Assembly (NCBI GenBank): GCA_037379345.1
Contig: CM074511.1
Coordinates: 3,720,001 to 3,784,000, forward strand
Length of the DNA: 64,000 nt
Reading direction: 5' to 3'
Source: Perna viridis
Taxonomy: Eukaryota
Shown here: in pieces, positions 1 through 64,000 of the stretch
How positions within the stretch are numbered: position 1 is the first letter of the stretch
Layout of the letters: each line of letters begins with the position of its first letter
Translations under genes and position numbers: made by a program
The notes under the pieces: generated by a model
What the model saw: only the letters and a program-made list of their open reading frames with translations
Database searches by the model: none
What the model was told of the DNA's origin: nothing

Positions 1-464
1 AGACCAGGGGTATGTCAATGCAATACTTATTATTTCAGTTCAACGTTTTGTGAAACAATTTTCACGGTTGCCGAGGCGAGCTGCTCCAACAATATGATTG
101 TTCCCAAAGAGAAAATCTTTTTTCTCTTTTCATTGATTTCTTCATCCTGTTTTCTTTAAGCTCTAAATATGATAAAGCCAATATGGCGGATATTCACGGA
201 AAACCAAAGGGGCGCTTCCTTTCGGTTTTTTTCGTGGTTTTTGTTCAGTTACAGTGTTATATATGTATTTTGCCATTTGAACATTTGAAAGGAATTAAGA
301 TTGACCATGGTTTGTAAATAATCACAATTAACGGGACTGATACAGAGACATAAACAACACTGCATGCAAAACCCTAATGAAAAGAAGCAAAAAACTTCAA
401 GAAACTAAGCAACCAAAACATCACCTGAATTGTGAACATATACCATGTGAACCTGTACATATAA

Positions 465-1670
465 GCATAGACCTAGCTTGGGAATTGAGAAGGAAAGCAT
501 AGACTTACTTGTGTAATGGTAAGGTAATCATAGATCTAGTTTGTGAATCGGTAAATTAAGCATAGACCTAACTGGTGAACCGGTAGGGTGCCATAGACCT
601 AGCCGTTGAACCGATGGGTGGCCATTGACCTAGCTGGTGAACCGGTAGGGTGGCCATAGACCAAGCTGGTGAACCGGTAGGATGGACATAGACCTTGCTT
701 GTGAACCGGTAGGATGACCATAGCCCTAGCTGGTGAACCGGTAGGGTGGCCATAGACCTAGCCGATGAACCGATGGGTGGCCATTGACCTAGCTGGTGAA
801 CCGTTGGGGTAGCCATAGACCTTCCTGGTGAACCGGTAGGATGGACATAGACCTTGCTTGTGAACCGGTAGGATGACCATAGCCCTAGCTGGTGAACCGG
901 TAGAGTGGCCATAGACCTAGCCGATGAACCGGTAGGGTGGCCATAGACCAAGCTGGTGAACCGGTAGGGTAGCCATAGACCAAGCTGGTGAACCGGTAGG
1001 GTGGCCATAGACCAAGCTGGTGAACCGGTAGGATGGACATAGACCTTGCTTGTGAACCGGTAGGATGACCATAGCCCTAGCCGATGAACCGGTAGGGTGG
1101 CCATAGACCAAGCTGGTGAACCGGTAGGATAGCCATAGACCAAGCTGGTGAACCGGTAGGGTGGACATAGACCTTCCTGGTGAACCGGTAGGGTGACCAT
1201 AGACCAAGCTGGTGAAGCGGTAGGAATGCCATAGACCTAGCCGATGAACCGGTAGGGTGGCCATAGGCCAAGCTGGTGAACCGGTAGGGTGGCCATAGAC
1301 CTAGCCGATGAACCTGTAGGGTGGCCATAGTCCAAGCTGGTTAACCGGTAGGTTGACCATAGACCTAGCTGGTGAACCGGTAGGGTGGCCATAGACCTAG
1401 CTGGTTAACCGGTACGGTGACCATAGACCTAGCTGGTGAACCGGTAGGGTGGCCATAGACCTAGCTGGTTAACCGGTAGGGTGACCATAGACCAAGCTGG
1501 TGAACCGGTAGGGTGGCCATAGACCTAGCTGGTTAACCGGTAGGGTGACCATAGACCTAGCTGGTGAAACGATGGGGTGGCCATAGACCTAGCTGGTTAA
1601 CCGGTAGGGTGACCATAGACCTAGCTGGTGAAACGATGGGGTGGCCCTAGACCTAGTTATGTGTTACGGT
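465..1670. repeat. 32-bp minisatellite, about 37 copies, consensus CATAGACCTAGCTGGTGAACCGGTAGGGTGGC
   Basis: Tandem array read directly; diverged units at both edges. It produces the spurious ORFs 568-1200, 917-1264 and 1077-1328. Confidence 0.97.
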
Positions 1671-4600
1671 AAGATACCCGCCACCTATGCCCATCTTTAA
1701 AATGGTGTAAAGGAATACGTTGACATATATAGAAGTGCACGTAATGAAAATGTTTATATCTGTCAAATTTGTGTGGATGTCTTAAGTGAATATTGCAAAC
1801 TGATAATGACCACTTTTGGTACAAATAATCTGTATTATTTCTGCAAGCCCTTCAATTCTTAATGTGTGTAGAGATTATAACGCTATATGCAAGAGTTGAT
1901 AGAATGATACCACAGACGAATGAATTAGATGGCCATGTTAGGGCTTGGTCATAATAGAATTATACTCTTTGTACCAAGAAAGGTGGTTCTCAGTTTTCTT
2001 GATATTGTTAGGTTATTTTAAAGGAATAGGATTGTCATATAAAATTTATTTTCATTGCAAATTGTTAAACTTTGAACTAAAGTGTAGTGTTGTCATTTTG
2101 GCTTCTTATTCCTGATTGGTTTATAATTCGTTCCTTTGGCGCTACGGATTCTCTAGTTTTTAATTGTCACTCTTGAGTCGCTGAGTATTTATTTAAGAGG
2201 ACTATTTCTTTTTAGGTATGCAATCACCCCTGACCTTAAAAAAGGAATAGTAAGTCTGTTAACGATGAACATTGCAGGGCAAAATACGTCTGACCAACGC
2301 GGATTACTTCGGTTAAATAAAGTCTTGCTAAGTCGGCTCTTCACGTTTTAATGCATTTTCTATTGGGTTATTTTTAATGTTTTCTAGTTCCAGACTAAAT
2401 AATCGTTCAAAACATCTTTTCAGAATTTTATTTTTGCATTCGAAAGTCGAAATTATTGTAAATCTCCAACATAGTGATACATTTTCCATTGATATCATCT
2501 GTCTTTCCAGATATAAACACCCATAATTGCGAGTTGCATTTTATTGTACATTTGTTTATTTACTTTCCGCCATTGTTTCGTAGTTGTCTGTTGTTTTGAC
2601 ACCATCTTTGTCGCTATTATATTTACAGTGTGAAAAACTGTCTATGAATTCCTGTTAAGTCATGTATAATTTATCGGTATCACGGCTTGATCAAGGTCCC
2701 ACTTATATTCCTGGAATCCAAGTCTAGATCGTAAACAATCAGAATTCCATGTAATTTGGCCAATCATATACAGGTGAGAGTGATTGATACATTTGTTGTT
2801 TGAAAATCGTGTTCCTGCATTAATGACCAAATGTAGTTTTTTTACCGATGATCATCAATCAAGTTATTTGATATAATATCCATGTCCCTATTCCTCCAGT
2901 ATTATGTGCCCACTGACGAGGCAGGTGTTTCACATCAATTTCATGCATTTTATAAATTTAAATATAATATAGAAAAAATACTAGTAGAAAGATTGCATAC
3001 TTAAAGTTCTTTTAAAAACAACATACCTTCAAAATTATATTTATCATATAAATTAATAAATATTAGGAGATAATTAACATTTAGTCTCCATTTTTTATTG
3101 AAGATATATTTTGAAATTAAGATAAAAATAGACATGTAAAATACTTGTCAAATTGTTTGTTAAAGAACTACCTATTATCGATTCAGTAAAACTTTTTTTG
3201 TAGAATTAAATAAGTAAATATTAAAATGATAATAACAACAAACATCAACAATAAATAAGAAAAAAAAAAAACATATGCATCATTATGCTATTATTTTTTT
3301 CAAATTTTGGAAATTAAAAAAAAATTTAGCTATCAATACTTCAAGTTTGAATTCGAAAAATTCCCCCAAAATGATATCAGCGAGTGACACATTGGGGATC
3401 GATGAAATGTCGACTGTATTGATCAAGTTTAGTTGATGCAGCTGTATTTACATCAGAGATAAGATGGACAGGGCGTCTTTAAATCGGATCAGAAAACCTC
3501 CATCTTACAATCCTTTTATCAGCAAAAATTCAAACTAGTCCTTTTCTGTAGCGCTCAATAATGTTTTTATCTTCCCATATATAAATGGAACACGCTTCAT
3601 TTCAGTTCTTATTTCGTCTGGTGTATAACTCTCAATTCTACGTTGTTCTAGGAAATATTGTCATTGCTCCTTTTTTCATTTAGATTTTGGACTCTTTAAG
3701 CACTATGGAACTATTGGTAAATGGTGAGTGTAAAGGATGAAAGGTTTGTGTCTTCATTCATTCGACTGATTTTATTTTATATAATACCCTGAAATTTCTT
3801 TATGTTTAGAAAGCATATAAATATAATATTTTACAACTGAATAAAAATTAATTTAGATTTCATGATTTTTAGTATCCTAAATACACACACATCCTTTTCC
3901 TTCGTGGTGCGAGATGCAAGTCAACCCTTCCTTGTCTTTTCAACATATCTTTTTTAAACTCTGCACTAATGCAAAGATATGTCAACGATTAAAGAAAATG
4001 TCTTGTGATCCATTATTTTTAATCAATCCTAAATGTTCAATGAAAACCTAAAGTGGAGACTTCAAAATTATCGTTTTTTACTAAGCATTTTGTTCCTTCG
4101 AAAAGTCTCGATTTGATGTTTTAAAAATGCAATCAATTATGTCAACCTTAATTCCTTATTACCCGTTTTTAATATTTAACTTTTTTATTACTCATTATTT
4201 CTTTTTCCCTGTTTCATGATTTCTTTGTATGTATGTTTTCTCTAGGTTATTCACATGGGCATAATGTACATATTCTGGACATAATTTATCTTTATTAAAT
4301 TATGAGGTTTTTTATGTGTATTAATTCCTTTCAACATAAAATATCTGAACTCTATTCTACTTTTGTACTACAAAATAAAACATGAAATAAACGTTGAATT
4401 GTTTGGTATATTTGATAAAGACTTTTTTAATAACTAAATACATATTGCATCTTCATGTGATATTATATTTGAAAAAAAACATGAACCAATATACGTCAGA
4501 CGTATATATATATATCGAAAGGTCTGAAAAATTCCCAACGATGTACCGTTGATATTCAAATGGTAAAATGTATGTATATATAAAATATATATATGTAAAT

Positions 4601-7600
4601 TATGAATTCCGTCCACGTCTTATGTGATCAATTATCTTACTTAAAATTATGTAAAACCCGAAGATTTAAACGACTTTGAAGTACAAATACAAATTGGAAA
4701 TATCATTATTTACAAGTGTTTAAATTTTGTAGCAGCAGGTCGATGAATTAAGTATCACACTTAACTGATTTGAAACGGATTTTTCAAGTTTAAATTGTTT
4801 CTTTAATTCACTTGATGATAACCGTAGATTTCAGCAGCTTTGATATACCTACTTAAATATCATTTTAAAATTTGTCATAATTGAATGTTTGATAAAGAAC
4901 CTTTTGAACATCTGTGAAAGGGTGATTTCAAATTTCCTTTTTAATACTGCGAAGTAATCGATTTGGTGAGTTAATTGTTATGTAATTGTACTTCAAATCT
5001 ACTCTTAGAATTTTACGACACGTGTAAATGTTTATCAGAATTGTATACTTGTAATTATGATTTAATGCTGCGCACTCACATTTTAGTGTTCTCTAGTCAG
5101 TTTGTGATTTAAATATTTGTTAAATACTTACAGTTCAGTTTGTGTTATATAAATATTTTACAAGATAGGATGCCACAACATTTCATATGAGATACATGTA
5201 ATACAAAGATAAGAAAATAGTATAATTATATAGGTTAGAATGCACCTAATGCTCGGGCAACAAAAAAGTTAAGAACTTACACTGCGTGGAATCAGACCTT
5301 GCCGTAAAATGATACGTATACCGTTTACAATAATTTGTCTGGTTTTGTATACTGCTCTTTCATCAAAATTTTGCACTTTTTAGCTTTTTAGACTGAATTC
5401 CCTTGATAGAATAGCACAGCATTTTAACGATCTAACAGATTGATATTGATAAGGACCTCAAGAAGCTAATGATGAACTCTATTATTCAAATCTTATCATA
5501 ATCGCATAAACAGAATATAATTTTGATAAAACACGAGATATACTTATAAAACGACTAATAAACGAAGTGTTTACATAGGCTTTGAACGTTTTTGATGTAC
5601 ATGATATCATCAGAACATGCAATTTATTCAAAATAAAATATCCTAAGAAATTCTTTGATCTGTTATCATAGATGGTTATTTACATTTTAATCTTAATTCT
5701 TAATAAACCCCATGATGAAATTTGTAAGTAATAGGTTTTTTTGTTAAATTCCTTTGAGTACAATTCGGGACCTAAAAACAACTCATTGGCTCCCTTTACT
5801 TAATGCTGTATCCTAGTATTCAAACAGCGGATCAAAACAGTCGCCCTGTCAGAAAGCTGCACCAACAGTTGTATGAATGCTGGGATTATACAGCCTTTGA
5901 ACGTACCGATGGAGACTGATGCAATATTTAATCTTTTTTAATTCTTAATTTATATATTTATTTCGTAATAATTATGTTTTCTGTGTGGGTATCAGACAGC
6001 TAGTATATTTTTTTTTAACTTTTTGTACGTTGATTTTTTCAGATAGGAGCATTTGTATTTGAATTTTCTTATGGGAAACAAGCAAGTTGATTGAAGAATG
6101 TAGCATCATTTGCAATATGTTAAATATTTGTATGATGTAATTTTTGTAATGGTTCCTTCAAATAAAACACCTTTACGGTGAATGAAATGTTAAAGCGTCG
6201 TTGTAATTATATTCCATAAATCAAAATTTATGTTTTGTAGGCAACTAAGAAAAATATGGGGAACCCTAATTTGCAGCAACCAATGTATTGTAGAATCACC
6301 ATTTACGATGTGTCTTAACGTTAATAGTTGACTTTAAGATCCAAGACCCTTATCACATCAAACCATATCTCTCTATAATGATACAGTTATTGGCCATTCA
6401 TATTAAACTTGTATCGATCCTCGTCTTATCAGCATTGCCAGAAGTTCTTCACAAAACACATACTCCCTTACTGACTCGTCTCCTTCAAAGTAAATTAATA
6501 TCATAATACATTTAATGCTCGCCGATTAATTTTGCGTTATCAAAGTTTTGTAGGACTTTGTCACTTTTGTAACGATTCTTTATTTGGCGTTACAAATTGT
6601 TAATTAGTTCTAACTTTGAAAGATAAGGCAAATGATTTTTAACAAGAAAATGATTTGATTCACCTTTATTGTTTTGTGGAATGAAGACATGTAATGTTTA
6701 GAATCTAAAATATCAGCTTTGATGAAGTGTATAATTAAATCAGTACCATTACACAGTTAAATATAATAACAATTGTTAAGATAAGACTAAAATTTGTAAT
6801 GTTGTAATTTATCATCAAATGTAGTATAATTCTACAGTAATTTGAAAAGGTATTCAGTGGAACAATATTATTACTTTTCCATGAACTTCAATTGCAATGA
6901 AATGACTTTTGCGAAAATGCACTGTTTGAAAAAATGTTGGTTTTTTTTTCTACTGTGCTTTACAAGTGGTGTGCATTTATAAACATACTTAATATAATTT
7001 ATAAATTTGTTCTGCAACATAAAACTATCAACATTTGATGTATTTTTTTTATTTACCAATATGATGTAGAATTAATCAAAAAATATAATTACAAAAAAAA
7101 ACATATGTTTCATGTTTTTATTCCAATTACAATCTTAAATCAGATTTGTGAACCTAACATATTTTAAAGTTTGCTGACATTCTCTGTCCACTCTTCACTA
7201 GTGAAAGTGACCAATAAAGTTTTTAACTTAAATGGAGTATAACCTCTGTAGAAAGTAAATTAAATGTTAGATTATAAATTAGCATATAATCCGGAAATAT
7301 GTTTGCCATAATGTTGCCCCTGCACGCGACCTGCACGAGACCTGAAAAAAAATTTAAAGAGATTTGACGAGATTTTGAGACTTAACTGTCATCTTGATTA
7401 AACAATATGTCAAACCTTTCTCGTTCCGTAAACAGTTGAATTTCGATATTAACCACAAAGTTGTCAAATAAAAGTAATGTCGCTTTGTGCTCTGTCAATA
7501 ACTATGGCTTGGGAGTGAATTTTGTACTCTACATCTCTTTAAACTGCTAACAAATTTCTTTACAATCGGTAAATGTTATTGGCATTATCATTTATTGTAA

Positions 7601-10205
7601 TTCTAAGATTTCCATAGTACTTCAACTAATATTTGATGGATTTAATTTCATAGTTAAGCGAAATCCCTCCGCTAGTTATGTGTTGTTATGTTTTCTTTAA
7701 TTGGCAGTGATTTTGTTTTTAAATGTCTTCATTCCAGGAAATAGACAGAATTCCCTCGGGAACACTGAAGATCTTCGAAATTTACAAAATGGCATCAAAA
7801 AGAAATTGAAGAACGATCAGCTTATCATAGAAAATTGAACGTCACCTTATCTTGATCAGATCAGGGAGAAAACTGCACAAAAATGTCCGTCAATACCAGC
7901 TAACTGCTTTCTAAGTGCTCAGCCGACTACCGACTCTGTCAGTGGGAAAAGGCTATAATAATTGATGAGCCTTATCTATCCCGTCTATCGGAAGAAAAAT
8001 GGCATAAAGATCACCAATCTGACTTGAGGATGAGTCTTGGCGATCTAGCCAACATTTGCCAGTTTTCAATGTAACAATTAGCTTTATTTTTGTCATTTTT
8101 GGAAGCGAAAATGAATCAGGAACATATAAATCATTGTCAGATGAATACATTACTGTTTATAGTTATCATCTTCAGTTGTTTTCTCAAGAAATCTCAATTA
8201 CCTCCAAGAATGTACAACATTGTCTTACGTAAAACACTTTCCATCTTAGATCAATACATACTTAGACTCTTTAGATGTTTGTCACAGCAGAGGGTCAATA
8301 AGGGTTAATAATTTCTTCAAAAGTTGGGTTTGAAATTGTGTCTTATTCGGTGATTTTTTGTTTCATAGAATCAAATTTTACTTAAAGACAAAAGAAACTG
8401 TCATCTTACCAAGCATTCCTTTTATCAATTTAATTCGTTAGACCAACGTTTTCCTTTTTTTTTTTTTTGAATATTAATGCAAACCAGATCCATTTTTCTT
8501 TATCAAACCAAAGCTCTTGAAGGAAACCATTAAATCCAACTAGTTTTGACACTGAAAATCATACTGTACAAATCTTTTGCATCTCAGTATTTGACTCATA
8601 CGTGTCCGTAACCAATTCAAATTGTAAAAAGTACTACAATTCAAATACAAATTGACTAGAAAACATGAAAACTTTCATAAAATTTTAACGGCCAATAACA
8701 TATTAATGCGTTAAGGTAAAGAACAAAATCGTCGACTGCCTCTTAAACCACGGAGTGATCTAAAACCACAATAATATGTGATAAGTTTGAGTCATACCCT
8801 TTAAGTCATGGAAGGTACAAATTTGATTTTCTTTGCTAATTGAACAAATTAAAAGATTGGTAATTTTTGTAAAGGTCGCTGTTGAATTCCAATGTAATGA
8901 CAATCTTGTGTGGTTGGGTGATGTTCTATTTTGTTGATTGAACTTGATAAAATGATATTCTCTTTCGGTCTATGGCGTTAAGTTACATAAAGATGTCTTC
9001 AAATTATTTTTGCAAAAAAAATACCTTTATCTTTTTTAAAACAAATTCCGTCTGTTTTTGCATTTCTTGTTTATTCTTATCTCTGAAAATTCTGTTCTCT
9101 GCTTTTAAATGTCATTTTAGACGTGCGAGGATTGGGTCGAATGTTAGAAAATGTTTTTTGACATGAGTTGTCACAGACTGCAAGGCGGCACATACAAAAT
9201 TTGTAAACTAATTCAATGATAAAAAATAGAGGAGAATCTTATTAGTAAAATAAATTTGCTTGTTATTCCTTGGGGTGTAGATAGAAATAATTGATCGGAA
9301 CTTAAGATGGTCGATCATTTATAAGAGAGATGATAATAGTAGCTTGTTTTCTCCAAGTTAAAATGTCTCTTCGGTTGAGCTACGAGCCTACTGTAGACAG
9401 AAGATAAGATACTCCTGTTGAGCTAGTATACTCTATGGTGGAATGTTCCTATACTGCAACAAAATTCATTTGTCTAATGCGTTTTCAATTTCAATTTTTG
9501 ATACCAAAAAAAAAAACGGAGAATGAATTATATAGGAAGCACATGAAATGATGTCTTCTTAATTCGAAAAAGCCTTTCAATGTTAAAATATAAACAAGTC
9601 ATTCAAAGGGAGGCTTTTTGATAGTACACATTAATGCGTGTTCCCAACGACAATTTTCTACTGAAAAAGGATTTAATATACTAAAATAAATCTTTTTTTT
9701 TACAACCTTAAGGCGTCTGCACTATGCACTTACGTCATTTGAAGATTATAGTTTTTTATTCTGTTGTTTTGAAGGAAAGTTGTGTATCAAATATATGTTG
9801 AATGTGTTTTTAGTCATCGATGTGTCACTCGTAGGACACTATAATGATATGTTTTCTAATAAATCAACTAGATTTTGTTATAATGAATTCCAAGATTCAT
9901 AGGAATTTACTGAATGTGTATAAAAGAACAAGAACCAGTAAAAACATAGTTTGTTAAAAGCGACTTAAAATACATGAATTTTATCAAACAAAAGTGATTT
10001 TTTTATCAATAAATATTTTGATTCAAACAGCAAAATTCAAAATGGCTTACTAACCGAGAGAGTTAAGAACACTGGCCAAAATTGCAATGATACATTCAAC
10101 TTGTTTTATTCGCTACACCTCATGAAATTGGAAGGAATCCGTGCTGTAAAATTGTTTAAAGTTAGGTTATTTGAAAACGGACCTAAAATTATATTGACGT
10201 TTCTC

Positions 10206-10300
10206 CCGTCATTCTGGTAGTGTGGCCTCTGTCGACATTATACATCCAACCTGTCATTCTGGTAGTGTGGCCTCTGTCGACCTTATACCTCCAACCTGTC
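10206..10300. repeat. 45-bp tandem duplication (2 copies)
   Basis: GTCATTCTGGTAGTGTGGCCTCTGTCGAC starts at 10208 and again at 10253. Confidence 0.9.
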
Positions 10301-11084
10301 AATATTACTTCTACTGACACAGAACGACTGAAGAAAAACAAAGGAGAACCTACATGGTATATCTCAAGATCATCGACTGATTTCAAATGAAGTTTACACC
10401 TAGACAGAAAAAGCAAAGCTTAAGATTTTATCAAATGTTGAGAAACGTGAAAATATTGAATAGAGGGTCTTTATCAAGCGGTGGGGAAAATTACTCGATA
10501 AAATCAGAAAATTGTTCGCTACTCAGACCTGCTCCTTATAACAGTAAATTTATAATCTGTCAATCACAAGTTAACACGATTCATAACAATAGTTATCTTA
10601 CTAAGTCAAATATTGAGATAGTTCCAGAAGAACTACCTTACTGACTTTCCATTCAGAAGATTTATCTAGACATTGATACACTGTCGAAATAGATCAGTAG
10701 GGTCTACTTAACTATTTACAATTATGTAATCCATATTTCGATGTACTCAAAATGTCATAATGAAATTTCTATAGTGTCAGACAGTACTTGGTCATATTAG
10801 TGAACAATATATAGTAAATAATATGAATACTATTTATACACCTTGATACGTGCACTGCAAAAAAATGTTTACTTGTTCAAAGTTCTTATTGAAATTAAGT
10901 TTTACAATATTTTATCGGTTACTCTTTATAGCTATCTCCCCTAAGGCTATTTATGCTAAACATTAAGCTTACCTATTCTATTTAAATATGAAAGTGGTGG
11001 GCTCACGAATTAAAGCAGCTTATTAGTCGTTCATTTGTTTAATTTTTTCCGCTAATCATGGTTCTTGACTTGTCTCCAACTTTC

Positions 11085-11386
11085 CTTTTTTGCCTCGATA
11101 TTGCCCTTTCCTTCTTATGACTATTGCCCAAAGTTTGCCTTGCTATTGCCCATTCCTTCTTGTGACTGTTTGACTTTTGCCTAAAGTTTGCCTTACTATT
11201 GCCCATTCCTTCTTGTGACTGCTTGACTTTTGCCTAAAGTTTGCCTTGCTATTGCCCTTTCCTTCTTATGACTATTTGACTATTGCCAAAAGTTTGCCAT
11301 GATATTGTTGTTTCCTTCTTATGACTATTGCCTACAGTTTACCATGATATTGTCTTTTCCCTCTTACGACTTTTGCCTAAAGTTTG
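11085..11386. repeat. Degenerate pyrimidine-rich minisatellite (about 43-52 bp unit, about 6-7 copies)
   Basis: Recurring CCTAAAGTTTGCCTTGCTATTGCCC(A/T)TTCCTTCTT(A/G)TGACT. Confidence 0.9.
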
Positions 11387-13160
11387 TTCATCAGCTCGGT
11401 AACACTTTATTTGATGGATATATTGCGATATAGAATGGGGATCCTGAATTCATTGTACAATAATTAAATATGTATATGGCCACATGCCTCTTATTATGGT
11501 TCCATTCATTTTTCACTGATTTTTTTAAAACAATATTTTGTTGTAGCTTGGACCATATCGTTCGTTTGGGTATAAGGGACCATTCAAATCGACCGGTATT
11601 CATCTGAAATTCCTCTTGAAATATCAGGGTACAAAGTATGATTCTTTTTTTCCGCTAATCTTCTCAAATAATTCTTTTTTTTTTAGTTTATATTTTATTT
11701 TATCCATCTAAAGTATTTAATACCCTCTAAGAAATTAATGTAACTGACATTCTTGCATGACATACAAGTGCCGGTTGGAATTTACGGTCCGTCTAGTACT
11801 CATTTTCGTCTGACTCAGATCAAAGTCCATTACAGGTATTAGGTCATATCAATTGAAATGAAAAAAAATGAAGACTAGTGGTGAAACGGCGATTTGAAAT
11901 GGAAATCGAAAGATGAAGGTTAAAAGCGAAGTAAGAAATATTCTATTTTGTCGTTCACAAACTACAAATGGACATAAATTTAGCGCACGACAATGGTCAA
12001 TAAATAATCATAGTATGAGCACCGTGCTTCGGCACATATGACGTTTATTCCTATCGTTTCTTTCTTGAAACTTGTAGTTGAATTATTCATTTTTTAAACT
12101 TACACAAAACTAATTATTTCATAAAGACAAAACATTTCCAAATGTTTCAAATGTTCACATTGAACTCGTTGCAAGTTCTTATTGTGATGATCTAGTTAAA
12201 TTGGCGTACTTTCCAATGTGTCATTGGATGTTGAAAAACTACGAGACATTTAATAAAAGTTTGAAAACTTTTAGGAATATTTTCCCGTTTTATGTAATAT
12301 AATATATCCACACCACCAATGCGCCTACCGTAAATTGCTAGCATATCAGAAAGCAATGTTATGGAATCCAACATACAAATATTAAGTACATTTTACCTCG
12401 TTTAAAAAATGACATATAATTAACTAGGATTCGTACATCAAATTACTGCAGTGGTTCATAAAAAGATCATTTACTTTTAAAACGAGATACAAATGCATAT
12501 TAGAGTGATATGGTCAAACAGTTCTATTTCAGATACAAGCATAAAAACTGCCGAATTATCCATGGCAGAGCGAACATGGCATTTATCCCTAATGTTTTAT
12601 TGTAGTTTTAAGTGTAAAAAATAGATATAAACATTTTGTTTTCCTATTTTTCTGATAATTTAGTCAAGCTACAAAGAAAATGTTTGAAGAATATTAATGA
12701 ATGTGACTTTTCAGAGATGGAAGATCTTTCAACGTGAATGAACTTCTGATATTATCAGATTTAGATTCGATGCAAATCGAAATGATTTTTCACAGATGAA
12801 CAATAACCGTTTTTACAATGGATCTGGAAAAATCAAATAAAAAGCGTGGAACAAAAAGGTTAATATGTAGTGCTGTCGGGATGATGACTGTTATACATCA
12901 TTTTGGAAAACAATATATAGAGTTTTACAGGATTATCTTATCAATCAAAACTTTATCAGAAAAATAATAATAAAGTTTAATTCTTTTCAATTACAAAAGA
13001 TCTTTGGAGGAATTATAAAATTAGAGTTTATGTATTTTTGAAAGGGATTCGTGGTACAAAAAAGATAAGTTTCTTTTGAAGTTTTCATAAAAAATTCGTG
13101 CCGAAAATTGGTTAAATTAAACATGTGGAAACATTTGAGTATACTACCCGAGGGAATTAT

Positions 13161-13308
13161 TGATAAGGGACATAATCCTGTCTTATAAGTGTCATGACAC
13201 TACGTCAAACATCAGCTGCTCGTGTCTAAACGTCAGCGACGGTAGTCTTATCTATTCAAATTACAGCAGAGATAAGGTTCGTGCTAAGATAAGGCATTAT
13301 TCTTATCG
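13161..13308. promoter_or_regulatory. Candidate GATA-site cluster enhancer
   Basis: WGATAA at 13161, 13248(-), 13270, 13287 plus CGATAA at about 13303(-); E-box CAGCTG at 13213. Motif evidence only. Confidence 0.35.
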
Positions 13309-15418
13309 GTCTGATTTAGTTTCTTTTGAAAGCAGTTCTGAAAACTGTTTATACACAAGTGGAGTGCGGTTCTAGAAACCGTAAAATAATCAAACAAACC
13401 TCTAAAGAAATATAATGCTTTAATGGGTTCTGACCTATTGAATTCAGTTATGTCACAACATTTCTGTCGAGGGATTTTTGTGTCTTAAACATTGTAAATC
13501 TTACTGGAGACAAAAATATGCCTTTTTCATTTTGTTTTCGAAAATGATTCCAATCTTAAAAGAGGATATTTTCATTGTTGGATGTGTTTTTTTTTTCAAT
13601 TCAAAAATAAACCTAATAAATTAAAGAAATAAAACTGCACACGATAATCATTCTTCTTAGATCACACGATATAAGGAATGAGTTGTTACGTCAACCACAT
13701 TTCAGCTGGTTTGGTTACCACAAACATCAAAATCAGCAAGAAGATTTCGTTAATAAATTTGAAGCATTATTCATTTTCACTTCATTTATTAAATTTAAAA
13801 AGACTTAGGCTGTCTTCCACAAGGAAAAATGCATTAATAAGTTCTTAATATCTTTATTATTGGTCTCTAACAGTTAGATAGTGAAGTCGTTCCTCGCCCC
13901 TTTGTATTCCAATATCCGTGCTTTTTTTCCAATAATTTGTTATACACGCGACATGCGCTGAAGAAAAACGTCTGCTTCCGGTTTACTGAATACAAGAAAA
14001 ATGAAATAAGTACTAACAGTTGACGTTGAGATGACAAATATTTTCTGTTGTGTCGATAATATAACACGTGATCATATTTATGATATTCCAATACTCAATA
14101 TTCCACGAAATTATTCAAACACGTGGCAGTGGAGAAAATACATAATACAGTTTAGAAAATAATGCACATTTTGCACACATAAAAACAATTATAAATGATT
14201 AAGACCATTCGGAAAAATCAAGACATGCAGAATTATTTAACGAAACATTGTTAAACGCACTCTTTTATCATACATTTCTTCAATGTGCCGTGAAAATAAG
14301 TCCGTGACTAAACTTAATAATGTGAATCCCCGAGTAATGTGGAACAAGTAGAAAACTTATTCAATGGATTTTTTTTCGTGAACTTCACCATTTATTAACG
14401 TATAACTTAAATCATGGTGAAAATGGAGTACAGAGTTTATGTTTCTATTAACATTTAATTTCGTGTTTTAGTTTGTTTTTGGTGTGTTTGTGTTCGATTC
14501 ATATTTCGTCTTTGTCGTCTGGGTTTTAATATTTGAATTTCGCTTTAACCTTTTTTTTTTTGGTTTTACTTAACATTTACCATGGGAGAGTTCACTAATC
14601 TATTGAGTGATGTCATATTCACTAATTTGCATCTCAGGTTGGCAAATAAACATAATAAACGAACACCAATCACATAATTGAAATCCCAAATTTAAAAATT
14701 TCTTAACTTCGTTTTTTCGAGATAGATTTTGGTGCTGTAAAGTGTATTCACATGATAAATTTATTCATATTTTTGTAAATTTTCATTTCTAACACTTGAA
14801 AACTGAATTTTCAGCCCATAATTTAATTTGAGTCAATAATTCATGCACAATTTTGTAAAAGGATCTAAAAATTGCATATCCAAATCACTGAATATTTATG
14901 TTCAACTAATAGCATCACAAAATCCGTTACTTAAAATTCTTTTTTTTAATTTATCTGAAAAAAAGGAAAAAGTTATTATGACAATTTAAAAATGATACTC
15001 AATGTATCTGTATCATTTTGCATGCAATCAAAAACATATTACAAGTAAGTGACGACATCATCAAGAACTCTCCTATTATCATCGTTTTTCAAAACGTTTG
15101 ACAATCCATATACAAGGCCGAAAAATATATTCCCTCTTATTATCTCAGATGGATTATTTCCATCTTGGCACTTCGAAATTTTTAGAAAATATACAACCTT
15201 CTTAAACCGAGGTTTAATTGTTTGTATTAGTACAAATCGTTAAAACTTTAACTCCCGTTACCTAATGGTTACCTGGAAAATAGCGCCAACGAAATAATTA
15301 GTCTTTGGCGCAAATGAAATAGTGAATATTTCAAAGTTTGGCGTAAACGCATGACGCCCATCGAACAGGCTGATAATCAGTATGAAAATGGAATATCTTT
15401 CAAATAAATTTAGTTTTA

Positions 15419-15815
15419 GAGTAGTACGTTTACAAATACATTTTTTTTCACTTTCATAAGAAGTGGTACGTTATAAATATATTTTTCACTTTCGAATGGA
15501 GTGGTACGTTATAAATGTATTTTTCACTTTCATATGGAGTGGTACGTTTTAAATATATATTTCACTTTCATATGAAGTGGTACGTTATGAATATATTTTT
15601 CACTTTCGAATGGAGTGGTACGTTTTAAATATATATTTCACTTTCATATGAAGTGGTACGTTATGAATATATTTTTCACTTTCGAATGGAGTGGTACGTT
15701 ATAAATATATGTTTCCCTTTCGAATGGAGTGGTACGTTATAAATATATTTTTTACTTTCATATGAAGTGGTACGTTTTAAATATATTTTCCACTTTCATA
15801 TGGAATGGTACGATA
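15419..15815. repeat. 38-bp minisatellite, about 10 copies, GAGTGGTACGTTATAAATATATTTTTCACTTTCGAATG
   Basis: Tandem array read directly. Confidence 0.95.
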
Positions 15816-17598
15816 TAATGTATTTTTTTTTTCATATCATATCACTAATGTGGCCATATTTTAATACCCATCACAGACGACCAAGTTGTACAAGCAAAGC
15901 CAGTCATATCCAAGTATTTCTACACGGAATCTAATGTATAATATTCATTTTTGTGAAATAAATTGCTGCACTATATATTATTTGCACGTTTCGTTTGTTA
16001 TTTATCAGAATTAGTATTGGCGCTATTTTTGCTTTACATCTATTGGGCTTCCCGGAATGCCATATTTTTTGGTAATTTAGTTAAGAATTGTATAAGATAT
16101 TCTTTAATGATTGTTCCTAATAACTTCGGAATTTGTTGTCGATATATTTACTTAGTGACAGCATATCTTTTTTTCATTATGTAACGAGGCATCACCTTAA
16201 AAATAATACCAAAGGAGTGTGCATAGTATAAAATTTTCTGGGTTAGAATTAATGGATCCTACTTCGCGTGTCATCTCAGTTTCATTACTGATATCTTCTG
16301 TCATCTTGAAAATAAGAATAGACAAAAAATGTTGCTATAACTCACCATGAAATAATGAAAATAAAAGCTTAAAACCAGATCACTCTTCGAAGATAAATTT
16401 CATTTAGGAGTAAACACGTGAAAATGGAATCAATGAAAAGAAATGAAAAATAGGAAACAGTGCATGATTCCATTTACTCAACGGGGAACCAGTATATAAA
16501 ACTGATTATCTCTATAGATTATTTCCAATGATTTGATAAACTGTAAGATGTTGAAAGGCGTAAAAAAGAAAGGCAAAAAATTGCCAAAAGTTTTTTTAAT
16601 GTTACTAATAGAATTTATAAACTTTATAACAAAATACGGCAGCCCAGCTGTCGATGTCGTTTGTTGATAGATCAACTACCAAGATAGGTCTCGTATAAAA
16701 TAAAACGTTAGTCTACAATGGTATCATAATGAAATGAACGTAAAACAACAATGTTACAACATGTGGTATTTTCATGACACGTCTATGACATGAACTAAAG
16801 CTTCATATCTACAAGTTCTAAATAGGAACTTTTCTTACTTAAACATGATCTTGCGATGATCCCTACCTTTAGTTCTTTGTGAATCTATTATTGATATGCC
16901 GTAACGCTTTTCATTACATTAAAAAAAAAAGAACACACTGTAAATTAATACGAGGACGGACTGACACTTTCTTATATGATAAAGATAACAGTTGTAACGC
17001 CTGTCAAAACCTTTTCTATACATTAATTATTACGATTTATAACTGATAAAACACAAAATGGGATAAATATATATCAAAAGTTCATCTAAAAATTAAGTTA
17101 TCTACAACATGCCACATAAATGAAGGAAATTCGTGCATATACAGCTATACTAAGTACTGGTATTAACAATTACACATTTAAATTACTCAAAGGTACTTAA
17201 TCAAGTGTAATCAATTGTCTTTTATATATGATTGTATTGAAGTTTCAGATACAGACCTTGATTTAAACTTAACGTTATATATCTTTGTTTCTCCTTTAAA
17301 TCTACCCCCTCCCCCCAAATTACCTTGACTATAGTAGATCTTGATTAATGATAAAAATAGAAACTGTGCATAACAACAAATGAAATCAAAATATACTACT
17401 AAAAATTATATTATTCAGTTATAAAAAACATCTCTAACAATTTGCAACTACCCAAAACATGTCATGATTTTTACAAGACATGGAAGTGTCTGTTGGGAAA
17501 CTATATCAACACTCCGAGTTCTTGGCAACAACCGTCATTCATAAATCGGTGTTATTTTAGAGGGAGTAGAGCGGCGGAGCGTTGACGAAGTCTACTGG

Positions 17599-17832
17599 CA
17601 TCTGTTCTCAGTGTGATAACAAACTGATATCAAATCTGATCCAAACAGGTTCTGATATTTATCTTACAAAAGATAAGCTAAAATTATTAACTTTGCAAAA
17701 TACATTAACTTCTATCTTAACAGTAAAAGCAGAAAAAAATGAACCAAAAAATGCTGTCACCTGTTCGTAAGGCAAATTTATCAGTGCGGGACACTTGAAA
17801 ATAGACTGATAACATTCTCATTTAAAGATAAG
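17599..17832. promoter_or_regulatory. Candidate E-box/GATA composite enhancer
   Basis: CATCTG(17599)-N9-TGATAA(17614); seven WGATAR sites in about 220 bp. Motif evidence only. Confidence 0.4.
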
Positions 17833-18672
17833 ATTTCTCAAGAACCAATGTTATCGTGTAAAGCCACAAGACTCTATGGTGCAAGGTGTGACAGAATCGC
17901 CCTACGACACAACAAAACTTGGGTAATAACATGGGAACCAAAACATTATAACGCCAAAACATATGATTTCTATTTTAACAAAGATTTTTTAATTTACTTT
18001 CATTATTTTATCTACTTTGTTATCAAATAGGATCCAAATATTTTATTTAAATATTTAACACCATATAATGAAAGAAACCAGAATTTAAGAATTTTTAAAT
18101 GATAGAGATAACTTTTTAAATTACAAGCTATTCTTAATACGTGGGGAAGAAAGTCACCATAGCCCATGAAAGTCATTTATACAGAAAGTTGACGAATAAC
18201 TTTAAAAAGTGAAATTATCTATAAATGGTTCATAAATATGTCAGACCACAATGCTACAGGCTAATATACCTTTGTGAATTACCTGTTTAACGAGGATCCG
18301 AAGTAATATAAAAATTCTAATTAGTTTTCAATGTAGTTAAAAGGTAACGGGCAGCCCCAGGTACAGCCTGGTCAAAACAGGAGACATTCTGGCTAGCAAT
18401 ACGCTCTCAGTTGTAAATAATTTTCATTTTACTAATGAATTTTACTGGTATAAATGATCTAGGTATAATTCGGGAGGGATACGGAAGTTATTCGGGAATG
18501 ACTGTCCTCCCTCAGTCACTGCCTCAGGCATCAAAGTAAATAAAAAATGTGGGTGTTAGGAATCTGTAGTACTTGAACACTAGTCATAAAGAGCCAGGGA
18601 TGGTATATTGAAGTCAGTTAGTAAATAAACATAAAAGTCAATTAATGTCTTCTTTTGATTATAGCTTTTTGA

Positions 18673-18747
18673 TTACTTGACTGGTATTCCATCAATGATG
18701 CGGACTTTCCCCTTTGCTCCAGCCTTCCTACAGCTTACACTCACAAT
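18673..18747 (-). CDS. Double-C2 gene putative terminal exon (IVSVSCRKAGAKGKVRIIDGIPVK*)
   Basis: TTTTTCAG acceptor, phase 0, TAA stop; lies 8.4 kb from exon 7, so less certain. Confidence 0.7.
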   Translation of the reverse strand: MVSVSCRKAGAKGKVRIIDGIPVK

Positions 18748-21700
18748 CTGAAAAATAGAAAATCTGTTTTTGTATTCAAGAACTATGTTTTTAACAACCA
18801 AATCTTTTCTAGTCCGCAGGTCGTATTGCAAGAGATTGTTAGTGTATACAGAAATGGTAACAGAGTGTAGTTGATCACTGCTTATTGTGGTTATTAATAA
18901 ATGTACAACTTTAAACTACACATGTCTTAGAATTACAGGTTGGGAATTGGCTCTAATAGTACAGCTTTACACGTGTTCTTTTTTATTGAGATGATTTTTT
19001 ATGACTTTAAAAAGGTAGTGTGCCTTCTAGAAATAATCCAATTATTTTTTTTAATTTAAAAGGACGCAAAAGCGCATTTTTTTTATGTATATAATAGCAC
19101 ACATACACAGGAATTTCTACGAAAACTTAAGCTTGAAATGTACGGTAGAATTTATAAAATCGTAGTGAACGAGGGCGTCGCTTTAAATATCATATTATCT
19201 TAAAAAAGACCAAATGATTTTCCCCCAATAAAGAAGGAATGACTAACACTGAGAAAGTCCTTGATAAATTCGAGTGGCGAACATTCCGATTTTGTAGGAG
19301 ATAACAGCAAAATTTAGACATAACATCTTAATAATTAAAATGCATATATTAAAAACTTAAATTTCCCATAAATTATTGGTGTAGTCTATTAGCATCAACA
19401 GCAGAGGTACTAATTCTAACACATTATAACCGATTTGACAGCATGTCGTCACGATATATGTTTTTGACAATATTCTACGGTTATTAGTTTTGAATTTTAA
19501 TAGCTGTTTGTGAGTTTATAGATCTTACATTTGATCGATTGATTTTCATCAATGTTGAAAGCGGGGAAATGAGCGTGATCATTACATGTCACACAGTAAA
19601 ACAACCTAACACAAATCTTAGCGTTACCTTGGGTGGTCGTAGTCTACTATTGTATTGCGGAATTCAGCTATACCGAGTACTACGGCATTATATCTTTTGC
19701 GCCTTATAAACTTGAAAACATAAATTAAAAATATAGCTGTCATTATTTTACAGGAATATTGCATTGTAGCAAAGTTTGAAAAGAACAAAAGTCGACAATA
19801 ACGAGAGTTTATAGATTTTGACTTGTGGGTATTGTAAATGGACAAACAGATCCTGTCAAAGATATGATCTCAGACGTATGATCTCATTCCCCAATTGTAT
19901 AAATACTTTTAATCATTTCGTGCACATTATGCAAGTTATTTAACAAATTATAAAATTTTACTTTTAATTTTGATTTTTTTCTGAAATGCGGCAACCTTGA
20001 TTTATTGAACTGGGGAATGTTTTTCACGCGTAACACTTGGTCTATGGACAACCTTGATGATTTTAATATATCCGACTAGATCAAAAGTTGATTATGTTTA
20101 TTCCGAAGACAAATACTACGAAAGATATATTTTAGGATTTTGCAATAGATTAATTAAATTTAAAAAAAAACAAAAAAAAGGTCAAGAAAATAATTCAAAA
20201 TACCAAGTTCAAATGGAATAGCATACACGTGTACTTAAATTGTCCCCAATAATACAACCGCGTTAATAAGAGGAGAATCGCGAATTTTGTTCTGAATTAT
20301 AAAACAGCGTTTGTTCTTATTAATAACATTCTGTACACTTTAAATTATGCAAAATTGAGAAAAAAAAAATTATTACTACTATCATTTCGTGGATCGTAAA
20401 AGAATAATACAACAGAAGATCCAGTCATGTATAATTAAGGGTGATGTACTAGTGAACGAGGCATTGAACATATTTTCGTTCACTTGTTGCTAAAAATGAG
20501 CTAACCCACGCAGCCCAGCGTGAGAGAGATTTCAGACACTGCTTTAATCCGTCAGCATTACCGCGTATTAATCCGCTTCGTTTTAATGTAACATGACATT
20601 CACTTAAACATATTAACATCAATTACTGAAGTTTGTTTTTACTACCATGGTACCCCTTCGTAATCTGACATGAAGCAGGGACAGAAAAATATCCTAAAGC
20701 AAGGTTAGCCTGACACGTAACATGCTTGTATGGGTTGGAGTATAAAAACAATAAACTTTTTCCACTACTCTTTGATTTGTCAAGATAAACAACATACATT
20801 ATCTGCACAATCAAAAGTGAAAATGGTTTTTCTCATTAAGATTATATTTTGGCAATAATAGCTTTAATTGTCAGAAATTCTCATCTCGCCAAGAAGTTTG
20901 ATGACCTTACATACAAGTTTATAGCGAAAAACGCGTCACTTTTCCTTTCCTAACAGAATTAATCATTAGAATGGAGTATAAGATGAACGTGGAGATCGTC
21001 CATTACGTTCAGTCAATAGTTACTAATAACGAAAACCTTATAAAGAAGTCATTACAAGGAATGTCCCTAGTCATTGTAATAGTGCATCTAAATACAGAAG
21101 TTTCCTTGGGTCCATGGTATAGTAAACAAAAAAGAATTAAATAAATATTTAAGAATAGTCAAACACTGAAAGAAATCAGGAAGTCTTGCAGCTCATCACT
21201 TTTATAAAAATTATATAAATTTCATGGGCATATACCCGACACGCCTTTCCGTGGATACGATTTAGTCTGACATTTTATAGCTTTGGTTTAATATTTGGGT
21301 AGTATAGATTGGTTTTAACCTGAGAAGTTCAAAATTTAAAATGTATATTTTTTTTGTTGTTGTTGCAGATTACCCCCACATAAAAAATGACGCTAGTATC
21401 AAACTAGTATAGACTGTTCACCCTAGGTGAAAGTTAATTGTATGCATCTCGACCCCATGTGCATTTTCTATACCGTAATTGAATTAAATGTTCACTTGTC
21501 TCATCATCGTGTATAGTGTTTAGCTCGCAAATCATTCCCATGTCCAAAAAAATAAAATTTTGAGGAACAAATTTTATTTAGCAAAAGCAAAGATGCAAGT
21601 CGATAATGAGCTTCTGTAAAGACAAAAATTGCGTGTGGCGAAAAATTGGGCTGTTGGTTTTAAATGTTATCTTTATGGGATCAAAAACTATAAACAATCG

Positions 21701-24700
21701 AGCATTTGTAACAAGCTTTATAAATACATCTCTACTTTAACCATTTCACATGAAAACACTGTAAGTAACCTAAGACAGGCAGTTAAGTTGTAAATTTTTT
21801 TCCAAGCGACAGGTGCACTCGATTCAGTGGCTCTCAATAACTCCTCAATCTAAAGAGTGTTGGACAGTGAACATCTATCTATGCACCTAGCCATTTCCTG
21901 TCACAAAAATAAGAAACTAGAGACAACACGACCCTACAATTAAATCATTGTTGTTCTTTTCTTATCCACTTAAAAAAACTAAAGGTAATGTGGTTTACCT
22001 CCATCAAACTTCATCTGAATTAACTTCTTCCTTCAAGTAGATAGAAAGCCCACAATCAAAGCCATAGTTCGACCAAAACAATGAATTAAACTGTGACTTA
22101 GCATGACCAATATATTTGCTTAAACCACAATGCTTTTATAATGTAAATAGTACAGTTTATAAATAAAATCACAAAATAATAGATGTCCTCCAACTATATT
22201 TATGTTATCAGTTATTAGTGCTCAAAAAACATTTCACTTGTCCAAGCATCATCACACAGCATAGAAAAATATAGAATTGCAAACACTTGAAGCCATAAAA
22301 TATCCAAATGGGATTAGGAGTAAATAGCAAGACAAATCAAGCTTCTAATTAAAATGTTCTCTGTACCCTTTGGTTAAGAATAACCAACAGCTATAATAAT
22401 TACTGGAACTTGGGTCCATATCACTGATTTTGTTGAATTATTTTAAAAGTCATTATTTTATAAATATCAAAACTGTTGACAGGTAATAAAATAAATACCC
22501 CTAAAAGTACCCTGAAAGTATCATATTATTACATTTCTCACTTTAATAGCATAAAAATTTACCTTAACCAAACTTTAGGTATGATTACATTTAGACTAAT
22601 GCTTAATTTGCTATTCCTTGCATGTGCTAAAATTGCACCCGGGTGGCTCCAATGAGCAATTTTCATGATGAAATAGCTACAAAATAGGTATCCATTATCT
22701 TATTAAGTAAAATTTCCTATTATTCAGCTATCCCTTGTTGCAAGTAAATAAATTGAAATCTAATCTAGGCCTACTTAAAACTTCAAAAGTTTTAAGCCTT
22801 TAAGATAATATTGAATTTAACAAAATAGAAAGCTAATGCACTTTTAATTGCGCCTGCACCGCATAAAAATGCATCCCATTTTAAATTGATTGTAGGTATG
22901 TTATTATAGATAAGTATCCTAAATAGGAGTCCTGCCATTAATCACAGTTTGTAGTAAAATATATCAACACCTTCTAGGATCAGATCAGATAATCTAACTA
23001 ACTACCAACCTACCATTTGTGGTTATCAGGGACATGGTGTTTTATCTTTTTGGTAATAATCTAAACCTTTATCAGATATATATGTGGTGTATATGATATT
23101 CCAGTGATAAATGCTTTCATGTAGAAACTGTTTTAATGCATTTTAGAACATGATTGGTTTCAATGACCTATTGGTCCACTTTCTGAAATGTATGCTCCAT
23201 TTGAAATTAATATTAGGAATCAGTTACTTCTCAATTTTCACTAATTTGATGAATCATTTGAGGATATTTTGGCTGAGGTAGAAAATGTCATACAAAAAAT
23301 AAACACGCATACAACTACGCTCTTGTTTTAAGCAGTTTCTGTAAAAATCTGATATTATTTTTGTGTAAATGAATATAAATCTGAAACTGAGGGTCTTTGT
23401 TCTAGTTTGTGCATTTTGTTGTTCTGTTAACATAGCATGAAAAGAAATCAGCTGACTGCAGAATAAACATTTACAAGGGAGTTGCCGTAATTCACAAATC
23501 ACAATTACTAAGTAGTGTGAGAAAAAAATCATATTAACACTCGAAAACTGACCTTTGCTGAAATGTCTTTTACAAGTACAGAAAGGGACTATTGTGTCTC
23601 CAACAGAGAGGGATTTTGCTTCTAAAAGCTGGTTTGATGGATCATTAAAATTCCTGTATTTAAAAAACCTGAAGAAAAATATGCTAAAAGATACCACTTC
23701 ATAAGATATTATTTGGTAAAGTTTACATGTATAAATCAACAAACTACTGATGCTATGGGTACACAAAAAGAGGGGATAAATTACTTCAGATTATAGCATA
23801 TCATTATATTAGATTTGACATATATCCTATACTTAACTGAATGTACATGAATATAAAAAGTCACTATAAATTTAAACAGCTTTATGAAATCTTAGGAAAC
23901 AGATATTTTTGCAATGATGGCAGATCTGGAATCCATCAAAAAATTATGAAAAAGTTGATATCATAACTAAATAGCCTTCTTGTTATGTAAAAGACAAAAA
24001 AATATTGCTCTGCATGAAAACTATAATAATTTGACAAAGCGTAGGTTTCTGGCAGAGATTGATGAAGACTTCCGCCATTCCTTATCTCTAAATATCAAGC
24101 CATCATATTTTAATGCATGCTGCCCAACAAATCATAAAACAAGACTTTGGTCCTACAGAACAACCTTAGTTCCAGTGCATTTTAAGGACTCAGTAACCAT
24201 CAAACAATTAACAATATTCAGGTTGGGCTTTTTTTTCTATTCATAATACAATGTTCATTCCTAAATTATGATTAATGATGATTGTGTTAAAAAGTACAAA
24301 TAAATTAAGGATATTAAAAAATAAAAGGTCAAACCAACCCTGGTATAGTTCAATTTATTTAAATAGTTATGAATATTTTGGGTGAAGTCATTGATTTAAT
24401 AAAAACATTTTGACTTGTGGCATATATTTGTTAAATGGCTTTTGACTAAAATGTAATAGGGTAAGGATGATCATGTCTGCTTTATAATGTTAAATGGGTG
24501 ATTGACTTAAAATAATTGGCCTTTAAGATGACACAGTGGAGCACAGGTATATCTCTGATTTGTACCTAGTCCATATAATGATAACTTTAACAAATTTTCG
24601 CACATATTATATTTACTTATCAATCTTTATCCATCACAAAATTCATATTTTGCTTACAGTGTAACTAACGATCTGACACCATCTTAGAAACTATCTTAAA

Positions 24701-27700
24701 AGCTGATGAAAGGTGTCAACTAAGTTTTGGTCACATCTACCTATTGGCAGTGACAATCAAATATATGAAGGAAGAAAGATAACTCTTGTTAGTAGACTAG
24801 ACTAATTATCTTATTCTCTAATATACAAACTGTGTTTTGTGTGGGACTCTTTCTTTTACTACTGATCTCATATTAGAAATATGCCACTCACATTTATTTC
24901 TTAGGAATACAAAATTATTTGGACCTAATATTTTACATTTGTAAAATAGTACAATTGGAAAAAATGATGCATTTCTTCTGTTGCTTAGAATAGTTACTGC
25001 ATTATAAAACTTATGTTATGATTATGTTAGTTGTAGAAAAATGAGGGGACAAATTATACAATTTGATATTCACATGAACAGTTTAAACAATATATGTTAA
25101 GTACTGGTTTCAATTGCACTAATAGAAAATATAACAGAATTTGATTTGTTTTCCTTATGTAAAAAGCCATCATTTTAGTTTACTTGTTACCTAATTATCA
25201 AATTAAGCCATGGGTTTAAGTCAGGCTATAGCCACTACTTTTCCTCTAAAACTCTGCAGAGGATTGTTAATATATTGGGTCACTAGCATTCTTGGGTACC
25301 TGTATTTTCTTTTTAAATTGAGTGAGTGTAAAAAATGGTTGTCAATGCTATTTTTAGAACACAGAAAATAAGAGAAAATAAGTTACAAATTCAACATGTA
25401 TCTCTAAAACTAGAAGAAAATAAATGTGACTTTCTTTCTCCAGCTTGAAGGGCTTGAAAAGTTAATCGCATACAAGACAAGGGACAAAAATGATGTAAGC
25501 CAATTAAGAGATGGCTTAAGATTTCATAGTATGCAAAATTTCACACCATTTTCTTCTTTTTCAACATTGAATGTTCTATCAATTTTTTTCTTAATTATGA
25601 TGAATATTCGATAGGAAGAGAGATAACTCATGACAATTTCTTTTGACAAACAAACAGCAAAAAAATCAAAGTTGACATAGTGACATGATATAAGGTTGAG
25701 TTTGTAGGTCATATGATATAGGTAATTCTCTCATAGAAGTTTTTGTCATAATTGCAAGGTAGTCTTTATGCATGCCTAATATATACTTCTGTGAGGAATG
25801 CACTTTTTTCCTACACAAAGCATGAGTATATATCATACATGTTCATCAACTACAACCCCAACAAAAAAAGAAAAGAGTCTATTGTTACATATACTGATTT
25901 TCTATAAGAATACATTTTGTACCTTTACCTGGAAATTACTGAAACTTTACTAGACTTAAAAAGAACTTTGAAATTTATGAATACAAGACCAGCTATAGTT
26001 AATTGGAAATACATCTCCAAACTTAAAATACATCTCAAATGCTTACAACTATATGCATGTTTTATTCAATTTTTCACAGAAATAATAAATACTATTGCTC
26101 GGCAATTTCTCTGAACTTAAGCCAGTTGACTTCAAAGTATATCAAGAATCTTCCCACGACAGATATGAATATGAAAGTGTCTACTACATGTTCCAGTAGC
26201 TATTTATAGACCATTACATATATATGTACATGGAAAACAAATAATGCATGTATCATACACTTCTGATAGCCTCCACTGACAGATAATGTTTTTGACTAAT
26301 TGTTAAGGATCACTGGAGAAAGAGTGGATTAAAATCAAGCATATTCAATGATTGTTCAATAATTCTGAGTAATCCTACTTGAAAAATATGACATTTAATG
26401 GGACATTAAATTATACCTTGCCAAGTTGTGTTGCAATAAATATCCATGAACGCTTGCTAAATTACAAGTCATAACATAGTCTGGATAAACATTTGAATTT
26501 GAGTTAGATTCTGTTATTCCTATGTTATGACTTGTAATTTAGCAAGCTATCCATGAACGCTTGCTTAATTACAAGTCATAACATAGTAATAACAGAATCT
26601 AACTCAAATTCAAATGTTTATCCAGACTCCATAATCTCAAAAGAACTAACTTTCATCTTTTTTCAGAGCATAATCCTTCATATATATATAAGAAAGATAA
26701 AATTGGGGAGTAAAAACAATTTAAAATGGCTGTAACATTTGTGTTAATAATCCAAACAAACTGAAAGTTGAACTTGATCTGTATTTTATGATACTCAATA
26801 ACTTCATAGAGTTTGAAAAGGTCCTTCAATACCATCTTGTTATCATCTGAAAACCGTCGTATGATGGACAAGGTGGATGGAGGGACATACAAATTTTCTA
26901 AGGGAATCATATAATACCTTGCCACTTCATGTGGTTGCTCGGACGTTAAACCCCAACAAACAAAACAGCCACTTCATGTGGCAGGGTATAAAGCAAATAT
27001 TTTTATATTTCAAATTTTTCAGTGTAGCAGTTTTGATAACTCCAATAGAATAAATGAAATAAATAAAAGAACACATTATACATACATAGAACTTCATCAC
27101 TAGAATCAATATGCAAAATAAACAAAGTGTAACTTACTTTTTTACCAGTGTGTTCCTGGAACAGAAAGTTGGGATGTCTAGAACTTGCATGGGCCACTAA
27201 TGATTCTCTGAATTCCTCAGCTGTAGCATGTTGTGCCCATTTACTCCGTAATCTCTCACAATTTCTCTGATAAAATATAACAACAGTACCTATAGAATAT
27301 GTTATATTTGTTTAATTGTGTGGTACTAAGGATAAGCCATAGGAATCATTCAAGTTTGTTAGGTATTTTCCTAGTATGAATTTATTTTATCTCAGGACTT
27401 GTATTCAGCCTACTAGAAGGTCAAATATAATGCCCAATGCTAAGTAACTGTGTCAGGCTGTTTGACTCAATCATTAAACTTGATAACATTTTCTGGACAA
27501 TGTATATTTAGTGCATGTATACTAATTACCTCATATCTCTAATTGAAGCAGCCACATTTTGTTCCTGTGAGGGGAATGTCAGTGCAATTATGAATGAAAA
27601 CCTTGTGTGTTTAATACAGTTTGGTAATATTTAAAGCAGAATGGTTGGATGGAAGAGAACAAAGCTAATCAATTAATTTTTAATTTAAGAGGGGAGTCAC

Positions 27701-30700
27701 CATCAATACTGACAACAGTTATCTTATTATAGATATATGATTAATATGTTGTATTTGAAGCCAAAGGAAGGATATATTTATTACGTGGAAGGAATTACAG
27801 GTAGAACAGTTGTTAATCTATGTCTGATTATTTTTTGAAGTTTTTTTTAAAAGTTTAGTCTGAAAGCCTACAAAGATTCCATTCATGTGCTGCCTGATTG
27901 TAGATTTATTTGTGTCTGGATTTTAGAATTAAGAAACTTGTTTATTTTAGGCATCTAAAGTCATTCATGAAAGCTTTTTTCTTTTTATTGAAGATAAATG
28001 TAGTAATGTTGTTCTTGATTATTGTTCATAAAAATGCTCAAATATTGAAAATGTGGTCAAATCACTGAAAGCCAGTGAAAATGTGGTCAAATCAGTGAAA
28101 GCCAGTGAAAGGTATATTATAAGGTAGCTGTTTCAAAAGAAACTGATTAAAAAAAATATGATAGTAGAAATATTGTTTATGTTTGTACTAAGTGTACTGA
28201 GAGGTCAGTGGGAGGCTGTTGGAAAGTAAGAAACTTTACAGACTTATAAATGTGCAAATGTGCCACACATGAGAATCATATGGTTTGCATCATATGAGTA
28301 TCATATAAATCGAGCACCATATGATAATCAAGTGTTTTTAAGCCAAAATTACCATATGAGAATCATATGATAATCATATGACTATCATATGTCCAATATC
28401 ATATGATTACCATATGATTATCATATGAATCGAGCACCATATGATTATCATGTGTGGCACATTTGCCTGTGTTCCTATAGGAACGTTTTTAGTGCAGTAA
28501 ATGTAAGGATTTGTTTGTGTGGGCTTGTGAACTGGAGAAGTATCAGACAGATAAATATTACATATAATTGAGTTTAATATTGCAATTATGAGTATGCACC
28601 CAAAATTTACAGAACATACACCAACCATGCCAGAAGAGAATGACCTTAAACAACTACTGTATGTAATTTATATTTTTGTGCATATTTGATCAAATACTAC
28701 ACCCATTTCATTTAGGGATATTTGTTTTAAAAGAAGGAGAAATCTAGCAGTTACAGGCTTCCTTGTAAATCTAGATTTGTACAGATCAAGTTAAATTTCA
28801 TTGTTATTTATCTCCTACTACTTAAGTGACTTCACTTAAGTGACTTCATTTACTTTTGTTACATTGTATGTATTATTTTGGTTATTTTATGTTCTTTGTT
28901 ATGTTTGTCTGTTTCCATGTCTGGTCTTTGTCCTTGAATTTCATTCTTTCGATTTCCGCTAGAATCTTGGTTCCCTTGATTACTCTTCCAGATGAAAAAT
29001 CTGGTAGTTTTCTTGATAGCTTATTATACAACCGCAAACAATTTTTTTGGGGTCATATAATGGTATCACTCTATCGTCATTGTCATCTATTAACTTTAGT
29101 TTATTGCCCCGTGCAGGTCCGGGGGTCAAAAGAATAGGCCTGCAGCAGCGCTAAGCTTGTTGTAAAAGGCGACTAAATAGTGCTCAGAACCCTAGCCGGG
29201 GGCTAGGGCGCTCTGCCCACAGAGCAACTGGATTGTGTGCCCCAGGTGGTGGAATGGGGTACCCCTGGTGTGTTACATGCTGGGGTTGTCAGGCTATAAT
29301 ACGGAAAACCTGACCACAAACCATAGTGGTGCACCATGTTGGGAAGATGCCATGTTCCTCGCACGTTAAAGAACCCTACTGTGGTATTCTCCCGGAGTAG
29401 GAACCATAAGGCTCCGCCACAGGAGGCTAAATTGCCCGACCCTACCCTCCTCTCCCTATTTCCTGTGACAATCAAAATTTGTCGACCCCATTATCCTTGT
29501 GCCCCATCCCTTTTTTCATTTCATCATCATTTCATGTTCATTTTATCATCCATTTCATGTTCATCGTCTGAATATAGCTGAAATATTGCTGCTCAGACGT
29601 TAAACCCCAACAAACAAACAAAAAAACTTCAGTTTATTTACTTGAGTAAAGAACTTAGATCTTTTTGAAATTTTAACATATTGTTCCTAAGGACTTACCG
29701 GAAGGCCCTATAATTTTTTGAGGTTTTTGCCCTATCGGAAATAAAGGCCTAAAAAGAGGAAAATAGGTGTTATCATTAGAATTGATAGAAAAAGCTTATT
29801 GTTGATCTGATTTTTATGATTCAGATGTCTATCTGTGCCTTTTGAAATTTTGCTTTGAATTTTTTTTTACAGGGTCGGCTTATCCCTATCTGTTTTAGAG
29901 TTAGAGGGTACAAAATTAGGCCACGCCTAAAAAAACAACTTTTTAATTGGTCCATTTTCCATTTTTCATTTTTATTGGATTTCTTAAGAAAATCCCTACC
30001 TGCAGTATTCAATCAGATTTCAGATATCTCTTACAGTTTCTTGGTTATATGGGGGTCAAAGAGGCCACACCCAAAAAAATACTTTTTTTTGGTCCAATTT
30101 TGAAAATGTTTATTTTCTCTTTAATTGGATTCCTTATGAAAATCCATGCAAGCATTTTTAATCAGATATCAGATATCTCTTAAAGGGGCCACATCCCAAA
30201 AAAAATGACTTTTTTTATTTTAGATCTGATTTTTAAAAATATTTAATTAAATTTTTAAAAATTTGTGCTATATTGTGTCCAAACTAGTTGTTGTGTCCAT
30301 AATGAACTATAAAGCCGTATGCTTGTGTATCAAAAACTAGTACTGTGTCCACACTTGCTGCAAATGTTCAGGGTTAACCACTGCAGTCGTCTCTTGATGT
30401 GCTCTCCAAAGCTTTTTATATTATCATTGATTAGAGAGATAATAATGGTTTCATTTTTCAATAATAACATAACAAATGAGGTCTCTAAGTGTATTTTAAT
30501 CATAACATACCAAGTCTGCCAATCTGAAGAAATCATGGAAACCTTCATCAGGGTTCAAGGTTGCAAGGTCAACAATTACTTGACCCAAGGATTCATTACT
30601 GCTAAAGGTATTCTTGTCTATCACATGAAATATTATGTACCTGTTAATGTAGAAAACAATTGGCACCTCAGTTTGGATTTAATTAACCAAACAGACAGTT

Positions 30701-33700
30701 ATACCACTGTCATACCCAACAATGTAGCTGGGTACACAATATTGTCTTGTCAGCTTGGCTGTTAGTTGAAATAATTTCATTAAATAACTTGAAAACAATA
30801 TCACATTAAACTTTGTTTACTTCTATTACCACAGGAATAGTGTATGTTTTACTACCACACTCTCCCTCTAAGAAAGAGAATTTGATTTATTCCCGTTTAT
30901 ATAACAAGAATGGAAATGATGAATATGTCAAAGAGACAACAACCCCACTGGAATGAAAAATAGGCTACTTTTATAATTTCCTTTTTTTCTTTTTAAGAAT
31001 TCAGGTGAGCAAAGTTACATAGCATAAGTGAAACTATCAAATTTTAACTTACCCAGTGAATAAGCAAATTTATTTCACAGAGTAAAGTAAAGAAATAAAA
31101 GAAGTATAAAAATCACTATCCCTGCCTATATACAACATTAATTAATGCAGTTCTGCAATTTGTTTTGGTTGATAATCTTTCTTTTGCCTCTGTCATCTTG
31201 ATTAGAAATATTTTTACCTTTGAGAAAGTTCTTCAGCTGCAACTTCAAACTCAAAGGTTTCATCCCAGACAGGGTTGATTGTATTCTTTAGTTCCTGCAA
31301 AGATATAAAAATCCTATACCAGTAAATCTTTATAAAAAAGAAAAAAAAAATGAATAAACAACAGATATAAAATGATCGTCAGTCCATTGATTACAACGAC
31401 ACAACCAGCAAGAAAAAATATGGTAGGTGCATGTAGGTAAGGGAATCATTTTATTTTTCAAGAACATTTTACATTGAGTTGATGGAGATATAATCTAGAC
31501 TTTAACCCTGCTTGAGCCAAAATTGCCATAAAATGTTTAGGACAGGCACAAAAAACTAGCGAAGAAACAGACATTTTTTTTTGGCCTTACCTTGGTCTGG
31601 AACATCATTTTTGTACCAGGGATAGTGACTTTGACAAATGGATCTGCTAAAGTATCCTCATCTCTTGCTGAGAGGTCATGTGCTCCATGTATAGTCACCA
31701 GAAGTGTGGAAGGTGGATGGAATGCAACACTTACTTCAAGGTCACCAGAAATATCAAGATCAGTCTACAATCAAAGTATTATTGTTCATGGGGTACCAGT
31801 TTTTGTGGTTTTCATGGACAGACTAATCCATGAATTTAAGAATCCAACGAATAATAAGTTCAGCCATCGTTTTTTGGGTGCTGACCATGGACACCGTTGA
31901 TTGTGTTGTGTGACATATGTAGTTATCTGAGGGATGTTAACGAAATTGCGCAGACTAAATTGACCAACAAAATGACCATGCGTATCTCAAATATTGTTTG
32001 GTTTTGCTGAAAAACTTTTTTGTAAGTATCTCCATTTTTATTTGTGTAAAATTAAGCGCTAATCTAATTTTGAAAGTATAACCAACTTCTGTTATGAGAA
32101 TCAATGTTTCAGTAAAGTGTTCATTTTATGCAATTTTGTCTAGAATGTCACGAGTGGAGTATTGGTCACTTTTTATTTTGTATTTTTTATATTTGATTGT
32201 TTCAGTTTCATTATTTTATTATTTCATTTTCTTTTTATAGTCATTGTCCCCAGAGTGTTGAATTTTTAGATCATTGATCTTATGTCAGATCCCTTTATTG
32301 AATATGTATGTTGAATTTTTTTTTCAATCCGAATAAAATTTAAAAACAATATTTGTCTCATATTTATTACAATGCCTGGACGATGATAGCATCCTAATTT
32401 GTAGAGCAGTCTGCTGGGTTGGGTAACCCTGGTGTAGCAGGTTCTCTGGTCTTGAATGAGACCATTTTTAACCACTGTGTCAACGACATTTGAAAGTGAT
32501 AAGCATTTGTCACTGTATGGCCTCTATTTAAAGGCAATTGATTACCAATGAGTAACATCAAACACTTAGTGAGTACATTCTGAGCTTGGGTTACAATTCG
32601 CTCAGGGCTTGGGTAGCTAGACATTTACTTTTTGTTAGCGGCAAAATTAAAACACGATGTAATTATCAATAGCAGTTCAATCAGTGTTGATTACCATAAT
32701 AATTAATTTCTTTTGAAATAGTTCGAAGAAAATCATTTGTTTAATTAAATTTAATGGAATTTCAATTTAATTACTAACTTTTGATCACGTTTTCATGCAG
32801 TCATCCCATAAATTATATTGTGAATGAACACTTTCCTTTATCTTGCTGACGAAGACTCGAGTCCAGCCAATTCCCAAAGAGCATTATGAAATTTTTTAAT
32901 TTTTTTTTAAAATGAGAAATCTACAAATTCAAGAATCCACGAACCTGCACTTTTTCTGGAATCCACGAAAATTGGTACCCACCAATATAAATACAGTATT
33001 AAAAAAACAAAGAAGCATGCAAGCTGAATAAATGTTATACACATACCTCCATATTCAAAGTATACCATGCTGTGTGAACAGGACTTTCTCTGAAGTTGAA
33101 TGTATTCATATCAATGATGATTTCCCCCAAAAAATCATCTCTGCCAAGAACATCGTGGTCCATTACTTTTACTATCAATTTTCTATTTATTAACTCAGTC
33201 TCAGAAAGTGGATAGGCAAAAATTTCATCAAATTTAGGATTGTTTGTCTGTGGGTATGTCTTTGTTCTTTTTTCTTCTGAGTCTTCTACATCTGGACTCA
33301 TTTCCAACTAATAGGAAAAGAATCAAAGGTTTTCATGGATTCCAATAAAAACAATAATGGTAAATAATGTCAATCAAAATTATAGTAAATCAAAATACTT
33401 AGTCAGAAGATCCCTAGTAATTTTACTTTATTCCAATTTAAATTAAATACTTTTTATAAGTTACATTGTGAAATTTTACACCATACCTTTACATATGGGT
33501 CAGACATTTTAGACCTCAAGTCTTTTGATCTAAGTTCCCTGCATTTGATGATCTTGACCAGCAAAAGTTGCCGCTTAAAGTCATATTTAAATGATATTTG
33601 TATTTCCCCACGAACATCTCCAACTGCCTTCATTACAGTGGGGTCCAATTTCTTAAACAATCCTTTCAAAATCTGCATGTTTCTCTAAGAAAAGTAAAAT

Positions 33701-35038
33701 GTGCATATTCATTAATGCAAATAACAAGGGCAATACAGATTATTAATTGAAGGGTAATAACAAAATTACTAAAGTGTTAAAAAAAAATTCAGTTTGTTTC
33801 TTGTTTGTATTTGGTCTTTTTGTAATCTTCAAAGATAGCATTGGAAGAAACTCTCTGATAAAACAATGTTGTAAAATTACCAATTGTAAAATTAACAATT
33901 ACTTTACTGAAAAAGACATCAAATCATTTAGGAATAAGTGGGCAAAGTGAAGAAATTGTAAACATACTGTCATATGTTTTTACAGAAAATTGCCCATTGG
34001 ACATTATGGACATATGTTTGCATGGCGTTTTAGCTAAATAAAAGAACATTTCTCCCAAAACATTTGAATCCAAAATTACGTAAAGGACCAACAATTAGGA
34101 AAAAATGTATTGCTTACTGGCAACATTGGGTTTGAAGATCTATTGTTTTCTTAACTATGAAAAATTTTAGTTTTGAGAATTATAAAATATATAAATGAAA
34201 TACTTTCACTATTATTTTTTTCAGTACTTTTAACCAATTTACTATAACCCTGAAATTTTCTTCTTACTTCAAAACCGTATGACTGCAAATTCTATCCATA
34301 ACAGACAAAGAACTCAGAAAATCCCCATAAAACACTTTTCTTATACATACTTGCAAAGAATAATTTTGATTTAGTAAAGAAAATATATCTGTAATAGTTG
34401 ACGATCACATTCGCCATTTACCTTGAATCTGTTGGAAACTGGTTTATGGTTTTATACTAGATACTATACCAAGAACTCATCATAAAAAATACTGCAATTT
34501 CAGTACATACAGTGAATTGTTTCCCCCTTACTGTTGCCCCACTTGACCTCAATATAATTGAAGAACTTTTCTGGATTGGAACAGAATGTGAAAGTCATCT
34601 ACAAGTATATGCTCCAATGTATTCGGCTAAATGATAGAGAAGTCCAAGATGGTAAAAGAAAAAAATAGGATGTGATCAAATAAAAGTCATAAAAAATCTG
34701 CAAGATGGCAGAAAAGAAATTTTTCGCCAACTCTCAGTTTAGCACAGCGGAACATGTGAAAGGTTGGACCACGACCAAGAAAGTACAAGATTACTGGTAA
34801 TTGGTGGTTTGCACTACTGTTTCTTCAGGAGATTTTCATGTTTAACATATCTTATATCAAAGTATACCATGTTTTCATCTTGTTTTGTCCATCCTTGAGC
34901 GGCTACTAACTGTTGATGCTGTTGTTTGGCAGATATTAATCTGGCCAGACCATGAATCTTGTTAACATTTTGAACATTCTCTACCATCTTCCCTTCTTCC
35001 ATTCTTTGGTCCTCATATTTTGACTGACTTTTCCCCAT
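18673..35038 (-). CDS. Double-C2-domain (synaptotagmin/Doc2-like) protein, 8 coding exons, 404 aa, no TM helix, N-myristoylation motif MGKSQS
   Basis: Exons (-): 35038-34868, 33684-33487, 33307-33047, 31764-31591, 31294-31218, 30640-30511, 27266-27138, 18747-18673. All GT-AG with consistent phases; 1215 nt open to TAA. C2 motifs SDPYVK / NPKFDEIF / VMDHDVLGRDDFLG and ADPFVK / NPVWDETFEF / VIDKNTFSSNESLG. Confidence 0.88.
22907..23110. promoter_or_regulatory. Candidate GATA+RUNX cluster in the last intron of the double-C2 gene
   Basis: Six WGATAA sites; TGTGGTT at 23018 overlaps TTATCA; TGTGGT at 23083. Motif evidence only. Confidence 0.3.
26411..26990. mobile_element. Non-autonomous Helentron/HINE-like or MITE element
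   Basis: Starts TTATACCTTGCCA and ends with hairpin TACCTTGCCAC-TTCAT-GTGGCAGGGTATAA; carries a nested retroposon tail and an internal inversion. Confidence 0.65.
26935..26967 (+). mobile_element. 33-bp 5'-truncated retroposon tail with a perfect 14-bp TSD
   Basis: GCCACTTCATGTGG at 26921-26934 and 26968-26981 flanks TTGCTCGGACGTTAAACCCCAACAAACAAAACA, the same tail as the 29106 element. Confidence 0.9.
27138..27266 (-). CDS. Double-C2 gene exon 7 (RNCERLRSKWAQH...EHTGKK)
   Basis: TTTTATCAG acceptor, GTAAGT donor, open phase 0-0, coding-like composition. Confidence 0.8.
28254..28498. mobile_element. Foldback/MITE remnant with internal CATATG repeats
   Basis: Inverted repeats GCAAATGTGCCACACATGA (28254) and TCATGTGTGGCACATTTGC (ends 28466). 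Confidence 0.65.
28875..28988 (+). repeat. Dispersed repeat fragment (inverted copy at about 57203-57312)
   Basis: GCTAGAATCTTGGTTCCCTTGATTACTCTT matches the reverse complement of AAGAGCAATCAAGGAAACCAAGATTCTAGC. Confidence 0.75.
29021..30270. mobile_element. HINE/MITE-like element with about 120-bp internal repeats, interrupted by the 29106 retroposon; related sequence at about 37100-37570
   Basis: Terminal hairpin TTATACAACCGCAAA...TTTGGGGTCATATAA; the repeat AATCAGATTTCAGATATCTCTTAC...GGGGTCAAA..GGCCACA is shared with 37440-37500. Confidence 0.55.
29106..29624 (+). mobile_element. SINE-like non-autonomous retroposon, 519 bp, TSD-bounded, structured 5' head, Nin/Deu-like core, (CAAA)n tail
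   Basis: TSD AACTT(T/C)AGTTTATT at 29092-29105 and 29625-29638; core GCACGTTAAAGAACCC...GAGTAGG...GGCTAAATTGCCC; second copy at about 62950-63265 (-). Core family assignment is from recalled similarity. Confidence 0.85.
30511..30640 (-). CDS. Double-C2 gene exon 6 (YIIFHVIDKNTFSSNESLGQVIVDL...FRLADL)
   Basis: Phase-2 entry matches exon 5; end of C2B. Confidence 0.9.
31218..31294 (-). CDS. Double-C2 gene exon 5 (ELKNTINPVWDETFEFEVAAEELSQ)
   Basis: Hand translation; TGCAG acceptor, phase-2 GT donor. Confidence 0.92.
31591..31764 (-). CDS. Double-C2 gene exon 4 (TDLDISGDLEV...ADPFVKV...FQTK), start of C2B
   Basis: Hand translation; TGTAG acceptor, AAG|GTAAGG donor. Confidence 0.92.
31775..32998. 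mobile_element. MITE with TIRs (GGGTACCAGTTTTTGTGGTTTTC / GAATCCACGAAAATTGGTACCC) carrying about 1 kb of probably nested sequence
   Basis: Imperfect inverted repeats at about 31791 and about 32959; ends in ACAGTA. Confidence 0.55.
33047..33307 (-). CDS. Double-C2 gene exon 3 (LEMSPD...WYTLNME), rest of C2A
   Basis: AG/GT boundaries; RTK..NNPKFDEIF, MDHDVLGRDDFLGE, WYTL. Confidence 0.95.
33487..33684 (-). CDS. Double-C2 gene exon 2 (RNMQILK...SDPYVK), start of C2A
   Basis: AG/GT boundaries; C2 motif GEIQISFKY...LLVKIIKCRELRSKD...SDPYVK. Confidence 0.93.
34868..35038 (-). CDS. Double-C2 gene coding exon 1 (MGKSQSK...QDENM)
   Basis: ATG at 35038; AG acceptor 2 nt upstream with a CTGAC branch-like motif; phase-0 GT donor. 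Confidence 0.8.
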
Positions 35039-35296
35039 TGCTATATGCTAAAAACGTCAGAGCAATCTTCTTAACAAAAGTTCAGTAACTGTCACTTAAA
35101 TGATAGGTACATTTGTACATGTACAGTAAATTTGTAAGGACAAATTCAATTGTTTGAAAACCAAAGTAGAAATTGTATTAAAAACTTTATAGCTATACCT
35201 TTAAACAACTATAGTTATTATAGAAAACGTATATTGTAAATCATATAAATAAGCAATTTAATTAATTTTATCGAATTCGACTTCCATTTTGTTTAC

Positions 35297-35414
35297 CTTG
35301 GAGAACCTGTCGGTTTGTGCAGTAAAGTGTTGGTTTCATGAATGGAGACACGAGTTCGCTATTAACCTCAATACGCAACTGTGCTGTGAACGCATATGAC
35401 ACGCCTGTTCCCAT
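35297..35414 (-). other. Putative upstream (5' UTR or short coding) exon of the double-C2 gene
   Basis: AAG|GTAAAC donor at 35297/35296 can join the acceptor at 35041; 5' boundary unknown. Confidence 0.45.
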
Positions 35415-35659
35415 TGTGCAGTCACAGTATGACATGAAAAAATCCCTTAAATGATTCCCATATTCTCTCTCTTGATCTTGAATAGTAAATAAATCATTAA
35501 ACCGAAATAACAAACAATTGCGTAAAGTTTGAAGTTAGTTGTACGTGTCAGTGCAACATGTGAAAAAAATAAAATATAATTATGAAAAAGCCACCAATTC
35601 GATCGAAAAATATAACAAAATATGTGATGACGCGTAAAATCTTTACCCTCTCCTTTTTA

Positions 35660-36372
35660 AGGCATATACCGAAAAATGTGTACCCCGTACCCGTACCAAC
35701 TTTTAATTTTGATTTGGTTTTCAGTTTTCAAAAGTACCGAAATGCCACGATTCCTGTACCAAAAATTAAAGTCCAGTATTTTTGTTATTTGTTCAATTTT
35801 ATTATGTATTTCACATTAGATTGAACACAACAATATTATCAAAATATTCAAGGGCGATAAACTAAAATCGCTTCAGATTCTATCTGTGAGACTTTCTTTT
35901 TCATTCTTGATAATATTAGATAATTTAATTTTTTTCAACGAGAGGAACTTTCTAATGCTTATCTCGTCGAGCGCTTCGATTTCAAAGTCCGACAATTTCT
36001 TTTTCAAAACAATATCGAATATTTCAAAACGTTATCCAAAGTCTTAAAGTGAAGTTTTAACCTCTGAATATTTTCATAAAAAACGTGAAATTCGGACTGG
36101 AATGTGAGATATAGTCAATTATTAGTTTGTTATGGTAACTTCCGGTTACACATTTCGGGACTTTTGAGAACATAAAATCAACTGAGCTTGAAAAAATCCT
36201 GAATGTTTTCAGCTAGCTTGAACTTCAATTGATTTAAAACATCAGTCAGAACTTTAGACCAAGTTTCAGTCTAAAATTTCGAATACCGTTAATGATAGAA
36301 AAGTCTGCGATATAGTGATTTGGGTACAGGGAATTTGGTACGGGTACGGTTACACATTTCGTGGTGTATCCT
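35660..36372. mobile_element. MITE with about 38-bp imperfect TIRs
   Basis: AAATGTGTACCCCGTACCCGTACCAA versus TTGGTACGGGTACGGTTACACATTT. Confidence 0.75.
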
Positions 36373-36864
36373 GCCCTTTTTAAGTCTAATATTGTTGGCG
36401 ACAATGCCATTACTATATATTCGAATACGATTTGTTTAATTATTTATTGCTACACCACCTCATGTTGCAGTTGGGTACTCCTAGAATGTTATCGGTTGGA
36501 ATTCCGTTTCTTCATACCCCAACCAGGATGGCACCAAGTCAGAAAATTGCTTGCTAGACAACCTGTAGCACTGCTGGAGTTAGTCCGAATTTCCTCTGAC
36601 CCTGCAACCCTCCTCTTTTTTTATTTGGATATTGATATATCGGGTTGGAGTCAGAACGATGTGCCATACAAAAAGTTGGAGATTTAGCGGTACCGCGGAG
36701 TATCGCCCTTCAACCGCTTGTAACGACTTTCAAATTGAAATTGTGCATGTCACACCTACATAGTTCGATTCCGGAATCATTTTCCTGTATGCTGATACCA
36801 AATTTGCTACAAAAATTACATTTATTATTGAAGTTCCGATAATTTTCAACGAGAGACCCTGTTT

Positions 36865-37049
36865 TGTTGACATTTTGAACCGTAATAAAGAGTAGGCGGA
36901 GCTTGTTACTTTTGGAACGGAACGGAGCAGAAGCGATGTTTAAAACCGGAATCTAACCAAATTCCACTGAAAAATTACGTGCCCGCTACGCTTCCGTTCC
37001 AAAGGTAACAAGCTCCGCCTACTCTCTATTACGGTTCAAAATGTCAACA
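36865..37049. mobile_element. 185-bp hairpin MITE with about 57-bp near-perfect TIRs
   Basis: TGTTGACATTTTGAACCGTAATAAAGAGTAGGCGGAGCTTGTTAC... and its reverse complement ending at 37049. Confidence 0.85.
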
Positions 37050-39274
37050 TTTTGGTCAATTGAAATGATCAGATTACATCCTGATATGGTAAATAGTTTG
37101 GCATCAATCATTTAAAACTGATTTGAAGGAAATTTTATCCTATGAGAAAAATGTTGGGAGTTATGAAAACAAATTTCGTGATGCGCTAAAAAAAGTAAAG
37201 CACCTTCACTAAAATCGGGGTTTCTTTTTCGATTTTTAATATTATATTTTTAATGTGTTCTTATTTAATTCGGCTAAACAAATGTACAGCAGATTTTATG
37301 TGTTTTGGACCGTTTTCAAATTATAGGGGGACAAAGTTGAGAAAGCTAAAACGTTTTCATAACTTTTTTTTGGATTTCGAAATTTTTTATTTCATTGGAT
37401 CCTTCATTGGATTCCTCATAAATAATCCTGCCTGCATTTTTCAATCAGATTTCGGATATCTCTTACGGTTTTCGAGTTATAAGGGGTCAAAAAGGCCACA
37501 CCAGAATAAATCATTTTTTATGTTTTGTTTTCGGTCCGATTTGAAAAAAAAATTCAAAAAATATTTTTGCAATATTTGTACAGCTCATTATATCTTATAG
37601 CTAAAAATAATTGTCAAGAGGTAATTAGACGATCATGAAATACGTTGACTTTACAATATTATACAAGGGAATGTGCAAGCGCGTTTATACACATCTCAAA
37701 ATACTTTGATGCAGGCACGCTGATCCAGATTTCACCAGGACATCATTGCATATGAACAGACAGGAGTGCGCGCAAGGGGGGACTTCCATTTTCCTGTTTA
37801 CTTTTCAACATTTCTTTCCTTATTTTATCCGATTCGCTAAAATCGTATTTTTTTTAATTTATTACGTCCACAGTCGTAATAATTTAATCTAGTATCGTAA
37901 CTTTTCAATACTTTTTATTATTTTTTTTTAAATTGACGTTAAAAGAGTTTTTACGTCGCAAAACAGAATGTTACTTTGGAAACGCCAAAAATGCGCTTAG
38001 TGACATTTTTGTTAGATACGGTTTTACATACATATATAACCCATTTGTTAAGCCAAAGAAAAAATGAAATGATAAAACCATAGAGGAGGATGAATACTTT
38101 TTAAATACATGTAGAAATCGACTAAACACCATTTGCCTCTTTGAACAATTCATTCAAATTTCGCATGGTGTACGCGTGAATAAATAAAATATACAAATTT
38201 TAGATGTTGTGACATTTTGGTTAGATACAAACAAAATGCTGCGCTTAGATATATGTTCAACCAAGTACCATTATTTTTAGAATATACTATCTGCAGCATA
38301 TTACATGTAAAATTCCAAATTTCATAGTTATTAGTTCACTCAAAGCTAACGAAAAAAGCTTTTGATAAAGACTGGGTAGCACGCAATGTGTAGAAAACGT
38401 CGGGAAAAAGACAACGTGACATCACAACATACGTGCGTATTTTTCTACTATTAGACAATAAAACTCATTATTTTTTTTAGAATAAACATGATATTCTGAA
38501 TATTTGTACAGTCCGTTAAGCATGAATATACTTTGGTAAAAATACTATTCGTTGTTATATTTTACAAACGTAAGCAAGAAAGTAGCCAATGGCCAACGTC
38601 GAAAACATTAAGATTTGGGACATAATTGAAATACGGACAAAAAGGCTTTTAACAAAAAGACTGATTGAACATTTTATATATATTTTCATTGGGGTTATGT
38701 AATAAATTGTCAATATAGTCAATAAAAGTCACGATTAAAAAAAGCTGTTCGCATAACTTAAAAAAAATTCTTACATTTTGTCTTCAAATCGGTTTCTTTC
38801 CATTTTAACAATGTCCAAATCAAAGGGGAGATATTTGTGATATTGTAATACGCTTTAATCTTATCATTATGTCATGAAAAATATGGCATCGTCTGCAACA
38901 CAAACTGCTCTTTAACAAAAGGTTTGTTTTGTCAAAATACGGAAAGAAACAACTTAGATATATTGGTGAAATGGAAAGCAAGCATTTCTTAATGTTACCC
39001 GTCCACACATGAAAATGAACGTTCTTGTGATCGAATTATGCTTTCCCTCCACAATTAACGGCATCTTTTACTGATTTATTATTGTAATCCTAAAACAACA
39101 ACCATTTTCGATCATTTTAATATCTATATTGCCTTTGATAACTCCACATTCTAGTAACAATATTTCGATTTTCGTAACCAGCCTCGGTTCAATCGAATGT
39201 GACACCAACAACGTACGCAACGTCAAAATATATAATAAAGGAAAGTAAATAAATAATTAAAAAAACAGTGTGTT

Positions 39275-39277
<3 letters not shown>

Positions 39278-39312
<35 letters not shown>
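39278..39312. repeat. (TA)n microsatellite
   Basis: Read directly. Confidence 0.95.
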
Positions 39313-39314
<2 letters not shown>

Positions 39315-39440
39315 CAATATGGGCAATTCATACTGTTTATATTTATTAATAATAATTTATTATATTTATTGCACATCGTTTATTATAAAATGATAAAAAA
39401 ATATTTCAATATTGAATATTCCTATGTTTGTTTTGTATAG

Positions 39441-39562
39441 GAGCCTGGCTTTCGATGAGACAACAGTTTCCTGGTGTTCCAATTAAAGGGTGTGTGTTCC
39501 ATTGGAATCGAGCTGTTTGGCGTCATGTTCAACAATGTGGTCTTGTAGCAACTTACCGTAGG
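39441..39562 (+). pseudogene. MULE/MuDR transposase fragment
   Basis: FPGVPIKGCVFHWNRAVWRHVQQCGLVATY matches the MULE FP..GCxFH..A.WR...GL...Y motif; acceptor-like TTTTGTATAG before it; TIR-like GGCGAA repeats at 39705-39753. Confidence 0.8.
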
Positions 39563-39854
39563 CATCAGACATTGATATTAAGGCTAAAAACCACTAATTC
39601 CACTTCCCATAGGCTTGCATGCTATTTTCACAATATTCAATGTATATCTATTAACTAAAACGTAAATGACGAGTTGCAAATGACAAAATGACAACGAAAA
39701 CGTAGGGGAAACGACCCGAGGCGAACAGGAAAATAGGCGAAAGGACCCCGATTCGATTAATCCACACGCAAGTCTGCATTGGACCTCACTTGCTCATTCG
39801 TTTCCGATTCGTTTATCGTGTGAACGCATACGAAAATATGACAATGAACACTTC

Positions 39855-39920
39855 ATTCCAGGAAATTTAAAAACAGGAAGTATCGTTCAAATCTCGTTTG
39901 CGTGACGTGTCCTTTCAACC
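39855..39920 (+). promoter_or_regulatory. Sec61a proximal promoter: ETS-like CAGGAAGT (about 39873) and UPRE/CREB3-like TGACGTGT (39903)
   Basis: Motifs lie 100-140 bp upstream of the ATG in a CpG-richer stretch. Confidence 0.5.
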
Positions 39921-40012
39921 CGAGGTCTTCTACTTGCTGCCGGCTTTCAGAAACAAGAGCAACTATTGTGACAAGATAACATTATTTAAGAGTTGGAAGT
40001 CACAAAAAGAAC

Positions 40013-49073
<9,061 letters not shown>

Positions 49074-49494
49074 AAACAATTTAAGAAACAATTTCATCTG
49101 TCATGTACATAGTTTTATACATGTTGTCATTAGTTATGTCCACCAAGCTAGTCTTTTGATCTGATGATATTGTTGAGCTAATGTAGAGAATGAAAATCAT
49201 GTCTTCTTAAATTGTCAGTATTGCTGAGATTCCCACCAGTGTTTAGCCAGTACTGAGTCCAAAATGTTCAACAATTGTCTGTTGATTTACTTATTTCAAA
49301 GTTTGGATATGAATTTGTTTTTATTTATTCATTGTTATTGAGAGATTACTAATGTGGTCATAATTGTAAAGAAGAGAAACTGTGTAAAAGTCAGCTTTAA
49401 TGTCACAAGTGTTCACAGATATTAGTGATAACATGCTGGTATGAGAGAGGTTGTGGTACATATCTGTTTAAGTACTTTGTTCTCAAACAGCTAA

Positions 49495-49517
49495 AATAAA
49501 ATTTCTTTAATAATAAA
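49495..49517 (+). terminator. Candidate Sec61a poly(A) signals
   Basis: AATAAA at 49495 and 49512, followed by T/GT-rich sequence. Confidence 0.55.
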
Positions 49518-49879
49518 CATGTCTTGTTACATTATTATTGAGTTTTTTATCCCTCATTTCTTCATGTGTACCATCCTTAAAATATTGCAGATTAAAGCTC
49601 ATGTGATTGCAGTAATGATGTAATATTTTGTATTGTATTGAAAGTCCTATTTAAAGAAAAATGTACATGAAATTGGTGCATGGTTTTACATAGACACTTA
49701 ATAATGTGTTCAATAAATACTGTTGGTTAACATACAGACAACGGTATGACTAATTGAATTAAGAAGTTCTGTACTAAAGTACTCTATTCTATGTTTTCTG
49801 GTATGGATTTTGAACTAGCTTACAGAAAAAGCACTTACTCTTACGAGGTAGATACAGCTTGTTGTCTTTTTTCAAGTGT

Positions 49880-50062
49880 TTGTATTCTGTTTAGGAGTTA
49901 AATCCAAATTTGACAGATTTTTATAGTTTTTGTATTTTAACACCACTGTCCCAGGTATGGGGAGGGTTGAGCGCTCACAAACATGTTTAACCCAGCCACA
50001 TACCGGTACTTTATGTGCCTGTCCCAAGTTAGGAGCTTGTAATTCAGTGGTTGTTGTTTTTG
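49880..50062. repeat. Fragment of a common bivalve interspersed repeat
   Basis: TGTGCCTGTCCCAAGTTAGGAGCTTGTAATTCAGTGGTTGT motif, recognised from memory of mussel repeats; a related-family piece probably at about 50515-50660. Confidence 0.5.
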
Positions 50063-50875
50063 TTTCGCCTGCGACGAAAGTTGTGGAAGGAAACACATAG
50101 ATTTTTCTTTCCTGGTGGTGGCAGCGGCGCCCTCAAACATAATGTTAAGTTTTCTGATAAGTTCATTTCAACATGAACCCCTTATGTTAGGTCAATGGTA
50201 TTTGGTGTACAGGTGCATTACCATCAAAGCATCACAAATTCATGTCAATTTTAGGCATATATCCCTGCAGTATGGTGCATTTTGTAGTGGTAACACAAAA
50301 AAAAATTATTTCATATTATACAAAATATGAAAACACAAAAAATAATATATAACAAACACAATTATTGACAATATATATATATATTGACAATATGGAACAG
50401 GTGAGACTTATTTCTGTGATAACATCTTTATATAATATTCATTGTTATTAGTATAATGTTTTTTTCTATAGATTAGGATGATTTTCATCTTTTATGCATA
50501 GTTTCACTTCATTTATTTTGGGGCCTTTTACAGCTTACATTATGGTATGGGTTTTGCCTATCAATGAAGACTGTGGTGACCTGTAGAAGTTTAAATTGTT
50601 TGTTGCCAGTCTTTTGGTGCATAACTGTCTAAGTGAAAATCATGCCACATCTATTTTATATTCAAGACCCTTGTTGTTGATACCTTAATCAAATACAATA
50701 ACTAATATGGAGATCATATAGGAATAATTTTATCTCGATGAACACAAGCACTGAAGCTTGAAAATACTTCCATCTTACTTCATAAGATCTTGCTGTTTTT
50801 ATTATGTGACTGTGTCTCAATACTTTTTGGTGGCACAAAAACTTACTTTTTTTGTTCCAGAGTTGTGGGATTTAA

Positions 50876-51604
50876 AGCTGCATTAGCTGCCAAATTTGTT
50901 CAGTTTTGAGTCTACTGAATTTTGCTGATTCAATGAAACAAGTTTGTAGTAATGCAATTGAAGCAATAAATGTCGATAATACCTACAGAATATTGTGGCA
51001 ACAACGGTTTTTTAATCAGAGAAGATCGATAGCTCTGATCTAATTATTTGCCATTACTTCCGAAGGTTGCTGACAGGATATTCACCTGGGTTAAAAATAC
51101 TTTAACCTTTGTAAAAAAATGACAATAAGGAATACACAGGTTAGCACATGTCTCGTTTTCATTTCATTTCATCTACTTCTGGACTAGTTTTCAAATAAAT
51201 AATGACCATATTTGAGCCACATTATATCACAATAGGTAAATTTCAAAAGGATCCTTGCTTTATATTCGAACTTTTTTCTTTTACAGCTTGAGTCCGTCGT
51301 TCTTCCTTACCACTGAATAACCACTTTCGCTATGCAATCAGATTTGTTATTAAAGAAGCGACCTTTACAGCATATGCGTGGATTAAGGTCACCAGAAGTC
51401 ACATGCATACAAATTTATCTAGGTTGATTCTTTGTCTTGCAAGACAATAAATATATAGACACCCCATTTCATGTATTTAATGCATTTTATTTGTGAATAT
51501 CAAATGAAGTTATACAGGAAAAGTACAATTTAGTAGAAATAATTCAGAGTTAATGTATATTTCAACAGAAACAAAAATTTATGAAAATGACGGCTAATGC
51601 AGCT
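50876..51604. mobile_element. TTAA-flanked MITE (Kolobok-like termini), copy 1
   Basis: TTAA|AGCTGCATTAGCTG ... CGGCTAATGCAGCT|TTAA; closely similar to 55090-55787. Confidence 0.85.
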
Positions 51605-52258
51605 TTAATTAACATCAATACAAGTAGTTAGGATATCTTAGCATGTTGTATCATATCTTAAGATTTTTTTGTTTCACTTTTTACAGTTAACTGTTGTAAA
51701 CTTGGTATACTTTGTTGAGAAACTCCATGTTGCACATGTCATCCATGGAGCTGAAGAACTTGCTGGTAAATAATTATTTTGTAAAGGTAACCACTATCAA
51801 CAGTCCTATAAATAGTTACAAAGCCTCCAACACTCTGGGTTAGAGCAGGGCCCTATTAAAGCTTAAGAAATTAATGAATATTCCCATTCCTACATGGAAT
51901 AAAAGTATTTTGCCTCTTGGCATAGTCCTGAATTGGCAGTCATAAAAAATTTCCTATTATTATTCCCATTAAAAAAAGCCTACTTGGATAATTCACTGTA
52001 AACTTCACCTGATGATACAAAAAGCAGAATGTAAAATATATAGTTTTTATGTTGATGAATCACATGATACAAAACAAATGGATTATGTACATTAATTCAT
52101 AACAAAATACAAAGCAGAACACATCTGTCAGATCTTCCACAGTTCATTCAACTCAAGTACTAAAATACCGGTCAGAATTTATGTTGGGTTGCTGGTTTGA
52201 ACCAGAAAATATGTGGCAGTACTGAAACCATTGATTTATAAAAAATATAATAAAAAAG

Positions 52259-52264
52259 TTTATT
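52259..52264 (-). terminator. Candidate RuvBL1 poly(A) signal
   Basis: AATAAA on the - strand about 150 bp after the stop codon. Confidence 0.5.
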
Positions 52265-52411
52265 TTGGTTGGATATGTCAAACTTATGTGGTGTTGAAAT
52301 AAAGACTATTTCTCTATTGGTTAACTCCAATAACTATATGTGCACCAGTTGCAACAAGATCTCGCCACATGTCATTTGTCCACAAAGATGTCAAAGTTTG
52401 GTTTGTTCACA

Positions 52412-60397
<7,986 letters not shown>

Positions 60398-62949
60398 TTA
60401 TTTAGTCATTCAAAATCAATTCAAATAAAAAAATCATTATTGTAGTTGAATTTGTCTAAAGTTTTCTTAAAGTAAATCTAAATGAGATTCAAATCATATC
60501 TACTATTACATAATTTAAGTCTTTTCCACATGGTATTGGAAAGACTTTATTGTTTTTCTTATGTTTACTTCATTTCTTCTAACATTTACTTGGGTCTCAC
60601 TAACCACTTCTAACGTTTCCATTACTTTACATGTTAAAAAAGTAATTTTCAAAGTCTCACTGTGAATTCCCAGGACAAATGACATCTTAAAGTTGCATAC
60701 CGTTGCGAAGCTTGGAAAATAAGGCTTCCAAAATCATTATGCTAATGGTACCATGATTGTAGAAATTCTTCACAAAATTTACTTGAATAAATAATACTGA
60801 AAATCCATATTTTTACCTGTTCTGCTTACTGACAGCATGGAGGCAAATTACTCACACATGTAAACAATATTCATACACTTTTGTAGTTAATTACATATAT
60901 GATTTTAAAGTACACATTCTGAGCTTTATTTTGACTACTTTTAATCATAATACACACAAATAATGCACTTACAATGCGTATGTCTAGGTTTAGTGTGTTT
61001 TTGGTACTACATAGGGGAGCGGCCATTTGACCCGGAAGTGGTTAGTGAGACCTTGGACAGGACTATCACTTGTTGTTCTTTCAAGATAGCATCACAAAAT
61101 TTTGATGATATCTTGAATGACAAGTGATACTATATACTTTTACAGGATGACCATGTTAGGGCTTTTATCATCTATTGTAGAAGTTATCTACCCATTACTG
61201 GCATTTTTTCAACAGGTCCCCTCTTAAGATATGTGCATACATGCAGTGTATAAAATTACTTTTGATGAGTTCTACATTATGAGCTTCTAAAGTTCCTATT
61301 TGCAGAACTGATATTGCATCATTTTATTTCAATTATGGTCATAAGATATACCATTTTGAAGCTCTACATGAATGAGCTTATTTCAAAAATCAAAAAGCAA
61401 ATATTCCATACTTGTATGAAGGGTAAGTTCAAAATATCATTGTTTTGTCCCCCCAAAAATGGGTTGGGTGGGGTTAATGAGTTGCAAAAAAATAAATATT
61501 TTATAACTCATTTGGTTAAGTTGTTGCATATCCAATGAACAGTTGTAATGTCAACAATATCAATTTCATCTTACTGAAAAAGATTTGGTCAGGGTAAATA
61601 AGTACAAAATGCTGAAGTTCATAGAAAATATAGTCATTTCATATTAAATGAAAGGTCATCAAACATACACTACAAATATCATACTGATAACTTTGACAAT
61701 TGTATTAGACAAAGTCCCGGGTAATCAAGTGCAAAAAAAAATTGTTGTAGGAGGGTAGCTTGTTACATATCAAAGGAAAGGTCTCAACATTTACAAAAAG
61801 TATTTCAAGGGAAAGACCTTTTCATATTGTTTTACAAACAACTGACAAACAAGTTATTATATAAATTATTAAGTTTTTTTTTGTTGTTGTTGATGTTGTT
61901 CCTTATTTGTTGACTATTTTGGAGGAGGGTCTTGAAAAATAATATTTTCTAGATTTTTTTTTACTAGGGAACCCTTTGTTTACATCTTAAAAGAGAATAT
62001 CAAAGCCACAATATGGGACATAAAAGACAATTCAGGCCATAAAAATATATCTGTTGAATTAAGTTACAAATTGAAAACAAAAATAAGGTCAGAAGGTATT
62101 ACTTCCACTTTATTTTTTTTTTTTTTTGGGGGGGGGGGGGAAACAAGTTTTACCTTTTACTTCAACCAAATCATCAGTCTTAGAGTAAAATTGTATGGTT
62201 TGCCTTCCCAAAGTACTGTTCCCTAAAATCTGTGTTTAATATAATTCTATTCAGAACTGTAGTAATAACAGTCTTGCTATGCAGTTAACACTTTTACCAA
62301 CATTTGTTAAACTTCGGCGCTTAAGTGCTGGTCAACATGGCATGTGCCATCTGACATTTTGTTTACAACAGGGTCACAAATACACTTTGACAAATATGAA
62401 AAGGTCCAGTTAGGCCAAATAACAAAATTTTACCTATTGTTCATGTTTCCTTTCTGAAAAAATGTGTTGGAAGGTTAAGATTTTATTTTATTTTATTCAC
62501 TTATTTTTTACCAAATTTCATAGAAAACAACTTCAAAAACATCATTTTTACCACTCGTACTATGTGGAAACCAAAAATTGACTACTGTCTGTAAAATATA
62601 AGGTTGTTTGCCTTGGTGGTACTTTTTGTCATCTGTTAACTTGAAAATAAGTCAAGTGGGGGGTCAAGGTATGGATCGGTTGGGTAACAGGAAACAGAGG
62701 TATAATTTTATTTGGCCTTAACTAAATTGCTCAAATGACTTAGCTCAGTTAAGACAAATGTATTTCTGTTTTAAAAAGAACTTACCTTTTTTTTTTTACT
62801 TTCATTTCACAAATAAAATGACTTAAGGTGGTCTTCAATCACTACTGTGCTCCTCAAGAGCACTTAATTGGTCAAATAAACTTCTATTCTTGGTGGGGAA
62901 AATAGGATTTGTGGGGAAACCATAAACAGTCATATTTTATTTAATGGTA

Positions 62950-63265
62950 TCGATTGATTAATTGATGATTGGGGTTTAATGCCCAAGCAGCAATATTTCA
63001 GCTATATTCAGGCAAAGAACAGGAAATGGATAATAAAATGAACATGAAATGATGATGATGAAATAAAAAATGGGATGAGACACAAGGATAATAGAATCGA
63101 CAAATTTAGATTGCCACAAGAAAAAGGGAGGGATGGGTAGGGTCGGGCAATTTAGCCTCCTGTGGCGGAGCCCTATGATTCCTACTCCAATCGAATACCA
63201 CAGCAGGGTTCTTTAACGTGCGAAGAACGTGGGATCTTTCCCAAAACGGTGCACCACTATAGTAT
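62950..63265 (-). mobile_element. Second copy (3' portion) of the 29106 retroposon
   Basis: Reverse-complement match from ATAGTGGTGCACC through GAATATAGCTGAAATATTGCTGC..TTAAACCCCAA. Confidence 0.88.
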
Positions 63266-63279
63266 CGAAAGTTGTTGTT

Positions 63280-63400
63280 CAGGGTTCGACATTAACGGTT
63301 GCCCGATTGCCCGAGGCAAGTAAATTGCCGGTCTGGGCAAGTAAAAACGACATCAAAGTTGCCCGACTGGGCAAGTGAAAAAAATATGTGCCCAAATTAC
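63280..63400. mobile_element. DNA transposon terminus (hAT-like CAGGG start) with TTGCCCG/GGGCAAGT subterminal repeats; probably extends past the window end
   Basis: CAGGGTTCGACATT followed by alternating TTGCCCG and GGCAAGT motifs; truncates the retroposon copy. Confidence 0.55.
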
Positions 63401-64000
63401 ATTATTTCTGATCATCGCAGCTCTAAAACATCGAAAATTACTTCTGTATAGTTCGCCGTTCTTCCCGACCTTGCTGACCTAGATTATCATTGGATAGTTT
63501 TCTGATTTTCCCTTTGCCAAAAATAGATCATATGATATTAATGTCGACCAATCGGATGCGTCCAATTGTACATCTATTTTCGTTATCCAATTGAACATCG
63601 CAATTTATTTATGGAATTTCTTACTTTGGAAAACTGTAAGAAATCTGTATCGAAAACTTCGAAAATATGAGAGAAAAAGAGAAATAAAATTCTATTGAAG
63701 ATAGTTATTGTTGTCCATTTGTTAAACTAAAGATGTGAAATAAAAACTCCTCACATGAATACTTGTAATTTCTTTGCTTCTTGTTTTACCCCTTATTCTT
63801 ACAGAATTCTCTGAAAATAGTATACTCAACAATGTTGATTGATCATGGTGTCTAACTCTATGTATCACTGTAATCGAATCTTAGAATGGTCAATTTATGT
63901 TAAACCACTGTCATCTGCATTATAGTTGAACAGTTTCTTGCCATCCACGTCTTATTAAACAAGGGTTTCTGGTTTAAACACTATATAGTGACACAAAGTT

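Follow-up and report, generated by a model that had tools for sequence, protein, structure and literature searches.

A putative exoribonuclease-resistant RNA heading an LP-type SINE and shared with LINEs and viruses

A full-length SINE in the window, the 64,000-nucleotide stretch of Perna viridis DNA analysed in this work, begins with a module of about 80 nucleotides that is predicted to fold into two tandem pseudoknots (P1/P2 and P3/P4) around an invariant hairpin (P5). The same module recurs in numerous other repeat families, heads a complete LINE and follows the last stop codon in RNA-virus-like contigs. From comparative sequence analysis, we give an even chance to the proposal that this head is a conserved, putative exoribonuclease-resistant RNA (xrRNA). 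According to this proposal, SINE copies would be transcribed passively within host RNAs, from which 5'-to-3' decay would strip the flank upstream until it is halted at the P1 base. The stall would leave a stable unit-length RNA, the tail of which would be copied by a LINE reverse transcriptase. The exonuclease block would in this way provide the SINE with a defined start in the absence of a promoter of the tRNA type, and decay halted likewise on viral RNAs would yield a short non-coding 3' fragment. More tentatively, the module may form a structurally new class of RNA, exoribonuclease-resistant or 5'-end-forming, that moves between animal LINEs and SINEs and unrelated RNA and DNA viruses, is interchangeable with the HDV-like ribozymes at the 5' ends of LINEs and is maybe descended from one.

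An RNA of this class would let SINEs spread without a Pol III promoter. The role of the conserved LINE-derived head, a question raised by Matetovici et al. 2016 (PMC4758252), receives a testable answer from the proposal. If the module blocks Xrn1, hosts would hold thousands of nuclease-resistant RNA starts in their own transcripts, xrRNAs would reach beyond viruses, and RNA engineering would gain an 80-nt stabilising tag. A module that cleaves would be a new ribozyme class. We know of no exoribonuclease-resistant or 5'-end-forming RNA of this sort from cellular genomes.

Boundaries, copies and transcripts of the SINE

The element and its parts are located in the window as follows.

29106..29624, + strand: full-length LP-type SINE copy of about 520 bp (genome search, target-site duplication)
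29092..29105, + strand: left target-site duplication (TSD), 14 nt (repeat-pair search)
29625..29638, + strand: right TSD (repeat-pair search)
29247..29257, + strand: A-box-like 11-mer outside the head, without a B-box (pattern search)
29361..29372, + strand: 12-nt word shared with Snail-domain SINE alignments
29559..29624, + strand: 3' tail, a hairpin (29559-71 / 29593-605) followed by (CAAA)n

The initial annotation, the coordinates and letters of which proved correct, had set the 5' end of the element at G29106 by means of a 14-bp TSD. This end is confirmed by the other copies: 56 of 60 copies retrieved via internal core words start at positions 1-3, with unrelated bases upstream, and of the 23 copies with a clear TSD, 18 have its end directly before position 1. 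Near-full-length copies carry (CAAA)n tails, and the TSD is clear in 23 of 32 of them, doubtful in 3 and absent in 6. The duplication of the window copy (29092-29105 / 29625-29638) does have the length of 14 nt, with one mismatch. No tRNA gene was found in the window and no B-box in the SINE at up to one mismatch; the earlier statement that both Pol III boxes are missing holds for the B-box, and a single A-box-like 11-mer occurs at 29247. Other copies do not extend 5' into a tRNA-derived head, and together with the conservation across families described below this upholds the view that a structured RNA takes the place of a tRNA at the head.

In the 723-Mb genome (G000) the 19-nt core of the head has 8,393 exact matches, against none for a control pattern. 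Searching for the head yielded 1207 candidates, of which 40 were scored, and all 30 loci examined run into the same body of about 520 bp at 81-100% identity. A 5'-truncated copy of this SINE (L281) is present on the minus strand of the window at about 62960-63260. Between 3.33 and 3.55 Mb of G000:C1, about 34 SINE cores are found in 210 kb, compared with a genome mean of about 1 per 86 kb, and at L340, L341, L342 and L346 SINE copies lie inside or adjoining LINE copies and one another, often several per 9.5 kb. G000 has 800 exact matches to the tail in which a non-SINE 6-mer precedes it; of 30 viewed, about 20 lack an upstream SINE body and resemble solo tails of about 45 nt. The tail is likely recognised by an I/Nimb-type LINE, and the word at 29361..29372 gives a weak hint of a Nin/Snail-type SINE body.

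Transcripts were followed in RNA-seq run X21, of which 19% was read, from a library that may or may not be stranded and with both strands taken together; fragment libraries show unit-length RNAs poorly. Reads of the SINE family cover it evenly at about 900-1000x on both strands, with no discrete 5' start or start pile-up in the 19% read. At 29104-08, at least 464 of 1940 reads continue into unrelated upstream flank, which indicates that most SINE RNA is uncut read-through. This run argues against efficient cleavage and lends a unit-length species no support. Just upstream of the SINE, positions 28900-28990 are part of another repeat and reach an RNA depth of 2000-4300x.

Predicted fold of the head module

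The helices of the model have the following positions.

29106..29184, + strand: shared structured head module, two tandem pseudoknots (predicted), about 80 nt (comparative alignment)
29108..29123, + strand: P1 hairpin, 29108-11 with 29120-23; its loop is the unpaired U29112 plus the 5' strand of P2 (own- versus foreign-partner pairing)
29113..29143, + strand: P2 pseudoknot helix, 29113-19 with 29137-43; a conserved AGAATA linker (29131-36) precedes the 3' strand
29144..29157, + strand: P3 stem, 29144-46 with 29155-57 (covarying pairs)
29147..29184, + strand: P4, second pseudoknot helix, 29147-53 (P3 loop) with 29178-84
29158..29176, + strand: near-invariant core, consisting of U, the P5 stem (29159-62 with 29170-73), a 7-nt purine-rich loop and UAA
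29190..29208, + strand: P6 hairpin, private to this SINE family

In the predicted layout the first hairpin is a plain stem of 3-5 bp with a loop of 8-9 nt, P3 abuts P2, and the P3 loop would pair as P4 past the P5 hairpin and the UAA. The alignment was made of 17-18 intact representatives, one per family or virus, picked by eye and thereby favouring clean examples; the invariance of the core is partly built in, as the core word served as search pattern. Paired cells amounted to 90.9%, against 74.1% in shuffles (0/500), in a sequence-only alignment. Double changes were found at all seven pairs of P2, at 3/4 in P3 and 1/4 in P1, and at none in the invariant P5. Strands were also compared with their own and with foreign partners, a test in which two P2 offsets were hand-set and relatedness among rows was partly controlled. 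Own partners were preferred in P2 (6.44 versus 4.30 pairs; 0/20000 permutations), in P3 (3.72 versus 2.24; 0/20000), in P4 (score 11.6 versus 9.1; 0/20000) and, with 3.78 versus 3.41 of 4 pairs, in P1 (7/20000). The preference persists with 12 less related rows. Within the six viruses alone it holds for P2 (28/20000) but not for P4 length (1816/20000), and P4 is weak in two of the six viral examples. The compensatory changes in P2, P3 and P4, which the initial annotation had named as a check, point to selection on RNA pairing.

Seven held-out sequences scored 41-64 bits with the model, compared with less than 29 for chance matches. Their own partners are preferred in P3 (84/5040) and P4 (21/5040), and by a fixed rule the exact layout of P1, U and 7/7 P2 pairs is present in three of the seven. 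The folding energy of single sequences is not above chance (z -0.86 and -0.35); the initial argument that almost all of the first 105 nt can pair is therefore no evidence by itself (z -0.86), in contrast to the comparative data. The stretch between the P2 strands measures 12-13 nt in all six viral representatives, a constancy that fits a ring of fixed size around the 5' end. Repeats have 13-17 nt or more, and families L217 and L316 far more throughout, which is awkward for a tight ring and counts against an xrRNA.

Several helices of the initial annotation needed revision. Of its five CCCCG/CGGGG pairs, four remain as P1 and the fifth is private to this copy, position 29124 being T in 60/60 genomic copies and 780/822 RNA reads. 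The loop pseudoknot is retained as a 7-bp helix with cross-family support, without the eighth pair through T29112: this base is T in 18/18 representatives while the opposite base varies, as would be the case for an unpaired loop base. The pairing AGCGCTA/TAGTGCT is supported across families as P4, and a stem that had been overlooked, AGC (29144-46) with GCT (29155-57), makes it the second pseudoknot. The CTT/AGG helix is abandoned, with full pairing in only 4/18 representatives, and the GTTG/CGAC helix has to be amended, GTTG being GTCG in the SINE family (915/955 reads). The hairpin at 29190-29208 does exist, as P6 of this SINE family and not as part of the shared module. Of 131 copies, 63 were unscored; among the other 68, P6 takes an 8-bp form in 38 and a 7-bp form in 27. 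Its arms probably change jointly as one event, and one of its 7-nt arm words follows the core in 1/139 non-host instances.

Carriers of the module in viruses, metagenomes and LINEs

In IMG/VR, the full module was found in seven contigs, six of them RNA-virus-like and one from a large DNA virus. The RNA-virus contigs, five of which are distinct, encode an S-domain coat and an unassigned 1217-aa ORF (L094), a tetravirus-type capsid (the near-identical L100 and L113), RdRP_3 with a noda-type capsid (L110), RdRP_3 (L115) and a toti-like RdRP_4 (L123). All six carry the module in coding-strand orientation, about 6, 11, 11, 24, 74 and 101 nt behind their final stop codon, with 89-183 nt left to the end of the contig; L094 has a tandem second copy, which is cut off. 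This position behind the stop codon, sometimes in tandem, supports an xrRNA. Location in viral 3'-UTRs (PMC10520033; PMC12397905) and tandem copies are typical of known xrRNAs, and Xrn1 halts at the P1 base in those of plant viruses (PMC12397905). The SINE start, 1-2 nt before P1, combined with the post-stop position in viruses, matches the xrRNAs described. The initial annotation had offered cleavage, exonuclease blocking and recruitment of reverse transcriptase or ribosomes without choosing; the viral 3'-UTR copies would favour exonuclease blocking. Against it stand the location of the most conserved part, 50 nt from the 5' end, the DNA-virus copy, which this reading does not explain, and the report that a pseudoknot alone is insufficient for exoribonuclease resistance (PMC12397905). 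Each of the five distinct RNA viruses could have captured the head of a host repeat.

The DNA virus, which has MSV199 and Bro-N genes, is represented by a 212-kb contig; its copy of the module (L122:6979-7057) is flanked by two genes on the same strand and followed after about 150 nt by a 1046-aa ORF.

An unlikely alternative is a module that serves as binding site for the ribosome or a translation factor, comparable to a 3' cap-independent translation enhancer, by which viruses and LINEs would be translated and SINEs would ride to the ribosomes making LINE protein. The 3'-UTR location in tombus-like and toti-like contigs, the spacing before the ORF in L122 and a P5 that is invariant and not covarying, as sequence-specific binding predicts, speak for such a role. 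It leaves element 5' ends 1-2 nt before P1 unaccounted for, many successful carriers are non-coding, and the core resembles the 3' end of 18S rRNA no more than chance would give (36/300 shuffles).

We consider it very improbable that the head acts as DNA, as the internal Pol II promoter proposed for it in PMC4758252, with viral copies being passengers from host RNA. The fixed 5' end, the first base of which is G in 44 of the 56 copies starting at positions 1-3, could be a copied cap, and sense reads exceed antisense reads by about 2:1 if the library is stranded. In opposition to this are the compensatory changes in P2, P3 and P4, the missing start pile-up in run X21 and the fact that compact RNA viruses retain the module at the same place and in the same orientation. 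As RNA viruses cannot use a DNA promoter, a role as DNA only is excluded, and the module probably acts as RNA; promoter activity could be a second role in LINEs.

A scan of metagenomes gave at least 122 stretches, reading as animal repeat families, and at least 226 module instances fell into 43 clusters; the module occurs in many repeat families besides the window SINE. No convincing ORF was found downstream of the core at the metagenome loci. One metagenome contig (L157:1371-1519) carries two heads in direct tandem with differing P2 sequences. Of 16 matches in genome_contigs, seven contain the module; these carriers resemble host DNA or chimeric ends of contigs, and a bacterial function was rejected. 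At the ends of bacterial MAG contigs, L314:96-290 and L321:145-236 (minus strand) are SINE-like units of about 200 bp that combine this head with one hairpin and a LINE-like tail, L314 with an apparent 9-nt TSD (by eye). Among 31 viral matches to the core 15-mer, 26 have no module (18 of these were model-scored, at 16.9-19.4 bits), and L324, L348, L350 and L351 score below 27 bits or have no model score.

A complete LINE (L326:507-6640, G001:C4) bears the module at its 5' end, which model R1 matches at 64 bits, followed by a CCHC ORF1 and an APE-RT-RNase H ORF2. On the strength of this match the SINE head is LINE-derived. This eukaryote-type LINE sits in a bivalve gill-symbiont assembly, probably as host contamination. 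Of the earlier claim that the head was taken from the partner LINE, the LINE origin stands and the partner as donor is not supported: no LINE with the SINE head was found in G000, where the matches examined (25/25, 100 of 173 and 3/3) were SINE copies, a search that divergent heads could escape. No LINE ORF was seen upstream at any of the 30 tail loci viewed out of 800, and the matches listed in protein searches of G000 for a partner LINE all belong to one LINE family. The abundant Nimb-type LINE of G000 carries another head; Nimb is named among the partners of bivalve SINEs (PMC11481361). The SINE body is not above chance in its likeness to LINE 5' UTRs (102/300 and 266/300 shuffles), and the tail is marginally like two LINE tails (2/300 shuffles each).

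L339 (701-6776; G000:C8:23537700-23543775) represents a young, intact Nimb/I-type LINE family with frames of 491 and 1247 aa, which gave 150 and 143 scored matches in G000, most compared copies being 96-99% alike. Its ORF1 is about 43% identical to that of L326, and the 5'-UTR bodies of both LINEs align (score 145, versus a shuffle maximum of 61 in 300 shuffles), from the last strand of the module onwards; the heads differ. The first 150 nt or so of L339 allow an HDV-like parse starting at the first base of the element, with P1 of 7 bp, P2 of 8 bp, P3 of 3 bp, CUAA before P2' and a non-standard P1.1. This parse comes from one family only and has no Rfam match; no second family with such a head was found in G000, and 11/11 viral matches were chance matches. 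The common body behind different heads, one of them HDV-like, suggests that this slot can hold a 5'-end-forming RNA, a point in favour of the xrRNA proposal.

That the module occupies the slot of an HDV-like fold also speaks for a new class of self-cleaving ribozyme, cutting just 5' of P1 and releasing the element from the co-transcript that carries it, as do its invariant unpaired bases and the use of 5' ribozymes by several LINE clades (PMC6765202; PMC5786205). The core shares two words of 8 and 7 nt with the L339 head, in the same order and in an equivalent helix (6/5000 shuffles, post hoc), and both may have a common descent. We nevertheless consider this reading rather unlikely. A linear RNA virus cut within its 3' UTR would lose its replication end, and 10.1101/2024.05.16.594327 places viral ribozymes in 5' UTRs or tandem pairs. 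The 5' junction has no conserved base and is crossed uncut by the reads described above, and HDV and hammerhead cores are absent.

Relation to described elements and RNA classes

Contrary to what the initial annotation had implied, the head is not new as a sequence: Matetovici et al. 2016 (PMC4758252) described mollusc LP-SINEs with a head of about 70 bp common to Nimb, I and RTE LINEs, for which they proposed a promoter, citing the L1Tc promoter/ribozyme as a parallel and calling for experiments. The window SINE shares its layout and core word with the scallop heads of their Suppl. Fig. S2 (by eye), and likewise has a LINE-derived head replacing a tRNA, variable TSDs and a short-repeat tail. 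By head and layout it is thus LP-type, a sequence-based assignment to the type and not to the family Sgl_LP or Oed_LP. The SINE with a LINE head is therefore known as well. The parts of PMC4758252 consulted contain neither an RNA structure nor viral copies, and no description of the RNA fold or of viral copies was found in titles and abstracts, a coverage that leaves aside most subscription journals, Repbase notes, figures and bioRxiv supplements; the core word was met in one unrelated paper in the literature searched. What is apparently undescribed is a structured RNA, shared with viruses, that heads a known type of SINE.

The HDV-like ribozymes at the 5' ends of LINEs (R2, RTE, L1Tc; PMC6765202) have the same position and a double-pseudoknot architecture, but the pseudoknots of the module are tandem and not nested. 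The HDV parse (nested P1-P2-P3/L3-P1.1 with CNRA before P2') gave no solution in the window copy, one poor solution each in L035 and L326, and a clean one only in L339. The hammerhead core has the consensus CUGANGA plus GAAA, neither of which occurs in the first 200 nt; the initial annotation had likewise seen no HDV or hammerhead core in this head. Rfam returned only chance matches for the module, with no family match and none for twister, twister-sister, pistol or hatchet at E<=10 (window) or E<=5 (11 other loci).

These comparisons place the module outside the known xrRNA and ribozyme classes considered. Compared with the class 1/2 xrRNAs of flaviviruses, it consists of two tandem H-type knots without a three-way junction. 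With the coremin xrRNA (PMC10520033) it shares a short near-invariant core, a 4-bp hairpin and the location in 3' UTRs of viruses that are not related to one another, dsRNA viruses among them, but coremin is described there as two hairpins with a spacer, and its sequence was not found in the module at up to 4 mismatches. In the class 3 xrRNAs of Tombusviridae/Solemoviridae, as described in PMC12397905, the loop of a hairpin likewise pairs with a strand further downstream that is preceded by a conserved purine linker, in the 3' UTR of viruses and with an RNA boundary at the base of P1. Unlike these, the module has no J1/2 bulge, second stem or T-loop (L2B) in its first hairpin and no Rfam match, and it adds a second pseudoknot with an invariant hairpin and occurs in retroposons.
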